NCBI GenBank assembly: GCA_947177975.1
Contig: CAMWWH010000001.1
Coordinates: forward strand, 1 to 52,339
Length of the DNA stretch: 52,339 nucleotides
Direction of reading: 5' to 3'
Source of the DNA: an uncultured Clostridia bacterium
Lineage (GTDB): Bacteria; Bacillota; Clostridia; Christensenellales; Borkfalkiaceae
How positions within the stretch are numbered: position 1 is the stretch's first letter; every line of letters starts with the position of its first letter. The notes beneath the pieces were generated by a model, which did not search any database, had not been told where the DNA came from, and worked only from the letters and a program-made list of their open reading frames with translations. Made by a program: the position numbers and the translations under genes. Shown here in pieces: positions 1 through 52,339 of the stretch.

Positions 1-58
1 GGATGCAAATTGTAGATCGTTAGTAGACAAGTAGTTATTCTGAAAATCAAAGATTTTC

Positions 59-87
59 TTGTTTTATTAAGTTTTATGTATTATAAT
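59..87 (+). promoter_or_regulatory. Candidate sigma-A promoter of the hsd operon (TTGTTT-17-TATAAT)
   Basis: TTGTTT at 59-64, a 17-nt spacer and TATAAT at 82-87, in the AT-rich region upstream of hsdM. Confidence 0.35.
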
Positions 88-177
88 GATATATGTGAAA
101 GTATAAGCAAAAATATATGATTGTCGTTTATAAAAACTTTGAGATTTGCTTATAACGGACAAATTGCGAGGACACCA

Positions 178-2010
178 ATGGCAAAAGGCGTAAATATAAA
201 AAAACTCGAAACTGATTTATGGGAATCTGCCGATCTTCTTCGATCCGGCTCTAAACTGACGAGCAACCAATACTGTATGCCGGTTTTAGGACTCATATTT
301 CTGCGGTATGCGTATAGTCGTTTTAAGATAGTTGAAGCGGAAATTATTAAAAACAGACCGGTCCGTAACGGCCGCGTACTGCCCGTCGAGGCAAGTGATT
401 TCGCAGAAAAGAGCGCGCTCTTTTTACCGAAAGAAGCGCAATACAGTTACTTGGTGAATTTGCCGGCTAATATTACTGCACAGAAGCTTATGAGTGCTGA
501 CGGGCATGTAATGAATAGCCTCGGCGAAGTCGTAAATAATGCCATGGGGTTGGTGGAAGCTCAAAGCGAACAGCTTTCCGGTGTATTACCCAAGGACTAT
601 ACAATTTTCTCTGATGAGTTGTTGGCAGAACTTCTTCGCATATTTAACAATGACGCATTGGACGATGTCGGCGGCGACGTTATCGGTCGCATATATGAGT
701 ATTTCCTGAACAAGTTCGCGAAAAATATTGCGTCAGACGACGGCGTATTCTTTACTCCTAAGCCGTTGGTTAAGATGATAGTAAATATCCTTGAACCGAA
801 AACAGGCATTCTGCTTGATCCTGCCTGCGGTAGCGGCGGTATGTTTGTGCAGACGGGTGATTTCGTAAATGCCTCGGGAATGGTTGCAAACAACGCAATG
901 ACTTTTTACGGACAGGAAAAAGTCGAGTATAATGCGCAGCTTTGCCTTATGAATATGGCTGTGCACGGTCTGACGGGTGTTATCAAATCCGGTGATGAAG
1001 CCAACACTTTCTATCATGACGCACACAATCTGAACGGATGCTGTGATTATATCATGGCAAACCCTCCTTTCAATGTAGATAAAGTAAAATCCGAGTCTTC
1101 TGCCGCCGCAGGTCGTCTGCCTTTCGGACTTCCGAGCGTTAACAAGAATAAAGAAGTCGGGAATGGCAACTATCTTTGGATTTCATACTTTTACTCTTAT
1201 CTCAATGAACATGGCAGAGCGGGCTTTGTCATGGCTTCATCCTCAACGGACAGTCAGGGGAAGGACAAGGATATCCGTGAGCAACTTATTGATACGGGAC
1301 ACGTGGACGTAATTATAAGTGTTGCAAATAACTTTTTTTATACAAAAAGCTTGCCTTGTTCACTTTGGTTTTTCGATAAGGGAAAAGCTGAAGAGTTAAA
1401 GGACAAAGTGCTTTTTATTGATGCCCGCAATTACTACACTGTTGTTGACCGTACTTTGAACGAATGGAGTGAGTGGCAGTTAAAGAATTTAAACGCTATC
1501 GTTTGGCTCTATCGTGGGGAATTAGAAAAGTATAGTTCCTTGCTTGCAGAATACCGCGCAGCGCTTGGCTCGGAACAGACGTTTTCAGAAATCAAGGCAC
1601 AACTTCAAGATACAATTAAAGCAAAACGTGAAGAGGCAAAAACGGCGATTGAAAAAGCGGGCCGCAAAGATAGAAAAAGCTTACAGGCTAAATTTGACGA
1701 AGAGATTTCCCAGCTTGTCGATTGCTTCAATGTTGCTAATGAAGCGGTATGGCTCTATGAAAAGTTTGGCGATGGTGATTATAAAGATATACCCGGCCTT
1801 TGTAAAATTGCTGACAGGAAAACTATCAAAGAAGAAAAAGGCTGCTCTCTTACACCGGGTGCTTATGTAGGCGTTGCGCCTGTTGCGGAAGACGGCGTGG
1901 ACTTTTCGGAACGTATGGCAGAGATCCACAGAGAACTCAGTAAACTGCAAGCGGAATCTAATGACTTGATGGATACTATCTCCACAAATTTGAAGGGGAT
2001 GGGATTATGA
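178..2010 (+). CDS. hsdM: Type I restriction-modification system, N6-adenine DNA methyltransferase subunit HsdM
   Basis: ORF 121..2010. I moved the start to ATG 178: GAGGA lies 6 nt upstream and MAKGVNIKKLETDLW is a typical HsdM N-terminus. MTase motif I is DPACGSGGMF and motif IV is NPPF. A coiled-coil C-terminal tail is present. Confidence 0.93.
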   Translation: MAKGVNIKKLETDLWESADLLRSGSKLTSNQYCMPVLGLIFLRYAYSRFKIVEAEIIKNRPVRNGRVLPVEASDFAEKSALFLPKEAQYSYLVNLPANITAQKLMSADGHVMNSLGEVVNNAMGLVEAQSEQLSGVLPKDYTIFSDELLAELLRIFNNDALDDVGGDVIGRIYEYFLNKFAKNIASDDGVFFTPKPLVKMIVNILEPKTGILLDPACGSGGMFVQTGDFVNASGMVANNAMTFYGQEKVEYNAQLCLMNMAVHGLTGVIKSGDEANTFYHDAHNLNGCCDYIMANPPFNVDKVKSESSAAAGRLPFGLPSVNKNKEVGNGNYLWISYFYSYLNEHGRAGFVMASSSTDSQGKDKDIREQLIDTGHVDVIISVANNFFYTKSLPCSLWFFDKGKAEELKDKVLFIDARNYYTVVDRTLNEWSEWQLKNLNAIVWLYRGELEKYSSLLAEYRAALGSEQTFSEIKAQLQDTIKAKREEAKTAIEKAGRKDRKSLQAKFDEEISQLVDCFNVANEAVWLYEKFGDGDYKDIPGLCKIADRKTIKEEKGCSLTPGAYVGVAPVAEDGVDFSERMAEIHRELSKLQAESNDLMDTISTNLKGMGL

Positions 2011-3251
2011 GTGAATTGACAACGATAGCTGCCGACAGATTTTGCGAATCTGTACGAGACGGCACTCACGATACGCCTAAACAGACGAATACGGGATACA
2101 AACTCGTTACAGGGAAACATATCAAGAATGGGCAAATTGACCCTACGGATGCTTATTTTATTTCTGAAAAAGATTATAAGAAAATAAATGAACGAAGCTT
2201 GGTGGAAAAATGGGATGTATTAATGTCCATGATTGGAACTGTTGGTGAAGTAGCAGTGGTTAAAGATACTCCCAATTATGCGATAAAAAATGTTGCGCTG
2301 TTCAAAATGGGAGGTTCTGAGTTAAAAGGTAAATGGCTTGCTTATTATCTTCAGACATCTAAAGCTCAAAGTCATATGTTTGGCAACATGAAAGGCTCCA
2401 GTCAGCAGTTCTTATCGCTAAAACAGCTTCGCGACCTGCCTGTGCCGATTGCTTCCGAAACTCAAATGAAACGGATCGTAGAAATCCTTTCCGCTTATGA
2501 TGACTTGATTGAAAACAATCAGAAGCAAATTAAGCTATTGGAAGAAGCGGCGCAACGGTTATATAAAGAATGGTTTATTGACCTTCGCTTCCCTGGTTAC
2601 GAGAATACCTTTTACAAAGATGGTATACCTGATGGGTGGAAAAAGAAAACTGTAGAAGAATGTTTATCACACTTTATAGGCGGAGGTTGGGGCAAAGACG
2701 CTCCCGTGGGGAAAAATATTATTATTGCAAAAGTAATCCGGGGTACAGATATAAATGATGTGAAATCAGGTGAATTTAAAAATTTACCTATTCGCTTTCA
2801 TTCAGAGCATAATTTAAAATGTCGCAAATTGAAAGAACATGATATAATTTTTGAGCTTTCCAATGGAAACATAAATAATATCGGGCGAACTCTTTTATTA
2901 GATAATAACCTGTTATCAACCATTGGAGAAAGTGTAATATGTGCAAGCTTTTGTAAACTTTTAAGACCCATCGATAGGTTACATTCCATCATTTTATATT
3001 GTGATATCAATTATATGCAAGCAAGCGCCAAACTATTGCCTTATAAAAAGCACGGTTCTAACGGTATAAACAATTTTGATTTTGACGGTTTTTTACAGCA
3101 TACAGTATTAGTCCCGGGAAAAGAGAGTTTAATAAATCCCATTTTCAAAATTTTGGAAAAAATTTGGAACGCTCAAAGTCAAATTGCGAAGTTATCGGAA
3201 GTTCGTGACCGCTTGCTTCCTAAACTCATGAACGCCGAATTGGAAGTCTAA
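2007..3251 (+). CDS. hsdS: Type I R-M specificity subunit HsdS
   Basis: ATGA overlap with the hsdM stop. Two variable target-recognition halves are separated by a conserved helical spacer (SAYDDLIENNQKQIKLLEEAAQRLYKEWF). The C-terminal helix is RDRLLPKLMNAELEV. The second TRD is very AT-rich. Confidence 0.9.
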   Translation: MSELTTIAADRFCESVRDGTHDTPKQTNTGYKLVTGKHIKNGQIDPTDAYFISEKDYKKINERSLVEKWDVLMSMIGTVGEVAVVKDTPNYAIKNVALFKMGGSELKGKWLAYYLQTSKAQSHMFGNMKGSSQQFLSLKQLRDLPVPIASETQMKRIVEILSAYDDLIENNQKQIKLLEEAAQRLYKEWFIDLRFPGYENTFYKDGIPDGWKKKTVEECLSHFIGGGWGKDAPVGKNIIIAKVIRGTDINDVKSGEFKNLPIRFHSEHNLKCRKLKEHDIIFELSNGNINNIGRTLLLDNNLLSTIGESVICASFCKLLRPIDRLHSIILYCDINYMQASAKLLPYKKHGSNGINNFDFDGFLQHTVLVPGKESLINPIFKILEKIWNAQSQIAKLSEVRDRLLPKLMNAELEV

Positions 3252-3344
3252 ACATAACATCTTTCTCACATAGGGAATTGATGGCGTTGGGCAGTATATC
3301 GATAAAGAGTATTTGAGTTATAATTTGCAGAAAGGAAATAGTGT

Positions 3345-6300
3345 ATGAGTTACGAATATTCTGAAAATATCCTTGTTCAGGAAAGCGCAGGTAATCTCTT
3401 GCAGAACGAGTTGGGTTGGCAAGTAGAGTTTGCGTACAACAGGGAAGTCTTGGGTGAAAGCGGCACTTTCGGCCGTAAAGATTACCGTGAGATTATTCTT
3501 TCGCGGTATTTTCAGACTGCTGTTAAAAAGCTCAATCCCTGGATAACTCAGGCGCAGGTCGACGAGGCTCAAAAGAAGTTGGAAAGCCATCTTTCAACGT
3601 CTTCCTTACTGCAAATCAACGAAGAAAAATATTTTCTGATTCGGGACGGAATTCCCGTTACCGTCAAAAAGTCGGACGGGAAAACCGAAACTCGCGTTGC
3701 CGCCATACTGGATTTTCAAAATCCGCAGAACAACCATTTCTTGGCAATTAAAGAATTAAAAATTCACGGCGAACTTTATCGTAGACGCACCGATATAGTC
3801 GGATTTGTTAACGGTATTCCGTTACTCTTTATTGAACTAAAAAAGAACAGTGTGGACGTTGAGAACGCCTACATCGATAACTATACGGATTATCTCGATA
3901 CAATCCCACATTTATTTTACTACAATGCATTTTTAATGTTGAGTAACGGCGTAGATGCAAAGGTCGGCACGTTGGGTAGTAAATATGAGTTTTTCCATGA
4001 GTGGAAGCGCTTGAAGGAGAGCGATTCGGGGAGCGTGGCGTTAGAAACTATGCTTCGCGGAATTTGTAAAAAAGAGAACTTCCTCGACCTTTTCGAGAAC
4101 TTTATACTTTATGACCATTCCGGAGGTAGAACAGCAAAAATACTTTCCCGTAACCATCAATACTTAGGAGTAAACGAGGCGGTCAATGCCTATGGCGCCC
4201 GGAAACTGAAAAACGGTAAATTGGGTGTATTCTGGCATACGCAAGGCTCGGGGAAAAGCTATTCTATGGCGTTTCTGTCTCAAAAAATCCGTAGAAAGTT
4301 TGAAGGCTCACCCACGATAGTTATACTTACTGACCGCGATGAACTGAACACGCAAATCAGCGATACGTTTGAAAATTGCGGTTTGCTTGGTAAAACGAAA
4401 GCCTCGCAGTTTATCGCAAGCAGCGGGGAAGATCTTATTCGAAAACTTACAGGTAATCCGAGTTTTATATTCACTCTAATTCAGAAATTCAATAAGCCCG
4501 ATGCCGAGCCTATCTATCCCGACCACGATATCATAATTATGTCGGATGAAGCTCACCGCAGTCAATACGGCATATTTGCGGACAATATGATGAAGTTGCT
4601 GCCTGAGGCGTCCCGTATCGGTTTTACGGGAACGCCGCTTCTTTCGAGCGATAATATTACCGAGAGAACGTTTGGCGGCTATCTCTCCGTCTATGACTTC
4701 AAGCGTGCCGTTGAAGACGGTGCTACCGTTCCGCTGTATTATGAAAACCGGGCGGATAAAATTGCGCAGCTGGAAAATCCCGAAATCACCGAGGAGATTC
4801 TTGCTGCCATCGAAGCGGCTGATATCGATCCTGATCAACAGGAAAAGCTGGAACGCGAATTTGCGAAGGAAATACATATTCTTACTGCCGAATCGCGTTT
4901 AAGGTCGATTGCGCAAGATTTTGTACGCCACTATTCCGACCTGTGGACAAGCGGTAAGGCAATGTTCGTTTGCCTGAATAAAGTTACTTGTGTGAGAATG
5001 TATAATTATGCCCAAGAATATTGGCAGGATGAGATAAACACGTTACAGACAAAGCTGAAGACTTCAACGCAACAGGAAGCGCAAGAGCTGAAGCGGAAAC
5101 TGAAATGGATGCAGGAAACCGAGATGGCGGTAGTCATCAGTTCGGAACAGAATGAGATTCAGACCTTCAAAAAATGGGGGCTTGATATTCTTCCTCACCG
5201 CGCAAAAATGGAAAAGCGTGAGTTGGATAAGGAGTTTAAAGACAGCGGCAGCAAGTTCCGTATTGTATTCGTCTGCGCTATGTGGCTTACGGGCTTCGAC
5301 GTGAAAAGCTTATCCTGTCTTTACCTTGATAAGCCACTGAAGGCGCATACGCTTATGCAAACCATAGCCCGAGCTAACCGTGTATCCGAGGGGAAAAGCA
5401 ACGGACTTATCGTTGATTATGTCGGTATTGTTAAAGCTCTCAGAAGGGCATTGGCAGATTATACTTCGAATAGCAGCAGAGCAAGCACCGATCCGACTAT
5501 TGATAAAGAAGTTTTGATTGCGCGGATTTATGAAATTATAGCAAACACCGATGCATTCCTTGCTCAACATGGTTTTAGCTTGAAATCACTCGTGGAAGCA
5601 ACCGATTTTGCAAAGCTTATGCTTTTGCAGACTGCGGCAAATGCTATGTGTGAGACATCGGAAATTAAGAAAACATTTCAAACCTACGCATCTGAGTTGT
5701 CGCGACTTATGAAATACGTCGACCGAGGAGATATTGACGCTGTTTCGCGCAGGTATAAAGACGCCATAATTGCTATTTACGATGAATTGCAAAAGAAGCG
5801 CAAACATTCCGATAATACGGATTTGTTGGTTCAAATTAACAATATTATCAATGAGCATATCGCAATAGAAAAGCAAGCCGGCGGTAGCGATCCGTCACGC
5901 CGATTTGATATCAGCAAAATCGATTTTGATACTCTCGGAAGACAGTTTTTCAACGCTAAAAGTAAAAATTTGATTTTGAAGGATTTAAGCGAGTTGATTC
6001 AAGAAAGATTAGCGCATATGCTGTTTTCCAATCCCGCCAGAATAGACTATTATACTCATTACCGTCAGATTATTGATGATTTTAATGCCGAACAGGATCG
6101 CTCAACTATTGAAAAGACGTTCATGGATCTGATGGATCTGGCAAACTCTATGGATACAGAACAGCAAAGGTATGCGCGTGAAGGATTTTCCGGCGATGAG
6201 GAATTATCACTCTACGATATTCTGTTCCGAGAGTCGCTCTCCGAGCACGACATAAACATAATAAAAGGAGTTGCGGTTAACTTATTGGCGAAAGTTAAGG

Positions 6301-6479
6301 CGAAAATTTCAGAGTTAGACCATTGGACTGACAAGCAGGAAACCAAAGCAGCGGTTGATAATCTGATTCGTGATATCCTGTGGGAGAGTCTGCCCGAAAG
6401 CTATGACGAAGAGAAAATATCGGAATACCGTCGTCATATTTACGAGTATGTATACACCAGATATAAAGAAATTGAGTAG
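3345..6479 (+). CDS. hsdR: Type I R-M restriction endonuclease/translocase subunit HsdR
   Basis: 1044 aa. Walker A is HTQGSGKS, the DEAH box is MSDEAHRSQ, and helicase motif VI is QTIARANR. It lies directly downstream of hsdMS. Confidence 0.93.
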   Translation: MSYEYSENILVQESAGNLLQNELGWQVEFAYNREVLGESGTFGRKDYREIILSRYFQTAVKKLNPWITQAQVDEAQKKLESHLSTSSLLQINEEKYFLIRDGIPVTVKKSDGKTETRVAAILDFQNPQNNHFLAIKELKIHGELYRRRTDIVGFVNGIPLLFIELKKNSVDVENAYIDNYTDYLDTIPHLFYYNAFLMLSNGVDAKVGTLGSKYEFFHEWKRLKESDSGSVALETMLRGICKKENFLDLFENFILYDHSGGRTAKILSRNHQYLGVNEAVNAYGARKLKNGKLGVFWHTQGSGKSYSMAFLSQKIRRKFEGSPTIVILTDRDELNTQISDTFENCGLLGKTKASQFIASSGEDLIRKLTGNPSFIFTLIQKFNKPDAEPIYPDHDIIIMSDEAHRSQYGIFADNMMKLLPEASRIGFTGTPLLSSDNITERTFGGYLSVYDFKRAVEDGATVPLYYENRADKIAQLENPEITEEILAAIEAADIDPDQQEKLEREFAKEIHILTAESRLRSIAQDFVRHYSDLWTSGKAMFVCLNKVTCVRMYNYAQEYWQDEINTLQTKLKTSTQQEAQELKRKLKWMQETEMAVVISSEQNEIQTFKKWGLDILPHRAKMEKRELDKEFKDSGSKFRIVFVCAMWLTGFDVKSLSCLYLDKPLKAHTLMQTIARANRVSEGKSNGLIVDYVGIVKALRRALADYTSNSSRASTDPTIDKEVLIARIYEIIANTDAFLAQHGFSLKSLVEATDFAKLMLLQTAANAMCETSEIKKTFQTYASELSRLMKYVDRGDIDAVSRRYKDAIIAIYDELQKKRKHSDNTDLLVQINNIINEHIAIEKQAGGSDPSRRFDISKIDFDTLGRQFFNAKSKNLILKDLSELIQERLAHMLFSNPARIDYYTHYRQIIDDFNAEQDRSTIEKTFMDLMDLANSMDTEQQRYAREGFSGDEELSLYDILFRESLSEHDINIIKGVAVNLLAKVKAKISELDHWTDKQETKAAVDNLIRDILWESLPESYDEEKISEYRRHIYEYVYTRYKEIE

Positions 6480-6542
6480 AGCATACAAGCGGAGCATTTT
6501 TTTGTGAGATAACGTCAATCATTAAAATGAGGACGATAGAAT

Positions 6543-7517
6543 ATGTGCACAGCGGCAACCTATAAAACAAAAGATTTCTACTTCGGACGTACGCTCGATT
6601 ACGAATTTTCGTATACCGAGGAAGTAACCGTTACTCCACGCAATTTCCCTTTTATATTGCGCAGTGGCGAAAAAATGGCAAAGCACTACGCTATGATAGG
6701 AATGGCTTTCGTGCAGGATATCCCGCTTTACTACGACGCCGTCAACGAAAAGGGGCTCGGTATGGCGGGGCTTAACTTCGTGGGCAACGCTTGCTATAAC
6801 GACCCCGTCGAGGGCAAAATCAACGTGGCGCAATTCGAGTTTATTCCCTATATCCTCGGCAAGTGCGCGTCCGTCGACGAAGCCGTAAAACTGCTTGAAA
6901 AAATAAATCTGACCAACCTGCCGTATAGCGATAAACTGCCTGTTTCTCAGTTGCATTGGATTATCGCAGATAAGTATAGGTCAATTACGGTGGAGAGCGT
7001 TAAAGAGGGGTTGAAGATTTACGACAATCCCGTAGGCGTGCTTACCAACAATCCGCCCTTCGACGAGCAGATGTTCAACCTGAATAATTATATGGGCTTA
7101 TCGCCGAGAGAGCCGAAAAACCTGTTTTCGGACAAGCTTCCGTTAAAAGCGTACAGCCGAGGTATGGGCGCTTTGGGACTGCCAGGTGACTTATCTTCGC
7201 AATCACGTTTTGTAAGGGTAGCTTTTACTAAAATGAATTCGGTGTCGGGGAGTTCGGAAGAGGAGAGCGTCAATCAGTTTTTTCATATTCTCGGCTCGGT
7301 TGAGCAACAGCGCGGCTGCTGCCTCGTAGGGGAAAAAGACTACGAAATAACTATATATACGTCCTGTTGCAACGCGGACAAGGGCGTATATTATTATACG
7401 ACTTACGAAAACCACAGCATAACAGCGGTGGATATGCACGCCGAAAATCTCGACGCAAACACGTTATTCGGATATCCGCTTGACAGGAGAGAGAAGATAA
7501 CCTTTTGTAACCGTTAA
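6543..7517 (+). CDS. Choloylglycine hydrolase family protein (conjugated bile-salt hydrolase / penicillin V acylase type Ntn hydrolase)
   Basis: N-terminus MCTAATYKTKDFYFGRTLD has the Cys2 nucleophile and the GRTLD motif. NNPPF and the 324-aa length are typical of BSH/PVA enzymes. Confidence 0.88.
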   Translation: MCTAATYKTKDFYFGRTLDYEFSYTEEVTVTPRNFPFILRSGEKMAKHYAMIGMAFVQDIPLYYDAVNEKGLGMAGLNFVGNACYNDPVEGKINVAQFEFIPYILGKCASVDEAVKLLEKINLTNLPYSDKLPVSQLHWIIADKYRSITVESVKEGLKIYDNPVGVLTNNPPFDEQMFNLNNYMGLSPREPKNLFSDKLPLKAYSRGMGALGLPGDLSSQSRFVRVAFTKMNSVSGSSEEESVNQFFHILGSVEQQRGCCLVGEKDYEITIYTSCCNADKGVYYYTTYENHSITAVDMHAENLDANTLFGYPLDRREKITFCNR

Positions 7518-7532
7518 CAGAGAGGAATTAAC

Positions 7533-9860
7533 ATGAAGAAAAAGTTATTGGGTATTTTCATTTCGCTGATAGCCGTCGTTTTCTGTTTAAGTTTGACAGC
7601 CTGTGATAAGCGCGGAGGAGAAGACGATGATTTTTCTTCGTTAAAGGCTACGCCGCTGGGAATAGGCGGCGGAGGAATGCTCTTTGAACCGTCAATAAGT
7701 CCGTTCGATGAAAATACTATGATAGTTATACCCGATATGGGAGGAATTTACGTATCACATAACGCGGGGGTAGACTGGAAGAGAAAAAATCTGCAGGGAG
7801 CTACAATAAAAACGTATTTCGACCCTAACAGGGAAGGCGTAGTATATGCGGGCGGTACGGGCTTATACAGAAGTACGGATAACGGAGATACCTTTAATCT
7901 GATATTTCCGAAAGAGGAAGAAATAATCGAAAGAAGAAATTGCGACGAAACAAGTATGCAATACTTATTTACGAACGCAAATTATCCTACATATAAACAG
8001 GTAAAAGACATATTGGTAAATCCGAACGATTCCGATAACCTTTTCGTCCTGACGTATTACGGAAAACAAGGAACCGTATTCGAAAGTAAGAACAACGGAG
8101 AAAGCTTCGAAGAAATATTCTCTTACACAAAGCAAAAATCCGCATATAATCTTTGGCAGGATTACAATAAGTTGCTTTATCAAAAAGAAACGGATACGCT
8201 GTATTACTCCGTAGAGGAAGGTATATTCGCGTTTGACAGAAACGCAGGCGAATGTACCGCGGTTTATAGCAGTGACTTGGGAATAGTCAATATGACCTAT
8301 TTTCAGGAAGACGGCAAGACCTATTTCACCGTTATAGAAAATACAACCGAGCTCAAAAAATTCGATACGAAAGTATTTTATACGACGGATTTTACACCGC
8401 AGACCACGGTGGATATAAGCAGCAAAATAGTAACCGGAGTGAGGGAGTCGTTCGGTTACAATGATACGACCATTACTTATAAATGGAAATTCGAATATAT
8501 AGCGGCAGACTCGGTGAATAACGTTTACGTAACCCAGAACGGAAAGCCCGATAATTCGGCTTATCCGTATTACATAGCGGGAATTATCCGTTTTAACGGA
8601 GAAAGCGGTAAATGGCTGTACGGAAATCCGTATAGAAATCACGCAACCGATGCTTTGACTGAAAAAGGCTGGATTGACGGAAATATCGCGGCTTACGGAA
8701 TTGCGTTGAGCGAAAAAGCGGAAAACGCTATATTATATACGACCTTATGCGGAGTTTACTATTCGCCCGACAGCGAGCACTTTTATCAGAGATATTGCCA
8801 TACGGTAAAGGACGGAAATACTACAAAATATTATACGAACGGAATTGACGAACAGACGACTTACGGCGTAAGAGTAAATCCGTTTAACAAAGACAACATA
8901 CTTTTATTGAACACGGATTTGGGACTTATCAGAAGCGAAGACAACGGCGCGTCGTGGTCGAGAGTGCTGGCGGGAATTAAATCGGCGTGGACTAACACCG
9001 TATACGACGCCGAATTCGATAACAGAAAAGAAGACGTTGTCTATTCCTTATGGTCGGGAAGACACGATATGCCGTATGCACCGGGCAACGAAACGAATAG
9101 AAGCGGAGGCTTTGCAATATCGACAAATGCGGGGGAAACGTGGGATTGCGAATATTCCACGGGGTTACCTGCAACCTCGGTACCCGTAAAAATGAGTATA
9201 GTTTATCCGCAAAACGACCAAGACGAAGCGACTATATACGTCGCAACTATGAATCACGGATTTTTCGTAAGTTACGATTCTGGGAAAATGTTTACGGAAA
9301 TAAACGAGGGAATAGAAAGAGTAAGTTATAACCAGATTTTTGCGGAAGATATAGAGGCGAAAGACGGCAGAGTATTCGGCTGTACGGCAAAAAGTACGTT
9401 TAACGGTCAGGTACAGGCGGGCGAAGTATTCGAACTTAAAAATAACAGATGGGAAAAAATTCAGTTACCCGCCGACGTACAGACGCCGAGAGATATATAT
9501 TACAATAACGGAACGCTGTATATATCTGCAACGGTAGTGAGAACGTGGGCTCCCAAAGACGGAGTAGACTACGGAAGCGTAGGCGGAGGAGTTTACGCAT
9601 ACAAAGACGGACAAGTAAATCAAATCTTCGATAAAGATATTTCCGTTGCGGGAGTGCAAATCGATTCGAAAGGGGTAATGTATTTAAGCGATATTAACGG
9701 AAACATTTACCGCAAAACGGAGGGTGGCGATTACGTAAAAATTTATAAGCTCTATCACAGTATCAGTAAAGGCGTACAGTTGGAAAACGACGACGTGCTT
9801 TATTTGCCGACCTTGGGAGGCGGCTTGTTAAAATTAGAAGGACTTGAAGGTCTTCGTTAA
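7533..9860 (+). CDS. Lipoprotein with BNR/Asp-box repeats (sialidase/GH74/sortilin-like beta-propeller)
   Basis: Signal peptide with lipobox LTAC. Six S-x-D/N-x-G-x-(T/S/D)-(W/F) Asp boxes: SHNAGVDW, STDNGDTF, SKNNGESF, SEDNGASW, STNAGETW, SYDSGKMF. Confidence 0.75.
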   Translation: MKKKLLGIFISLIAVVFCLSLTACDKRGGEDDDFSSLKATPLGIGGGGMLFEPSISPFDENTMIVIPDMGGIYVSHNAGVDWKRKNLQGATIKTYFDPNREGVVYAGGTGLYRSTDNGDTFNLIFPKEEEIIERRNCDETSMQYLFTNANYPTYKQVKDILVNPNDSDNLFVLTYYGKQGTVFESKNNGESFEEIFSYTKQKSAYNLWQDYNKLLYQKETDTLYYSVEEGIFAFDRNAGECTAVYSSDLGIVNMTYFQEDGKTYFTVIENTTELKKFDTKVFYTTDFTPQTTVDISSKIVTGVRESFGYNDTTITYKWKFEYIAADSVNNVYVTQNGKPDNSAYPYYIAGIIRFNGESGKWLYGNPYRNHATDALTEKGWIDGNIAAYGIALSEKAENAILYTTLCGVYYSPDSEHFYQRYCHTVKDGNTTKYYTNGIDEQTTYGVRVNPFNKDNILLLNTDLGLIRSEDNGASWSRVLAGIKSAWTNTVYDAEFDNRKEDVVYSLWSGRHDMPYAPGNETNRSGGFAISTNAGETWDCEYSTGLPATSVPVKMSIVYPQNDQDEATIYVATMNHGFFVSYDSGKMFTEINEGIERVSYNQIFAEDIEAKDGRVFGCTAKSTFNGQVQAGEVFELKNNRWEKIQLPADVQTPRDIYYNNGTLYISATVVRTWAPKDGVDYGSVGGGVYAYKDGQVNQIFDKDISVAGVQIDSKGVMYLSDINGNIYRKTEGGDYVKIYKLYHSISKGVQLENDDVLYLPTLGGGLLKLEGLEGLR

Positions 9861-9872
9861 GAAAACGTCGGC

Positions 9873-10748
9873 TTATATAATTTCCTGTAATTGCTTCAAG
9901 AAATACTCGGAACATTTCGGGAAGACCTGATATTTTTTCCACGCAATATCGAGATGAGAGATAAGTTCGGGGTATAGCGGTCTGAAGCAGAGATTACTGT
10001 TCCCGTCTGTGCGGACAATTTTATCGAGACATACGGCATAGCCTAAGCCTTCTTCTACCAAAAGAGACATATTGTAAAGCAAATTGCCCGTCGCAACTAC
10101 GTTTAATTCTCCCGTATCCTTTCTGAACCAATCGCTTATCATATTTCTTCCGTGTGACTGGCGGGAAAGAATTAAAGGCTTATCCCATAAATCTTCGGGA
10201 TTTATAAATTCTTTTTGTGCAAGCGGACTGTCTTTGCGCATAAGCACGCCCCATATATCATATAGCGGTAGTCGGATATAATCGTATTTGCTTACGTCAA
10301 ACGGCTCAATAAATATTCCGAAATCGATAAGTCCTTTGTCAAGTCTTTCGGATACGGTGCCGCTGTCGCCGCTGAACAAATGAAACTTAACGTCGGGGAA
10401 TTTCTGTTGAACGGTACGCGCCGCTTTTGCAATAAGCCCCATAACGTAGCTTTCACCGCCGCCGATATGAACGTCGCCGCTGATATCCGTAATGGGAGCA
10501 TTGAGTTCGCTTTCGGTTTTATTATATAATTCGATAATTTCTTCCGCACGCTTTAAAAGGAGCTGTCCCGCTTCCGTAAGCGTGATTTTTCTTGTACCGC
10601 GAATGAACAGTTGTTGTCCTATTTCTTTTTCGAGGTTTTGCATTTGCCGCGATAAATTCGGTTGCGTAACGAATAAGCTTGAAGCCGCTTTGGAAATGCT
10701 TTGCTCTCGCGCAACCGCCGAAAAGTATTTTAATTCTCTCAGTTCCAT
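9873..10748 (-). CDS. LysR-family transcriptional regulator
   Basis: N-terminal wHTH MELRELKYFSAVAREQSISKAASSLFVTQPNLSRQMQNLEKEIG. 291 aa. Divergent from the downstream enzyme cluster. Confidence 0.92.
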   Translation of the reverse strand: MELRELKYFSAVAREQSISKAASSLFVTQPNLSRQMQNLEKEIGQQLFIRGTRKITLTEAGQLLLKRAEEIIELYNKTESELNAPITDISGDVHIGGGESYVMGLIAKAARTVQQKFPDVKFHLFSGDSGTVSERLDKGLIDFGIFIEPFDVSKYDYIRLPLYDIWGVLMRKDSPLAQKEFINPEDLWDKPLILSRQSHGRNMISDWFRKDTGELNVVATGNLLYNMSLLVEEGLGYAVCLDKIVRTDGNSNLCFRPLYPELISHLDIAWKKYQVFPKCSEYFLKQLQEII

Positions 10749-10811
10749 ATACGCATTATATCAATTAAAGTTATGTCTGTCAATTATGGATTAGCTATAA
10801 AATATAAGCAT

Positions 10812-10840
10812 TTGACATATGTTTTGAGTCAAAATAAAAT
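10812..10840 (+). promoter_or_regulatory. Candidate promoter TTGACA-17-TAAAAT for the acetyltransferase cluster
   Basis: TTGACA at 10812-10817 and TAAAAT at 10835-10840. The -10 box ends only 6 nt before ATG 10847, so the mRNA may be leaderless, or translation may start at the next ATG (10874). Confidence 0.5.
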
Positions 10841-10846
10841 ATTGGT

Positions 10847-11416
10847 ATGAATATCGGACAATTCAAAGAAGAGATGAAAAATCAAACGTATATCGTAGCA
10901 AATTCCGAAATGCACCAACATATGCACGAGATGGCAGGGCGTGCGAGAAGAATAACCGTTGAAATGAGTAACGCCTACCGCACCCCCGAAGAGTTGCGGG
11001 CATTGTTTTCCGAGCTTATCTGGCAAAAGGTTGACGACAGCTTCGGCATATTCCCGCCCTTTAATGCGGATTACGGTCTGAATATAAAGGTCGGCAAAAA
11101 CGTATTTATCAATTCCGGCTGTTGCTTTCAGGATCAGGGCGGAATTGAAATAGGCGATAACGTGCTCATAGGTCAGCAGGTAGTCATTGCAACTTTAAAT
11201 CATGATTTAAATCCGCAAAAGCGCGCGAATATGTTGCCTGCGCCCGTAAAGATAGGCAACGGGGTCTGGATAGGGGCGCACGCAACAATTCTTTCGGGAG
11301 TAACAATCGGTGACGGCGCGGTTATAGCGGCAGGGGCGGTCGTAACAAAAGACGTACCCGAAAATACCGTTGTCGGCGGAGTGCCCGCAAAAATAATTAA
11401 AACTATCAAGGAGTAA
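10847..11416 (+). CDS. Sugar O-acetyltransferase (maltose/galactoside acetyltransferase-like, left-handed beta-helix)
   Basis: Hexapeptide repeats ([44 protein letters not shown]) after a Mac-type N-terminal region. Confidence 0.85.
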
Positions 11417-11420
11417 ATAT

Positions 11421-12401
11421 ATGGACGGGAAATTGAATTTAAGCGAAGAATGGGATAAAGTTTTTCCGAAAAGCGACAAGGTTGACCACGAAAAAGTCAC
11501 CTTCCACAACCGTTACGGCATAACGCTTGCGGCGGATTTATATATCCCCAAGAACGCAAAGGGCAAGCTGCCCGCGATTGCAGTCTGCGGTCCTTTCGGC
11601 GCGGTTAAAGAACAGTCGTCGGGACTTTACGCGCAAGAAATGGCGGAGCGGGGATATCTGACGATAGCGTTCGACCCCTCGTTCACGGGTGAGAGCGGCG
11701 GACAGCCGAGATATGTTGCGTCCCCCGATATAAACACCGAGGACTTCTGCGGGGCGGTAGATTATCTTTCCTGCCGCGTGGACGTAGACCCCGAAAAAAT
11801 AGGCGTAATCGGTATCTGCGGTTGGGGCGGTATGGCAATAAACGCGGCGGCTATCGACACGAGAATTAAGGCAACCGTAGCTTCAACTATGTACGATATG
11901 ACGAGGGTAAACGCCAAAGGTTACTTCGATTCGGCGGACAGCGAAGAAGCCCGCTATCAAACTAAGAAATCGTTAAATGCTCAAAGAATAGCCGATTACA
12001 AAAACGGCAGTTACGAACTCGGCGGAGGGGTAGTTGATCCGCTTCCCGCCGACGCGCCGTTTTTCGTCAGGGACTACTACGATTATTATAAGACCGACCG
12101 CGGATATCACAAGCGTTCGTTAAATTCGAACGGCGGCTGGAACAAGACGAGCGCGCTCTCGTTCATCAATATGCCCATACTTGCGTACAGCAACGAAATA
12201 AGAAGCGCAGTGCTTATAATGCACGGAGACAAGGCGCACTCGTGCTATTTCAGTAAGGACGCTTTCCAAAACTTAAAGGGGGATAATAAGGAACTGCTAA
12301 TTATTCCCGACGCGGTACATACCGATTTGTACGACAGAACGGACGTAATACCGTTCGACAAGCTCGATAAATTTTTTGAAAAAAACTTTGACGCGGAATA
12401 A
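11421..12401 (+). CDS. Alpha/beta hydrolase, dienelactone-hydrolase-like with Cys nucleophile elbow
   Basis: Nucleophile elbow GICGWGG (G-x-C-x-G). 326 aa. His is near the C-terminus (DAVHTDLY). Confidence 0.75.
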   Translation: MDGKLNLSEEWDKVFPKSDKVDHEKVTFHNRYGITLAADLYIPKNAKGKLPAIAVCGPFGAVKEQSSGLYAQEMAERGYLTIAFDPSFTGESGGQPRYVASPDINTEDFCGAVDYLSCRVDVDPEKIGVIGICGWGGMAINAAAIDTRIKATVASTMYDMTRVNAKGYFDSADSEEARYQTKKSLNAQRIADYKNGSYELGGGVVDPLPADAPFFVRDYYDYYKTDRGYHKRSLNSNGGWNKTSALSFINMPILAYSNEIRSAVLIMHGDKAHSCYFSKDAFQNLKGDNKELLIIPDAVHTDLYDRTDVIPFDKLDKFFEKNFDAE

Positions 12402-12405
12402 TATT

Positions 12406-13023
12406 ATGAAAAGACTTTTAGGAATGTTGTTAATTATCATTATGGCGCTATTCGGTTTAACTGCCTGCGGCAACGGAAGTGCGGACGGGGACAGCGAAAC
12501 GGGCGAAAGTAGCGGAACGATAAGTTCCGATATTCTTATTGCTTACTTTTCCTGCACGAATACTACTGCGGCAATAGCCGAACATATCGAAGCGGAAACC
12601 AAAGGAACGCTTTACGAAATCGTACCCCAAGAGCCTTATACCGAGGACGATTTGAAGTACTATACGGATTGCAGAGCGGACAGAGAACAGGCAGACGCCA
12701 CCGCCCGTCCGGCGATCAACGGAACAGTAGAGAATATGGAGAAATACGAAGTGGTGTTTATAGGCTACCCTATATGGCACGCACAGGCGCCGAAAATAAT
12801 TTATACCTTTCTCGAAAGCTATGATTTTTCGGGCAAGACAATCGTACCGTTCTGCACTTCGGCAAGCAGCGGTATAGGCTCGAGCGACAAAAACCTGCAC
12901 GCTCTCGCTCCTTCGGCGGAATGGGTATCCGGCAGACGGTTTTCGTCGGGGACTTCGAGAAGTACGGTTGCCGATTGGATAAAAAGCTCCGATCTCTCCG
13001 TGCTTTTCAGCTCGGTCGGATGA
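12406..13023 (+). CDS. Flavodoxin-like lipoprotein
   Basis: ORF 12376..13023. ATG 12406 gives MKRLLGMLLIIIMALFGLTAC, a lipobox signal peptide. Flavodoxin-type core: ILIAYFSCTNTT, VFIGYPIWHAQAP, PFCTSASSG. Confidence 0.8.
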   Translation: MKRLLGMLLIIIMALFGLTACGNGSADGDSETGESSGTISSDILIAYFSCTNTTAAIAEHIEAETKGTLYEIVPQEPYTEDDLKYYTDCRADREQADATARPAINGTVENMEKYEVVFIGYPIWHAQAPKIIYTFLESYDFSGKTIVPFCTSASSGIGSSDKNLHALAPSAEWVSGRRFSSGTSRSTVADWIKSSDLSVLFSSVG

Positions 13024-13047
13024 AATAATGTAAAACTGCCTTTAATC

Positions 13048-13076
13048 TTGACATAATTCTGCTTATACTTTATAAT
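13048..13076 (+). promoter_or_regulatory. Consensus promoter TTGACA-17-TATAAT
   Basis: TTGACA at 13048-13053 and TATAAT at 13071-13076, upstream of the ABM gene. Confidence 0.6.
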
Positions 13077-13102
13077 TCAAAGACGGAGCGGAAGGGTAAG
13101 AA

Positions 13103-13435
13103 ATGACTATTACGATAAATATTTATTATAGCGGCGAGAACGGAAACGCAAGGAAATTTGCGGAGGAAATGATTTCGAGCGGGATAGTTAACGATATCCG
13201 CGCGGAGGACGGGAATATCGGATACGAATACTTTTTCCCGATGGACGATAAGGAAACCGTGCTTTTGATTGACGCGTGGAAAGACCAACGTTCGCTCGAT
13301 AAACACCACGCTTCGCCCATGATGGCGAAAATAGCTGAGCTTCGCGACAAATACGATTTACATATGAGAGTGGAGCGGTATATATCCGACGATACGGGAA
13401 TACCCGCAACGGATAAAGCGTATATACGCAAGTAA
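13103..13435 (+). CDS. Antibiotic-biosynthesis-monooxygenase (ABM) superfamily protein / putative quinol monooxygenase
   Basis: 110 aa with a ferredoxin-like ABM pattern (LLIDAWKDQRSLDKHHASPHM-type motif: LLIDAWKDQRSLDKHHASPMM). Confidence 0.7.
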   Translation: MTITINIYYSGENGNARKFAEEMISSGIVNDIRAEDGNIGYEYFFPMDDKETVLLIDAWKDQRSLDKHHASPMMAKIAELRDKYDLHMRVERYISDDTGIPATDKAYIRK

Positions 13436-13476
13436 ATTATCCGAACTGAAAATAAAAACCGTAAAGGAGTAAATAT

Positions 13477-14049
13477 ATGTTAAAAGATTTAGGAGTAAAA
13501 CCTTACACTTTCCCTATGCCCGTGCTTATGATTTCGACCTATAACGAGGACGGCAGCGTGGACGTTATGAACATGGCTTGGGGCGGAGTATGCGCCGAAA
13601 ATATGGTTGCGCTGAACATTGACGAGGACCACAAGACTTCGGAAAATATCAAGCGCACGGGTGCGTTTACGCTCAGCATTGCCGACGTCGACCACATAGA
13701 GGAGGCGGACTTTTTCGGAATTGCGACGGGCAATAAAATGAATGATAAGTTCGAGCGTTCGGGCTTGCACGCGGTTAAAAGTACGCGGGTGAACGCGCCG
13801 ATTGTCGAAGAATTTCCTCTGACGCTCGAATGTAAAGTGGTCGAGTGTCAGCATACCGTTTACGGGTTCAGAGTATTGGGCGAAATTCTCAACGTGCTTG
13901 CGGACGAAAAAGTGCTCGACGAAAAGGGAAAGGTAGACCCCGCAAAGCTCAACGCGTTCGTGTTCGACCAGTTTAAAAGCGGTTATTACGCGATAGGCGA
14001 AAAGGTAGGACAGGCTTGGCAGTCGGGCGCGAAGCTGATGAAAAAGTAA
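13477..14049 (+). CDS. Flavin reductase-like (FMN-binding split-barrel) protein
   Basis: 190 aa with a typical flavin-reductase-domain pattern (PVLMISTYNEDGSVDVMNMAWGG, ECKV). Confidence 0.75.
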   Translation: MLKDLGVKPYTFPMPVLMISTYNEDGSVDVMNMAWGGVCAENMVALNIDEDHKTSENIKRTGAFTLSIADVDHIEEADFFGIATGNKMNDKFERSGLHAVKSTRVNAPIVEEFPLTLECKVVECQHTVYGFRVLGEILNVLADEKVLDEKGKVDPAKLNAFVFDQFKSGYYAIGEKVGQAWQSGAKLMKK

Positions 14050-14080
14050 GTTAAAAGCGGTAATATATCTAATAAATACC

Positions 14081-14110
14081 GGGCGGGTAGAAACACCCGC
14101 CTTTATTTTT
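14081..14110 (+). terminator. Rho-independent terminator
   Basis: Stem GGGCGGGT / ACCCGCCT, followed by TTATTTTT. Confidence 0.75.
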
Positions 14111-14115
14111 GTGTA

Positions 14116-14155
14116 TTGACAGTTAAGTTACGGAATGTTATTATAATAATAACAT
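14116..14155 (+). promoter_or_regulatory. Promoter TTGACA-17-TATTAT overlapped by a 21-bp perfect palindrome (candidate operator)
   Basis: TTGACA at 14116-14121 and TATTAT at 14139-14144. The palindrome ATGTTATTAT-A-ATAATAACAT spans 14135-14155. Confidence 0.55.
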
Positions 14156-14177
14156 ATCAAGGTATACGGAGAGAAAA

Positions 14178-16112
14178 ATGAATAAACGGTTTATCGGCAA
14201 AATTTCCTGTTTGATAGTGGCTGTTGCCATGGCGTTCGGTATCGTCGGTTGTAACGACGGCAACGACGATTCCGGCAGTACTTCCGAACCCCCGACCGAC
14301 GGTCAGGAGGTGACTTTGCCTACGGATAAAACGCCCACCCTCTATCTTGCGGGCGACTCGACCGTGCAATCGTATTCCGACGCGCAGTACATTGCGGGCT
14401 GGGGACAGTACCTCGGTTTGTTCCTCGACGAGAACGTTACCGTCGTAAACGCGGCAAGGGGCGGCAGAAGTTCCCGCTCGTTTATAAACGAGGACAGACT
14501 GTTTAAAAATACCGACGGCAAGAAATATTCGTTTTCGGAGAACGGCGGAAAGTCGATTGAAGAAACCATAAAAGAGGGCGATTTCCTTTTCATACAGTTC
14601 GGTCATAACGACGACGCGTCGAAGGGAGCGAGCGGGGCTACGTATATGTACGACAGAATGGTACCGCTCGGAACGCCCGACGTAAACGGGATTTATCCTA
14701 CGACCGCGCCCGAAACGCAGAGGGCTACGACCTATTTGCCCGCGGAATATCTGGCAACTAACCCGTCCGACAGCGCAAAAAATTCCGCTCTCACGGAAAT
14801 TGCGAAATACGGCGACGTATACTACGCATACGGCGACGGCACGTATAAGTGGTACTTAAAGCAGTTCGTGGATTTGGCGAGAGAAAAGGGCGCGATACCC
14901 GTGCTTATGACTCCCGTTGCAAGGGTGTCTTTCAATTCGGACGGCACGCTTAAAAGCGGCGCGGGCCTGCACGGCGAGGACTTCGCTTACGTTAAAGCCG
15001 TCCGTCAGCTTGCCGAGGAAGAAAACTGTCTTTTAATAGACAACTTTGCATACACCAAGGAAACGCTTGAAAAGGCAACCAAAGAGTTCTCCGACTTCCT
15101 TATGGCAATCGTGCCCAACCAGATAAACAACGGCCCTTGGCCTACGGGATACGATAACGCGTATAAAAATTCGGGCGCGGGCTACGACAAGATGGAGGGA
15201 ACGCACTACAACAAATACGGCGCGTATATAACCGCCGCCTACGTTGCCGAAACGATAATTGAGAGCGGCGCGAACGTCGTCAAGGGCAGTGACGGTAAAA
15301 AGGAATACTTTACGTTCGCAGGCAAGGTGCTGACTACGCCGAGAGGTTACGTTGCTCCGTCCAACCGTATAGGCATAAGCAAGGTTGCCGAGCTTGAGGG
15401 TATGTTCGATAAAGTCAATCCCACCGACCCGAACAGAACGTATACTCAGCCGTCCGTAGCCGTTCAGGCAATCGATACGTTGGCGGAATTGGTCAGAATC
15501 AGTGTGATTACCGAGGAAAACTACGAAGAGTATAAGGGCTACTGTGATGACGTGAGGGCAATTTACGAAAGCCTTAATTACGATTTGAGAAAGGACGTTA
15601 CGAATTATAACCTGCTCGAACAGTGCGAGGCGACGGTAAAGGCGGCAAGACCCAAACCGCAGTCTACGGTAGTGCTGTGCGCAAACAGTTACAGTTCCAA
15701 TAGCGATATTACCGTGGAAGGACATACGTTTACGTTTAATTCGGCTTTGGTTGAATACTCGAAGAAGGGCGCGGCGTTTACGTATAACGACGTTCAGTAT
15801 GCGGCGACGACAAAATCTATCCGTCTGAACGGTAACGCGAGTCTGACGGGTAACCAAACCAAGTTTATCGAGTTCACCGTCAGCGGTCCGTGCACGATTA
15901 CTATGGTGGCAAGCGGCGGCGGCAGTACGACAGACGTCGTATTCAGATATATTCAGATGGTCGACGCAAACAAGAAGCCCGTGTGCGAGTATGCAATCGG
16001 TCCCGAACAGGCGGTCGTGTCCAACGAAATCGAGCAAGGGGGAACGTACCGAATAGGTTCGACGGGCAGCAATATCGACCTGTACTATCTCATTATCGAG
16101 TATTACGCATAA
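14178..16112 (+). CDS. SGNH/GDSL hydrolase lipoprotein (rhamnogalacturonan acetylesterase-like, CE12-type) with C-terminal extension
   Basis: Lipobox IVGC. SGNH blocks LYLAGDSTVQSY, NAARGGRSSRSF and FIQFGHNDD. About 250 aa of extra C-terminal beta-rich sequence. Confidence 0.78.
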   Translation: MNKRFIGKISCLIVAVAMAFGIVGCNDGNDDSGSTSEPPTDGQEVTLPTDKTPTLYLAGDSTVQSYSDAQYIAGWGQYLGLFLDENVTVVNAARGGRSSRSFINEDRLFKNTDGKKYSFSENGGKSIEETIKEGDFLFIQFGHNDDASKGASGATYMYDRMVPLGTPDVNGIYPTTAPETQRATTYLPAEYLATNPSDSAKNSALTEIAKYGDVYYAYGDGTYKWYLKQFVDLAREKGAIPVLMTPVARVSFNSDGTLKSGAGLHGEDFAYVKAVRQLAEEENCLLIDNFAYTKETLEKATKEFSDFLMAIVPNQINNGPWPTGYDNAYKNSGAGYDKMEGTHYNKYGAYITAAYVAETIIESGANVVKGSDGKKEYFTFAGKVLTTPRGYVAPSNRIGISKVAELEGMFDKVNPTDPNRTYTQPSVAVQAIDTLAELVRISVITEENYEEYKGYCDDVRAIYESLNYDLRKDVTNYNLLEQCEATVKAARPKPQSTVVLCANSYSSNSDITVEGHTFTFNSALVEYSKKGAAFTYNDVQYAATTKSIRLNGNASLTGNQTKFIEFTVSGPCTITMVASGGGSTTDVVFRYIQMVDANKKPVCEYAIGPEQAVVSNEIEQGGTYRIGSTGSNIDLYYLIIEYYA

Positions 16113-16143
16113 GGTCGGCAAAAAAACAGTAAAGGAGTAAGAT

Positions 16144-16884
16144 ATGAGTAAGAAAATAATACAGACGGCAGGACGTGATTCGCTCGGCGAATTCGCTCCG
16201 AAATTTGCACAGCTTAACGACGACGTTTTATTCGGAGAGGTTTGGTCGGGCGACGCGCTCTCTCTCAAAACCCGCTCTATGCTTACGGTAACGACGCTTG
16301 TTTCGAAAGGGCTTACAGACAGCTCCTTTCAGTACCACCTGCAAACGGCAAAGGCTAACGGCGTAACCAAAGCGGAAATGGCGGAGCTTTTAACCCACGT
16401 TGCATTTTACGCGGGCTGGCCCAACGCGTGGGCGGCTTTCCGTATGGCAAAAGAAGTTTATGCGGAAGACGGCAAGTTCGGCGGACTGTTCGGACTCGGA
16501 GAGCCTAACACGGCGTATGCGAAATATTTCGTCGGCAACTCTTACTTGAAGCCGCTCACAGACCCCAAGCAAACGGTGTTTATGGCTAACGTAACTTTCG
16601 AGCCGAAGTGCCGCAACAACTGGCATATTCACAGAGCGGATAAAGGCGGCGGACAAATTCTGTTGTGTACCGACGGATGCGGCTGGTATCAGGAATGGGG
16701 GAAAGAGGCGCAAGCGTTAAAGGCGGGCGACGTCGTTTATATCCCTGTCGGCGTAAAGCACTGGCACGGCGCGGCGGCGGACAGTTGGTTCTCGCACATA
16801 GCGGTGGAATGTCCGGGCGTGAATACGTCCAACGAGTGGTGCGAGCCCGTTTCGGACGAAGAATATTTTAAATTGGAGCGGTAA
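16144..16884 (+). CDS. Carboxymuconolactone decarboxylase (CMD)-family domain fused to a cupin domain
   Basis: The N-terminal half has CMD-like helices (MAELLTHVAFYAGWPNAWAAF). The C-terminal half is a cupin (NNWHIHRADKGGGQILLCTDGCGWYQEWG, VKHWHGA). Confidence 0.8.
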   Translation: MSKKIIQTAGRDSLGEFAPKFAQLNDDVLFGEVWSGDALSLKTRSMLTVTTLVSKGLTDSSFQYHLQTAKANGVTKAEMAELLTHVAFYAGWPNAWAAFRMAKEVYAEDGKFGGLFGLGEPNTAYAKYFVGNSYLKPLTDPKQTVFMANVTFEPKCRNNWHIHRADKGGGQILLCTDGCGWYQEWGKEAQALKAGDVVYIPVGVKHWHGAAADSWFSHIAVECPGVNTSNEWCEPVSDEEYFKLER

Positions 16885-16885
16885 T

Positions 16886-17998
16886 ATGTTCGAGGGAGTG
16901 AAAAAGAACTTCGGTTTCGGCTGTATGCGTCTGCCCATGAAAGACGGCGAAATCGACTACGCCGAATTCAACAAAATGATCGATACGTACATAGAAAACG
17001 GCTTCAATTATTTCGATACCGCGCACGGTTATCATTCGGGCAAAAGCGAAACGGCGCTTCGCGACTGCCTTGTGGCGCGCTATCCCCGCGACAAATATAT
17101 CCTTACGAACAAGCTGACCAATTTCTATTTCAAGTCGGAAGCGGACGTCCGCCCCTTCTTCGAAAGTCAGCTTAAAATCTGCGGAGTGGACTATTTCGAT
17201 TTTTACCTTATGCACGCGCAGAGCAAGGAAATTTTCGCCTATTTCAAAAAGTGCCGCGCTTACGAGCAGGCGCTTCAATTCAAGGCGGAAGGCAAGATTA
17301 AGCATTTCGGCATTTCTTTCCACGATACTGCGGAGGTGCTTGACCAAATCCTGACCGAATATCCGCAGATAGAGGTCGTGCAGATACAGCTCAATTACGT
17401 CGACTACGACGACCCCGCGGTGCAGTCTAAGAAGTGCCTCGAAGTCTGCAATAAGCACGGCAAGCCCGTCATAGTTATGGAGCCCGTAAAGGGCGGAAAC
17501 CTTGTCAATCTTCCCGCGGAAGCCAAAAAGTATTTCGAGGAGCTGGGCGGCGCAAGCACGGCGAGCTACGCCATACGCTTTGCCGCGGGCTGCAAGGGCG
17601 TGTTTATGGTTTTGTCGGGAATGAGCGATATGGCGCAGATGAACGACAACCTTTCGTATATGAAGGACTTCAAGCCTCTTGACGAAAGGGAAATGCAGGC
17701 GGTTCAAAGCGTGTGCAACGTGTTCAAGGGTATGAATTTAATCCCCTGTACCGCGTGCCGTTACTGCACTGACGGCTGTCCGAAAAAGATATCCATTCCC
17801 GATTTGTTCGCGTGTATGAATACCAAGAACATTTACCGCGACTGGAACGCGGACTATTATTACAGCGAGGTGCATACGAAGAACCGCGGCAAGGCTTCGG
17901 AATGTATAAAGTGCGGCAAGTGTGAAAAAGCCTGCCCTCAGCATTTACCCATACGCGATTTACTCATAGACGTTGCCAAGGAATTCGAAAAAAAATGA
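16886..17998 (+). CDS. Aldo/keto reductase fused to a C-terminal 2x[4Fe-4S] ferredoxin-like domain
   Basis: AKR core (FDTAHGYHSGKSE, YFDFYLMH) plus Cys clusters CTACRYCTDGCP and CIKCGKCEKACP. Confidence 0.85.
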   Translation: MFEGVKKNFGFGCMRLPMKDGEIDYAEFNKMIDTYIENGFNYFDTAHGYHSGKSETALRDCLVARYPRDKYILTNKLTNFYFKSEADVRPFFESQLKICGVDYFDFYLMHAQSKEIFAYFKKCRAYEQALQFKAEGKIKHFGISFHDTAEVLDQILTEYPQIEVVQIQLNYVDYDDPAVQSKKCLEVCNKHGKPVIVMEPVKGGNLVNLPAEAKKYFEELGGASTASYAIRFAAGCKGVFMVLSGMSDMAQMNDNLSYMKDFKPLDEREMQAVQSVCNVFKGMNLIPCTACRYCTDGCPKKISIPDLFACMNTKNIYRDWNADYYYSEVHTKNRGKASECIKCGKCEKACPQHLPIRDLLIDVAKEFEKK

Positions 17999-18411
17999 CT
18001 GATTTACAGGTTGCGAAGAATAACCTCGCGGGGCATACCATTTGCCTTTGCAAGGGCGGGGAATGTATTTACAGCGTAAGGCGCGGCATTGCGCCTATTA
18101 TGGGGTTTATCGAAAGCGGAGTCGATTTAAGGGGATATTCGGTTGCGGACGTGGTCGTCGGCAAGGCGGCGGCTTTGATGTTCGTCAAGTGCGGAATAAC
18201 TCACGTCTTCGCCAAAACTCTTTCCGAATACGGTAAAAGCGTGTTGGAGCTTTACGGCTTGGATTACGAATACGGAATACTGACCGAAAGAATAATCAAC
18301 CGCGAGGGTACGGACACGTGTCCTATGGAGAAGACCGTAATGCATACCGCCGACCCCGAAGCGGCGTACGAATTATTGAAAAATAAACTGTCCGAACTCA
18401 AGAGCCGATAG
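17995..18411 (+). CDS. DUF1893 (TM1506-like) family protein
   Basis: ATGA overlap with the AKR stop. 138 aa. The pattern LCKGGECIYSVRRGIAPIMGFI, VADVVVGKAAALMFV, GTDTCPMEK matches my recollection of the DUF1893 family. The assignment is from memory. Confidence 0.6.
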   Translation: MTDLQVAKNNLAGHTICLCKGGECIYSVRRGIAPIMGFIESGVDLRGYSVADVVVGKAAALMFVKCGITHVFAKTLSEYGKSVLELYGLDYEYGILTERIINREGTDTCPMEKTVMHTADPEAAYELLKNKLSELKSR

Positions 18412-18428
18412 TGTATATCGAAATTTCG

Positions 18429-18465
18429 GGGAACTCGCAATTTTTGCGGGTTCCTTTTATTTTCC
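18429..18465 (+). terminator. Rho-independent terminator
   Basis: Stem GGGAACTCGC / GCGGGTTCCT with loop AATTTTT, followed by TTTATTTT. Confidence 0.7.
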
Positions 18466-18499
18466 GTGTGTTCGCGGTAAAATAAACGCAATTTCGCGC

Positions 18500-18529
18500 T
18501 TGCGGGTGACTTGCGTATTGCCGTATAAT
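18500..18529 (+). promoter_or_regulatory. Candidate promoter TTGCGG-18-TATAAT of the phosphoesterase/nuclease cassette
   Basis: TTGCGG at 18500-18505 and TATAAT at 18524-18529. A strong SD (AAGGAGG) precedes ATG 18554. Confidence 0.45.
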
Positions 18530-18553
18530 ATAAATTAGGCAAGGAGGTAAACT

Positions 18554-19240
18554 ATGATTTACGTAACAGGCGATACTCACGGATTACAGGACTACTTTAA
18601 ACTGCATATATTTGCGGGGCAACACCCCGAACTCACCAAGGACGACTATGTGATAATTGCGGGCGATTTCGGCGGGGTCTGGGACAGTAAGACATTGGCT
18701 GCCGATATAAAGCCTTATACCGAGCTTCCGTTCACTGTGCTTTTCGTGGACGGCAATCACGAAAATTTCGACCTCTTGGAAACCTTTCCCGTCGAGGAAT
18801 GGCACGGCGGTAAGGTGCATAAAATCAGACCCGACGTCATTCATCTTATGCGCGGTCAGATTTTCGAGATAGAGGGAAAGACCTTTTTCACCTTCGGCGG
18901 CGCGACGAGCATAGATAAGTTTATGCGCAGAGAGGGCATAAGCTGGTGGGCGCAGGAGCTACCCACTTTCGAGGAGCTCGACGAGGGTGTTGCCAACCTC
19001 AAACGCATTGGCGGCAAGGTGGACTATATTATCACGCATTCGTGCGGTGAGCGCGCTCTCACGTACCCGCAGATAAGAATTGCGGCGGGCGTCAAAACGG
19101 CTTGCCCCGAAACTCATATACTGTCTAATTTCGAGGACTTCGTCGATTTCAAGCACTGGTACTTCGGGCACTTCCATACCGACGCGCGGCTGGGCGACAA
19201 GTACACCGCACTCTATCACGAAATTGTGGGGATAGAATAA
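18554..19240 (+). CDS. Calcineurin-like metallophosphoesterase
   Basis: Motifs MIYVTGDTHG, IIAGDFGG, VDGNHEN, ITHS, GHFH. 228 aa. Confidence 0.85.
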   Translation: MIYVTGDTHGLQDYFKLHIFAGQHPELTKDDYVIIAGDFGGVWDSKTLAADIKPYTELPFTVLFVDGNHENFDLLETFPVEEWHGGKVHKIRPDVIHLMRGQIFEIEGKTFFTFGGATSIDKFMRREGISWWAQELPTFEELDEGVANLKRIGGKVDYIITHSCGERALTYPQIRIAAGVKTACPETHILSNFEDFVDFKHWYFGHFHTDARLGDKYTALYHEIVGIE

Positions 19241-19707
19241 TGAAAGTCGTTTTTTTGGATATAGACGGAGTGTTGAACTCGCGCATTTACGACAGAAAGA
19301 GGAATCTTCACGAAATGAGCAATATTGACGAATCGCGGATTCCGCTGGTTAAAAAGATAGTCGACCGCACGGGGGCGAAGATTGTTTTAAGCTCGACGTG
19401 GAGGGAACACTGGGATAAGGTTGCGGATAAGTGCGGCGAAGACGGCGTTTACATAAACCGTACTTTTGCGAAGTTCGGGCTTGAAATTTACGACAAGACG
19501 CCCGACCTCGGCAGTGACTTCGACCGCCCCGACGAGATAAAGGCGTGGCTCGGCTCTGCAAAGGAGTGCGTCGAGAGCTTTGTTATTATAGACGATTACC
19601 GCTATGCGTGGGCGGAGCTTTCGGATAAGTTTGTGAAGACCAATCCGCACTTCGGTCTGGGGCTTGAAGAAGAGCACGTTTTAAAAGCAATTGAAATCCT
19701 CGGATAA
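19240..19707 (+). CDS. Small HAD-superfamily phosphatase-like protein
   Basis: TAATG overlap with the upstream gene. HAD motif I is FLDIDGVLN, motif II is LSSTW, and the acidic motif is FVIIDDY. 155 aa. Confidence 0.75.
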   Translation: MKVVFLDIDGVLNSRIYDRKRNLHEMSNIDESRIPLVKKIVDRTGAKIVLSSTWREHWDKVADKCGEDGVYINRTFAKFGLEIYDKTPDLGSDFDRPDEIKAWLGSAKECVESFVIIDDYRYAWAELSDKFVKTNPHFGLGLEEEHVLKAIEILG

Positions 19708-19793
19708 TACTTTATAAAAAGGTGAGCCGAAAGTTTTACAAAAGAAAGGAAATTAAAAACAAGTTCCAACTTGAAGAGATGAATTAAATAAAA

Positions 19794-20951
19794 ATGATTA
19801 ACTACAGTATTTTGCGCGGAAAAGATAAAATAGGTGAAAATTTAATCGAGATTTCTTACGGTGAAACACGTATTCTGGTTGAACTCGGCAAATCGTTGGA
19901 CGGAAGCGGCGAAGACCTCGAAAAGGAAATTTTGCAAAAACGCTACTCGGCAGTAGTCGTGTCGCACTATCACGAGGACCACGCGGGACTTATTAAATAC
20001 AAGCGCGACTGCCCCGTATATATCGGCAACGGCGCATACCGCATAGTCAAAACCGCGGCGGAGTATCGCGGCGAAATAACGCCCGAAAATATTTTAACCT
20101 ACCGTAACGGCAGGTCGTTCGAAGTCGGCGGTATAAAAATTACGCCATATCTTTGCGACCATTCCGCATACGACAGCTATATGCTCTTATTCGAGGCGGG
20201 CGGCAGAAGCATTTTATACACGGGCGACTTCCGTTTTCACGGCAGAAAGGATAAGGAAAAACTGCTTGCCGCTTTGCCCGAGAGGGTCGACGTCCTCATA
20301 CACGAGGGAACGAATATCGGTAAAAACGCTTGCACCTTAACCGAAAGCGAACTGGAAAACAAGGCGGTTGAAATTATGCAGGCAACCGATAAGCCCGTGT
20401 TCGTATTGCAGTCTGCCGCGAATATCGACAGGCTTGTCAGCGTGTACCGCGCAAGCAAGAGAAGCGGCAGGATTATGTATATGGATAACTATACCTCGCT
20501 CATTGCCGAGGCGGCGGGCGGGAAAATTCCCCGACCCGATAAATTCGACGACGTAATCGCTTTCACTCCGCGAGCCGTTCGCGGTAAGCGCGGGGAAGCC
20601 TTTTTGAAAATCAAGAACAAACGCGGGTTAAACGGCATTACCAAAGGCACGAAGCGTTATACAATGCTCGTGCGCGCGTCAATGGCGGATTATATCAAAA
20701 AACTCGATTCGGCGGCGCATATATGCGGGGCAACGCTCATTTACTCTATCTGGAAGGGCTATAAAAACGACAAATATACTGCGGAATTTCTAAGCGCAAT
20801 GGCGGAGCTTGGGATAAATATCGTCGACCTGCACACGAGCGGACACGCTGCGGCGGAGGATATCGAACTGTTAAAACGTACGGTGTGCGCCGAGGAAATT
20901 GTTTGCGTGCATACGGAATTTTGTTATAATGTAAAAAAGGACGGAGTATGA
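19794..20951 (+). CDS. Metallo-beta-lactamase fold hydrolase with beta-CASP-type motifs (predicted nuclease)
   Basis: HYHEDH (aa 58-63, nt 19965-19982), CDHS, TGDF, then HEGT / TSGH / VHTE in the positions of beta-CASP motifs A/B/C. 385 aa. The SD is weak. Confidence 0.8.
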   Translation: MINYSILRGKDKIGENLIEISYGETRILVELGKSLDGSGEDLEKEILQKRYSAVVVSHYHEDHAGLIKYKRDCPVYIGNGAYRIVKTAAEYRGEITPENILTYRNGRSFEVGGIKITPYLCDHSAYDSYMLLFEAGGRSILYTGDFRFHGRKDKEKLLAALPERVDVLIHEGTNIGKNACTLTESELENKAVEIMQATDKPVFVLQSAANIDRLVSVYRASKRSGRIMYMDNYTSLIAEAAGGKIPRPDKFDDVIAFTPRAVRGKRGEAFLKIKNKRGLNGITKGTKRYTMLVRASMADYIKKLDSAAHICGATLIYSIWKGYKNDKYTAEFLSAMAELGINIVDLHTSGHAAAEDIELLKRTVCAEEIVCVHTEFCYNVKKDGV

Positions 20952-21766
20952 GTTTTATAAGAGATTTCAATCGGACGCAGATAAATAAAATGACAAGCGG
21001 CGAAAACTCGGAGCTTTTTAACCGCCTTAAAGCCGACGTGCTGAGAGGCGAGGTCTTTCCCGCCGTCCGCAAAGACGAACTGCATTTTTATTATAAGGGC
21101 GGTTGTCTGCACAAGTTCAGCGGCGGCTCGTTTAAAAGGGACAAAAATTTTGAAAAATTCGGCGCGGATTTCAAGGAACTTCCCGCTTACGAAAGGGCGA
21201 AAAAGGAAAACGAAATCAAGTTTACGAATACCTGCGGCAAGGAAAAAGAGCGTAGGCTTTTGGACAAACTGTGTTCCCGCACCTTTACTACGCATAGCGG
21301 CGGGGTTGTGGTTCTCGATATAGAAGTCAATCTTAACGGCGAAGTCGGGCGCGGACAGAAGTGCGATTTGGTGCTGTTGAATACGCAGACGGACGAGCTT
21401 ATGTTCGTCGAAGGCAAAGTGTTTTCCGACCGCCGCGTAAACGTTTCGCCGCCGAACATTCCCGAGGTGATAGCTCAGGTAGACACGTATACCGCGGCAA
21501 TCGCAGAGCAACGGCATATTATACCGGAGCAGTACGCGAGGCATATAGGAATAATAAACCGGCTTTTCGGCACGGCGTACAATCCGCCCCGAAGATTGAT
21601 TGAACCCGCCAAGCTGCTTGTTTACGACGTCCCCGAAAGCCCGACGGCAAACGGCGGATACAGCATAAACACGATAAACGCGCGGCTGGGTGAAAGAAAC
21701 GTATTATGGGTTAAAGCGGGCGGCGAACCCGCGCTTGAAAGCATCTGGAATTTATTGACGGAGTAA
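20948..21766 (+). CDS. Hypothetical protein with PD-(D/E)xK nuclease core plus QxxxY motif (RecB/Cas4/Shedu-like)
   Basis: ATGA overlap with the MBL gene. KCD140LVLLNTQTDELMFVE155GK157 is followed by IAQ177VDTY181. The preceding helix is EKERRLLDKL and the preceding strand is VVVLDIEV. Confidence 0.6.
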   Translation: MSFIRDFNRTQINKMTSGENSELFNRLKADVLRGEVFPAVRKDELHFYYKGGCLHKFSGGSFKRDKNFEKFGADFKELPAYERAKKENEIKFTNTCGKEKERRLLDKLCSRTFTTHSGGVVVLDIEVNLNGEVGRGQKCDLVLLNTQTDELMFVEGKVFSDRRVNVSPPNIPEVIAQVDTYTAAIAEQRHIIPEQYARHIGIINRLFGTAYNPPRRLIEPAKLLVYDVPESPTANGGYSINTINARLGERNVLWVKAGGEPALESIWNLLTE

Positions 21767-21771
21767 AATAT

Positions 21772-23277
21772 TCAATACAGTAAGACCGTGCCCTCGGGGA
21801 GGGTGAAGTGCGGGGTGTTGACCTTGCGGAAATACATACTGTCCTCGCGGTAGGTGCGGTGGAAGATTATATACACGCGCGCATGCGGATATAACGCGGC
21901 GACGTTCTCTTTGAGAGCGTCGTAGGCCATAAGCTTGTTGGCAACCTCGAAATTCAAATCCACGCACACCGTTTCGGCGCCCTCCGAAAGCGTTTGCAAA
22001 AGCTTTGCACGGAATTCCGCGAGGATACTTTCGTGCGAGCGTATTACGCCCGCGCCGTGGCACGCTCCGCAGGTTTTAAGCATAAGCTCGGACGCCGCAA
22101 CTCCCGTGCGTTTTCTGGTAAACTCCACAAGTCCGAACTTCGACATGGGCAGAACGCGGCACTTGGACTTGTCGGCGCGCAGCGCTTTTTCCAGCTCGGT
22201 AACGATGGCGGCACGGTGGTTTTCCTCGGTCATATCGATAAAGTCCACGACGAACAGTCCGCCCATATCCCGAAGCTTGATCTGCCTTGCAATCTCTCTC
22301 GCCGCCAAGACGTTGGTGCAGTACACCGTGTGTTCGAGACTGTCCTCGCCCGTGAACTTGCCTGTGTTTACGTCGATTACGGTCAGCGCCTCGGTGCGGT
22401 CGATTATAAGATACGCGCCGTTCGAAAGCTCGACCTTCTGCATAAGCGCAGTCATGAACTGCTCGTAAATTCCCGCCGAATAGAATAAATCGGTATGAGC
22501 GTCGTGCAGCGTCAGCTTTACCGCATTGCCGTGCATATAGGTTGCGGCAAGCCCCTCGATGCTCTTGTATATCTGCTCGCAACCTACGAATATCTCGTCG
22601 CCTCTGTCCAGCATAATATCGCGTAAAACGCGTATATGCAGGGGGGAATCGCTGTATAAAAGCTCTCCGACGGGCGCTTCTTTAAAGCGCGTGAGAATGT
22701 TTTCGTATATTTTGCGGAAGTAATCTATCTCGTTTTTCTTGGTGCTAATAACGGCGTACGGCGCTGCGGTGCGCACTATCATGCCCTCGCCCTCGTTGAG
22801 CTGTTTTTTCGCGCTGAACGTCAGGTTTTTTCTCAGCTCCTTGTCGGATATCTTTGCCGAAACGCCGACGAAAGGAGTGTCGGGTAAATACACGATATAC
22901 TTGCCGACGAAGGATAAGCGGGTGGTGACCTTCGCGCCCTTTTTGCCCTGCGCCGCCTTGGTTACTTGAACTAAGATTTCGTCGCCCTCGTGCAGGTTGA
23001 GCGTTTGCGGAATATCTATTTCGCCGCCCTCGAATCTGGATTTGTCGGGGATTAAATCTGCGACCGAGATATAGCAGTGGCGCTCTAAACCGCAGTCGAC
23101 GAAAGCCGCCTGCATACCGTTTAAAACGTTGGTCACTTTGCCCTTGTAGATATTGCCGATAACCGCGCCGCTCATTACGGGCTCGGCGTTGTATTCGGTT
23201 ATTTTTCCGTCCTCTAAGAGGGCGAAAGTTTCTATTCCGTACTGACTGTCGAAATATAATTTCCTATGCACGTGCAT
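21772..23277 (-). CDS. rng: Ribonuclease G/E family endoribonuclease
   Basis: S1 domain (GNIYKGKVTNVLNGMQAAFVDCG) and the RNase E/G catalytic core (IIDRTEALTVIDVNTGKF, DFIDM). The ORF reaches GTG 23301, but ATG 23277 has AAGAGG upstream. Confidence 0.9.
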   Translation of the reverse strand: MHVHRKLYFDSQYGIETFALLEDGKITEYNAEPVMSGAVIGNIYKGKVTNVLNGMQAAFVDCGLERHCYISVADLIPDKSRFEGGEIDIPQTLNLHEGDEILVQVTKAAQGKKGAKVTTRLSFVGKYIVYLPDTPFVGVSAKISDKELRKNLTFSAKKQLNEGEGMIVRTAAPYAVISTKKNEIDYFRKIYENILTRFKEAPVGELLYSDSPLHIRVLRDIMLDRGDEIFVGCEQIYKSIEGLAATYMHGNAVKLTLHDAHTDLFYSAGIYEQFMTALMQKVELSNGAYLIIDRTEALTVIDVNTGKFTGEDSLEHTVYCTNVLAAREIARQIKLRDMGGLFVVDFIDMTEENHRAAIVTELEKALRADKSKCRVLPMSKFGLVEFTRKRTGVAASELMLKTCGACHGAGVIRSHESILAEFRAKLLQTLSEGAETVCVDLNFEVANKLMAYDALKENVAALYPHARVYIIFHRTYREDSMYFRKVNTPHFTLPEGTVLLY

Positions 23278-23303
23278 AAACCTCTTGAATTTTTTACTCA
23301 CTA

Positions 23304-23331
23304 ATTATAACATAAACCGCGCAAATAGCAA
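23304..23331 (-). promoter_or_regulatory. Candidate rng promoter TTGCTA-16-TATAAT (minus strand)
   Basis: On the minus strand, TTGCTA is at 23331-23326 and TATAAT is at 23309-23304. Confidence 0.45.
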
Positions 23332-23358
23332 TAAAAAAAGTAAATTTGCGGTTAAATA

Positions 23359-23387
23359 TTGACAGCCAAGGCAAAAAATGTTAAAAT
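23359..23387 (+). promoter_or_regulatory. Candidate promoter TTGACA-17-TAAAAT
   Basis: TTGACA at 23359-23364 and TAAAAT at 23382-23387, upstream of the SecB-like gene. Confidence 0.55.
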
Positions 23388-23421
23388 CATATAGTAATAA
23401 TTAAATTTTGGAGATATATTT

Positions 23422-23856
23422 ATGAAATACGATTTCAGAGGTATTACCACGGAAGAACTCAGCTATAAGCTTAACAGAGTTCAGATTGCACCCAACCAGA
23501 GGCTGGATATAAAGCCTCAGTTCGCGCGTCAGGTGCGTAAGCCCAACGACAACAAAAAGCTCGTGTTCATTTCCCTTGCGGTTAAAATCGAAAGCACCGA
23601 GCAGGAGCCCAAGCCCTTCAACCTCGACGTAAACCTCGTAGGCGTTTACGAGCTCGAAAAGGAGGACTACACCCAGCAGGAAGAGAGAGCGTTCGTTATC
23701 GAGGCTACGCAGTCGCTCTATCCTTACCTCCGCGCGGCGGTTACAAACCTTACGGCTCAGGCGTACGTTTCGCCCCTCAATCTGCCCGTACTCAACGGAC
23801 CTATCTTCCCCGAGGACAGAGACGTTTACGCATTTGCTCCCGGCGACGTGAACTGA
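23422..23856 (+). CDS. SecB-like chaperone family protein
   Basis: 144 aa. The segment FNLDVNLVGVYELE...SLYPYLRAAVTNLTAQAYVSPLNLPVLNG aligns by eye with E. coli SecB FLCEVQQAGIFSI...[29 protein letters not shown]. Confidence 0.7.
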   Translation: MKYDFRGITTEELSYKLNRVQIAPNQRLDIKPQFARQVRKPNDNKKLVFISLAVKIESTEQEPKPFNLDVNLVGVYELEKEDYTQQEERAFVIEATQSLYPYLRAAVTNLTAQAYVSPLNLPVLNGPIFPEDRDVYAFAPGDVN

Positions 23857-23876
23857 TAAAAACGATTAAATCAATA

Positions 23877-23914
23877 CCCCCGCAGAGCGTGAATTGCTCT
23901 GCGGGGGTGTTTTA
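23877..23914 (+). terminator. Rho-independent terminator
   Basis: 12-bp stem CCCCCGCAGAGC / GCTCTGCGGGGG, followed by TGTTTT. Confidence 0.85.
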
Positions 23915-23975
23915 GTATAATTCGTTCTTATAAGTATGATAAAAAATAATTATTTTGATTTACACCCAATTCTGC

Positions 23976-24005
23976 TTGACATAATCTTGTCCGAAAGGGT
24001 ATAGT
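23976..24005 (+). promoter_or_regulatory. Candidate promoter TTGACA-18-TATAGT
   Basis: TTGACA at 23976-23981 and TATAGT at 24000-24005. It would give a roughly 170-nt hairpin-rich leader. Confidence 0.45.
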
Positions 24006-24181
24006 TTATACAGTTATACGAATTTATTCAATATTTTTTTGAATAATATTAAATTTCTATGCATAATTAAGATTTTATGCATAAAATGGATTTGCAAGGG
24101 CGCGCCCTTGCCCCGTTGTTCAGCAGAGGTTACTGAACAACGTTAATTATTTATCGGTAAATAAATCAAGGAGAAATAGTT

Positions 24182-27127
24182 ATGAAAAAGACAAAGAGAG
24201 CGTTGCTTACGGCAATTGCATGTTCGGCGGCGCTTGCCGCAGCATTCGGACTTGCCGCATGTAACGGAGACAACGGCGGCGACGAAGGCGTGACACCCCC
24301 GCCCGCGCACGATCACAATTATGTGAATTGGCAGAGCAACGGTGACGGAACTCACACGGGTACTTGCAACAACACTGTAGGCACTTGCGACAAACAGACC
24401 GAGACCGAAGATTGCGACGAGTTGGGCAAAGACGGAGTGGACGGAGCTTGCTCGAAGTGCGGCTACAAAGAAGAAGACAGAACGGCTACCGTTGCTCTCG
24501 GCACGGATAAGGCTGTTGCAAGCCTTGATACGACGGGCTTGACGTTAACCTTAGAGGGCGTAGAGGCGGGCACGTCATACACGCTGTCGTGCACGAACGA
24601 CAAGGTTAAATTTATCGTCGGCACAGAGCAAGGCAACCCCGTAGATTTCGTATACAATAAGTTCCTTAATATATACGTAATATCGACCGAGGGGACTCTT
24701 ACAAACGTGACCTTAAAGCTTGAAGAAACGCCCGAGCCCGAGTTTGCGGCAATTTCTTTGAACGATGAAGTAACGGTTGAGGGCGCGAGTGAATTTGAAC
24801 CCGTGAAGTACGAAATCGAGCTTGCTCAGGGTCAGTATCAGATATTTATCGACGGAGAGGCGATAACCCTCGATATGTCGGCGCCCGTCGGAATAGGCGT
24901 TTACGTAGAAGGTCAGTTCGAATATCTTAACAATATCGACGAAATAACCGTCGAAGTGGGCGAGGGAAAGTATTATATCGAGGCGTACGATAACGTTACC
25001 TTTAAGGTTGCCGTAGCTTCCGTGCATACTCACGTCTGGAGTTGGGAAGTAACGGATACTCCCACGGCGGAAGGAACGGGTACTGCCACGAGAACGTGTG
25101 CGGGCACCGTAGGTGAATGCGGCTGGGAAGAAGATGATTTGTCGGTTGAATTGCCTGCGCTCGACGACGAGGAGTATACCGTCGGCAAGGACAGCGCAAC
25201 CTGTGAGGCTGCGGGCACGCAAACTTACAGTATAACTAAAGACGGCAAGGTCGTAACATTCGAAATAGATACGCCGCAAAAAACGATGGAGTTGACTAAG
25301 GTTACCTCGGGTTTAACCGGAAGTATATCTCTTCCTTCGGGAAGCTCTATTTCGCTGACAACCGTATCACATTACAAGTGCAATGGATGCGGTAAGACTT
25401 TCCATCAGTATGGTAGCTTAGCCGACGAAGCAAGACACACGGAAGAGAACGAAATCACTATTCTCACAAAAGCCAGTAGCAATATATCTGTCGGAAGTTC
25501 AACGACTTTTAACGGACCCGTGCGGTTGGGCGACAACAGAGTATATATATCCACCAAGGGCGGCGTTTTATTTAAAGCCGAAGAGGACGGTGTTTATAAA
25601 TTCAGTTCCGAAAACGCAACAAAGCTGTTTGGATTAATTTATTACGGCACAACCGAATCTGGTACTACTCCTTCAATAGTTTACAAATCAGGCACCACCT
25701 TAGATAATACCGCAAAACAGTATAGCAGATTTAACTATACAAGTTTCACGGACACGACCGTTTACGTAAGAATGAATGCGGGCGACGTAGTGGGTGTAGC
25801 ATATAATGCCAGCGTGAAGGCAGTCGACGTTAACGTTGAAAAGATTACCGACACCAGCACGCTTGATTGCTATGCGCATTCCGAGGCGTACGACGTTTCA
25901 GGCTTTGACGTAAACGGCGGCACCTTTAAATATCAGTGTGCTCTGTGCGGCAAGGAAGCAGACGGATTAGATAGCAAAAAACCTATAGTCTATACGAGTG
26001 GCGCAGTCGTTAATGAAGCTAACGAAAGTTCGCCCGTAGCTATTACGGAAAATACTTTGGCCGTTAAAACGAGCGTTGCTACGGGTACGTATTATTCGTT
26101 CACCCCGAGTGAGGCAAAGGATTACGAAATCACGTTCGATACCGTCCTTGTCGGAAATACGCTTACATTGAAGGGCATTAAGTGCGGCGACAACACGGCG
26201 GCGTCTTACGATACCGCGTTGACCGTCAACTCTGCGTTCAGAAGTATTATCTATGTTGAAAGAAGTGCAACCGGCACGATTGTAACCCTTAAAATCTCTG
26301 CAGATAACGTCGGAAAGCCGTTCACGTTCAACTTTGACGTGGCAGGCGCAAGTGAGGATAGCCCCGCATATCTGACGAGCGTAGTAAAATCTGACTTGCC
26401 TAAATTCATCGGCGAAGGCGAGAGCACGGTAAATATTGCCGCGGCGTATGAATTCTCCGAAAATTACTACTTCGTTTCGGCAGAGGGCGGCAAGTTCTCG
26501 TTAACCGTTCCCGAAGGCGTTGAAGTGCTTATGAACGGCGGTGAATTTATAACGGATGACGGTTCGCGTGCGGCTAACTTCACTGTTTCTGCCGGCGTAA
26601 GAATCGGATTCACGTTTAAACACAGCGGCGGTTCTACTGGTGATATAACCGTTACCGTAGGTGAGCCCGTTGAAGAAACTTTGCCGACCGTTACTACCGA
26701 GGGAACCACGATAGTAACTCTTCCTGTAAAGTCGGGTATGACAGGCGACTTTGTCGGAGCCGTTGGGCTTGCTCAGGTTGGTGCGATCAAGTCCGGCAAG
26801 TACACGTTGACCGTTAAGATGAGCCCGATTTTAAGCGGTTGCTATATTGCTTTTGCAAAGGGTCAAGATGAAGTTACCTATTTCGATTTCTTTGATAATA
26901 CCGGTAACGTTAGGACGGACGAGGATGCGGCGACGGAAGCTTACGTTCTTACGGTAGATTACTCTACCGCAACTGTAGAAGGCGTGGATTATACGGTTAC
27001 CGGTGACGTAAGAACCGTCACTTGGACGATAACGCTTGATTTGGCGGAAGGTGACATCTTAGTGTTTGCAAACGGCGGTTTATCTAAAGGAGATATTACT
27101 TTGTCTTTGGCAACAGTATCAGAATAA
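24182..27127 (+). CDS. Large surface lipoprotein with Cys-rich modules and repeated beta-sandwich-like segments, function unknown
   Basis: Lipobox LAAC. Strong SD AAGGAG. Four Cys-containing modules, for example [36 protein letters not shown]-x-Y-x-hydrophobic signature recurs. Confidence 0.8.
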
Positions 27128-27154
27128 ACACAAACATACGACTAACTCCATACG

Positions 27155-27195
27155 GACCGCGGCGGCTTTTCAAGACGCCGCGGTCTTTTTATTTA
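27155..27195 (+). terminator. Rho-independent terminator
   Basis: Stem GACCGCGGCG / CGCCGCGGTC, followed by TTTTTATTTATTT. Confidence 0.85.
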
Positions 27196-27212
27196 TTTGG
27201 TTCGAAAAATGG

Positions 27213-27241
27213 TTGACAACCCTTCTTTTATGTGATAAACT
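27213..27241 (+). promoter_or_regulatory. Promoter TTGACA-17-TAAACT with extended -10 TG
   Basis: TTGACA at 27213-27218, and TGaTAAACT ending at 27241, upstream of rpmG. Confidence 0.6.
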
Positions 27242-27290
27242 CAGTGTACACATCCGAAAGGGGTGTAATTTTTTTGTACGGAGACCCATT

Positions 27291-27452
27291 ATGAAGGCAT
27301 CAACAAGGGCTAAAATTACTTTCGAGTGCACGGAATGCAAGCGCAGAAATTACGACAGCTACAAGAATAAGCGCAACGATCCCGACAGGCTTACCATTTC
27401 CAAGTACTGCCCTTTCTGCAAAAAACATACTGAACATAAGGAATCCAAGTAA
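27291..27452 (+). CDS. rpmG: 50S ribosomal protein L33
   Basis: [53 protein letters not shown], the Zn-ribbon C+ form. The longer ORF from 27066 is rejected. Confidence 0.95.
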
Positions 27453-27667
27453 TGGCTAAGGAAAAGGGTAAAGAGAAAAAACCCGGTCTGGGCAAAAGAA
27501 TAAAAGACGTTTTTTCCGAGCTTAAACGCGTAACCTGGCCCACGTTCCCCAAAGTCTTAAAGGCTACGGGCGTGGTTCTTATGGTCGTGCTCGTTTTCCT
27601 TGTGGTCGCAACAGGCATCAATCAAGGCTTGCAGGCGCTCTTGCAGCTTATCACACAGGCTAAGTAA
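27452..27667 (+). CDS. secE: Preprotein translocase subunit SecE
   Basis: 71 aa. Contains ELKRVTWPT and a single TM helix. Lies in the conserved position between rpmG and nusG. Confidence 0.92.
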   Translation: MAKEKGKEKKPGLGKRIKDVFSELKRVTWPTFPKVLKATGVVLMVVLVFLVVATGINQGLQALLQLITQAK

Positions 27668-27681
27668 AGGGAGGCGGATAT

Positions 27682-28206
27682 ATGGAAGAAAAACCTTGCT
27701 GGTATATTCTGCACACCTATTCGGGCTACGAAATGATGGTTAAGGATTCGCTGTTCAGACTTATCGAGAACAACAACTTGAAAGACCAGATTTTCGACGT
27801 TAAAATCCCCATGGAGCAGACCATAGAGGAAAAGAACGGCAAGCGCAAAATCGTAGAGCGCAAGCTGTTGCCTTGCTACGTGTTTATCAAGATGATTTAC
27901 TCCAACCAGCTTTGGTACTGGGTAACCAACACGAGAGGCGTTACGGGCTTCGTCGGCCCTCAGGGCAGACCTATCCCCATGAAAGAGGACGAGATAAGAA
28001 AGATGCGCCTCGAAGAGGTTGTAGTCGACGCCGATTTCAAGGTTGGAGATACGGTCAATATCGACGCGGGTCCTTTGGAGGGCTTCGACGGCGTTATAAC
28101 CGAACTCAACGACCTTTCGCAGAAGGCAAAAGTTAACATTCAGATGTTCGGCCGTTCGACCGACGTCGAAGTTGAGTATATACAGATTAAGAAAATAGAG
28201 GCTTAA
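27682..28206 (+). CDS. nusG: Transcription termination/antitermination factor NusG
   Basis: NGN domain WYILHTYSGYE and a KOW motif (FKVGDTVNIDAGPLEGFDGVI). Confidence 0.96.
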   Translation: MEEKPCWYILHTYSGYEMMVKDSLFRLIENNNLKDQIFDVKIPMEQTIEEKNGKRKIVERKLLPCYVFIKMIYSNQLWYWVTNTRGVTGFVGPQGRPIPMKEDEIRKMRLEEVVVDADFKVGDTVNIDAGPLEGFDGVITELNDLSQKAKVNIQMFGRSTDVEVEYIQIKKIEA

Positions 28207-28287
28207 AGCCTTTGTTATAGTGGGAGAATAGATTAAATTTTTTCTATGGTCTATTCGTTACTACCACGATAGGAGGAACATTTAATT

Positions 28288-28713
28288 ATGGCTAAGAAAA
28301 TTACTGCGGTAGTTAAGTTGCAGCTCCCCGCCGGAAAGGCTACCCCCGCGCCCCCCGTAGGTTCTACGCTCGGCCCTCACGGTATCAACATTCCCGGCTT
28401 CACCAAGGAGTTCAACGCCAAGACGAGTGCACAGGCAGGTCTTATTATTCCCTGCGTAGTCACCATCTATCAGGACAGAAGCTTCACGTTTATTTTGAAG
28501 ACGCCCCCCACGCCCGTACTTATCAAGAAGGCGTTAGGGCTTGAAACGGCAAGCGCCCGCCCCAACAGGGACAAGGTCGGCAAGCTCACCAAGGCACAGC
28601 TCGAGGAGATTGCAAAGACCAAGATGCCCGACTTGAACTGCAACGATTTAGAGGCAGCAAAGAGCATGGTTAAGGGCACCGCCCGCTCTATGGGTATTAC
28701 CGTAGAGGAGTAA
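28288..28713 (+). CDS. rplK: 50S ribosomal protein L11
   Basis: [35 protein letters not shown]. Confidence 0.97.
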
Positions 28714-28803
28714 GCGAGAGGGCTTAAAAGAGCCTTTTCAAGTGGGAGAGGGATAAAAAATTCAAAGTCGACCCCTCGAATGAACCACACGGAGGAAATT
28801 TAA

Positions 28804-29493
28804 ATGAAAGTAGGAAAGAAGTACGCGGAAAGCGTAAAATCATACGACCGCACCAAAGCATACGACCCGGCTGAAGCCGTTAACCTTGCACTTGCAACCG
28901 CAAAGGCAAAGTTCGACGAAACTATCGAATTGCACGTTCGTCTCGGCGTTGACCCCAGACAGGCTGACCAGCAGGTCCGCGGCGTTCTGGTATTGCCCAA
29001 CGGTACCGGTAAGGACAAGAAAGTGCTCGTCATTGCAAAGGGCGACAAGGCTGACCAGGCTACGGCTGCCGGCGCGGACTACGTAGGCGCGGAAGAAATG
29101 GTACAGCGTATCCAGAAGGATAACTGGTTCGATTTCGACGTCGTTATTACCACCCCCGACATGATGGGCGTCGTAGGCCGTATCGGTCGTGTCCTGGGTC
29201 CCAAGGGCTTGATGCCTAACCCCAAGAGCGGCACGGTTACCATGGACGTTACCAAGGCTGTCAAGGAAGTTAAAGCAGGTAAGGTTGAATACCGTTTGGA
29301 TAAAACGGCTATCATTCACTGCCCCATCGGCAAGAAGAGCTTCGGCACCGACAAGATTGTCGAGAACTTCAACGCGCTTATGGAAGCTATCGTAAAGGCT
29401 AAACCCGCTGCGGCTAAAGGTCAGTATATCAAGAGCGTTACGCTCACCTCGACCATGGGTCCCGGCGTAAAGGTTATTTACAATAAAGGCTAA
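28804..29493 (+). CDS. rplA: 50S ribosomal protein L1
   Basis: [22 protein letters not shown]. 229 aa. Confidence 0.97.
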
Positions 29494-29512
29494 TTAAATC
29501 TGAAAATCAAAC

Positions 29513-29545
29513 GCCCCGCGGCAATCGCCGCGGGGCTTTATGTTT
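29513..29545. terminator. Bidirectional terminator between rplA and the XRE gene
   Basis: Stem GCCCCGCGGC / GCCGCGGGGC, with T-runs on both strands. Confidence 0.8.
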
Positions 29546-29744
29546 AATCGCTTAAACCTAAAAGATAGTCAGCTGAAACTTCAAAAATTTTACAAAGTTT
29601 TTTAATGCTTTCAATATCGGGTTGCGTTCTTCCTTGTTCCCACGAAGCGTAACAGTTCGGTGATACCTCTAAACGCGTGTAAATATCTTTTTGAGTAAAA
29701 CCGCATTCGCTACGTATTTCTTTTAATCTTTCACAAAATTTCAT
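29544..29744 (-). CDS. XRE-family helix-turn-helix transcriptional regulator
   Basis: 66 aa. The HTH_3 pattern is FTQKDIYTRLEVSPNCYASWEQGRTQPDIESIKKLCKIF. Confidence 0.9.
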   Translation of the reverse strand: MKFCERLKEIRSECGFTQKDIYTRLEVSPNCYASWEQGRTQPDIESIKKLCKIFEVSADYLLGLSD

Positions 29745-29750
29745 AACTCA

Positions 29751-29807
29751 ATTATAGTCTTTAACTACCCAAAATGGGTTGACTATACCCAAATTGGGTA
29801 GTACAAT
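29751..29807. promoter_or_regulatory. Divergent promoter region with two palindromic operators
   Basis: Plus strand: TTGACT (29779-29784)-17-TACAAT (29802-29807). Minus strand: TATAAT at 29756-29751, 7 nt from the XRE ATG, so that transcript looks leaderless. Palindromes: ACCCAAAATGGGT (29767-29779) and ACCCAAATTGGGT (29787-29799). Confidence 0.6.
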
Positions 29808-29826
29808 ATAGTCGGAGGTTAAAACT

Positions 29827-30117
29827 ATGAAAAAGCAAAAATCTGTTATACTGCAAATGTTTTACGGCGAAAACGGTAAAGCGGATAATATTTCATTTCC
29901 GCCCGAAGAGGACGCTTTGCTTGATAAAGTTGATAAGTACTATGATTTAGTGTGTGAGAAATTAAAACCATACCCCGAACTTTTTGAGCTGTTTGAAAAG
30001 TTCAGGGAAAGTCTGGAAGATTTGCGTTGCTTCGAGGCAGACAATTACTACGCCGAAGGCTTCAAATTCGGGTTGTTGATGGGCGTAGAAGCGGGCGAGA
30101 GTAAGTTTCAAGAATAA
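29827..30117 (+). CDS. Small acidic helical hypothetical protein
   Basis: 96 aa. SD GGAGGT lies 8 nt upstream. It contains FYGENG..P.E and AEGFKFGLLMGVE. This resembles small proteins that pair with XRE regulators in Clostridia mobile DNA. That is a recollection, not a verified match. Confidence 0.6.
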   Translation: MKKQKSVILQMFYGENGKADNISFPPEEDALLDKVDKYYDLVCEKLKPYPELFELFEKFRESLEDLRCFEADNYYAEGFKFGLLMGVEAGESKFQE

Positions 30118-30158
30118 AAGCGGCGCGCAACTTTCATTGCGCGCCGCTTTACGTTTTG
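30117..30158. terminator. Bidirectional terminator
   Basis: 14-bp stem AAAGCGGCGCGCAA / TTGCGCGCCGCTTT, followed by ACGTTTTG. Confidence 0.85.
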
Positions 30159-30164
30159 TTGTTA

Positions 30165-31514
30165 TTACTTAATATTGATTTCTTTGTCGGTAGGTATGTG
30201 GTCGGTCATTTTGCCCGAAAGGTACTCGTCGTAAGCCTTCATATCGAAGTAGCCCGTGCCGGTAAGTCCGAACACGATTACTTTCTTTTCGCCCGTCTTT
30301 TTGCACTCCAAGGCGGCGTCAATAGCGCCCTTTATCGCGTGCGACGATTCGGGTGCGGGCAGAGTGCCCTCTATGCGTGCAAACGTCACCGCCGCGTCGA
30401 ATACTTCCGTCTGCGCGTACGATTTCGCCGTCATCAATCCGTCGTCGTACAGCTTGGAAAGAACGGGGCTCATACCGTGATAGCGAAGCCCGCCCGCGTG
30501 GTTGGCGCTCGGCATAAAGTCGCAGCCGAGAGTGTACATCTTTGCCTGAGGGCAAATTTTGCCCGTGTCGCAGAAATCGTAGCGGTACTCGCCTCGGGTT
30601 AAAGAGGGGCAGCTTGCGGGCTCTACGGCGATAATCTGCGGGTTGGATTTGCCTTGCAGCTTATCCGCCATAAACGGCGCAATCAGTCCGCCGAGGTTGG
30701 AGCCGCCGCCCGCGCAACCGACGATAATATCGGGCGTTCTGCCTATCTTGTCGAGCGCAGTCTTGGTTTCGAGTCCTATAACCGACTGGTGCAGGAGCAC
30801 CTGGTCGAGAACCGAGCCCAAAACGTAGCGCGTCTTGTGTTCGGGGTCGGAAACAGCCGCCTCGACCGCCTCGGAAATGGCACAGCCGAGCGAGCCGAGA
30901 GTGTCGGGGTGCTCTTTTAAAATTCGTCTGCCCGCCTCGGTCGTCGTGGAGGGGGAAGGGATAACGCTCGCGCCGTATACGTTCATAACGTTGCGCCTGA
31001 ACGGTTTTTGCTCGAACGAAACCTTGACCATATACACGTGCACGGGCATACCGAAGTACGCGCCCGCCATTGCAAGTGCAGTGCCCCACTGACCCGCGCC
31101 CGTCTCGGTTGTAACCGCTTTCAGGCCCTGCGCCTTGGCGTAGTAAATCTGCGCGGCGGCGGAGTTGAGCTTATGCGAGCCCGACGTGTTGTTGCCCTCG
31201 AACTTGTAATAAATTTCGGCGGGGGTGTCCAGATACTTTTCCAAGCCGTACGCACGCACCAAAGGACTGGGGCGGTAGAGCTTGTAAAAGTCGGTGATGG
31301 GCTTGGGGATATCTATGTACTCGTCCGTGCAGTTAAGCTCCTGTTCGGCAAGCTCCTCGCAGAAAACTGCGCAAAGCTCTTCCTTGGTGCACGGCTGTTT
31401 GGTCGCGGGGTTTATAAGGGGAGCAGGCTTATCCTTCATAAACGCTTTAAGGTTGAGCCACTTTTTCGGTAACTCCTCTTCGGTCAGGTATACTTTGTAG
31501 GGTACGTCTTTCAT
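30165..31514 (-). CDS. trpB: TrpB2-type tryptophan synthase beta-like PLP enzyme
   Basis: 449 aa with the long N-terminus typical of TrpB2. The PLP lysine motif is SGSHKLNSA, and GGGSN and ETGAGQWG are present. No trpA or other trp genes are nearby. Confidence 0.85.
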   Translation of the reverse strand: MKDVPYKVYLTEEELPKKWLNLKAFMKDKPAPLINPATKQPCTKEELCAVFCEELAEQELNCTDEYIDIPKPITDFYKLYRPSPLVRAYGLEKYLDTPAEIYYKFEGNNTSGSHKLNSAAAQIYYAKAQGLKAVTTETGAGQWGTALAMAGAYFGMPVHVYMVKVSFEQKPFRRNVMNVYGASVIPSPSTTTEAGRRILKEHPDTLGSLGCAISEAVEAAVSDPEHKTRYVLGSVLDQVLLHQSVIGLETKTALDKIGRTPDIIVGCAGGGSNLGGLIAPFMADKLQGKSNPQIIAVEPASCPSLTRGEYRYDFCDTGKICPQAKMYTLGCDFMPSANHAGGLRYHGMSPVLSKLYDDGLMTAKSYAQTEVFDAAVTFARIEGTLPAPESSHAIKGAIDAALECKKTGEKKVIVFGLTGTGYFDMKAYDEYLSGKMTDHIPTDKEINIK

Positions 31515-31552
31515 GGTTTCTCCTCCTTTGAATAAATGTTAAAATTGCATTG

Positions 31553-31581
31553 ATTATATTATATAATTATTAGTTTGTCAA
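31553..31581 (-). promoter_or_regulatory. Consensus promoter TTGACA-17-TATAAT for trpB2 (minus strand)
   Basis: On the minus strand, TTGACA is at 31581-31576 and TATAAT is at 31558-31553. Only about 35 nt of leader precede SD AAGGAGGAG. Confidence 0.6.
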
Positions 31582-31684
31582 TGGATTTTCTGTATATTTT
31601 TAAACTATTATGCAATTTTTTGCAAATTCATTTATATTTATTCATTTTTCGCGTAGTATGCGCAAAAATACGGTTTGCAAAGGA

Positions 31685-31970
31685 GCGCGGGTAGTCAACC
31701 TCAGTAGATACATTTTGACGGGCAAATCTCGGTTTAAACACTCAAAGCGTCACTCAACGTGCCACGCGGCACGCCCTCGTGCCGTTTTGTGCATTTATCC
31801 TCGAAGATTTGCCACGTCAAAACGCTTCGCGCCTGAAATTGATTGTTTTTAGACTATTGCAAGGCGAACGAGTGAAGGCGTAGTAGGTGCTACGGCAAGC
31901 GAGTTCAACGCAGATAGAGGCAAAAATAATCAATTTCAGGTGTATCGGTTGGGATTGACTACCCGCGTGG
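31685..31970 (+). ncRNA. Candidate structured RNA (GH3 leader) or MITE-like nested inverted-repeat element
   Basis: Outer helix 31685-31712 / 31941-31968 encloses two long hairpin arms: 31713-31729 / 31805-31822 and 31832-31850 / 31922-31940. Five non-Watson-Crick positions are G-U only on the + strand. Confidence 0.35.
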
Positions 31971-31990
31971 ATAGTGATAAAATAAATCCG

Positions 31991-34294
31991 ATGAATGTTA
32001 AGGACGCGATAAGACAACTCGATATTGAAAAGAAGGCGAGGCTTTTAACGGGCGAGGGCTTTTGGAGCACGCGCGAGTGTTCGGAAATAGGTCTCGCTGC
32101 GGTCAAACTTTCCGACGGTCCCAACGGTATGCGCGTGCAGGAAAAGCGCCCCAACCATTTGGGACTGGGCGGCTCGCTTCCCGCAACTTGCTATCCGACC
32201 GCGTCGGCAACTGCGTGCACGTTTAACCCCGAGCTCTGCGAAGAGTTGGGCGCGCACATAGGAAAAGAGGCGGCGGCTCTGGGCGTTTCTATGGTACTCG
32301 GACCGGGGCTGAATATTAAGCGCAGTCCGCTGTGCGGAAGAAATTTCGAGTACTTTTCGGAGGACAGCTATCTTTCGGGCAAGATTGCTGCGGCTTACGT
32401 AAGGGGCATACAGAGCACGGGCGTCACCGCGTGTATAAAGCATTTTGCCGTCAATAGTCGCGAGTTTGCGCGCATGTACTGCGATAGCCGCGTGGACGAA
32501 CAGACGCTGCGCGAAGTCTATCTCACGGGCTTCGAAATCGCCGTCAAAGAGGGCGGGGCGAACGCGGTGATGACTGCGTACAACTTTCTCAACGGCGAGC
32601 ACTGCAATCAGAATACGTATCTTTTAAACACGGTGCTTCGCGGCGAGTGGGGCTTCGACGGTCTGGTCGTTTCCGACTGGGGCGGCAGCCGCGGGCAGGT
32701 GCAGGCTATCAAGGCGGGCGCCGACTTGGAGATGCCTATGTGCGACATATCCGCCGCGGAGGTCGTGTCGGCGGTTAAAAGCGGCGAGTTGGACGAGCGT
32801 CTGGTGGACAAGTGCGTGGAAAGGCTCGCGGAGTTTTCCGCGCGTTCTCAAACTATTTCAAGGGATAGTTACGATTTAATCGAGCACGCGGAATTTGCCG
32901 CAAAGGTTGCCGCAGAGAGCCTTGTGCTTTTGAAAAACGAGGGCGGAGCACTGCCCTTAAAGGCGGACGAGAAGGTTGCCGTAATAGGCGATTTCGCCGC
33001 AAATCCGCGCTATCAGGGGGCGGGCTCTTCGCAGATAGTTCCCACTTCGTTGGACAATATATTGGGGGTAATCGATAATTCGCCCTTTAAAATCGTCGGT
33101 TTTGAGCGCGGTTTTCACCGTTTCGGCAAAAAGAGCAACCGTCTTTTGCGCCGCGCCGTAAAGCTTGCGGAAAGGGCTGACACGCTCGTCGTATGCCTCG
33201 GTCTTGACGAGAATTCGGAGAGCGAGGGGTGCGACCGCACCCATTTGAATATCAATGAAAATCAAGTCGAATTATTAAAGGCTTTACACTCGCTCGGCAA
33301 AAAGACTGTCGTCGTTCTGTCCTGCGGGAGCGCGGTTTTGACGGACTGGGATTGCTATTGCGACGGGCTGTTGCTTGCGCACCTCGGCGGGCAGAGCGGC
33401 GCGCGTGCAGTGGTTGCCGCGCTGTGGGGCTGGGATAATCCGTCGGGCAGACTTGCCGAAACATACCCTTTAAAACAGGGCGGCGAGCCGTGCGCGGACG
33501 TCTATTCGGACAGCCCGTTTAAGAGTGATTACGGCGAGGGCATTTTCGTCGGATATAAATATTACAACGCTTTGAACGTGCCCGTAAAATATCCGTTCGG
33601 TTACGGCTTGTCCTACACGACTTTTAGCTACGACAATTTTTCTGTGAGTGAAGAGGGCGCTCGGTGCACGGTTACCAACACGGGAAGCCGCAAGGGCGCG
33701 GCGGTGGTGCAGGTCTACGTTAAAGCGCCCCGACCCGAACTCGAAGTCAGTCCGTCCGAACTGAAAGCTTTTTCAAAAGTATTTTTAAATGCGGGGGAAA
33801 GCAAAGAGGTGTTTTTACCCTTCGACGGATACGCTTTCCGCGTGTGGGATATAAATACTCACGGCTTTGTTTCGGGCGGCGCATACGAGGTGACAATCAA
33901 CACGGACAGTGCGCACGCGCTGTATTCTCAGACCGTGGAAATTGCGGGTATAAGGTGCGAAGATTGTCCGAAATTGAGCTATGAAAAATACTTTAATAGC
34001 CACATATCCCCCAACGAACGCGTTTGCAAGCCCGAAAAGGGTATGATAGCGGATATGGATACGGTGGTTGCCGACCTCGTTTACTGCAAGGGTTTGGTTG
34101 CGAAAATTTTCGGGCGGGTAGCGATAGCAAGCAACAAATCGAAAAATAAACTCAAGTCCGTACTGATGTCCTGGCTGCGGGTTAGGTCGCTTATGCAGTT
34201 TATGAATTTGAACGATATTCAGGCGCAGGGATTTTTGCTTGCGTGCAACGGTCATTTCTTTAAAGGGATGAAGAAGCTGCTATTTAAAAAATAA
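31991..34294 (+). CDS. Glycoside hydrolase family 3 (beta-glucosidase/beta-xylosidase-like) with FnIII-like domain and C-terminal tail
   Basis: MNVKDAIRQLDIEKKARLLTGEGFWS is a typical GH3 start. KHFAVNSRE and GLVVSDWGG (nucleophile Asp) are present. The ORF opens at GTG 31940. The start is uncertain because the SD is weak. Confidence 0.88.
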   Translation: MNVKDAIRQLDIEKKARLLTGEGFWSTRECSEIGLAAVKLSDGPNGMRVQEKRPNHLGLGGSLPATCYPTASATACTFNPELCEELGAHIGKEAAALGVSMVLGPGLNIKRSPLCGRNFEYFSEDSYLSGKIAAAYVRGIQSTGVTACIKHFAVNSREFARMYCDSRVDEQTLREVYLTGFEIAVKEGGANAVMTAYNFLNGEHCNQNTYLLNTVLRGEWGFDGLVVSDWGGSRGQVQAIKAGADLEMPMCDISAAEVVSAVKSGELDERLVDKCVERLAEFSARSQTISRDSYDLIEHAEFAAKVAAESLVLLKNEGGALPLKADEKVAVIGDFAANPRYQGAGSSQIVPTSLDNILGVIDNSPFKIVGFERGFHRFGKKSNRLLRRAVKLAERADTLVVCLGLDENSESEGCDRTHLNINENQVELLKALHSLGKKTVVVLSCGSAVLTDWDCYCDGLLLAHLGGQSGARAVVAALWGWDNPSGRLAETYPLKQGGEPCADVYSDSPFKSDYGEGIFVGYKYYNALNVPVKYPFGYGLSYTTFSYDNFSVSEEGARCTVTNTGSRKGAAVVQVYVKAPRPELEVSPSELKAFSKVFLNAGESKEVFLPFDGYAFRVWDINTHGFVSGGAYEVTINTDSAHALYSQTVEIAGIRCEDCPKLSYEKYFNSHISPNERVCKPEKGMIADMDTVVADLVYCKGLVAKIFGRVAIASNKSKNKLKSVLMSWLRVRSLMQFMNLNDIQAQGFLLACNGHFFKGMKKLLFKK

Positions 34295-34314
34295 GTGAAA
34301 ATAGGGAAAAGTTA

Positions 34315-34343
34315 TTGATTTGCCTTCCCCGCGGTGGTATAAT
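34315..34343 (+). promoter_or_regulatory. Promoter TTGATT-17-TATAAT with extended -10 TG
   Basis: TTGATT at 34315-34320 and TGgTATAAT ending at 34343. Confidence 0.55.
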
Positions 34344-34380
34344 CGTTTTGAACAACAAATAAAGCTTTACGAGGTGTGTT

Positions 34381-35310
34381 TTGCAGGAAATTTATTATCC
34401 GTCGAACGACGGTAAAACTACTATTCACGCCTGCATATGGCAGTGCGAAGGCGAACCGAAGGCGGTTTTGCAGATAATCCACGGTATGGCGGAGTACGCC
34501 GCAAGGTACGCGCCGCTTGCCGAAATTTTAGCAAAGCAGGGTATCGTCGTCTGCGCAGAGGACCATTTGGGTCACGGCAAGTCGGTCTTAACCGAAAACG
34601 ATCTGGGCTATTTCGCCGCCAGGAACGGCTGGCAGACGGTGCTTTCGGATATCCGCGGGCTGACCGAAATCGTTCGCCCCAAATATGAGGGAGTGCCCTA
34701 TTTCGTAATGGGTCATTCGATGGGTTCGTTCTTCTGCCGCAAGTATATCTCGCTGTACGGCGCAGAGCTTGCGGGCGCAATAATTATGGGCACGGGCTTT
34801 AAGAGCTCGGGCACTACGGGAGGAGCGAAGTTTATTACTAAGCTCGTCGCCGCTTTCAAGGGCTGGCGCTACCGCAGTAAATTTATCGACAACGCGGCGT
34901 TCGGGTCATACAATAAGCGGTTCGAAAAGCGCACGGCTTTCGACTGGCTGAGCGCAGATCCCGACAACGTCGACGCGTATATCGCCGACCCGCTGTGCGG
35001 TGTTCCGTTTACGTGTAACGCGTTTTACGGACTTTTCAGCATAATCTCGCAGGCTTGCAAGACCTCGACAATAAAGGCGGTTTCCGACAAGCTGCCGCTC
35101 CTCGTCGTTGCTGGCGCGGACGACCCCGTGGGCGACTACGGCAAGGGCGTCGAAAAGTTTACCGACAAACTTTTAAAGTACGGCAAAAACGCGTCGATGA
35201 CGCTTTACCGCGGGTGCAGGCACGAGATTGTAAACGATATATGCGCTCCGCAGCTTTTCGAGGACTTGGCTCAGTTTATTAAAGAAAATGGTAATACGCA
35301 GAAAGATTAA
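34381..35310 (+). CDS. Alpha/beta hydrolase (lysophospholipase / monoacylglycerol lipase-like)
   Basis: TTG start. HGMAEY, nucleophile elbow GHSMGS, and a C-terminal CRHE motif. Confidence 0.8.
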   Translation: MQEIYYPSNDGKTTIHACIWQCEGEPKAVLQIIHGMAEYAARYAPLAEILAKQGIVVCAEDHLGHGKSVLTENDLGYFAARNGWQTVLSDIRGLTEIVRPKYEGVPYFVMGHSMGSFFCRKYISLYGAELAGAIIMGTGFKSSGTTGGAKFITKLVAAFKGWRYRSKFIDNAAFGSYNKRFEKRTAFDWLSADPDNVDAYIADPLCGVPFTCNAFYGLFSIISQACKTSTIKAVSDKLPLLVVAGADDPVGDYGKGVEKFTDKLLKYGKNASMTLYRGCRHEIVNDICAPQLFEDLAQFIKENGNTQKD

Positions 35311-36040
35311 ACTGCCCGCGCTAACGGGCGATAAGGAAAGGACGTCTTACGTCTATCTGCCCGTCGGTTACGACGAAGAGGACGACAAGCGCTATCCCGT
35401 TTTATATATGTTCGACGGGCACAACCTTTTTACCGACGAGGAGGCGACCTTCGGCAAGTGCTGGGGGCTGGAAAAATACCTAGACGAAAACGGGGTGCCG
35501 CTCATTGTTGCGGCGGTGGAGTGCAACCACGAGGGCAATAGCAGGCTTTCGGAATACTCGCCCGTCAGCTTTGACTTCCACGGACAGAGGATTGCGGGGC
35601 GCGGCAAAAAGTATATGGACTGGCTTGTCGGCACGTTCAAGCCGTACGTCGACGGAAATTATAAGACGCTTTCGGACAGAGCAAATACAATGATTGCGGG
35701 CAGTTCGATGGGCGGACTGATGACTCTTTACGCGCTCTGCAAATACGGCAGATATTTTTCCCGCGGGGCGGCGCTGTCGCCGAGCTTATGGGTGCAGCAG
35801 GGCGAGGTGCCTTCGTTTATCGTAAACGCGTCGTTTAAAAACGATACGGTGCTGTTCACCGATTACGGCACGAAGGAGTTCAAAAACCACTCGCCGCAGA
35901 GGGCACTTTTCGGCGAAACGTTTAAAATCCTCTGCGAAAAAGGGGTTGCGGTTACGGCGCGTATAGTACCGGGCGGCACACATTCCGAGGCGAGCTGGGA
36001 GAGGGAAATTCCCTACTTTTTAAAAACTTTACTTGATTAA
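35288..36040 (+). CDS. Esterase family protein (esterase D / putative esterase fold)
   Basis: YPVLYMFDGHNLF and elbow GSSMGG. 23-nt overlap with the upstream gene. Confidence 0.75.
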   Translation: MVIRRKIKLPALTGDKERTSYVYLPVGYDEEDDKRYPVLYMFDGHNLFTDEEATFGKCWGLEKYLDENGVPLIVAAVECNHEGNSRLSEYSPVSFDFHGQRIAGRGKKYMDWLVGTFKPYVDGNYKTLSDRANTMIAGSSMGGLMTLYALCKYGRYFSRGAALSPSLWVQQGEVPSFIVNASFKNDTVLFTDYGTKEFKNHSPQRALFGETFKILCEKGVAVTARIVPGGTHSEASWEREIPYFLKTLLD

Positions 36041-36096
36041 AAATTGCGTTGGTTGCGGCATATATGCCGTCCAATTGATATACCGAGGTACAAATT

Positions 36097-37287
36097 ATGA
36101 AGAATTTCGTATTTATTTCACCTAATTTTCCCGACACTTACTGGCGGTTCTGCCGCGAGCTGAAAAACAACGGCTTCAACGTTTTCGGCATCGGCGACTG
36201 CGAGTATTTTCAGCTTCCGCACGAGCTCCGCGCAAGCCTGACCGAGTATTATAAGGTATCCTCGCTCGAAAGTTACGACGAGGTTTTCCGCGCGGTTGCC
36301 TTTTTCTCTTTCCGTTACGGCAAGATTGATTGGTTGGAGAGCAACAACGAGTACTGGCTGGAACAGGACGCGCGCCTTCGCACGGACTTCAATATCACGA
36401 GCGGCTTTAAAACCGAAGACATCGTCAAGGTCAAGTACAAGTCGGAAATGAAGCCGTATTACAAAAAGGCGGGCATTAAGGTTGCGCGCTACTGCATTGC
36501 CGACGACATTAAGACGTGCAAAAAATTCATCGAGAGCGTGGGCTATCCCGTAATCGTCAAGCCCGACAACGGCGTGGGCGCAAACGACACTCACAAGATT
36601 AAAAACGACGACGAGCTGAAGAGGTTTTTCGAAACCAAGCTGCCCGTATCGTATATTATGGAAGAGTTCATTCAAGCCGAGGTCAACTCGTACGACGCGA
36701 TTGTCGACAGCAAGGGCGAACCGATTTTCGAGACGGGCAACGTAACTCCGCTTTCGCTTATGGACGTGGTGACCGAAAACGGCGATTCGCTTTTCTATAT
36801 ATTAAATAAGCCGTTCGAGGACGTGCGCGACGCGGGACGCAGAGTTCTGAAAGCCTTTCAGGTGAAGAGCCGCTTCGTGCATTTCGAGTTCTTCCGCCTG
36901 ACCTGCGACCAGCCTATCGGAAAGAAGGGCGAGGTTGTGGCGCTTGAAGTCAATATGCGTCCGTCGGGCGGAATTTCTCCCGATATGATGAACTTTGCAA
37001 ACTCCACCGACGTTTACAAGATTTGGGCGGATATGATTGCTTTCGATAAAACCGATTTGACGTGCGGCGAAAGATTTTATTGCGCGTTCGCGGGCAGACG
37101 CGACAACAGGGAATACGTTTACCGCGAGCAGGATATAAGGGATAAGTTTTATAACAATCTTAAAATCGTGGGCAGAGTGCCGCGCGCGCTGTCGGGTGCT
37201 ATGGGCGATACAATGTATATCGCCAATTTCAAGACCAAAGAGGAGTTGGACGATTTCTTGAAGGAAATGATAGAGGAACGTAAGTAA
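36097..37287 (+). CDS. ATP-grasp domain protein (carboxylate-amine ligase-like)
   Basis: GYPVIVKPDNGVGANDTHKI and ALEVNMRPSGG are ATP-grasp signatures. 396 aa. Confidence 0.78.
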   Translation: MKNFVFISPNFPDTYWRFCRELKNNGFNVFGIGDCEYFQLPHELRASLTEYYKVSSLESYDEVFRAVAFFSFRYGKIDWLESNNEYWLEQDARLRTDFNITSGFKTEDIVKVKYKSEMKPYYKKAGIKVARYCIADDIKTCKKFIESVGYPVIVKPDNGVGANDTHKIKNDDELKRFFETKLPVSYIMEEFIQAEVNSYDAIVDSKGEPIFETGNVTPLSLMDVVTENGDSLFYILNKPFEDVRDAGRRVLKAFQVKSRFVHFEFFRLTCDQPIGKKGEVVALEVNMRPSGGISPDMMNFANSTDVYKIWADMIAFDKTDLTCGERFYCAFAGRRDNREYVYREQDIRDKFYNNLKIVGRVPRALSGAMGDTMYIANFKTKEELDDFLKEMIEERK

Positions 37288-37303
37288 TAAAATAATATAA
37301 AGC

Positions 37304-37335
37304 GCCCGCGCGTTGAAAAACGCGCGGGCTTTTTC
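37304..37335 (+). terminator. Rho-independent terminator
   Basis: Stem GCCCGCGCG / CGCGCGGGC, followed by TTTTT. Confidence 0.85.
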
Positions 37336-37361
37336 AGTGTAAAAATAAAAATTTCCGTGTG

Positions 37362-37390
37362 TCATAAAAAACAGAGGGGGCTCATAGAAT
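37362..37390 (+). promoter_or_regulatory. Sigma-E-type sporulation promoter upstream of spoIVA
   Basis: TCATAAA (37362-37368), a 14-nt spacer, then CATAGAAT (37383-37390). The B. subtilis sigma-E consensus is kmATATT-14-CATACAhT. Confidence 0.5.
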
Positions 37391-37425
37391 ATTAAACGTA
37401 ACGATAAACAAGCGGAGGCAAAGTT

Positions 37426-38898
37426 ATGTTTGACAGCGATATTTATAAGGATATAGCGGCAAGGAGCGGCGGCGAAATTTATATAGGCGTGGTGGGACCC
37501 GTGCGTACGGGTAAATCTACGCTGATAAAGCGGTTTATGACCGAACTCGTTTTGCCCAACGCGGACAGCAGCCGTCTTCAGGAAATGGTCGACGAGCTTC
37601 CGCAATCGGCGGCGGGTAAAACGGTTATGACTACCGAACCCAAGTTCATTCCCGCAAAGGCGGCGGAGGTGAAAATCGACAACGCGGAGGCGAAGGTGCG
37701 CCTTATCGACTGCGTAGGTTTTGCGGTCGAGGGCGCGGGCGGCTTCGAGGAGGACGGCAATCCCCGCCTCGTAAACACTATGTGGAGCGACAAACCGCTT
37801 CCCTTTACCGAGGCTGCGGCTATCGGTACGCAGAAGGTCATTCGCGACCACTCGACAATAGGTCTTTGCGTAACCTGCGACGGCTCGGTTACGGGTATCG
37901 CCCGCGAGGGGTACGTGCCCGCCGAGGAGAGGACGGTCGGCGAGCTTAAACGTATAGGTAAGCCGTTCGTAATAGTTTTAAACTGCGCCGACCCCGCAAG
38001 CGGCAGAGCGCAGGAGTTGAAGGCGGAGCTTGAGGCGAAGTATTCCAGCCCCGTAGTTGCAATCAACTGCGAAAAAGCGTCGCTCGACGAGCTGACGACT
38101 GTGCTCCGCGCGGTGCTCTTCGAGTTCCCCGTAACCAGCGTGGACGTTAAAATTCCCGACTGGATACGCGTTATGCCCGCCGACAGTTCGGCAATCTCCG
38201 AGCTCTTGTCCAGAGTGCGCCAGACCTGCGAAAGCGTGGCGGTTATGCGCGAGTGCTCGCAGTTCGACAATGCGTTCGAAGGCAGCAAATACTGGAAGGG
38301 CGAGGTCAGCGTAAACCTTTCGCTTGCAACGGGCAAGGCGACGGTGGAAGTGGGATTGCAGGACGGAGTGCTGTTCGATATGCTTTCGGAAATTTCGGGC
38401 GAGGATATCACCTGCGAGGGCGCGTTGATGAACTACGTCGCAGCGGCGAGCGAGGCAAAGCGCGAGTACGACAAGGTAAAGGACGCGTTCGAGCGCGCCA
38501 AGCTCACGGGTTACGGCATTGTATGCCCCGGCGACGGCGATATGACCTTGGAAAAGCCGAGGGTTGTAAAGCAGGGCGCGAATATGGGCATAAAGCTCAA
38601 GGCGAGCGCGCCGAGCTATCACGTGGTAAAGGTCGACGTGAGCGGCGAGGTCAGCCCGATAATGGGGCTCGCGTCGCAGAGCGAGGATATGGTCAAGGGT
38701 ATTATGAGCGGCTTCGAAACCGACCCCGACGGCACCTGGAACACCGCACTGTTCGGCAAGTCATTGCGGAGTATGGTTAAAGAAGGTCTGGACGGCAAGG
38801 TCAACGCTATGCAGGAAGAAACGCGCGGCAAGATGCGCCGCACTATCACCCGTATCGTCAACGAGGGCAAGGGCGGAGTTATCTGTATATTGTTATAA
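37426..38898 (+). CDS. spoIVA: Stage IV sporulation protein A (spore coat morphogenetic ATPase)
   Basis: Colinear by eye with B. subtilis SpoIVA along its length: IYIGVVGPVRTGKSTLIKRFM, DELPQSAAGKTVMTTEPKF, and the C-terminal RIVNEGKGGVICILL. Confidence 0.96.
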   Translation: MFDSDIYKDIAARSGGEIYIGVVGPVRTGKSTLIKRFMTELVLPNADSSRLQEMVDELPQSAAGKTVMTTEPKFIPAKAAEVKIDNAEAKVRLIDCVGFAVEGAGGFEEDGNPRLVNTMWSDKPLPFTEAAAIGTQKVIRDHSTIGLCVTCDGSVTGIAREGYVPAEERTVGELKRIGKPFVIVLNCADPASGRAQELKAELEAKYSSPVVAINCEKASLDELTTVLRAVLFEFPVTSVDVKIPDWIRVMPADSSAISELLSRVRQTCESVAVMRECSQFDNAFEGSKYWKGEVSVNLSLATGKATVEVGLQDGVLFDMLSEISGEDITCEGALMNYVAAASEAKREYDKVKDAFERAKLTGYGIVCPGDGDMTLEKPRVVKQGANMGIKLKASAPSYHVVKVDVSGEVSPIMGLASQSEDMVKGIMSGFETDPDGTWNTALFGKSLRSMVKEGLDGKVNAMQEETRGKMRRTITRIVNEGKGGVICILL

Positions 38899-38900
38899 TT

Positions 38901-38940
38901 AAAAAAGCCCTGCGCGGCATTTGCCGCGCAGGGCGCTTAT
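38901..38940. terminator. Bidirectional terminator
   Basis: Stem GCCCTGCGCGGCA / TGCCGCGCAGGGC, flanked by A6 upstream and T-rich sequence downstream. Confidence 0.8.
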
Positions 38941-39101
38941 TATTCACCTAACTTTTTGTCGTTTTCTTCGGACTTGTATTCGCCGGGAATAAGCATTTTG
39001 CCGTCGGCGGAGAACAGTGCCGCGGGGTTTTTAAGCGACGCGATATACTGGTTATACTGTTCGGCTGACAGCTTCTTGATTTTCTTCTTATTCTTTGACA
39101 T
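38940..39101 (-). CDS. Possible small protein (53 aa, Lys-rich N-terminus)
   Basis: Hand translation: MSKNKKKIKKLSAEQYNQYIASLKNPAALFSADGKMLIPGEYKSEENDKKLGE. It is below the ORF-track cutoff. GGAGG lies 8 nt upstream, but that SD is part of the serA terminator stem. Confidence 0.35.
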   Translation of the reverse strand: MSKNKKKIKKLSAEQYNQYIASLKNPAALFSADGKMLIPGEYKSEENDKKLGE

Positions 39102-39147
39102 AAAATAACCTCCGTACATTTGACCTTTTTATCATTATGTACGGAGG
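39101..39147 (-). terminator. serCA terminator hairpin
   Basis: 11-bp stem CCTCCGTACAT / ATGTACGGAGG (39109-39119 / 39137-39147), followed on the minus strand by TTATTTT. Confidence 0.6.
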
Positions 39148-39171
39148 CTTTGATTTCTATACAGCTAAAAA

Positions 39172-40329
39172 CTAAATTACGCGCACTCTGACAACGCCGT
39201 CGATTGCCGCTATTTTTTCGGCAAGAGCGGGGGCGGGCTTTGCGTTTACGTCGATAATGCAGTACGCATAGTCGCCCTTGGATTTGTCCGCCATATTCTC
39301 GATATTCAGTCCCGCGGACGAAACCGCCGCCGTGAACTGCGCAATCATATTCGCAACGTTTTTGTGGTGCACGCAGATACGCGCCGCGCCCTCTCTGGGA
39401 GCGCTCAGAGCGGGATAGTTCACGCTGTTTACTATGTTGCCGTTTTCGATATAATCCACGAGCTGTTTAGCCGCCATAAGCGCGCAGTTGTCCTCCGCCT
39501 CGGGAGTGCTCGCACCCAAATGGGGCACACATATAGCGTTGTTAACACCTATAAGCTCCGCCGAGGGGAAGTCGGTGATATATCTTGCAAGCTTGCCGTT
39601 TCCGAGTGCGGCAATGACCGCTCCCGTATCCGCAAGCTCTCCGCGCGAGTTGTTTATAAGCACCGCGCCGTCCTTCATCATTCCTATCGTCTGTTCGTTG
39701 AACATACCCTTGGTATCGGGAGTGAGGGGCACGTGCACCGTGATATAGTCGGCACGTTTATAAATTTCTTCGCGGGTGGCTACGACTTTAACAGCGGGGT
39801 TTAAAAGCAGTGCGTTGGCGGTGGAAAGGTAGGGGTCGCAACCGACTACGTTCATACCGAGAGCACTCGCCGTGTTGGCGACGGCAATGCCTATCGCCCC
39901 CAGACCGATAACGCCCAAAGTCTTGCCTAAAATCTCGCCGCCGACGAACGACGACTTGCCCTTTTCGACAAGCTTGCCCACGGCGTCTCCCTCGTTTTTC
40001 AGGGTCTTGACCCAATCGATTGCGTCGGTTATTTTTCTGCCGCCCAAAAAGAGTTCGCAGATAACCAACTCTTTAACCGCGTTTGCGTTCGCGCCGGGGG
40101 TGTTGAAAACCACTATGCCCTTTTGTGTGTAGTCGGCAACGGGGATATTGTTAGTGCCCGCGCCCGCACGCGCAACTGCAATCAGCTTATCGCCGACCTT
40201 GTAGTCCGCCATAACCGCCGAGCGCACCATTATGCCGTCGGGGTTTTCAGCCTTGTCGCTGTAATCGTACCCTTTAAAAATTTCGTCCGCCAAAGGTGAT
40301 ATGGCGTTTAACTTCAATATAGCTGCCAT
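39172..40329 (-). CDS. serA: D-3-phosphoglycerate dehydrogenase with C-terminal ACT domain
   Basis: NAD motif GVIGLGAIG and catalytic NNSRGEL..HLGAST. Overlaps the serC stop (ATGA). Confidence 0.92.
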   Translation of the reverse strand: MAAILKLNAISPLADEIFKGYDYSDKAENPDGIMVRSAVMADYKVGDKLIAVARAGAGTNNIPVADYTQKGIVVFNTPGANANAVKELVICELFLGGRKITDAIDWVKTLKNEGDAVGKLVEKGKSSFVGGEILGKTLGVIGLGAIGIAVANTASALGMNVVGCDPYLSTANALLLNPAVKVVATREEIYKRADYITVHVPLTPDTKGMFNEQTIGMMKDGAVLINNSRGELADTGAVIAALGNGKLARYITDFPSAELIGVNNAICVPHLGASTPEAEDNCALMAAKQLVDYIENGNIVNSVNYPALSAPREGAARICVHHKNVANMIAQFTAAVSSAGLNIENMADKSKGDYAYCIIDVNAKPAPALAEKIAAIDGVVRVRVI

Positions 40330-41402
40330 CAGCCGTTCTCCTTTTCGAATTTCTTCATAAACTCTATGAGCGCCTTTACGCCCTCGACGGGCATTGCGTT
40401 GTAAATGGACGCACGCATACCGCCTACAATTCTGTGACCTTTAAGCGATACCAAGCCCGCCTTCTTCGCCTCGGCGACGAACTTCGCGTCCAGCTCCTCG
40501 CTGCCCGTGACGAAGGGCACGTTCATAATCGAGCGGAACTCGGGCACGACGTTGTTTTTGTACAGCTTCGAGTTGTCGATAAAGTCGTATAAGAGCGCCG
40601 CCTTGTATTCGTTCTGCTGCTGCATAGCCTTTACGCCGCCCAGCTCTTTGAGGTTTTCGAGCACGAGGTTAGCCATATAAATGGCGAATGCGGGAGGGGT
40701 ATTGTACAGCGAGCCGTTCTCGTCCTGCACCTTCCATTTGAGCATGGTGGGGCAGATTTTAAGCGGGTTTTCTATAAGACTGCGCTTTGCGATAACAATG
40801 GTTACGCCCGCGGGTGCGAGGTTCTTCTGCGCGCCCGCATAGATTACGCCGAAGTCGGAAACGTTGACCTCGCGTGAAAAAATTTCGGACGACATATCCG
40901 CAACCAGCGGCGCCTTGCACTTGGGGAATTTGGAATAGCGCGAGCCGAAAATCGTGTTGTTGGAAGTGATATGCACGTAGTCCGCGCCGTCGGTGTAGGC
41001 AAGCTTGTCGACGTCGGGGATATAGGTGTAGGTCTTATCCGAGCTGTCGCCTATCTTGTTGGCGGTGCCGTATATCTGACCCTCCTGCCAAGCCTTTTTC
41101 GCGAAGTTGCCCGTAACTATGTAGTCGGCAACGCCCGTCTGCATAAGGTTTAAGGGGATTGCCGCAAACTGCGTGCTCGCGCCGCCCTGAACGAAGATGA
41201 CCGCGTAATCGTCGGGCACGTTCAGAAGCTCGCGCACAAGAGCCTCGGCGCTCTTTACAACCGCCTCGTACGCCTTGTCGCGGTGGGAAATTTCGCATAC
41301 CGACATACCCGTTCCCGCAAAGTCTAAAAATTCGCTTTGCGCCTTTTCGAGCACTTTCAAAGGCAGAGTGGAAGGTCCTGCCGCAAAATTGTAAACTCTC
41401 AT
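40329..41402 (-). CDS. serC: Phosphoserine aminotransferase
   Basis: MRVYNFAAGPSTLP start at 41402 with an AGAGG SD. The 55-aa upstream extension of the ORF is AT-rich non-coding sequence and is rejected. Confidence 0.93.
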   Translation of the reverse strand: MRVYNFAAGPSTLPLKVLEKAQSEFLDFAGTGMSVCEISHRDKAYEAVVKSAEALVRELLNVPDDYAVIFVQGGASTQFAAIPLNLMQTGVADYIVTGNFAKKAWQEGQIYGTANKIGDSSDKTYTYIPDVDKLAYTDGADYVHITSNNTIFGSRYSKFPKCKAPLVADMSSEIFSREVNVSDFGVIYAGAQKNLAPAGVTIVIAKRSLIENPLKICPTMLKWKVQDENGSLYNTPPAFAIYMANLVLENLKELGGVKAMQQQNEYKAALLYDFIDNSKLYKNNVVPEFRSIMNVPFVTGSEELDAKFVAEAKKAGLVSLKGHRIVGGMRASIYNAMPVEGVKALIEFMKKFEKENG

Positions 41403-41525
41403 AATAAAAACCTCTTTTTTAATATTTTCCGATAATTTTAAGTCAAACTCGCGTGCGTGACAGAAAAATGCATATAAATTGAATTTTTCCGTGCGTTTAT
41501 GCGCAAATTTGAATAAATTACGGTC

Positions 41526-41554
41526 ATTATACACCTTTATGAAAAAATATACAA
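41526..41554 (-). promoter_or_regulatory. Candidate serCA promoter TTGTAT-17-TATAAT (minus strand)
   Basis: On the minus strand, TTGTAT is at 41554-41549 and TATAAT is at 41531-41526. Confidence 0.5.
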
Positions 41555-41694
41555 GCATTTTGCACAATAAAATGAAAATAGGCTAAAATTTCGGAAGGCG
41601 CGAAAAGTTGCTTAAAAAGCCTGTGTTTTCTCCGCGTGCGCCTGCGTGCGAAAAAAAATTCTTTAAAAATGTCCGAAAAAATTCTTTAATTATA

Positions 41695-41723
41695 TTTACA
41701 ATTGCGCAAAATTAGTGTAAACT
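41695..41723 (+). promoter_or_regulatory. Candidate promoter TTTACA-17-TAAACT
   Basis: TTTACA at 41695-41700 and TAAACT at 41718-41723. It would give a roughly 190-nt leader before ATG 41916. Confidence 0.4.
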
Positions 41724-41915
41724 AAATAGCGAGTACGTATTTTTTATATTGGAATTGGGGCGCATATATACCGCAATCAACACGATTTCGGGCGTAAAAT
41801 TACCGATAAACGGACGAAGAATACGCACAAACTCGGCAAGAGTAAAATTTTTCGTGAAATTTTTCCGGTTTTATTAAGGGAAATTCGACGGGGAAAAAGT
41901 TTCGAGAGGTGAAAT

Positions 41916-44456
41916 ATGAGTGATAACAAAAACGGAAAGGGTATGACTAAGGCAGACGTTATACTCACGAGAATCGAGCAGCTTACGAAGCAGGTCGCTT
42001 CACTCGAAAACCGCGTTGCGCGCGGCTTGTCGGGCGGCGGCTCGAAGGGTGGCGCAGGCGCAGCGCCCGCCGCTAATAACGACGCGGCGTATAACGCTAT
42101 TATCCGCAAGCTTTCCGAAGAAAACGCTACGCTCAAAAAGGAAATATCTTTCGTTTCCGCGCAGATTGAGGGCTTGTTCGCTTCGCTTTCCAGAATGATT
42201 GGCAAGCTGCCCGAAAAAATGGGCGCGGGCAACGGCGCGCAGTCGGCGGGCAGTAACGACAATATGGACGTCGACGATCTCGCGTCCCGCGTTGCCGCAA
42301 AGATTATTATACCCGAAACCGATTTCTCGGATTTCGACCCCGGCAGCATGGTATCTTCCGCGGGTATCGACTACGACGCTCTCGGCTATGCGGTAGCAAA
42401 GCGTCTGTACGTTCCCCAGGCTATTGCCGAGGAAGTAGACTACGATAAGCTTGCCGAGAAGATGAGTGAAAAAATGCCTCCCGTGCAGGTCGACTACGAC
42501 GAGCTTGGCAGCACGGTTGCAAAGAGAATGTTTATTCCTCAGGCGATTGCCGAGGAAGTCGACTACGACGCGATTGCGAACAAGGTTATCGAAAAACTTC
42601 CCGCTTACGGCACGATTGCCGACGAGACGGCTTACGCTTCGGCAGAGCCCGTATCGGTACAGGCGGAAATCGATTACGACCTGCTTGCTTCCAAGGTTGC
42701 CGAGGCGGTTTCCGTGCAGGAACCCGTATCCGCAGACTATATCGCCGCGCGCGTTGCCGAACAGATTATAATTCCGCAGACGGCAGTACAGGCGGAGGCG
42801 GTCGACCTCGACGTCGAGGAGCTTTCGAGAAAGGTTGCCGACAAGATTGCTATTCCCGCGTACGAACCCGCGGAGAACGTGGACGAGGAGAGACTTGCCG
42901 AGGCTATTGCCGAGCGTCTTAAAGAGAGTGAGGAAATCGAAGAGGCGACCCCCGCTTCGTACGAAGCTACTCTCGACGAAGAGTCGCTTGCGGAAAATAT
43001 CGCGTCGCGCCTCAACTTCTCGCTTTCGGACGAGCTCATTGCCGAGGCGGTCGTTAAAAACCTCGCGGACGCAATCGACTCCGACGAGATTGCCGACTGC
43101 GTTGCGAAGAAGGTCGGCTCTATTTCCCCCGAGCAGTTTGAAATCACCGTCGACGACGACGGCTGCGATTCGCTTGCAAAGGCGGTCGAGAGCAGACTCG
43201 ACTACGACTCGCTTGCCGCCGCGGTTGCCGAAAAGCTCAACCCCGCGTTTATGGCTGCGGACGTTACGAGCGATATCGACACCGACGAGCTGGCGAGAGC
43301 GCTTTCGGACAAGCTTTCGGTTAACGCCGATATCAACGAGGACGTGCTTGCCGACAAGGCGGCTGCCATTCTTTCCAACTATATGCCCGAGGTCGACAGT
43401 GCGGATATCGCCGACAAGGTCATTGCGGGTATAATTCCCGCGTTGCCTTCGACTCCCGTTATAGACGGCGAGGGCATAGCCAACACGGTTACCGAGAGGT
43501 TGGTTGAAAATCAGGAAAATACCGATTACGAAATCGTCATCGACGACGACGGACTTGCGCGCATAAGCGACAGCGTTTCCGAAGAGATTGCAAAGGACGA
43601 GGACGAGCGCCACGCGAAAATCAACGAAGAGATTGACAACATCAAAGAAGAATACGGCAAGCGCTTCGACAAGATTGACAACGATATCGAAGAGATTAAG
43701 CGTATGTTGCTTTCGGGTATCGTAGTTGCGGCGGGTACGGTTGAAACGGCGACGACCGAGGTCGTTGAGGAAGTTCAGCCCGAGGAAGAGCTTGTGACGG
43801 TAAGCGACTTGCTTGTCGAGGAAGAGCCCGTACAGGAAGAGCCGGTTGAAGAAGTAGAAGAAGTAGAAGAAGAGCCCGAGGAAGAAAACGACGAGGTTAT
43901 TGAAGAAATCGTAGAGGATATCGACGAAAACCTTTCCGACGAAGAGATTATGCCCGACGGTATGGACGGCGGCGTCGACTTCGCAAACATGATGAAGTAC
44001 AACCGTTCGTTCATCGCCAGAATTATTCAGGGTACGGACGAACAGAAAACCTACTACGGCGAGGTTAAGACTGCGCTGTTGTCGTACAAGAAGGTCAACT
44101 CCAACGTTGCCTGGGGCGCAGAGCGTTTCAACAAGGGCAGAGAGACGATTGCCAGATTTAAAATCCGCGGCAAGACGCTTTGCCTGTACCTCAATCTCGA
44201 CCCCAACGATTACGAGACGAGCGTTTACCACCACGCGGACGTGTCCGACAACAAGTCTATGCGCGGTACGCCTATGATGGTCAAGATTAAGAGCCCCCGC
44301 GGCGTTAAAAAGGCGATAAGGCTGATTGACGATATGCTTGCAAAGAGAAACGGCGAGAAGCATAAGATTGCCGAGCGTGACTATGCGGCAATGTATCCTT
44401 ACGAAACCATCGAGGAGTTAATCGAAGACGGCTTGGTTAAGGACGTAAGAAAATAA
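41916..44456 (+). CDS. Highly acidic repeat protein with N-terminal coiled coil, about 19 degenerate helical repeats, a poly-Glu tract and a basic globular C-terminal domain; function unknown
   Basis: SD GAGAGGTG. 846 aa. The repeats are of the type (V/I)DYDxLAxxVAxxL. The C-terminal domain is YNRSFIARIIQ...IRGKTLCLYLNLDP...MVKIKSPRGVKKAIRLIDDM. Confidence 0.85.
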   Translation: MSDNKNGKGMTKADVILTRIEQLTKQVASLENRVARGLSGGGSKGGAGAAPAANNDAAYNAIIRKLSEENATLKKEISFVSAQIEGLFASLSRMIGKLPEKMGAGNGAQSAGSNDNMDVDDLASRVAAKIIIPETDFSDFDPGSMVSSAGIDYDALGYAVAKRLYVPQAIAEEVDYDKLAEKMSEKMPPVQVDYDELGSTVAKRMFIPQAIAEEVDYDAIANKVIEKLPAYGTIADETAYASAEPVSVQAEIDYDLLASKVAEAVSVQEPVSADYIAARVAEQIIIPQTAVQAEAVDLDVEELSRKVADKIAIPAYEPAENVDEERLAEAIAERLKESEEIEEATPASYEATLDEESLAENIASRLNFSLSDELIAEAVVKNLADAIDSDEIADCVAKKVGSISPEQFEITVDDDGCDSLAKAVESRLDYDSLAAAVAEKLNPAFMAADVTSDIDTDELARALSDKLSVNADINEDVLADKAAAILSNYMPEVDSADIADKVIAGIIPALPSTPVIDGEGIANTVTERLVENQENTDYEIVIDDDGLARISDSVSEEIAKDEDERHAKINEEIDNIKEEYGKRFDKIDNDIEEIKRMLLSGIVVAAGTVETATTEVVEEVQPEEELVTVSDLLVEEEPVQEEPVEEVEEVEEEPEEENDEVIEEIVEDIDENLSDEEIMPDGMDGGVDFANMMKYNRSFIARIIQGTDEQKTYYGEVKTALLSYKKVNSNVAWGAERFNKGRETIARFKIRGKTLCLYLNLDPNDYETSVYHHADVSDNKSMRGTPMMVKIKSPRGVKKAIRLIDDMLAKRNGEKHKIAERDYAAMYPYETIEELIEDGLVKDVRK
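42270..43595 (+). repeat. Degenerate in-frame tandem coding repeats (17-25 aa units)
   Basis: About 19 units by hand count, for example IDYDALGYAVAKRL, VDYDKLAEKMSEKM, VDYDELGSTVAKRM, VDYDAIANKVIEKL, LDYDSLAAAVAEKL, IDTDELARALSDKL. Confidence 0.7.
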
Positions 44457-44483
44457 GACGGATAAACTTTACTAAAGATAAAG

Positions 44484-44516
44484 AAGGGGGTGTTAAATTC
44501 AAACGCCCCCTTTTGT
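44484..44516 (+). terminator. Rho-independent terminator
   Basis: Stem GGGGGTG / CGCCCCC, followed by TTTTGT. Confidence 0.7.
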
Positions 44517-44535
44517 ATGATAAAAGGATAATTTA

Positions 44536-46398
44536 ATGGAAATGGAAAACAAGCCCGCGCAAAAGGAAAAATTCAAGCGGCGCGGCAAAAATCAGAATAC
44601 GGCTACGGGTGAGAGCCGCGGCGACAAACGCGAAAAGCAAAAAGGTAACCCTAAAAAGAGTGCCGTAAAGCCTGTCGCCGCCGAGCGGAACAAACAGCCC
44701 AAACCCGTGCACGAGCGCAAGATTAAACCCGAAAAGAAGCAGAAAGCTCCAAAGAACGCGGTAAAAATCATATTTTTGGGCGGCGTCGGCGAAATCGGTA
44801 AGAATATGACCGCCTTGGAGTGCGGCGACGACATAATAATAATCGACGCAGGCATTATCTTCCCCACCGAGGAAACTCCGGGTATAGACCTCGTAGCGCC
44901 CGATATAACCTATTTAATAGAAAATAAGAAGAAGCTGCGCGCACTGTTTTTAACGCATGGTCACGAGGACCACATAGGCGGCGTACCCTATCTTTTAAAA
45001 GAAGTGGACGTGCCTGTCGTTGCGACCAAGCTCACCCTTGCGCTGGTTGACAACAAGCTGCGCGAACACCGTTTAAATAACGTTAAGGAAAAAGTTATCG
45101 CCCCTCACGACAGCTATCAGGCGGGCTGTTTTAAGGTGGATTTCATCAACGTAAACCACTCGATAGCGGGCGCGGTCGCGCTGTGCATACACACTCCACA
45201 GGGCGTAATTTTCCATAGCGGCGACTTTAAAATCGACTTAACTCCCGTCGCGGGCGAGCCGATAGATTTGAAATCTATCGCCGATATAGGCAGTAAGGGC
45301 GTGCTTTTGTATATGGGCGAGAGCACAAATATCGAGCGCCCCGGTTTTACTATGAGCGAGGCGGTCGTTGCCGAAACGCTGGACAGGCTGTTCGACGAAA
45401 ACAAGACCCGCCGCATAATAATTGCGACGTTCGCCTCCAACGTGCACAGACTGCAACAGATTATTGATTTGGCGGTAAAGTACAGGCGCAAGGTGGCGCT
45501 CAACGGCAGAAGTATGTTAAACGTCGTCGAGGCGGCGGAAAAGATAGGCGAAATGTCGGTTGCTGAAGGCGCAATCGTCGATATAACCAAGACGAAAAAT
45601 CTGCGCGACGACGAGGTTGTTATCGTCTGCACGGGCAGTCAGGGCGAGCCTATGAGCGCGTTAACGCGTATGTCTAACGGTGAAAACCCGCTTATTACGG
45701 TCGGTGAAAACGACACGATTATTATTTCCGCGTCGCCTATCCCCGGCAACGAGCGCGGCATTTACGGCGTTATCAACAAGCTGTACCATCTCGGCGCGGA
45801 CGTAGTTTACGAGAGCCTTGAAAAAATTCACGTATCTGGGCACGCTTGTCAGGAAGAGCACAAAATTCTGCACACTCTGTTAAAGCCGAAATTCTTCGTG
45901 CCCGTGCACGGCGAGTACCGCCATCTTAAAAAGCACTCGCAGCTTGCGCAGACCTTGGGTATGAACGAGCGTAATATCTTCCTTGCCGATATAGGCAATT
46001 GCTTGGAAGTGACGAGCAAGTATATCAAAAGGCTTGCGGACGTGCCGTCGGGCTCGCGCCTTATAGACGGCGAGGGCATAGAGGACGAGAAGGCTTCGGT
46101 TGTTATGCAGGACAGACGTCAGCTCGCCGCCGAGGGCTTGTTCATCGTGTCCGTGGCGGTGTCGGGCGGCGAGGTAATAGGCGAGCCCGCAATAAACTCC
46201 CGCGGGTTCGTGTTCGATTTTCACCACGACTATAACCGCGAAATGCGCGAGGTCATAAACCGCGCCATTCAAGGCTACGATTTGTCCGTCGGTACGGTGG
46301 ACGAACTTAAGCGCATTATTAAAAAATCGCTCAGAAATTACTTACAGAAGAAGACCAAGCAATCCCCTATGGTAGTGCCGGTCGTCGTGGAACTTTAA
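44536..46398 (+). CDS. rnj: Ribonuclease J (MBL/beta-CASP) with a roughly 75-aa Lys-rich N-terminal extension
   Basis: VKIIFLGGVGEIGKNMTALE, LTHGHEDHIGG, SGDFK, SGHACQEE, and a C-terminal domain. The extension spans aa 1-75. Confidence 0.93.
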   Translation: MEMENKPAQKEKFKRRGKNQNTATGESRGDKREKQKGNPKKSAVKPVAAERNKQPKPVHERKIKPEKKQKAPKNAVKIIFLGGVGEIGKNMTALECGDDIIIIDAGIIFPTEETPGIDLVAPDITYLIENKKKLRALFLTHGHEDHIGGVPYLLKEVDVPVVATKLTLALVDNKLREHRLNNVKEKVIAPHDSYQAGCFKVDFINVNHSIAGAVALCIHTPQGVIFHSGDFKIDLTPVAGEPIDLKSIADIGSKGVLLYMGESTNIERPGFTMSEAVVAETLDRLFDENKTRRIIIATFASNVHRLQQIIDLAVKYRRKVALNGRSMLNVVEAAEKIGEMSVAEGAIVDITKTKNLRDDEVVIVCTGSQGEPMSALTRMSNGENPLITVGENDTIIISASPIPGNERGIYGVINKLYHLGADVVYESLEKIHVSGHACQEEHKILHTLLKPKFFVPVHGEYRHLKKHSQLAQTLGMNERNIFLADIGNCLEVTSKYIKRLADVPSGSRLIDGEGIEDEKASVVMQDRRQLAAEGLFIVSVAVSGGEVIGEPAINSRGFVFDFHHDYNREMREVINRAIQGYDLSVGTVDELKRIIKKSLRNYLQKKTKQSPMVVPVVVEL

Positions 46399-46403
46399 CG
46401 CAT

Positions 46404-47072
46404 ATGAACGAGAAAGCATTTAACTACGCGCATAACGACACGTCGACGCCCGAAAGGGAGAGCAGGACGGCGGGGCTGAATAAGCTGCAAATTTCGGACG
46501 AGGTTGCACGCCTGCGCAAGTCCGCACACGAGAGGGAAGTACCCACCGCGTCGGAGGAAACTTTAAACTTTTTATTCACGCTCGCGCTTGCAAAAAATGC
46601 AAAAAACATTTTGGAAGTGGGCTGTGCGGAGGGCATAACCTCGCTTGCGCTCTTAGACATATGCGGCGGCGCTCACTTGACGGCAATCGAACGTGAAGCG
46701 CAGTTCATACGAGCCTTTAAAGACAATCTGCACGCATATGCGGACAGATGCACTTTGATTGAGGGTGACGCGGCGGACATATGTGCGGGGCTTGAAACGG
46801 GGGCGTACGACTTTATATTTTTAGACTGCGCCAAGGTGCAGTACATAAAGCTTCTGCCCGAATTAAAGCGGATATTATCGAAAAACGGCGTTTTGCTCGC
46901 CGACGATATTTTGATGTACGGTTGGGTCAACGGCGAGGTCGAAACTCCCAAAAAACGCAGAATGCTTGTAGAGCATATCCGCGAATACATTACCGCCGTT
47001 ACGAACGACGACGGGTTGCAGACTTCCATATTAGATATAGGAAACGGCTTGGCAATGAGTGTTAAAAGGTAA
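46404..47072 (+). CDS. trmR: Class I SAM-dependent O-methyltransferase (YrrM/TrmR-like)
   Basis: SAM motif ILEVGCAEGITSL, plus FIFLDCAK. Its position upstream of a U32 peptidase gene matches B. subtilis yrrM-yrrNO. Confidence 0.7.
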   Translation: MNEKAFNYAHNDTSTPERESRTAGLNKLQISDEVARLRKSAHEREVPTASEETLNFLFTLALAKNAKNILEVGCAEGITSLALLDICGGAHLTAIEREAQFIRAFKDNLHAYADRCTLIEGDAADICAGLETGAYDFIFLDCAKVQYIKLLPELKRILSKNGVLLADDILMYGWVNGEVETPKKRRMLVEHIREYITAVTNDDGLQTSILDIGNGLAMSVKR

Positions 47073-47076
47073 ACGA

Positions 47077-48270
47077 ATGAAGGTTGAATTACTTGCGCCT
47101 GCGGGCGGCTTTTCGAAACTTAAAACTGCCGTGTATTTCGGCGCCGATGCGGCATATATAGGGGGTAAAGCGTTTTCGCTGCGCTCTTTTGCCGACAATT
47201 TCGACGCGGAAGAATTAAAAAACGCGGTGCGGTTTGCTCACAAATTCGGCAAAAAAATTTACGTTACGGCAAATATCTTTGCGCGCAACGCAGATTTTTC
47301 CGCGCTCTCCGACTACTTTAAATATCTTTACGAAATAGGCGTGGACGCGGCAATCATATCCGACAGCGGAGTTTTTTACGCGGCTAAGAAGGCGGCGCCT
47401 AACCTTGCCGTACATATCTCTACGCAAGCCAATTTAACCAACAAGTATGCGGTTAAATTCTGGAAGGAGCAGGGCGCAAGCCGAGCGATTTTAGCGCGTG
47501 AGCTGTCGCTGAACGAAATAAGAGAAATTCACGACTTCGTGCCCGATATCGAGCTGGAAGCGTTCGTGCACGGAGCAATGTGCATATCCTATTCGGGCAG
47601 GTGTCTTTTATCCGACTATCTGTCGGGCAGGCCCTCCAACCGCGGCGCATGCGTGCAGGCTTGCCGCTGGAACTATACGGTCAAAAAGCACGACGCGGGC
47701 GCGGAGAGCGGAGAAATGAGCGTGGAAGAGGACGAGCGCGGCACGTACATTTTCAACAGTAAGGACTTGAATATGTCCGCGCACCTTAAAGAAATGGCGG
47801 AGGCGGGCGTGTGCTCGTTTAAAATCGAGGGGCGTATGAAGAGCGAGTATTACCTCGCTACGGTCATAAACGCATACCGCCGCTGTATCGACGGCGGCTT
47901 CGACGAAACCGTCGCGCGCGAGCTTGTAACGGCGGCGCACCGCGACTATACGACGGCGTATATGTTGGGGGAAAACCACCAAACCGTCAACTATTCGGAC
48001 AGTCAGGCAAAGGGTGACTGCGACTATATCGCAAACGTTTTGTCGGGCGGCAACGGAGAGGCGGTCGTCGAAATGCGCGGAAGATTTAAGGTGGGCGATA
48101 CTCTCGAAGTGCTTTCGCCCGATACAAATTTCGGCAAGTCGTTTGTCGTTGAGAGTGCGAAAACGGGCGCGGGCGAGGCGGTTGACGACTGCAAGCTCGT
48201 GCAGGAGCACTACACGATTAACTGTCCCTACGACTTATCCGAGGGCGATATTTTAAGAAGAAGAAAATGA
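47077..48270 (+). CDS. Peptidase U32 family protein (TrhP/YrrN-YrrO-like)
   Basis: MKVELLAPAGG and the U32 signature E-x-F-x-H-G-A-x-C-x-S-Y-S-G-x-C (EAFVHGAMCISYSGRC). I prefer ATG 47077 over GTG 47059. Confidence 0.85.
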   Translation: MKVELLAPAGGFSKLKTAVYFGADAAYIGGKAFSLRSFADNFDAEELKNAVRFAHKFGKKIYVTANIFARNADFSALSDYFKYLYEIGVDAAIISDSGVFYAAKKAAPNLAVHISTQANLTNKYAVKFWKEQGASRAILARELSLNEIREIHDFVPDIELEAFVHGAMCISYSGRCLLSDYLSGRPSNRGACVQACRWNYTVKKHDAGAESGEMSVEEDERGTYIFNSKDLNMSAHLKEMAEAGVCSFKIEGRMKSEYYLATVINAYRRCIDGGFDETVARELVTAAHRDYTTAYMLGENHQTVNYSDSQAKGDCDYIANVLSGGNGEAVVEMRGRFKVGDTLEVLSPDTNFGKSFVVESAKTGAGEAVDDCKLVQEHYTINCPYDLSEGDILRRRK

Positions 48271-49487
48271 ATTACGAAGTTAAAAACATTTACGGAAAAA
48301 TCAAAAATAAAAGCGCGGTTGTGCGCGTGCCCGGCTCGAAGAGCATAACTGCGCGTGCGCTGCTTATGTCCGCGCTTGCGGACGGCGACAGCTTTCTGTA
48401 CGGCGCGCAGATGTCCGACGACTGCACTACGTTTATAAACGCAATGTACTCGCTCGGCGTACGCGCAGAGGTCGACGGCACGACCGTCAAAGTCACGGGA
48501 CGCGGCGGAAGATTTCCCTTTAATTACGGCGACGTTTACGTGGGCAGCGCGGGTACGGCGGCACGGTTTATTACGGCTATGCTTGCCTTTAAAGACGGAG
48601 AATTTGGCGTAACGTCGTCGCCGCAAATGAAAAAGCGCCCGCAGGAGGGGCTCATTTCCGCGCTGAAAGCGGTCGGCGCGCAGTTCACGTTCTACGGCGA
48701 CGAGAATTGTTTTCCTTTCGTTATACGCGGGACAAAATGTATGGCGGACGAGGTGACGGTGGATATAACCAAGTCAAGCCAGTTTTTGTCCGCGCTCTTG
48801 ATGGCGGGCGTGCTTGCGGACAAGCCGTTTAAAATCAAAACGGTCGGCAGTCACGGTATGGACTACGTGAAAATGACCTTGGATATGATGTGGTCGTTCG
48901 GCGTGAACGTCGAGGAAAAGGACGGCGCGTACGTGGTCGACGGAAAGTATATGCCGAGAAGGTACGATATCGAGCCCGACGTGTCGGCGGCGTGCTATTT
49001 CTATGCAATCAACCGTCTTTTGGGTACGGATATCAAGGTTGCGGGAGTTATGCCGCGCACTATGCAGGGGGATATCAAGTTTATCGAGCTTATCAAAAAT
49101 TTCAACGGCGGCAAGGTGGATATGTCGGCTTTTTCCGACCAGGCTCTGACGCTTGCGGCTGTTGCGCCCTATCTTGAAAACCCCACCGAAATCGTCGGGG
49201 TTGCGCATATCCGCGGTCAGGAGTGCGACAGAATTAAAGCAATCGTACATAATTTAACCGCAATGGGAGTGAAGTGCGAGGAGCGCGAGGACGGAGTTAA
49301 AATCTATCCCTGCAAGCCGCACGGCGCGGAAATCGAAACCTTCGGCGACCACCGCGTGGCTATGGCTTTTTCGCTCTGCGGACTGCGCACCGACGGCATT
49401 GTAATAAAGAACGCGGAAGTGTGTTCCAAGACCTTTAAAGAATATTTCGAAGTATTCGACGACTTGATTGAAAAACTAACAAAATAA
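48267..49487 (+). CDS. aroA: 3-phosphoshikimate 1-carboxyvinyltransferase (EPSP synthase)
   Basis: VPGSKSITARALL, GSAGTAARF, SSQFLSALLMA, GQECDRIKA, GDHRVAMAF. ATGA overlap with the U32 gene. Confidence 0.9.
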   Translation: MNYEVKNIYGKIKNKSAVVRVPGSKSITARALLMSALADGDSFLYGAQMSDDCTTFINAMYSLGVRAEVDGTTVKVTGRGGRFPFNYGDVYVGSAGTAARFITAMLAFKDGEFGVTSSPQMKKRPQEGLISALKAVGAQFTFYGDENCFPFVIRGTKCMADEVTVDITKSSQFLSALLMAGVLADKPFKIKTVGSHGMDYVKMTLDMMWSFGVNVEEKDGAYVVDGKYMPRRYDIEPDVSAACYFYAINRLLGTDIKVAGVMPRTMQGDIKFIELIKNFNGGKVDMSAFSDQALTLAAVAPYLENPTEIVGVAHIRGQECDRIKAIVHNLTAMGVKCEEREDGVKIYPCKPHGAEIETFGDHRVAMAFSLCGLRTDGIVIKNAEVCSKTFKEYFEVFDDLIEKLTK

Positions 49488-49490
49488 ATT

Positions 49491-49525
49491 AAAGCCCCGC
49501 GGCAAAATTGCCGCGGGGCTTTTGT
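49491..49525. terminator. Bidirectional terminator
   Basis: Stem AAGCCCCGCGGCAA / TTGCCGCGGGGCTT, followed by TTGTT. Confidence 0.85.
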
Positions 49526-49543
49526 TAGGTGTGAGAAACCCGC

Positions 49544-50062
49544 TTACATTGCAGGTCCTGTGGTGGACGCAGTATAAACTCTTGCTCCCAGCTCTTGATT
49601 CAAAGCGTAAAGACCTTTCGCGTCGTGACCGAAAAGCTCGAACTTTCTTATCATATCCTCGGCGTTCTTTTCTTCCTCGCCCTGTTCCTTGATGAACCAG
49701 TCCAAAAACTGCATAGTCTTAAAATCGTGCAGCTTGAACGCTTCGGCGTAGATGTTGTTTATGAGCGAGGTAACGTACTGTTCGTGCTCGTAACCGAAAG
49801 CGAGGGGGTCGTCGTGCTTCTTTGCAACCTTGTCGGGCTTGGCGATAGCGTCGAACGTTACGCGCACGCCGTTGTCGATGAGATAGCGGCGCATCATCAT
49901 TGCGTGGTCGCGCTCCTCCTGAGCCTGAATCTGGTACCAGTGCGCAAATCCGTCGAGACCTTCCGCCTCGTAGTAGTTCGCAAAGTCGAGGTACAGATAC
50001 GCGGAGTAAAGCTCCTTGTTCACCTGAACGTTAATGAGTTCGGCTATTTTCTTGTCAATCAT
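49544..50062 (-). CDS. Ferritin (non-haem, Ftn-type)
   Basis: Ferroxidase-centre residues sit in NKELYSAYLY, QAQEERDHA and FIKEQGEEE. 172 aa. Confidence 0.9.
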   Translation of the reverse strand: MIDKKIAELINVQVNKELYSAYLYLDFANYYEAEGLDGFAHWYQIQAQEERDHAMMMRRYLIDNGVRVTFDAIAKPDKVAKKHDDPLAFGYEHEQYVTSLINNIYAEAFKLHDFKTMQFLDWFIKEQGEEEKNAEDMIRKFELFGHDAKGLYALNQELGARVYTASTTGPAM

Positions 50063-50130
50063 TTATTTTGCCTCCAAAAATTTGTTCACGTATATTATAA
50101 ACTCATTTTAAAAAATTTCAACGCAATTTA

Positions 50131-50158
50131 CACAATATTTTCCATATTGTGGTATAAT
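50131..50158 (+). promoter_or_regulatory. dinB promoter region: 8-bp inverted repeat plus extended -10
   Basis: CACAATAT-TTTCC-ATATTGTG spans 50131-50151. TGgTATAAT spans 50150-50158. ATG 50166 is 8 nt after the -10 box, so the mRNA may be leaderless. Confidence 0.45.
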
Positions 50159-50165
50159 AAATTCG

Positions 50166-51476
50166 ATGGAACGCATTGTCTTACACTCCGATCTGAATAA
50201 TTTCTACGCTTCGGTCGAGCGCATTTTAAATCCCGAGCTTGCAGGCAAGCCCGTAGCCGTCTGCGGCAACGAGGAGGAGCGGCGCGGAATAGCTCTCGCC
50301 AAGAGCGAGGAAGCGAAAAAATTCGGAATAAAGACGGGCGATACGGTTTGGCAGGCGAAGCGCAAGTGCCCCGATATAGTAATCGTGCGCCCGCACTTTT
50401 CCGAGTATATGAGCTACTCGCGCAAGGTAAAGGCAATCTATGCGCGCTACACCGATTTAATCGAGAGCTACGGCATAGACGAGTGCTGGTTGGACGTCAC
50501 GAAATCGACCAAAATCTTCCCCGCGTACGACGGAGAAATGTACGTGGAAGCGGGCGGCGAAAAGCACTTTTCGGACGGTTACCTGCGACATATAGGCGAT
50601 GTAATCAGGTTTGCGGTCAAAAACGAGCTCGGTTTGACAGTGTCCGTGGGGGTGTCTTTCAACAAGATTTACGCCAAGCTCGGCTCGGACTTGAAAAAGC
50701 CGAACGGCACTTCGGTCATATCGGTTTTGAACTATAAAAACGTCATATTCGGATTGCCCGTAAAGGAGCTTTTGATGGTGGGCGGCGCGACGGAAAGTAA
50801 GCTCTGTCAGATGGGTTACACGACGATTGGCAAGCTCGCCGCGGCGGACGACGGGAGAATTATAAAGGCGCTCGGCAAGTTCGGACAGACCCTCTTAATC
50901 TACGCGCGGGGCGAGGACGATACGCCCGTACGCGCGCTCGGCGACGACAGGGAGTTGAAGTCAATCGGCAATTCGATGACCTGCCCGAAAGATTTGACCG
51001 ACTACAACGACGTAAAGCGCACTCTGTACGTTCTGAGCGAGAGCGTGGCGGCGCGGCTGAGGGAGACCTCGTTAGGGCTTGCCGACACGGTGCATTTATG
51101 GGTGCGCGACAGTAAGCTGAACGGCTATCAGGTGCAGAAGAAGGTGCGGCACACCTGCCTTTGCGGCGAGATTGCCGAGCACGCATTTTCGCTGTTTACC
51201 GAAAAATTCAAGCCGCCGTTTGCCGTGCGGGCGCTCGGCGTTACGGTGTCGGGGTTCGACAAGGGCAGCTCGCAGTTGACCTTCGACGAGACGGCGGGCG
51301 ACTATGCAAAGCGCGAGCGCGCAGAGAGGTGCATAGACGAAATCCGCAAAAAGCACGGCTACGCGGCGGTTCAGCGGGGTATTATAGCAGAAGATCCGAC
51401 CGAGATGCACGACGATATAAAAAACAGTCATCTTATTAAGCCCGCCCGCTTCGACGACAACGGCGAGGACATATAA
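50166..51476 (+). CDS. dinB: Y-family DNA polymerase IV
   Basis: VLHSDLNNFYASVE, YGIDECWLDVT, SVGVSFNKIYAKLGSDLKKPNG. Confidence 0.92.
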   Translation: MERIVLHSDLNNFYASVERILNPELAGKPVAVCGNEEERRGIALAKSEEAKKFGIKTGDTVWQAKRKCPDIVIVRPHFSEYMSYSRKVKAIYARYTDLIESYGIDECWLDVTKSTKIFPAYDGEMYVEAGGEKHFSDGYLRHIGDVIRFAVKNELGLTVSVGVSFNKIYAKLGSDLKKPNGTSVISVLNYKNVIFGLPVKELLMVGGATESKLCQMGYTTIGKLAAADDGRIIKALGKFGQTLLIYARGEDDTPVRALGDDRELKSIGNSMTCPKDLTDYNDVKRTLYVLSESVAARLRETSLGLADTVHLWVRDSKLNGYQVQKKVRHTCLCGEIAEHAFSLFTEKFKPPFAVRALGVTVSGFDKGSSQLTFDETAGDYAKRERAERCIDEIRKKHGYAAVQRGIIAEDPTEMHDDIKNSHLIKPARFDDNGEDI

Positions 51477-51488
51477 GTCACGCTTATA

Positions 51489-51520
51489 GCCCTTATAATC
51501 AGTTACAAGGGCGTATTTGT
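51489..51520 (+). terminator. Candidate terminator after dinB
   Basis: Stem GCCCTTATA / TACAAGGGC with one mismatch, followed by GTATTTGTT. Confidence 0.5.
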
Positions 51521-51548
51521 TGACAACAACCTTTAAATTAACTATAAT
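51520..51548 (+). promoter_or_regulatory. Consensus promoter TTGACA-17-TATAAT
   Basis: TTGACA at 51520-51525 and TATAAT at 51543-51548, upstream of the glutamine synthetase gene. Confidence 0.6.
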
Positions 51549-51582
51549 TTAAAATGTTCAGAAATTTTTTAGGAGTACACAG

Positions 51583-52339
51583 ATGAATTTACCCGAGAAG
51601 TTCGGCGAAAACGTTTTCAACGATCAGGTGCAGAAAGAGACGTTGCCCAGCGAGGTTTACAAAGCTTTGCGCGCAACCATCGACGCGGGCAAGCGCCTCG
51701 ACGTATCCATTGCGGGCACGGTAGCTTCGGCAATGAAGAAGTGGGCGGTGTCAAAGGGCGCAACCCATTACACGCATTGGTTCCAGCCGCTCACGGGACT
51801 GACCGCGGAAAAGCACGACAGCTTTATAGAACCGGAGGGCGACAAAGTAATTATGCGCCTTACGGGCAAGAGTCTGACGGTCGGCGAGGCGGACGCTTCT
51901 TCCTTCCCCTCGGGCGGTTCGCGCGTGACCTATATGGCGCGCGGCTACACCGCGTGGGACCCGACTTCCCCCGCGTTCGTCAAGGAGGGTACGCTGTACA
52001 TACCCACGGTATTCGTATCATACACGGGCGAAACGTTAGATAAAAAGTCGCCGCTTCTGCGCTCGATGACGGCTATCGACAAACAGGCAAAGCGAATTTT
52101 AGCGCTGTTTGGAAGAGAGTGCAAAAAGGTGTCCACGACGGTAGGACCCGAGCAGGAATATTTTTTAATCGACGAAGAGGAGTATATGCGCCGCAAGGAT
52201 TTGCGCCTGTGCGGCAGAACGCTTTTCGGCGCGCCCGTATCGCGCGGGCAGGAGCTCGAAGACCACTATTACGGAATGTTAAAACCGCGCATAGTCGACT
52301 TTATGCACGACCTCGATAACGAGCTGTGGAGCTACGGCG
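51583..52339 (+). CDS. glnA: Glutamine synthetase type III (N-terminal part, runs off the window)
   Basis: Hand-translated open frame from ATG 51583 with SD AGGAG: MNLPEKFGENVFNDQ...ATHYTHWFQPLTG...GPEQEYFLID. This is the GSIII N-terminal pattern. It is absent from the ORF track because no stop codon falls in the window. Confidence 0.85.
   Translation, partial: MNLPEKFGENVFNDQVQKETLPSEVYKALRATIDAGKRLDVSIAGTVASAMKKWAVSKGATHYTHWFQPLTGLTAEKHDSFIEPEGDKVIMRLTGKSLTVGEADASSFPSGGSRVTYMARGYTAWDPTSPAFVKEGTLYIPTVFVSYTGETLDKKSPLLRSMTAIDKQAKRILALFGRECKKVSTTVGPEQEYFLIDEEEYMRRKDLRLCGRTLFGAPVSRGQELEDHYYGMLKPRIVDFMHDLDNELWSYG

Follow-up and report, generated by a model that had tools for sequence, protein, structure and literature searches.

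Nucleases of the beta-CASP group related to RNase J and SNM1 combine endonuclease with 5'-to-3' exonuclease activity, and their motif C contains a His in enzymes of the RNA type and a Val in SNM1 and Artemis. Most PD-(D/E)xK enzymes that contain a QxxxY motif are DNases, and Pnkp/Hen1 constitutes an RNA repair system. Members of the HAD_SAK family are predicted RNA-end phosphatases (PMC7824862, in the passage citing Burroughs and Aravind 2016). Metallo-beta-lactamase (MBL) proteins are also found in the HamM and trypsin-MBL modules of Hachiman, AVAST and Lamassu, where they are ComEC-like proenzymes that are activated by a fused trypsin-like protease (PMC12799240, PMC13069673).

The locus investigated in this study contains four genes that are embedded in a window of 52,339 nucleotides, the whole stretch of DNA that was analysed, and its features are the following:

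18428-18465, + strand: terminator-like element (hairpin at 18428-18456, then a T-run), which closes the upstream metabolic operon
18501-18546, + strand: possible gene 1 promoter and ribosome-binding site, read by eye
18554-19240, + strand: gene 1, 228 aa, calcineurin-like metallophosphoesterase
19240-19707, + strand: gene 2, 155 aa, stand-alone HAD phosphatase (HAD_SAK_2)
19680-19793, + strand: putative module boundary, consisting of the end of gene 2 and an 86-nt A/T-rich spacer
19794-20951, + strand: gene 3, 385 aa, short beta-CASP MBL nuclease of the EF2904/RNase J-like type
20948-21766, + strand: gene 4, 272 aa, novel family with an N-terminal domain and a predicted PD-(D/E)xK core
21772-23301, convergent to gene 4: RNase E/G (rng) gene

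The ORF coordinates place all four reading frames on the + strand where a preliminary description of this DNA had located them, and the overlaps it had quoted are both found in the sequence, with the stop of gene 1 overlapping the start of gene 2 in TAATG (19238-19242) and the stop of gene 3 that of gene 4 in ATGA (20948-20951). The gap of 5 nt (21767-21771) between gene 4 and the stop of the convergent RNase E/G gene is equally confirmed, as is the upstream terminator, a hairpin with a 13-bp stem containing six G-C pairs and the tail TTATTTT, which follows the DUF1893 gene that ends the metabolic operon with its stop at 18411. In case of the promoter proposed at 18500-18529, the -10 element TATAAT (18525-18530) is perfect and AGGAGG is found at 18541-18546, but the best -35 element TTGCGG (18501-18506) agrees at only three of six positions, which explains why the site was not called by a consensus scan. 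A second promoter-like site (TTTAAA-17-GATAAT, 19680-19708) precedes gene 3, thus making two transcription units possible, yet all four may be transcribed together in this genome since a terminator scan of the spacer between genes 2 and 3 found none. The flanks of the four-gene stretch are housekeeping genes, in line with the unrelated metabolic and housekeeping surroundings noted earlier.

The layout might suggest that all four genes form one operon, either an attack-and-process or a damage-response cassette, where the nucleases would cut and the phosphoesterases would trim the 3'-phosphate or cyclic-phosphate ends. Their location on the same strand between a terminator and a convergent gene, the missing terminator between genes 2 and 3, the phosphoester substrates of all four products and the presence of either module on mobile elements with Sel1 and Clp_N genes in related Clostridia would be consistent with such a unit, which nevertheless appears highly improbable in light of the distribution of its parts. 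Among 223 related loci, the 127 with a gene 4 relative contain no homologues of genes 1 or 2 and the 96 with a relative of gene 1 or gene 2 contain no homologues of genes 3 or 4, so that the two pairs are found together in the window alone. Genes 1 and 2 are also missing next to the nearest gene 4 relatives that were inspected, which share 63-71% identity; elsewhere either pair is self-contained, and the promoter-like site ahead of gene 3 further argues against a common unit. The two pairs are unrelated and adjacent in this genome only. Consequently, the single cassette of the preliminary description has to be abandoned, together with the assignment of end-processing accessories to one system, as the first pair is absent from all 127 gene 4 loci in the co-localisation check, and the proposal of a new system in the region is retained for the unnamed nuclease module of genes 3 and 4 but not for a four-gene unit. 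We see about an even chance that the 3.3-kb stretch consists of two independent modules, in which genes 3 and 4 constitute an unnamed conflict or defence module of two nucleases located beside a phosphoesterase cargo of mobile elements, with the latter perhaps merely sharing a promoter with its neighbours.

Both genes of the first pair match described families, which restricts the earlier notion of a cassette without named counterpart to gene 4. Gene 1 matches the Pfam family PF00149 (Metallophos, E=1.9e-8) and phrog_1649 (E=5.7e-38) and has 345 relatives in IMG/VR viral contigs, and gene 2, with 1849 homologues, matches PF18143 (HAD_SAK_2, E=3.7e-26, 92.6 bits at a cut-off of 27.5) and phrog_1818. 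The motifs previously attributed to them, GDTHG, GDFGG, GNHEN and GHFH in gene 1 and DIDGV, SSTW and IIDD in gene 2, are all contained in the translations. Gene 1 encodes a calcineurin-like metallophosphoesterase of a kind that is common in phages. Phages carry a relative of gene 1 or gene 2 singly, and integrative/conjugative elements of related Clostridia contain the two adjacent in either order, as in L043-L046, with gene 1 sharing 67-73% identity with the mobile-element copies in L043 and L045. The neighbours of this pair include an integrase, TraG, FtsK-gamma, an FtsZ-like gene, ASCH and a recombinase. The pair is best described as mobile-element cargo, whose products would strip terminal or cyclic phosphates off RNA ends or nucleotides in a process of end-healing or signal clearing that would benefit the element. 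The RNA-damage response suggested earlier fits the family naming of gene 2 only, and neither RNA ligase, polynucleotide kinase, Hen1 nor RtcB is linked to the pair in the window or in L041-L046.

Gene 3 contains a Lactamase_B_2 domain and a weak match to RMMBL in Pfam. All motifs formerly read in its translation (HYHEDH, CDHS, TGDF, HEGT, TSGH and VHTE) are present, with the MBL residues contributed by HxHxDH at H58-H63, D122-H123 and D145 and the beta-CASP motifs A, B and C by E171, H351 and H373. Each of these catalytic residues is invariant in 15 partner proteins of the gene 3 type from four phyla. In a PDB profile search, gene 3 and these partners match 2az4 (EF2904, E=9e-38) followed by RNase J; to our knowledge, EF2904 itself is uncharacterised. 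Gene 3 scores 69 bits against the RNase J1 model, whose cut-off is 820, and is distinct from the housekeeping RNase J of the same genome at 44536-46398. As judged from the beta-CASP literature, the His in motif C and the RMMBL match indicate RNA rather than DNA as substrate, features that count against a role in defence.

For gene 4, searches of Pfam, NCBIfam, PHROG, PADLOC and PDB sequences yielded no match apart from weak Pfam similarities to HSDR_N_2, PDDEXK_11 and VRR_NUC. Its AF2 model (pLDDT 90) obtains weak Foldseek matches throughout, the leading ones being PD-(D/E)xK nucleases, and the predicted fold is PD-(D/E)xK-like. The core comprises E101, D124, E126, D140, E155-x-K157 and Q177-x3-Y181, which includes the residues D140, E155-G-K157, Q177 and Y181 that had been proposed for the 272-aa protein and that are all found in the translation. 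The key residues are invariant in 23 diverse homologues, and since this invariance extends across several phyla, the quoted nuclease motifs reflect more than chance. The core is preceded by a conserved N-terminal domain (residues 1-95) to which no fold is assigned. Judged from its sequence, gene 4 defines a novel family without named counterpart, with a size of 558 clusters at 50% identity. About nine of the close relatives listed carry a C-terminal DEDD exonuclease fusion.

The tight association of genes 3 and 4, whose products would both be active nucleases, is reflected in their linkage. Among the 31 informative Clostridia loci, 28 contain an MBL gene adjoining the gene 4 relative (of the 32 genome loci included, four lack an adjacent MBL, one of them being too short for a judgement), as do 47 of the 57 metagenome loci that were informative. 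The pairs in genome loci occur in both orders and mostly overlap. Further pairs are found in L047, L049, L050, L132 and L133 and on the Rhizobium plasmid pRphaN671a, and the two genes travel as a unit through Bacillota, Bacteroidota, Desulfobacterota and this plasmid. In the protein P0252 (818 aa), an MBL-RMMBL unit is fused to the gene 4 domain. In Bacteroidota, another restriction-type nuclease sometimes takes the place of the MBL; the partner that is swapped in is a REase-ARP/PDDEXK_13 nuclease in L048 and five further loci. Since copies are split or frameshifted in L001, L031 and L039, the data suggest that the module is dispensable.

These properties bear on the possibility that genes 3 and 4 target RNA, either in accessory decay or processing or as an abortive-infection RNase pair, where the RNase J-like enzyme would degrade cleaved transcripts and the proximity to rng would be meaningful. 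Such a role would agree with the RMMBL 'RNA specificity' match and the invariant motif C His, with RNase J, CPSF73, Integrator-11 and Cas14 as closest characterised relatives, with the end of gene 4 only 5 nt from the rng gene and with the upstream location of HAD_SAK_2, a family of RNA-end phosphatases. However, the rng adjacency is confined to the window, canonical RNase J and RNase G are already encoded in the genome, the QxxxY motif points to a DNase, and the DEDD fusions and the REase swap suggest DNA, which renders this assignment quite unlikely.

A role in DNA repair or recombination as a lineage-spread module, with the PD-(D/E)xK protein as a structure-specific endonuclease incising damaged or branched DNA that is resected by the 5'-to-3' exonuclease activity of the beta-CASP enzyme, is also unlikely. 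It would be compatible with weak Foldseek matches that include Mus81-EME1 and the Hef/XPF nuclease, with the MBL profile of gene 3 reaching SNM1A, Apollo and Artemis at E values around 1e-4, with an ERCC4 gene directly upstream in L049 and with the housekeeping-like chromosomal surroundings that dominate in Clostridia, and it would make an immunity or sensor gene unnecessary. In contrast, the genes flanking the pair are almost never kept from locus to locus and its position shifts even between related genomes; a mobilisable element, a plasmid and defence islands contain some of the copies, core repair genes do not typically swap partners or decay into pseudogenes, motif C is of the RNA type, and RNase J and EF2904 are far better matches than SNM1.

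The mobility of some copies raises the alternative of a counter-defence, entry-exclusion or addiction module that would serve mobile elements by degrading host or competitor nucleic acids, and of which the window copy would be a stranded cargo remnant together with genes 1 and 2. In the closest clade, one mobile-element copy adjoins Mob_Pre, Sel1 and Clp_N genes, the Rhizobium copy is located near a MobF relaxase, integrases and DUF3987 are among the neighbours, and genes 1 and 2 belong to the cargo of elements in L043-L046. Still, we find this explanation very unlikely, as the majority of copies reside in the chromosome and lack element genes within 6-10 kb, relatives of gene 4 are absent from 2.9 million viral contigs and present in one plasmid type among 72,556 plasmids, and flanking repeats or a composition shift are not found in the window. 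This scarcity in viruses and plasmids is an observation that also weighs against defence.

In other phyla, the pair is often located among defence genes, as judged by raw occurrence. Its neighbours comprise AIPR, Vsr, a helicase and RhuM in L048, WYL, HigB and a DEAD/MZB helicase in L049, patatin, Mrr and DUF676 in L050 and an RM methylase and a GIY-YIG nuclease in L131, and a pooled neighbour scan of distant-clade loci detected retron RTs, UzuA and type IIG RM models. In Clostridia, metabolic or housekeeping functions account for most of the 147 neighbours, defence matches being few, and these surroundings, together with the flanks in the window, speak against defence. The pair is not linked to a sensor NTPase, a methyltransferase or an immunity gene, which is a further point against such a role, as no discriminator between self and non-self is seen. 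The case for the two-nuclease module is built on its gene structure, family membership, catalytic residues, linkage, fusion, partner swap and variable context, all of which are directly observed. A role in defence is plausible for the second pair alone, a reasonable candidate for a new anti-invader system. Both products would form a complex with the PD-(D/E)xK protein as constant subunit, which would bind foreign or aberrant nucleic acid via its N-terminal domain and then nick or cut the target, and the exchangeable partner, usually the beta-CASP enzyme, would degrade it from the new end, so that phages, plasmids or other invaders would be restricted.

Several described systems share features with either pair. 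As bona fide member of PF18143, gene 2 resembles the HAD 'Swiss-army-knife' RNA-repair phosphatases, whose stand-alone copies are also found in large phages, and RNA-repair calcineurin-like phosphoesterases are able to perform the same end-healing step; unlike in RNA repair systems, no ligase, kinase, Hen1 or RtcB is linked to genes 1 and 2, whose activity is predicted. The superfamilies of genes 3 and 4 are the ones that cooperate in eukaryotic cross-link and end processing by XPF/Mus81 and SNM1A/Artemis, but orthology is not detectable, motif C carries His instead of Val and the pair occurs patchily, in prokaryotes and in a mobile context. The alignment of gene 3 and its orthologous partners covers EF2904 over the full length (2az4, E=9e-38) and RNase J over its catalytic part (E about 1e-28 to 1e-32), and the complete set of MBL motifs is present together with beta-CASP motifs A, B and C, although gene 3, with 385 residues, is much shorter than RNase J, lacks its C-terminal domain and differs from both proteins in being always accompanied by a PD-(D/E)xK partner. 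The likeness to HamM and trypsin-MBL modules is in an MBL-fold nuclease effector beside a defence protein (PMC12799240, PMC13069673), whereas gene 3 is of the beta-CASP/RNase J type with a PD-(D/E)xK partner instead of a protease, and PADLOC does not match the pair. Finally, the nuclease domain of the defence protein Shedu (SduA/DUF4263, 8ti9), which also has a sensing N-terminal domain, is the best structural match of gene 4, although non-significant (E=0.05, TM 0.26-0.33) and without match to the Shedu models of Pfam and PADLOC. Both proteins share a layout in which a variable or novel N-terminal domain precedes the PD-(D/E)xK core, but Shedu is a single gene, whereas gene 4 comes with a second nuclease as partner.

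The region at 18429-21766 had been proposed, in a preliminary description made from sequence alone, as a four-gene cassette representing a new system. The four same-strand reading frames with their TAATG and ATGA overlaps, and the gap of 5 nt between gene 4 and the stop codon of a convergent RNase E/G gene (rng), are present as described there, and every motif that it quoted is found in the translations. The features of the region and of the genes following it are:

18428-18456, hairpin with a 13-bp stem and a T-run, found by scan
18554-19240, plus strand, gene 1, calcineurin-like phosphoesterase, 228 amino acids
19240-19707, plus strand, gene 2, HAD phosphatase, 155 amino acids
19794-20951, plus strand, gene 3, beta-CASP metallo-beta-lactamase (MBL), 385 amino acids
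20948-21766, plus strand, gene 4, nuclease-like protein, 272 amino acids
23422-23856, plus strand, SecB-like small protein (PF02556, E=5.8e-9), next to rng in a Clostridia-type genome
24182-27127, plus strand, predicted lipoprotein of 981 amino acids with an N-terminal signal, a lipobox-like sequence and a Cys-rich segment

The promoter placed at 18500-18529 contains a perfect TATAAT at 18525-18530 but was not called by the scan, its best -35 element matching at three of six positions. A second promoter-like site was detected at the end of gene 2 (19680-19708), and the scan found no terminator between genes 2 and 3. Around the region, signs of insertion in the form of a composition shift, a tRNA or att-like flanking repeats are absent from the scanned window, which contains no Rfam element, and the region shows no plasmid similarity at the DNA level. 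Outside Proteobacteria, SecB-like chaperones are often parts of toxin-antitoxin-chaperone systems; the predicted lipoprotein has the SecB-like gene on one side and the nusG-rplK cluster on the other.

The four-gene framing does not hold. The complete unit is absent from the 32 genome, 80 metagenome and 90 viral loci and the 21 further contexts that were searched for co-localisation, and an all-against-all check identified the window as the sole locus containing both gene pairs. Homologues of genes 1 or 2 were encountered within 6-10 kb of gene 4 in none of the 32 genome loci or the homologous contexts L001-L008, and relatives of genes 3 or 4 are absent from 80 viral contigs carrying a gene-1 relative, from 10 carrying a gene-2 relative and from the contexts L041-L046. 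The interpretation as a four-gene system, for which the preliminary description had itself named missing co-localisation in other genomes as grounds for rejection, fails by that criterion. The finding is of practical use in showing that genes arranged like a tidy operon may have come together by chance, and experiments can be confined to two of the four.

Genes 1 and 2 each add an ordinary member to a known family. Gene 1 scores 35.4 bits against the Pfam profile PF00149 (cut-off 21.5, E=1.9e-8), and its metal-binding motifs GDTHG, GDFGG, GNHEN and GHFH place it, by score above the curated cut-off and by the GDxHG, GDxxxG/DR, GNHE and GH signatures, among calcineurin-like proteins; it also matches phrog_1649 (E=5.7e-38). 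Gene 2, which has more than 1800 homologues and also matches phrog_1818, scores 92.6 bits against PF18143 (HAD_SAK_2, named for the HAD domain of 'Swiss Army Knife' RNA repair proteins; cut-off 27.5) with 135 of 139 profile positions covered. Its motifs DIDGV and IIDD provide the HAD motif I (DxDG) and the acidic motif IV that, together with a score above the curated cut-off, define membership in PF18143. Since gene 2 is a clear member of this family, it has a named counterpart, and the earlier statement that there is none stands for gene 4 but not for gene 2. Neither gene 1 nor gene 2 finds a match in the PDB.

The association of these two genes is found on mobile elements. A gene-2 homologue adjoins a gene-1 homologue in two unrelated mobile-element contexts, with both orders occurring, the first containing a tyrosine integrase, Mrr, ASCH and an FtsZ-like gene and the second TraG, FtsK-gamma, FtsZ/Clp_N, ASCH and a serine recombinase, and identity between these two copies and the window proteins is 67-73%. 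In a third context the gene-2 homologue stands alone, and in phages relatives of either gene occur without the other. Two gut Clostridia elements with the gene-1/gene-2 pair (L043, 2688-5477; L045, 1605-6163) have a common accessory block consisting of an FtsK-gamma-domain protein, ASCH and an FtsZ/tubulin-like protein that is sometimes fused to Clp_N. RNA repair operons of the Pnkp/Hen1, RtcAB or multidomain Swiss-army-knife type are characterised by a linked RNA ligase and/or a polynucleotide kinase or methyltransferase. None of these enzymes is encoded in the cassette, as the preliminary description had noted in setting it apart from Pnkp/Hen1 and RtcAB, or in the ten flanking genes scanned, nor are they found next to the homologous pairs in L041-L046. 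In a passage of PMC7824862 citing Burroughs and Aravind 2016, the stand-alone Swiss-army-knife HAD is a predicted phosphatase for linear phosphates at RNA ends, a role that is sometimes taken by calcineurin-like enzymes. We infer that genes 1 and 2 would be cargo of such elements, with a role in trimming phosphates from nucleotides or the ends of RNA.

For genes 3 and 4, hereafter referred to as the pair, the linkage of the gene-4 family to a beta-CASP nuclease is near-obligate. When homologues of the 272-residue protein were collected and their partners scored, as had been proposed at the outset, a gene-3 homologue was adjacent in 28 of 32 genome loci, one of the other four being located on a contig too short to judge, and a metagenome scan found an MBL partner in 47 of 57 informative loci. 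The clade most closely related to the window has the MBL, about 75% identical to gene 3, ahead of gene 4; the larger Clostridia clade shows the opposite order, its reading frames overlap, and identity to the window proteins is only about 30% for the MBL but about 55% for gene 4. An MBL of the same family is encoded directly downstream of distant gene-4 members in L047, L049, L050, L132 and L133, on a Rhizobium phaseoli plasmid the MBL gene comes first and gene 4 second, and the 818-residue protein P0252 naturally joins MBL-RMMBL and the gene-4 domain in one chain, from which a direct complex of the two proteins would be predicted. A REase-ARP/PDDEXK_13-type nuclease is the partner in five of the ten metagenome exceptions and in Macellibacteroides (L048); in these Bacteroidota-type loci, listed here, it follows the gene-4 relative:

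L048, 6849-7748
L179, 7423-8322
L185, 846-1742
L187, 2562-3587
L211, 664-1731
L183, 7793-8158

The presence of this nuclease, which has no match in the PDB, in the place of the MBL is an effector swap within the same module. The MBL linkage and the replacement of the partner therefore identify gene 4 as the constant component and the nuclease partner as exchangeable. Among close relatives, the MBL of locus L006 (4358-5983) has an N-terminal fusion to Sel1 repeats, and in both L006 and L010 a second, unrelated MBL gene is found in convergent orientation just downstream. Some copies of the pair are split into two reading frames by frameshifts or assembly errors:

L001, 4750-5982
L031, 10801-12023
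L039, 9995-12025

If not assembly errors, which are possible, these split copies suggest a dispensable accessory module or its decay in some lineages.

Gene 4 founds an undescribed family, which is sizeable and spans several phyla, yet is without a model in Pfam, NCBIfam or PADLOC or a solved relative. Searches of these databases and of PHROGs returned no family match, and the PDB contained none by single sequence or by profile. At least 220 homologues were recovered by a word-indexed search, and an exhaustive profile search yielded 558 clusters at 50% identity from several phyla. The close relatives all originate from Clostridia and Christensenellaceae metagenome-assembled genomes, and distant members from Bacteroidota, Smithella and other Gram-negative bacteria. 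No relatives were found in viral contigs with the patterns of the close clade; among plasmids, the window protein is unmatched and a distant family member matches two near-identical Rhizobium records.

A probable relationship of gene 4 to PD-(D/E)xK nucleases, which are defined by structural similarity and by a core of alpha-beta-beta-beta-alpha-beta topology whose strands 2 and 3 bear D...(D/E)xK, is suggested by its conserved residues. D140 and E155-x-K157 are invariant and located on consecutive predicted strands, with Q177-x3-Y181 on the next helix, and E101, D124, E126, D140, E155, K157, Q177 and Y181 are, like R5, R41, F47, Y48, G51 and F62 in the N-terminal part, invariant in 23 diverse sequences. 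An AlphaFold model based on 21 homologues reached a pLDDT of 90. The structure search that had been called for was run with Foldseek on gene 4 and found no significant neighbour of the full model (best E=0.05), although the leading matches, all of them weak, are PD-(D/E)xK nucleases (the Shedu nuclease domain, MunI, BstEII, Mus81, SdaI and Card1); those in BFVD are similar. Sub-threshold Pfam matches in relatives are to HSDR_N_2, PDDEXK_11 and VRR_NUC. Residues 1-95 modelled alone (pLDDT 84) gave no meaningful fold match, the best being a YdhG-like protein with E=1. Among the matches listed, a DEDD (RNase_T) exonuclease domain is attached at the C-terminus of about nine close relatives. About a dozen further proteins of around 500 residues (P0292, P0305, P0325, P0351, P0395, P0421 and others), together with P0448 (L133, 827-2329), contain an extra N-terminal region of about 220 residues that matches nothing in Pfam or the PDB, and in these variants the MBL is still found downstream. 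P0241, another close relative, is a gene-4 protein with an N-terminal fusion to Sel1 repeats.

In Pfam, gene 3 is recognised as a metallo-beta-lactamase and matches RMMBL weakly. It contains MBL motifs 1-4 (HxHxDH, H, D) and the beta-CASP motifs A (D/E), B (H) and C (H or V), with H58, H60, D62, H63, D122-H123 and D145 of the former and E171, H351 and H373 of the latter invariant in 15 MBL partners from four phyla, and it aligns over its full length to 2az4 and RNase J. In the PDB, the family profile matches 2az4 (EF2904) end to end (E=9e-38), followed by RNase J, Integrator-11, CPSF73, Cas14 and, weakly, SNM1/Artemis. Gene 3 belongs to the uncharacterised EF2904 branch of beta-CASP enzymes, and EF2904, the best solved relative, is an orphan structural-genomics target. 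An assignment as housekeeping RNase J, which would imply an NCBIfam equivalog score, a C-terminal dimerisation domain and an overall length of about 555 residues, was rejected: the best NCBIfam matches are RNase J models far under their cut-offs (69 versus 820 bits; 65.8 versus 400), the protein has only 385 residues, and a true RNase J of 620 residues (44536-46398, plus strand; E=7.5e-143 to 3zq4, B. subtilis RNase J1) is encoded elsewhere. Gene 3 is therefore an extra paralogue of this bona fide enzyme, which itself has an N-terminal extension of about 65 residues.

Taken as a whole, genes 3 and 4 very probably constitute a functional two-nuclease unit. What this unit does can be interpreted in different ways, the alternatives to the defence reading described below being less likely. 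One of them, the operation of all four genes of the window as a single operon, is unlikely. The histidine at motif C and the RMMBL match support another, a pair of RNases operating in RNA decay or abortive infection; the RNase J and the RNase G (21772-23301) of the window show that the organism has standard RNA decay enzymes. A DNA repair pair would be analogous to XPF/Mus81 acting with SNM1, and Mus81 is found among the weak structural matches of gene 4, SNM1 among the weak profile matches of the gene-3 family. In either of these cases, repair or RNA decay, the pair would be a bacterial counterpart of the eukaryotic partnership between an endonuclease and a beta-CASP exonuclease.

The genomic surroundings differ between lineages, and flanking genes are almost never common between loci. 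Of the 147 genes nearest to the pair in Clostridia, most have metabolic or housekeeping functions and few match defence genes (one AbiE pair, PDC-M13 and PDC-M10). An alternative in which the pair is a module serving mobile elements would accommodate the one locus where a close relative resides on a mobilisable element carrying Mob_Pre, Sel1 and Clp_N, and also the Rhizobium plasmid. In L006, Sel1 and Clp_N genes flank the pair. In other phyla, 204 PADLOC models were matched among 149 neighbour genes, and the surroundings are often defence islands. Explicit ones contain AIPR, Vsr, a DEAD helicase and RhuM in L048; WYL, ParD, Clp, AAA, ERCC4, HigB and a DEAD/MZB helicase in L049; patatin, Mrr and DUF676-CTD8 in L050; and RM methylases, a GIY-YIG nuclease and MobF in L131; the pooled neighbours from these phyla further contain retron reverse transcriptases, UzuA, type IIG enzymes, integrases and DUF3987. 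Measured against a Doron-type criterion, by which homologues are located near known defence genes far above background, this enrichment outside Clostridia is suggestive only, because the counts lack a background control. In the Smithella locus L049 (2438-8140), and likewise in L201 and L202, genes for a Clp protease, an AAA+ winged-helix protein and an ERCC4 nuclease precede the pair on the same strand, an arrangement that may constitute a larger five-gene system.

The best-supported reading, for which we consider the chances about even, is that the pair is a conflict or defence module, in which the PD-(D/E)xK protein would recognise and cut its target and the beta-CASP enzyme would then degrade it from the freshly made end. 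More tentatively, it could be an unnamed, phylum-spanning two-nuclease immune system, where a PD-(D/E)xK protein, sensing through a novel N-terminal domain, would license an exchangeable effector against invading nucleic acid, with no NTPase, methylase or signalling component; the effector would be the beta-CASP MBL, the REase-ARP-type nuclease or an added DEDD exonuclease. Should the pair act in defence, it would represent a minimal architecture of two nucleases, NTPase-free and with an effector that can be exchanged, and would assign a role to EF2904-type beta-CASP enzymes. The pair is one of many candidates and merits a focused two-gene experiment.

Comparison with described systems is consistent with the earlier view that the cassette fits neither restriction-modification nor catalogued defence systems. 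In PADLOC-DB v2 (2023), where assignment takes at least one component matching a system model, genes 1-3 found no match and gene 4 only a chance-level match to MTase_II (E=0.009), and no match was obtained for distant orthologues, their partners or the fusion protein; the pair may have been named in later catalogues. A methyltransferase, which in restriction-modification would be linked to its cognate nuclease, is absent from the window cassette and from most loci, and those methylases that occur in L131 are part of an adjacent system. A beta-CASP and PD-(D/E)xK defence pair was not found in the searchable literature, where ComEC-like MBL modules and Cas14 alone turned up. Shedu (SduA, DUF4263), whose nuclease domain is a weak structural match of gene 4, is not recognised in its sequence by the Pfam profile even at E<=10, nor by PADLOC. 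MBL nucleases do act as defence effectors, but those are of another type, ComEC-like and protease-activated (HamM; PMC12799240). The trypsin-MBL module defined in that work contains a protease, whereas gene 4 and its relatives show no protease domain, and in contrast to its HamM-type MBL, gene 3 is an enzyme of the beta-CASP type.

Follow-up and report, generated by a model that had tools for sequence, protein, structure and literature searches.

A conserved, sometimes fused gene pair of an RNase J-like β-CASP nuclease and a PD-(D/E)xK-like protein marks a putative, uncharacterized nucleic-acid-destroying module, possibly for defence against foreign DNA

The stretch of DNA analysed here (the window, 52,339 nucleotides of contig CAMWWH010000001.1 from an uncultured Clostridia bacterium) carries two adjacent genes for predicted nucleases, a β-CASP metallo-β-lactamase (MBL) protein and a protein with features of the PD-(D/E)xK superfamily (Table 1). 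As the preliminary description had it, both reading frames lie at these coordinates on the plus strand and are joined by an ATGA overlap, in which the stop codon of the MBL gene (TGA, 20949-20951) overlaps the start codon of its partner (ATG, 20948-20950). An AAGGA/GGAG element at 20937-20946 lies ahead of the partner start, and the gene pairs of relatives are likewise tightly spaced or overlapping. Upstream on the same strand are genes for a Metallophos phosphoesterase and a HAD_SAK_2 phosphatase. A strong terminator-like hairpin is located ahead of the Metallophos gene, at 18428-18456, and none was found between 19707 and 19794; these two genes may be co-transcribed with the pair in this genome. 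At the other loci tblastn finds no homologue of either gene adjoining the pair, and the Metallophos protein that does adjoin it in locus L053 is unrelated to that of the window by BLASTP. Because homologues are absent at other loci, the two genes were rejected as components of the system and are regarded as neighbours only.

Table 1. Features of the gene pair and its upstream neighbours (positions in the window)
Feature	Position	Strand	Basis
Metallophos phosphoesterase gene, upstream neighbour	18554-19240	+	Pfam and PHROG matches
HAD_SAK_2 phosphatase gene, upstream neighbour	19240-19707	+	Pfam and PHROG matches
385-aa β-CASP MBL nuclease gene	19794..20951	+	ORF with ATG start
MBL motif 2, H58-Y-H60-E-D62-H63, metal ligands	19965..19982	+	Invariant in alignments
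H347-T-S349-G-H351, RNase J-type 5′-monophosphate pocket (His/Ser) and β-CASP motif B His	20832..20846	+	Invariant
Junction of both genes, Shine-Dalgarno-like AAGGACGGAG, then ATGA stop/start overlap	20937..20951	+	Sequence read directly
272-aa PD-(D/E)xK-like protein gene (the 'orphan' of the preliminary description)	20948..21766	+	ORF with ATG start
N-terminal domain, residues ~1-95	20948..21232	+	Secondary structure of model
Nuclease core, residues ~96-272	21233..21766	+	Conservation and model
Candidate catalytic E101	21248-21250	+	Invariant, 74 relatives; on first helix
Candidate catalytic D124	21317-21319	+	Invariant, 74 relatives
Candidate catalytic E126	21323-21325	+	Invariant, 74 relatives
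Candidate catalytic D140	21365-21367	+	Invariant, 74 relatives; strand 2
Candidate catalytic E155	21410-21412	+	Invariant, 74 relatives; strand 3 (D/E)xK
Candidate catalytic K157	21416-21418	+	Invariant, 74 relatives; strand 3 (D/E)xK
Candidate catalytic Q177	21476-21478	+	At least 90% of 74 relatives
Candidate catalytic Y181	21488-21490	+	Invariant, 74 relatives

RNase J, the bacterial and archaeal β-CASP 5′-3′ exo/endoribonuclease, and the uncharacterized E. faecalis protein EF2904 (PDB 2az4) share with the 385-residue protein the MBL and β-CASP architecture and the metal and A/B/C motifs, but the identity is only about 20%. The residues of MBL motifs 2-4 (H58, H60, D62, H63, H123 and D145) are invariant both in an alignment of partner-type MBLs with RNase J (A3) and in a second alignment (A5). 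In A3 the β-CASP residues A (E171), B (H351, in H347-T-S-G-H351-A) and C (H373) are invariant, RNase J included, as are H347 and S349 of the 5′-monophosphate pocket, while in motif 1 E30 replaces Asp in this subgroup. The H-x-S-G-H pocket is also found in RNase J; in the D. radiodurans enzyme His377 and Ser379 form the pocket and His381 belongs to motif B (PMC4477667), and H347, S349 and H351 were matched to these residues by eye, from the spacing of the motif without an alignment. Judged by its HTSGHA sequence, the 385-residue protein appears to keep the RNase J 5′-monophosphate pocket.

Family models and structure point in the same direction. Pfam gives Lactamase_B_2 at 6e-10 and RMMBL sub-threshold at 0.0045, and the NCBIfam RNase J models match at E 3e-19 and 2.5e-18, with scores far under the family cut-offs (TIGR00649 / NF047419; 65.8 bits against 400 and 69 against 820). 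Among PDB sequences, RNase J1 (3zq4) is matched at E 1.3e-10. The AF2 model (pLDDT 92) can be overlaid on RNase J, CPSF and IntS11 across some 415-425 alignment columns, and Foldseek returns 2az4 at 2e-22 and RNase J chains at about 1e-21, with TM 0.70-0.78. The protein differs from RNase J in length (385 against about 555 residues), since it stops about 12 residues past motif C, whereas the RNase J of the window runs about 160 residues further, and the C-terminal dimerization domain of that enzyme is absent from it. It also differs in being 'obligatorily' paired (28/31 loci) with a PD-(D/E)xK protein, in a genome that has a separate canonical rnj. The product of the latter (44536..46398) matches 3zq4 at E 7.5e-143, as befits a canonical RNase J, and is 22% identical to the 385-residue protein over 355 residues. 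The preliminary description had already recognized the genuine rnj at 44536, the full HxHxDH set with the β-CASP A/B/C residues, and a compact RNase J-like protein, and on all three points it agrees with these alignments, profiles, PDB match and fold comparison. The 385-residue protein is strongly confirmed as a β-CASP MBL nuclease with a complete, conserved active site, for which catalysis is predicted.

The 272-residue protein finds nothing in Pfam, NCBIfam, PHROGs, PADLOC or the PDB sequences except one chance-level PADLOC match (E 0.0094). Its family numbers 553 clusters of relatives among 1.84 billion. In an alignment of 74 diverse relatives (A2), with identities down to about 25%, E101, D124, E126, D140, E155, K157 and Y181 are invariant and Q177 is conserved in at least 90%. 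There is no invariant cysteine in this alignment, and its profile finds 0 matches among PDB sequences even at E 10. In the AF2 model (pLDDT 91.2, pTM 0.89) the core follows the α-β-β-β-α-β order of restriction-endonuclease-like enzymes, with H99-109, E120-128, E138-145, E150-158 and H173-187, to which the candidate catalytic residues map, followed by H192-207 and E216-228. The best PDB neighbours are mostly PD-(D/E)xK proteins (Shedu 8ti9, MunI, SduA, SfsA, MUS81, BstEII and the DdmDE complex), each of these PDB matches being individually non-significant (best E 0.017, TM 0.2-0.35); in BFVD the best E is 1.4e-3. Most of what had been proposed for this protein is upheld: the numbering of D140, E155, K157, Q177 and Y181 is exact, the acidic and lysine residues are conserved among homologues, QxxxY follows the ExK strand, and the core has the topology of a restriction-endonuclease-like fold. 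The C-terminal 80 or so residues, which had been described as a region without recognizable features, belong instead to the nuclease fold.

The N-terminal domain of the model consists of two helices, a four-stranded β-meander and a short helix, and has the invariant residues R5, R41, F47, Y48 and G51; a role in binding the substrate or the partner protein is conceivable. These residues would also suit a ligand sensor, as in a reading in which the MBL is an Apyc1-like cyclic-nucleotide phosphodiesterase regulating a ligand-activated PD-(D/E)xK effector. Faint precomputed Anti-Pycsar_Apyc1 matches on partner MBLs and an NCBIfam cyclic-nucleotide phosphodiesterase match (E 0.017) point the same way. 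However, the Apyc1 matches lie beneath stronger generic MBL matches, no gene for a cyclase or another signal-producing enzyme is conserved around the pair, and the MBL has a full β-CASP insertion bearing motifs A-C and an RNase J-like fold, neither of which Apyc1 has, to our knowledge. A regulatory phosphodiesterase is very unlikely.

Sub-threshold Pfam matches among the 74 partner relatives fall in about ten families that carry a PD-(D/E)xK name or are classed with that type, including HSDR_N_2 (in 22), PDDEXK_9 (in 6), SduA_C (in 4), YhcG_C, NERD, HSDR_N, PDDEXK_11, RE_XamI and SfsA. Matches to the commonest, the type I R-subunit N-terminal/Mrr-like domain (HSDR_N_2, PF13588), span the three-strand catalytic core (best 4e-4 in the 22/74 relatives, and 2e-4 on P0203), but all lie under the gathering score, and the pair has no helicase/ATPase, methyltransferase or specificity subunit. 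Shedu SduA (DUF4263 / PF14082) likewise has a PD-(D/E)xK core behind an N-terminal accessory domain, and no PDB structure comes closer to the 272-residue protein (8ti9_C at E 0.017 and prob 0.75, with 8ps4 and 8ps5 among the further neighbours). The TM is, however, only 0.27-0.36, no match is Pfam-significant, and Shedu is a single-gene system whereas the 272-residue protein has an MBL nuclease as its coupled partner. The SduA_C matches in 4/74 relatives (best 0.0012) fall well short of the E-values expected of trusted Pfam matches, SduA_C does not match the 272-residue protein itself, and the Shedu models of PADLOC give no match; membership of Shedu was rejected on these grounds. With RecB, Cas4, AddB and λ exonuclease the partner shares a helix E, hhhD, hhExK and then QxxxY on the next helix, and AddAB is among its distant fold matches. 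It differs from these nucleases in that strand 1 has two additional invariant residues, D124/E126, and in lacking a sequence-profile match, Cas4-type Fe-S cysteines and a helicase partner. Cas4 membership was rejected because the four-Cys cluster is absent and neither a helicase nor a cas gene was found as a conserved neighbour. Thus, of the RecB/Cas4/Shedu-type likeness proposed earlier, the superfamily motifs and core stand, but the protein is a member of neither Shedu DUF4263 nor Cas4/RecB. The evidence supports a separate, undescribed family within the PD-(D/E)xK superfamily, with predicted enzyme activity.

The two genes are linked across genomes. Of 31 species-representative genome loci, 28 have an MBL homologue directly beside the partner, in one or the other of two gene orders, and the distant partner-family members P0161, P0174 and P0250 are also paired with an MBL. 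In one case (P0131, 818 residues) MBL and partner are naturally fused, and in some relatives the partner is fused to RNase_T, a DEDD exonuclease. In the reciprocal test, which starts from the MBL, 49 of the 55 evaluable metagenome loci have a PD-(D/E)xK-like partner, and these partners fall into two families: 11 belong to the window-type family (hhalign 96.5%) and 38 to a second family with an invariant D..ExK (hhalign E 3e-4). A two-TM protein is also present at 18 of these paired loci. No conserved third gene accompanies the window-type pair, where only antisense shadow ORFs clustered. The module turns up in several phyla (Clostridia, Mailhella, Endomicrobium, Treponemataceae); among gut Clostridia (Christensenellaceae-type MAGs) it is widely distributed. 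Pairing at this frequency greatly exceeds what chance would give, and the adjacency and the fusion show that the genes do not occur independently. An adjacency with no functional meaning, or a 272-residue protein that is an inactive nuclease-like relic, is extremely improbable. Such a reading would accommodate the individually non-significant structural matches of the partner and an interaction that is predicted rather than directly evidenced, but it already conflicts with what co-occurrence and conservation show, namely the adjacency in two orientations, the fusions, the reciprocal test, and candidate catalytic residues that stay invariant (Q177 in at least 90%) at about 25% overall identity.

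Some module loci sit on mobile elements; several adjoin Rep/integrase, serine recombinase/MobC, Mob_Pre, or DUF3801/GIY-YIG/MTase genes. The 110 nearest neighbours at 36 loci are mostly unrelated housekeeping genes, and because known defence genes are only sporadic among them (AbiEii, PDC-M13 (PDC-M13A/B) and one RT), these neighbour scans do not support defence-island enrichment. Nor was a protease or STAND sensor found nearby, or a methyltransferase, ATPase or obvious sensor to account for self/non-self discrimination. PADLOC-DB v2.0 gives only noise-level matches for the window proteins, the 74 relatives and 9 partner MBLs. A phage or plasmid origin was rejected, INPHARED, PLSDB and IMG/VR being without matches. 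Related species keep the pair in the same position, beside rpmG-secE-nusG in one case and flanked by HSP90 and glycogen genes in another, a pattern that fits ordinary vertical inheritance.

The housekeeping neighbours, the stable position and the absence from phage and plasmid collections would be expected of a housekeeping or accessory DNA repair or recombination pair, vertically inherited in some Clostridia lineages, in which the PD-(D/E)xK protein incises DNA that is damaged or branched, for the β-CASP enzyme to resect 5′-to-3′. The analogues would be SNM1/Artemis-type or RecB-type end processing. Some MBL relatives are fused to a DnaE-type Pol III α palm, which also agrees with repair, and DNA can be a substrate of D. 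radiodurans RNase J (PMC4477667). Nevertheless, the partner family is rare and phylogenetically patchy across phyla, gene order, partner family and fusions are all shuffled, a two-TM protein occurs in some variants, several copies are on mobilisable elements, and no repair genes co-occur with the pair. A repair function is rather unlikely.

The reading we prefer, tentatively and at a likelihood approaching even, is that the two proteins are subunits of a 'cut-and-chew' nuclease module whose most likely role is the destruction of foreign nucleic acid. The 272-residue endonuclease would cut internally and leave 5′-phosphate ends, as PD-(D/E)xK enzymes do; the 385-residue RNase J-like enzyme would load on these ends and degrade 5′-to-3′; and in some relatives the fused DEDD 3′-5′ exonuclease would handle the opposite polarity. 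Both proteins would most likely act as a physical complex, and the most likely target would be phage or mobile-element DNA, attacked by a stand-alone defence or conflict cassette. We infer all of these: the order of action, the formation of a complex, the substrate and the role in defence. In favour of a conflict role, the module is scattered over several phyla, some of its loci lie on mobile elements, and MBL-superfamily DNases are established antiviral effectors; against it, the neighbours are mostly housekeeping genes, related species keep the pair in a stable position, and neither the phage and plasmid collections nor PADLOC give a match beyond noise.

As substrate, DNA is somewhat favoured over RNA because of the Pol III α palm fusions and the sub-threshold likeness of the partner to restriction-enzyme families. 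RNA is nevertheless a serious alternative, since the closest solved relatives of the MBL with a known function are all RNases (RNase J, aCPSF, IntS11 and CPSF73), and SNM1/Artemis is absent from its top 50 Foldseek matches. An RNase J-like enzyme paired with a PD-(D/E)xK-fold ribonuclease might then degrade or process RNA, either as an alternative complex for RNA decay or as a conflict system aimed at RNA, a reading with which the retained 5′-monophosphate pocket and the weak RMMBL ('RNA specificity') matches also agree. The HAD_SAK_2 domain comes from RNA-repair proteins, no terminator separates its gene from the MBL gene, and the phosphoesterase and phosphatase encoded upstream could, in this genome, serve to trim the ends of RNA. 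These upstream genes are not, however, conserved with the pair, the sub-threshold partner matches are to restriction-type families, the Pol III α fusions point to DNA, the great majority of PD-(D/E)xK enzymes act on DNA, and the genome already encodes a canonical RNase J and RNase G. An RNA-directed module is unlikely.

For a DNA-destroying module there are precedents on the MBL side, where MBL-superfamily DNases are established antiviral effectors (10.1101/2025.11.14.688446; PMC13069673). In Avs and Hachiman (HamMAB), MBL DNases serve as effectors and resemble the MBL of the window pair in being partnered MBL-superfamily nucleases, there of prokaryotic conflict systems; they are remotely related to RNase J/ComEC, and their zymogen is cleaved by a trypsin-, caspase- or subtilisin-like protease (10.1101/2025.11.14.688446; PMC13069673). 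The partner there is a protease, whereas here it is a second nuclease. A literature search found no named system of MBL and PD-(D/E)xK proteins, only protease-paired MBL effectors, in line with the preliminary description, which knew of no such two-nuclease operon. It is possible, though doubtful, that the pair belongs, together with relatives that have the second PD-(D/E)xK family and the two-TM protein, to an undescribed anti-phage/anti-plasmid family. In such a family the RNase J-like β-CASP nuclease would be the constant component, the endonuclease would make 5′-phosphate entry sites on foreign DNA, and the β-CASP subunit would degrade processively from them.

The conserved side-by-side and sometimes fused pair marks a putative, uncharacterized module for destroying nucleic acid, which may defend against foreign DNA. 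The module has natural fusions and interchangeable partners and is absent from the family, defence and structure libraries searched. With the partner, the PD-(D/E)xK superfamily would gain a further protein family, and RNase J-like β-CASP enzymes would have a task other than turning over RNA, serving as the exonuclease component in a dedicated two-nuclease machine. With two small, predicted soluble enzymes and clear active-site residues to mutate, the pair is a well-defined target for biochemistry, and if the module restricts phages or plasmids, it would be a compact two-gene system.

The two genes of the module lie on the plus strand exactly as a preliminary description had placed them, the TGA stop of the first overlapping the ATG of the second in an ATGA. 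The first encodes a 385-residue metallo-beta-lactamase protein (MBL) and the second its 272-residue partner. A Shine-Dalgarno-like AAGGA...GGAG at 20937-20946, read directly from the sequence like the overlap, precedes the ATG of the partner gene. Upstream, the Metallophos and HAD_SAK_2 genes overlap by one base, and a hairpin scan found no terminator between the latter and the MBL gene. A Metallophos gene also sits just upstream of a distant module copy (locus L053, 2920-3621), and BLASTP shows no relatedness between the two phosphoesterases; the shared position may be a coincidence or a recurrent functional association. Downstream, just 5 bp separate the 3' ends of the partner and RNase E/G genes, and no terminator-like hairpin was found between them. 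No tRNA genes were detected in the 52-kb window, and nowhere in it did an Rfam match attain the gathering score, the region upstream of rplK-rplA (about 28.3-29.5 kb) included.

Features of the module locus and the rnj gene in the window
Feature	Position	Strand	Remarks
Strong terminator-like hairpin	18428-18456		5' of the Metallophos and HAD_SAK_2 genes
Metallophos phosphoesterase gene	18554-19240	+	Pfam; phrog_1649, 6e-38; upstream of MBL gene
HAD_SAK_2 phosphatase gene ("Swiss Army Knife RNA repair")	19240-19707	+	PF18143, 4e-26; phrog_1818; directly upstream of MBL gene
MBL gene	19794-20951	+	ORF, 385 aa
Partner gene	20948-21766	+	ORF, 272 aa
RNase E/G gene	21772-23301	-	GTG start; downstream of and convergent with partner gene
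rnj	44536-46398	+	Canonical RNase J gene

The MBL is a beta-CASP enzyme with a complete set of catalytic residues, closest to RNase J, as had been proposed. In Pfam it matches Lactamase_B_2 (6e-10) and, weakly, RMMBL. Its best NCBIfam models are those of RNase J (3e-19 and 2.5e-18, far under the model cut-offs), and its top match among PDB sequences is B. subtilis RNase J1 (1.3e-10), in an alignment spanning the MBL half and the C-terminal HTSGH/VHTE motifs. When both kinds of partner MBLs are aligned with the window's own RNase J, the invariant residues (H58, H60, D62, H63, H123, D145, E171, H347, S349, G350, H351 and H373) cover MBL motifs 2-4 and the three beta-CASP motifs (A, B and C). AF2 gives a confident model (pLDDT 92, pTM 0.88). 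Its top structural neighbour in the PDB is the uncharacterised EF2904 (2az4; E 2e-22, TM 0.77); 42 RNase J chains match at E 1e-21 to 1e-18 (TM 0.68-0.78), archaeal CPSF, IntS11 and CPSF73 rank next, and SNM1/Artemis is absent among the top 50. In D. radiodurans RNase J, which also accepts DNA but prefers RNA, the 5'-monophosphate pocket is built from His377 and Ser379, and motif B corresponds to His381 (PMC4477667). The H-x-S-G-H string of this pocket is also present in the MBL, where it is invariant in the alignment. RNase J is the nearest relative, but the MBL is not an orthologue and lacks the RNase J C-terminal domain. The genuine rnj is indeed present elsewhere in the window; its product (3zq4, E 7.5e-143) is only 22% identical to the MBL and has a Lys/Glu/Pro-rich N-terminal extension of ~67 aa ahead of the region alignable to solved RNase J structures. 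Most close MBL homologues have about 500-510 aa and some 590-656 aa (P0276, P0320 and many others). These homologues carry a ~120-aa N-terminal extension with a conserved VGxFWxIPD and several Cys, which is missing from the window MBL and has no Pfam match.

The partner has no match in Pfam, NCBIfam, PHROGs, PADLOC or PDB sequences. Its roughly 220 close relatives, mainly from Clostridia MAGs, are all unnamed or "hypothetical", and a profile search among 1.84 billion representatives recovers 553 clusters, 364 of them with E no higher than 1e-10. In 74 diverse members, whose identity falls to about 25%, R5, R41, F47, Y48, G51, E101, D124, E126, D140, E155, K157 and Y181 are invariant, while Q177 is kept in at least 90%. 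In the confident AF2 model (pLDDT 91.2, pTM 0.89), an N-terminal domain made up of a pair of helices, a meander of four strands and one short helix precedes the core. The core consists of helix 99-109 (E101), strands 120-128 (D124, E126), 138-145 (D140) and 150-158 (E155, K157), helices 173-187 (Q177, Y181) and 192-207, and strand 216-228, followed by more helix-strand-helix elements. The modelled core is thus arranged alpha-beta-beta-beta-alpha-beta, as in PD-(D/E)xK enzymes, and the predicted catalytic residues sit at the expected places, in agreement with the nuclease type first assigned to it. Foldseek finds no significant match in the PDB, the first 12 matches being mostly PD-(D/E)xK nucleases, and the viral structure library gives the same pattern. 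The Shedu nuclease domain (8ti9) is the best structural neighbour, at a non-significant E of 0.017, ahead of MunI, SduA, SfsA, MUS81, BstEII and the DdmDE complex. Membership of the Shedu or Cas4 family is rejected, since no model matched significantly and the Fe-S cysteine cluster is absent. Sub-threshold Pfam matches among the 74 relatives are to HSDR_N_2 (22 members), PDDEXK_9 (6), SduA_C (4) and YhcG_C (2), and to NERD, HSDR_N, PDDEXK_11, RE_XamI and SfsA in one member each. We interpret the partner as an active nuclease that represents a new family within the PD-(D/E)xK superfamily. Some relatives of about 500-512 aa (P0184, P0203/P0270; loci L013, L055) have an unannotated ~220-aa N-terminal extension and no adjoining MBL gene; one of them lies near an AAA_15/AAA_21/DUF3696 ATPase gene.

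The expected co-occurrence of the two genes is borne out in species-representative genomes, where tblastn places an MBL homologue immediately adjacent to the partner in 28 of 31 loci. These loci come mainly from Clostridia/Christensenellaceae MAGs, with Mailhella, Endomicrobium and one rumen MAG. Of the other three, one is a contig of 1.9 kb, one a solo copy, and one a DEDD fusion that faces a different, convergent MBL gene on its downstream side. In the window order, MBL then partner, the MBL is conserved at about 75% identity, and rpmG-secE-nusG often follows directly downstream of the pair; in the reverse order the MBL is only about 30% and the partner 50-57% identical. The distant family members P0161, P0174 and P0250 are likewise paired, and P0131 (818 aa) is a natural fusion of MBL and partner. 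Clustering of all flanking ORFs found no third conserved gene. Several partners have a C-terminal RNase_T/DEDD exonuclease fused to them. Among such fusions (P0003, P0005, P0022, P0030; DEDD part about 160 aa) some sequences have a seemingly degenerate third exonuclease motif (H-x4-D), and the exonuclease may not always be active.

The reciprocal search started from the MBL, and neighbours in 80 metagenome loci were classed by HMMs and profile-profile comparison. A substantial MBL ORF is present in 70 loci: 49 have a PD-(D/E)xK-like partner, in 15 the flank is too short for a decision, and 6 truly lack a partner, including two fusions of the MBL to the palm of a DnaE-type Pol III alpha. The partners fall into a distant branch of the window family (11 loci; hhalign 96.5%, E 7e-10) and a second family whose members have about 235 aa (38 loci). 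The catalytic motifs of the latter, with invariant D131, E148 and K150 in GKIDLL...ILELK, align with the window-family motifs (hhalign E 3e-4). The RNase J-like MBL is thus the constant element of the module and a PD-(D/E)xK nuclease its usual companion. Eighteen loci are a three-gene variant, with a ~230-aa protein, bearing two N-terminal TM helices and without a Pfam match, between or beside the two nucleases (for example L062 1132-1821, L090 2291-3004 and L113 1734-2453). The preliminary description is confirmed and its interpretation supported; the module is larger and more general than first described. The polymerase fusions, relatives of the MBL at 60% and 39% identity, are single ORFs (L057 2839-5268, 809 aa; L103 2983-5196, 737 aa) with matches to the palm (Pfam 6e-33 and 5e-15; PDB 5lew 2.5e-35). 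By position, the MBL stands where the PHP domain would be. L057 also includes a portion of the finger domain, and neither fusion adjoins a PD-(D/E)xK partner. On large BNJS/BNJT/BNJU contigs (L125, L128-L135; up to about 0.56 Mb) the MBL matches are split into 65-100-aa pieces, as are those to the second partner family in L128, L133 and L135, a pattern suggestive of pseudogenes, introns or another genetic code.

The module combines two complete, conserved nuclease active sites with strong genetic linkage and fusions. Cleavage by PD-(D/E)xK enzymes leaves 5'-phosphate ends. The partner would cut internally to produce such ends, on which the beta-CASP subunit would load via its RNase J-type pocket and degrade 5'-to-3'; in the fusion variants, the DEDD domain would contribute 3'-to-5' degradation. 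DNA is the favoured substrate because of the partner's resemblance to restriction-type enzymes, the existence of Pol III alpha fusions among MBL relatives and the ability of RNase J to cut DNA. RNA stays a serious alternative because the nearest functionally characterised relatives of the MBL are all RNases.

The family is rare and scattered over several phyla, and the position of the pair is conserved among related species. The two nearest genes per side in 36 loci (110 proteins) are heterogeneous and mainly housekeeping by Pfam, the commonest family being seen just three times; in PADLOC the only matches are scattered AbiEii and PDC-M13A/B and a single reverse transcriptase. Several copies adjoin mobile-element genes: Rep_1 and an integrase; a large serine recombinase with TnpW and NikA/MobC; Mob_Pre; or DUF3801, GIY-YIG and a methyltransferase. 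No occurrence was found in the phage, plasmid and viral-contig collections searched (INPHARED, PLSDB, IMG/VR). MBL-superfamily DNases are known to act as effectors in antiviral systems, but there their partners are proteases (10.1101/2025.11.14.688446; PMC13069673), and no description of an MBL and PD-(D/E)xK system was found in the literature searched. The module is rated as a multi-nuclease assembly from already known superfamilies, and its architecture is shuffled in the manner typical of conflict systems. Repair or housekeeping is the main rival as to its role; the single most likely role would be defence or conflict.

Follow-up and report, generated by a model that had tools for sequence, protein, structure and literature searches.

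A GH3 gene promoter interrupted by a hairpin-structured element, probably one copy of an interspersed repeat family found across bacterial phyla

Introduction

What is the long, nearly perfect inverted-repeat structure that stands directly upstream of a GH3 beta-glucosidase gene in an uncultured Clostridia bacterium? It lies in a 52,339-nt stretch of a single contig (hereafter, the window), which contains only one copy of it. The original prediction described three long helices meeting in a three-way junction and read them as a possible cis-regulatory leader RNA of the GH3 gene, with a MITE-like or a retron-msd-like element as alternatives. Here we follow the structure from its fold at this locus to its counterparts at orthologous and unrelated loci.

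Results

Fold of the element

The three long helices lie exactly at the predicted positions of the plus strand. The outer helix pairs 31685–31712 with 31941–31968, which are the left and right terminal inverted repeats; its 28 positions comprise 22 Watson–Crick pairs, 4 G–T pairs and 2 mismatches, and include a perfect 13-mer (CGCGGGTAGTCAA/TTGACTACCCGCG). Inside it stand two hairpins. Arm A (31713–31822, 110 nt) differs between the subfamilies described below and is closed by a 17-bp helix, 31713–31729 with 31805–31822, its 3′ strand being longer by one base. Arm B (31832–31940, 109 nt) bears the conserved module of the family, and its helix, 31832–31850 with 31922–31940, has 18 Watson–Crick pairs and one G–T. 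A mini-hairpin of 3 bp, CGCTTCGCG, occupies 31823–31831 between the arms, so that the junction is formally four-way although the three long helices stand as proposed; other subfamilies have CGCAAAGCG, TGCTACGCA or CCCGAAGGG at this position.

The fold is far beyond chance. Its minimum free energy (MFE) on the plus strand is −129.9 kcal/mol, against −83.8 ± 4.6 kcal/mol for 200 dinucleotide shuffles (z = −10, 0/200). The minus strand is nearly as stable, at −122.7 kcal/mol (z = −9.4). A preference for G–U over C–A pairs had been taken as a sign of transcription in the GH3 direction. On the plus strand the three long helices do contain five G–T and zero A–C pairs, but the MFE structures of the whole element are nearly equal on the two strands (7 versus 8 G–U pairs). 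The argument does not prove transcription with GH3; it does apply to arm B, whose module is conserved in the whole family, as described below.

Only spurious open reading frames (ORFs) cross the window copy of the 282-nt element, and a coding role is incompatible with stems that covary. No family in Rfam 15 matched the window at the gathering score, in agreement with the earlier inspection by eye. At E ≤ 10, the window and two representative elements gave only generic miRNA-hairpin noise, and the module in 18 other loci of the family had no Rfam match. BLASTN of the window element against plasmids and phages gave no match, nor did a copy from a gammaproteobacterium when compared with E. coli genomes and plasmids.

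An insertion between the boxes of the GH3 promoter

Around the element the window encodes a PALP enzyme, the GH3 protein, an ATP-grasp protein and hydrolases. In six orthologous PALP–GH3 loci the element is missing and the GH3 promoter, TTGCAA-17-TAAAAT, is intact. The empty sites (L001–L004, L005, L009, L012 and L218) have a PALP–GH3 spacer of ~200 nt with TTGCAA-17-TA(A/G)AAT, and their flanks align with those of the window right up to the element ends. Comparison with L001, L005, L009, L012 and L218 defines an inserted element of 282 nt, from C31686 to G31967 on the plus strand, with an uncertainty of ±2 nt that comes from the palindromic CG dinucleotides at its termini. A paralogous copy (L202) has the same ends. 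The element could also be 278 nt long with a CG/CG 2-bp duplication on either side.

The insertion lies within the promoter itself. The ancestral −35 box, TTGCAA (31675–31680, plus strand), is found 17 nt from TAAAAT or TAGAAT in L001, L005, L009, L012, L218, L006 and L219, and the insertion has shifted it to 297 nt from the −10 box. The resident −10 box, TAAAAT (31978–31983, plus strand), is conserved in the orthologues and has a TG at 31975–31976. Seventeen nucleotides upstream of it the element carries a −35-like hexamer, TTGACT (31955–31960, plus strand). In a promoter scan, TTGACT-17-TAAAAT gave 10 of 12 consensus matches, with the TG before the −10 box. Among the type-3 copies this arrangement is peculiar to the window.

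The GH3 gene (31991–34294, plus strand) encodes 767 aa with Pfam GH3 N-terminal, GH3 C-terminal and Fn3-like domains. Its ATG at 31991 is supported by 767-aa homologues that start alike and by an N-terminus, MNVKDAIRQLDIEKKARLL, that aligns with the orthologues. The start chosen by the gene caller (TTG 31949, 781 aa) intrudes into the element and should be replaced by ATG 31991. The 22-nt distance given earlier, from the 3′ end of the outer helix to this ATG, is correct. Since the ATG follows the −10 box by 7 nt, the GH3 mRNA is predicted to be leaderless or nearly so, and the element is predicted to lie upstream of the likely transcription start.

We propose that the insertion broke the ancestral promoter, TTGCAA-17-TAAAAT, inside its 17-nt spacer, and that TTGACT in the right arm of the element would act as a new −35 box at the correct 17-nt spacing. 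GH3 would then still be transcribed from a hybrid promoter, with the element upstream of the transcript and not within it. The activity of this hybrid promoter is predicted from the consensus only.

These findings bear directly on the leader RNA, a dedicated riboswitch or antiterminator target in the GH3 5′ UTR. Such an RNA would fit an element with a very stable fold that lies directly upstream of GH3 in the same orientation and has G–U, not A–C, pairs in its plus-strand long helices. It would also fit the weak plus-strand promoter-like site seen upstream of the element, at 31539–31567, and several type-3 copies that lie 20–50 nt upstream of co-oriented start codons. Yet the six orthologous GH3 loci do without the element and keep the promoter intact; in the window it sits between the −35 and −10 boxes, with the start codon 7 nt behind the latter. 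Its closest copy lies upstream of different genes, prs-pth, in a family without gene association, and it has no terminator, no helix that would sequester a Shine–Dalgarno sequence and no Rfam match. We consider a leader RNA highly improbable.

Mobility at orthologous and unrelated loci

A near-identical element lies upstream of prs-pth (L202), in the same metagenome-assembled genome (MAG; CAYXTN01) as one of the empty GH3 sites (L001). The changes between this copy and that of the window in the outer helix are compensatory. A sister lineage (L006 and L010) carries, just upstream of the −35 box and ~20 bp away, an element of the same architecture and a different sequence, which we read as a second, independent insertion. 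The L219/L220 locus belongs to the same clade as L006, with a common promoter and a T-box-like sequence upstream of PALP (an Rfam match in L006, near-identical by eye in L219). Neither L219 nor L220 contains any module that is recognised by R1, a covariance model of the family module, and where L006 has its insertion the spacer of L219 has a TA. Both filled/empty pairs fit a 2-bp duplication, TA for L006 versus L219 and CG for the window; both dinucleotides are palindromic, and such a duplication would look the same as an inverted-repeat end. Between L006 and L010 the element is 97–98% conserved and the flanks 80–94%, which may point to a role at the level of the host or of the element, over and above simple presence.

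Compared with the orthologous loci, then, the element is inserted DNA; related copies stand at unrelated loci, and the family is multi-copy. Like a MITE, it is short (282 nt, below ~500 bp) and non-coding, has terminal inverted repeats and is polymorphic for presence and absence. Many dispersed identical copies with target-site duplications were what the original prediction had named as the sign of a MITE rather than a dedicated RNA, and the dispersal of copies in the family favours its MITE-like alternative; for the window subfamily, the copy at another locus lies in a related MAG.

A conserved hairpin tip across many phyla

The core that identifies the family lies at the tip of arm B and has the pattern CAAGGCG-H1-AGGCGUA..UACGKCAA-H1′-CAACGCAG. 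In the window it spans 31860–31913 on the plus strand and reads CAAGGCG-(7-nt helix)-GA-AGGCGTAG-loop-CTACGGCAA-(7-nt helix)-CAACGCAG, within a match of arm B to the R1 model (31849–31932, 65.2 bits, E = 1e-18). Twenty-four columns are invariant across 45 non-redundant copies from many phyla. The pattern occurs at 88 loci in species-representative genomes, where by our own estimate ~2 would be expected, and at a further 111 metagenome loci. In viral contigs the strict pattern had 0 matches; matches to a looser pattern there (L013–L129) were coding-sequence coincidences and were discarded.

The family spans at least eight phyla, including Firmicutes, Proteobacteria, Actinobacteria and Planctomycetota. 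Its cultured hosts include Paenibacillus montaniterrae, P. cellulosilyticus, Cohnella soli, Marinobacterium species and Bifidobacterium tissieri. Copy number reaches 30 or more per assembly: the core is present on at least 30 contigs of a single assembly (Ga0160502), at 13 loci of one deltaproteobacterial MAG and at 6 loci of P. montaniterrae. Three Marinobacterium species have 2 copies each at non-orthologous sites, and a fourth has one locus.

The unit of the family is a hairpin module of ~85 nt with invariant unpaired nucleotides, namely three CAA, AAGGCG/AGGCG and CGCAG. This module is set in a rod whose stem sequences vary freely while their lengths are fixed. Copies occur as monomers of ~165 nt or as inverted dimers of ~270–285 nt within a terminal inverted-repeat helix. 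Terminal inverted repeats are present in every subfamily; the end sequences are variable, often TAG...CTA, but their geometry is constant, the element ending at −72/+55, −190/+53 or −71/+160 from the core. With R1, type-2 loci resolve into adjacent opposite-strand modules, and arm A of the L211 subfamily scores as core-like on the minus strand. Arm A of the window received no such R1 support as an inverted core module, unlike that of L211. The window copy may be a tail-to-tail dimer in which the second module (arm A) has degenerated.

In the Paenibacillus-type subfamily the flanks follow YTA–element–TA-R (left C27/T5/G1, right G14/A12), an asymmetric preference with C at 82% on the left and G at 54% on the right. 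The L132 subfamily (AGGCACAC...GTGTGCCT) has no target-site duplication, and two subfamilies lack TA ends.

Copies lie near prs-pth, ribosomal-protein genes, nusG, ABC transporters and other genes, with no consistent gene class among them. Relative to the genes beside them they are oriented almost at random (30 versus 22). No recurrent neighbouring ORF or transposase was found in the flanks of ~200 family loci, and a search for long-range terminal repeats around an ORF, as an autonomous parent would have, was negative.

Selection on one strand of the fold

Covariation, which the original prediction had proposed as a check, is well supported among the 45 non-redundant copies. Paired cells make up 84.7% of the alignment, versus 28–41% in slid controls, and the covariation score is 0.508, a value reached by 0/500 shuffles, versus at most 0.153 in controls. 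One G–U wobble is conserved in 30 of the 45, and U–G pairs far outnumber A–C. Monomers fold better on the plus strand (for example, −99 versus −77 kcal/mol, with 6–8 versus 1–3 G–U pairs), and of 35 elements 25 are more stable on this strand than on the other (Wilcoxon p = 0.001). These data show selection for the fold on the strand reading CAAGGCG...CAACGCAG. A strand-asymmetric fold with a conserved G–U pair is a feature that double-stranded DNA cut-and-paste leaves unexplained.

One alternative is that the element moves as DNA while selection maintains an RNA. The arm-B module would then be a functional transcript and the element a mobile non-coding RNA gene, giving rise to a processed small RNA, a hairpin bound by RNase III or another protein, or an unrecognised ribozyme. 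The invariant unpaired nucleotides beside heavily covarying stems, the conserved wobble with its excess of U–G over A–C, and the folding advantage of the monomers are all consistent with this, as is the better conservation of the L006/L010 element relative to its flanks. Minimal modules have, in addition, been kept at fixed positions in ribosomal-protein and nusG operons of several genera, and some copies, these operon-embedded modules, may have been domesticated. They are, however, antisense to the mRNA. The element contains no conserved promoter or terminator, its near-random orientation to flanking genes argues against a transcript, and neither an Rfam family nor rRNA mimicry was found. We regard a mobile RNA gene as possible but rather unlikely.

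The rRNA comparison was suggested by the modules in ribosomal-protein operons and by one subfamily with AACUCAGAAG, as in 5S rRNA; R1 was blank on the E. coli rrnB operon. Bridge RNAs and omega RNAs were likewise set aside: no IS110 or TnpB gene is adjacent, and conserved loops with variable stems are the reverse of a guide RNA.

A strand-specific fold would also suit mobilisation as single-stranded DNA by an HUH/Y1 enzyme (RAYT or IS200/IS605-like) that reads the conserved unpaired tags of the folded top strand. Monomers occur beside head-to-head and tail-to-tail inverted dimers, as they do for REPs (dimers: PMC3733652). Conserved unpaired motifs flank the hairpins, there is no clear target-site duplication, and the flank preference noted above is asymmetric. 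Deletions in the deltaproteobacterial MAG, which have one breakpoint in common where the core has its 5′ foot, also fit. Against such an enzyme, a phmmer search of 1.38 Mb of flanking DNA with E. coli RayT as the query was negative, and GC skew gave no convincing replication-strand bias (23 versus 21 across genomes; 7 versus 17 in Ga0160502). The module is 2–4 times the length of a REP, and the two ends of the element form a helix together, unlike those of IS200/IS605. This route seems about as unlikely as the mobile RNA gene, or slightly more so.

A retron-like or otherwise reverse transcriptase (RT)-dependent element, with the outer helix as a1/a2, the arms as msr and msd, and an RNA intermediate, is very unlikely. 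Base-paired termini around a multi-arm fold do resemble a retron non-coding RNA, the fold is specific to the plus strand, some copies are 5′-deleted and no transposase is found in cis. But no RT gene accompanies any of the ~200 loci or lies near the window element, which disposes of the earlier retron-msd suggestion. The 5′ deletions are internal, at least one of them keeping the left terminus (L199), and neither a high copy number nor TA-flanked ends are characteristic of retrons.

Discussion

The structure upstream of GH3 is, with good confidence, a copy of a MITE- or REPIN-like interspersed repeat that is non-autonomous, lacks ORFs, folds into hairpins and belongs to a family found across phyla. 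It would have been moved in trans by an enzyme encoded elsewhere. We tentatively favour, at somewhat below even chances, a DDE transposase of the IS630/Tc1-mariner type, targeting TA/YTAR and leaving a 2-bp duplication. A strand-specific mechanism on single-stranded DNA (HUH/RAYT-like), in which the conserved loops are read, comes somewhat behind it; we think movement through an RNA intermediate improbable, and some other route slightly less so.

Bacterial MITEs derived from IS630/Tc1-mariner elements include RUP of S. pneumoniae and Nezha of cyanobacteria. They have the same terminal repeats as an IS of the host, and no interior sequence that is conserved from phylum to phylum. Our family resembles them in its TA-flanked ends, its YTAR/CTAG-like target, its compatibility with a 2-bp duplication and its lack of an ORF, and by inference in being mobilised in trans. 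It differs in that no matching IS lies in its flanks and in the two subfamilies without TA ends. IS200/IS605-derived PATEs have no terminal inverted repeats, subterminal hairpins and a lagging-strand bias; the element fits none of this, with paired ends and no convincing bias. A further observation stands against a classical MITE: the terminal sequences, which the transposase of such an element reads, vary here, and the interior is conserved.

The Correia repeat-enclosed elements (CREE) of Neisseria can create promoters at their ends and form RNA hairpins that are handled by RNase III (PMC2649163, PMC2229807). They share with our family small size, lack of ORFs, multiple copies, long terminal inverted repeats around a conserved core and TA flanks; neither has a known cognate transposase, and the window copy likewise supplies a −35 box at its end. 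CREE are, however, 100–155 bp long and confined to Neisseria, compared with 165–285 nt and many phyla here. They conserve their terminal repeats, whereas this family conserves the hairpin tip, varies at its termini and occurs as monomers and inverted dimers.

REP, REPIN and BIME sequences are hairpin repeats mobilised by RAYT tyrosine transposases (PMC3733652, PMC3116915, PMC2817692). They too are hairpin modules with conserved unpaired tags, single or in inverted dimers that fold into larger structures, intergenic, present in several phyla and plausibly transcribed. REPs, though, are 20–40 nt long with a GTAG/CGTC tag, whereas our module is ~85 nt long with internal loops and an extra enclosing helix; its tags are CAA, AAGGCG and CGCAG, and the flanking DNA searched gave no RAYT homologue. 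Intergenic surveys by the Breaker laboratory list MRSC-65-2 as a 'mobile/repeat sequence candidate', judged selfish, with the choice between RNA and DNA left open (PMC11109978). It also has long covarying stems and many copies per genome in many phyla, but forms a single stem with UYCCGG repeats, in place of CAAGGCG / AGGCGUA / UACGKCAA / CAACGCAG. The literature that we consulted contains no account of the cross-phylum family, and the family has no Rfam entry.

A more speculative reading, which we hold to be doubtful, is that the family is a new kind of selfish element in which selection and recognition both act on a single strand in its folded form, be it RNA or top-strand DNA. The invariant loop pattern (three CAA, AAGGCG/AGGCG and CGCAG) would sit at the tip of a fixed-length rod, and a conserved enzyme would read the tip and exert its effect ~70 nt away, at the rod's base. 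This reading would explain why termini vary while geometry and tip stay constant from Firmicutes to Planctomycetota. It would also explain the one-strand folding of monomers, the inverted dimers and the lack of a transposase with matching ends.

For this genome, the structure upstream of GH3 is best seen as a promoter-rebuilding insertion, not as a sugar-sensing RNA. For the family, the core pattern and covariance model now define a signature by which it can be searched. Its conserved tip and variable ends are the reverse of the usual MITE pattern. The family offers a tractable system in which to study the spread of structured repeats, and it is a source of false riboswitch and non-coding RNA calls in intergenic scans.

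Structure and genomic setting of the element

The original prediction of three long helices was confirmed throughout. The element comprises an outer helix (31685–31712 with 31941–31968; 22 Watson–Crick pairs, 4 G–T pairs and 2 mismatches), arm A (31713–31729 with 31805–31822; 17 bp with one bulge) and arm B (31832–31850 with 31922–31940; 18 Watson–Crick pairs and one G–T pair), with a 3-bp mini-hairpin (CGCTTCGCG) between the two arms. The plus strand folds at −129.9 kcal/mol, compared with −83.8 ± 4.6 kcal/mol for shuffled sequences (z = −10), and the minus strand at −122.7 kcal/mol (z = −9.4). It is a genuine structure, well outside chance expectation. Rfam 15 gave zero matches to the element, either at the gathering score or at E ≤ 10, and no other copy turned up in the 52-kb window.

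The element occupies the divergent spacer between a PALP (TrpB-like) gene (30165–31514, minus strand) and a GH3 beta-glucosidase gene. The host is a sporulating Clostridia bacterium encoding SpoIVA, NusG, L11 and L1, and the GH3 homologues are named as Clostridia or ‘Candidatus Coproplasma’ MAGs. The gene caller chose TTG 31949, which falls in the element's right arm, as the GH3 start (P0001, 781 aa). Homologues and promoter position instead indicate ATG 31991 as the true start, giving 767 aa, a length common to several homologues; the spurious N-terminal extension (31949–31990) is a product of the insertion. Elsewhere in the window, a perfect consensus promoter (TTGACA-17-TATAAT, 31553–31581, minus strand) faces the PALP/TrpB-like gene and overlaps an AT-rich palindrome, which also gives a weaker plus-strand promoter-like site (31539–31567). 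A Pfam search at E ≤ 0.001 matched nothing in the 981-aa ORF (24182–27127) that separates the upstream genes from nusG.

Insertion into the GH3 promoter

Relatives with a 75–88% identical GH3 keep the order PALP, GH3, hydrolase, esterase, ATP-grasp, and in L001–L004, L005, L009, L012 and L218 the PALP–GH3 spacer is only ~200 nt. The element-free spacers read ...GGTTTGCAA-(17 nt)-TAAAAT-(7–17 nt)-ATG, with TAGAAT instead in L012, and contain a predicted sigma-70-type promoter. The window junctions read ...acggTTTGCAAaggag[CGCGGG...CCCGCG]tggatagtgaTAAAATaaatccgATG, and their flanks align with the element-free loci right up to the element ends, placing the element inside the 17-nt promoter spacer. 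Deleting 31688–31965 together with one of two flanking CG dinucleotides regains this spacer; a 2-bp duplication or none would both fit.

Within the right arm of the element, TTGACT (31955–31960) lies exactly 17 nt from TAAAAT (31978–31983). This predicted promoter scores 10/12 in a promoter scan and carries a TG just 5′ of the −10 box. Since the GH3 ATG follows only 7 nt past the −10 box, the transcript probably starts downstream of the element, which, on this sequence evidence, could not be a GH3 leader unless some promoter further upstream is used. The most likely consequence at the locus is that GH3 stays expressed from a hybrid promoter, the insertion having pushed the ancestral −35 box and any operator preceding it 280 bp away. 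The same 7-nt distance, without a Shine–Dalgarno sequence, occurs in the window (31978–31993), L001, L009 and L012, and the GH3 mRNA is probably leaderless when translated in these lineages; the GH3 genes of L005 and L218 have 15–17-nt leaders with a Shine–Dalgarno sequence.

A second insertion at the same locus

Two further relatives, L006 and L010 (GH3 83–85% identical to that of the window), carry a 281-nt element built like that of the window and about 50% identical to it in sequence. Its end lies 5 nt 5′ of an intact TTGCAA-17-TAAAAT promoter, and it is a second insertion, independent of that in the window. Between L006 and L010 the element is 97–98% identical and the flanks are 80–94% identical. 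The L219/L220 locus belongs to the L006 clade, and a search of both sequences with R1, a covariance model built from arm B, found no module. The L219 spacer reads ...gtaaaaaTAcgtgTTGCAA at the corresponding site, consistent with insertion at a TA.

This clade also has a T-box leader before the PALP/TrpB-like gene (L006 2317–2558, minus strand; E = 9e-19), its Rfam score of 84.6 bits falling just below the gathering score of 93. T-box-like sequence, recognised by eye, is also present in L010 and L219, in the latter within the spacer upstream of PALP at the L219/L220 locus. It is absent from the window, L001, L005 and L009, where the upstream region is only ~50 nt.

A conserved core in three layouts

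The window and L006 elements have short unpaired motifs in common and different helix sequences. Across the family, the invariant core (31860–31913 in the window) is CAAGGCG-[7-bp helix H1]-RM-AGGCGUAN-loop-N′UACGKCAA-[H1′]-CAACGCAG, with a variable stem beneath. Among 45 non-redundant copies, the structure model pairs 84.7% of cells, compared with 28–41% when partners are slid by 1–3 columns. The covariation score was 0.508 versus at most 0.153 in controls, and 0 of 500 shuffles reached 0.508. Double compensatory changes were found in 7/7 pairs of H1 and 8/9 of the lower stem, and an inner-hairpin G–U pair is kept in 30/45 copies.

Copies adopt three layouts, each with fixed core-to-end distances. 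Type 1 is a monomer rod of ~165 nt (Paenibacillus, Lachnospiraceae, Nitrosomonas and a deltaproteobacterial MAG); type 2 (~270 nt) runs from arm B through a mini-hairpin (CCCGAAGGG) to a second arm; and type 3 (~281 nt; Clostridia, including the window) runs from arm A through a mini-hairpin to arm B. On the opposite strand, R1 matches the second arm in type-2 elements (up to 50 bits) and likewise arm A of L211, a copy from another subfamily (29 bits), which identifies types 2 and 3 as inverted dimers of the head-to-head and tail-to-tail kinds. Arm A of the window is too degenerate to be scored by R1. Termini vary by subfamily, being mostly (C)TAG...CTA(G), CGCGGG... in the window and L202, and AGGCACAC... 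in another Clostridia group, and their positions stay constant despite the differing sequence. The Paenibacillus-type subfamily is flanked by Y-TA...TA-R (left C27/T5/G1, right G14/A12).

In the Deltaproteobacteria MAG Meg19_02_Bin_79 (L160, L165, L193 and L199), several copies carry left-half deletions. The right-hand breakpoint is always within a few nucleotides of the core's 5′ foot (..AGATCAAGGCG), and three contigs of the MAG start exactly there, suggesting a recurrent break or slippage point.

Distribution of the family

A scan for the arm-B tip (AGGCGTA-N6-10-TACGNCAA-N5-9-CAACGCAG) found 88 loci in bacteria at one genome per species, where we calculate that about 2 are expected, and 111 metagenome loci; 2.9 million viral contigs gave 0 matches. 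Hosts include Firmicutes (Clostridia such as Coproplasma, Oscillospiraceae and Lachnospiraceae; Negativicutes; Paenibacillus; Cohnella), Actinobacteria (Bifidobacterium), Gamma- and Betaproteobacteria (Marinobacterium, Alcanivorax, Thiomicrospira, Granulosicoccus and Nitrosomonas), Deltaproteobacteria, Planctomycetota, Elusimicrobia and Spirochaetes. One deltaproteobacterial MAG has 13 loci, several at contig ends, P. montaniterrae has 6 copies and the assembly Ga0160502 has copies on at least 30 contigs. Three Marinobacterium species each hold two copies at non-orthologous sites. L202, a near-identical copy of the window subfamily with compensatory changes in the outer helix, lies upstream of prs-pth; its MAG is the one that supplies the empty GH3 site L001.

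R1 also finds more divergent copies a few kilobases from the pattern-matching copy of the same locus (L150 5016–5098, L164 7309–7390, L133 2300–2383, L194 7840–7923 and L205 1499–1581), so exact-pattern scans undercount the family. In Bifidobacterium tissieri (L192 4773–4958) the module forms a 102-nt tandem repeat of 1.8 copies, 94% identical. Around the core match in L212, which is weak and probably fortuitous, the palindrome GTTTTCAGGCAGCCTGAAAAC occurs at least six times within about 2.4 kb on each side and may represent a CRISPR-like or REP-like array. A group I intron (Rfam, 82.6 bits; L136 3007–3215, minus strand) lies ~0.7 kb from a copy in an Elusimicrobia MAG and is probably unrelated to it.

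Strand preference and operon-embedded modules

Monomers fold far better on the CAAGGCG...CAACGCAG strand, for example −99 versus −77 kcal/mol, and example folds contain 6–8 G–U pairs on this strand versus 1–3 on the other. The plus strand was more stable in 25 of 35 non-redundant elements (Wilcoxon p = 0.001). Selection therefore acts on the single-stranded form of one strand, as RNA or ssDNA. Both strands of dimers fold about equally, as expected from two opposed modules. Copy orientation is near random relative to neighbouring genes (30 versus 22) and to local GC skew (23 versus 21 across genomes; 7 versus 17 in Ga0160502). The core has no resemblance to E. coli rRNA.

Minimal modules without the outer helix lie antisense to operon mRNA at fixed positions in several genera: at the S14/S8 junction (L208, L223, L229, L299, L307 and L330), at the S13/S11 junction (L154 and L209) and just after nusG (L222, L270, L301, L305 and L328). 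Their hosts are Oscillospiraceae-like bacteria, Anaerovibrio, other Clostridia and a Bifidobacterium-like lineage. These modules may have been domesticated or may date from very early insertions.

A mobile structured repeat

The window element is a mobile structured repeat rather than a dedicated riboswitch, and the family is apparently new to description. The reading first preferred, a GH3 leader RNA, fails when judged by conservation among orthologues, by where the element lies with respect to the promoter, and by the genes it accompanies. The MITE-like alternative was right in kind, and four features set the family apart from a classical MITE: its hairpin tip is conserved across phyla while its termini are free to vary, its geometry is fixed, its fold is strand-specific and no matching IS was seen. 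Its mode of movement can therefore only be inferred. No recurrent protein family lies beside the copies, no ORF is enclosed by long-range inverted repeats, and 1.38 Mb of flanks contain no RayT homologue. A TA/YTAR-directed DDE transposase ranks first, as a tentative candidate; an HUH/ssDNA mechanism, ranked second, would be somewhat less likely, and movement via an RNA intermediate, ranked third, would be improbable.

The closest analogues include Correia elements, which have TA flanks, ends that create promoters and no known transposase (PMC2649163); REP/REPIN/BIME repeats, tagged hairpins found as monomers and inverted dimers (PMC3733652, PMC3116915); IS630-type MITEs; and the ‘mobile/repeat sequence candidates’ put aside in Breaker-laboratory surveys (PMC11109978). 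The properties of the family are unusual. If the conserved tip turns out to serve a new mobilisation mechanism as its handle, or to be a functional RNA, the family would merit considerably more attention.
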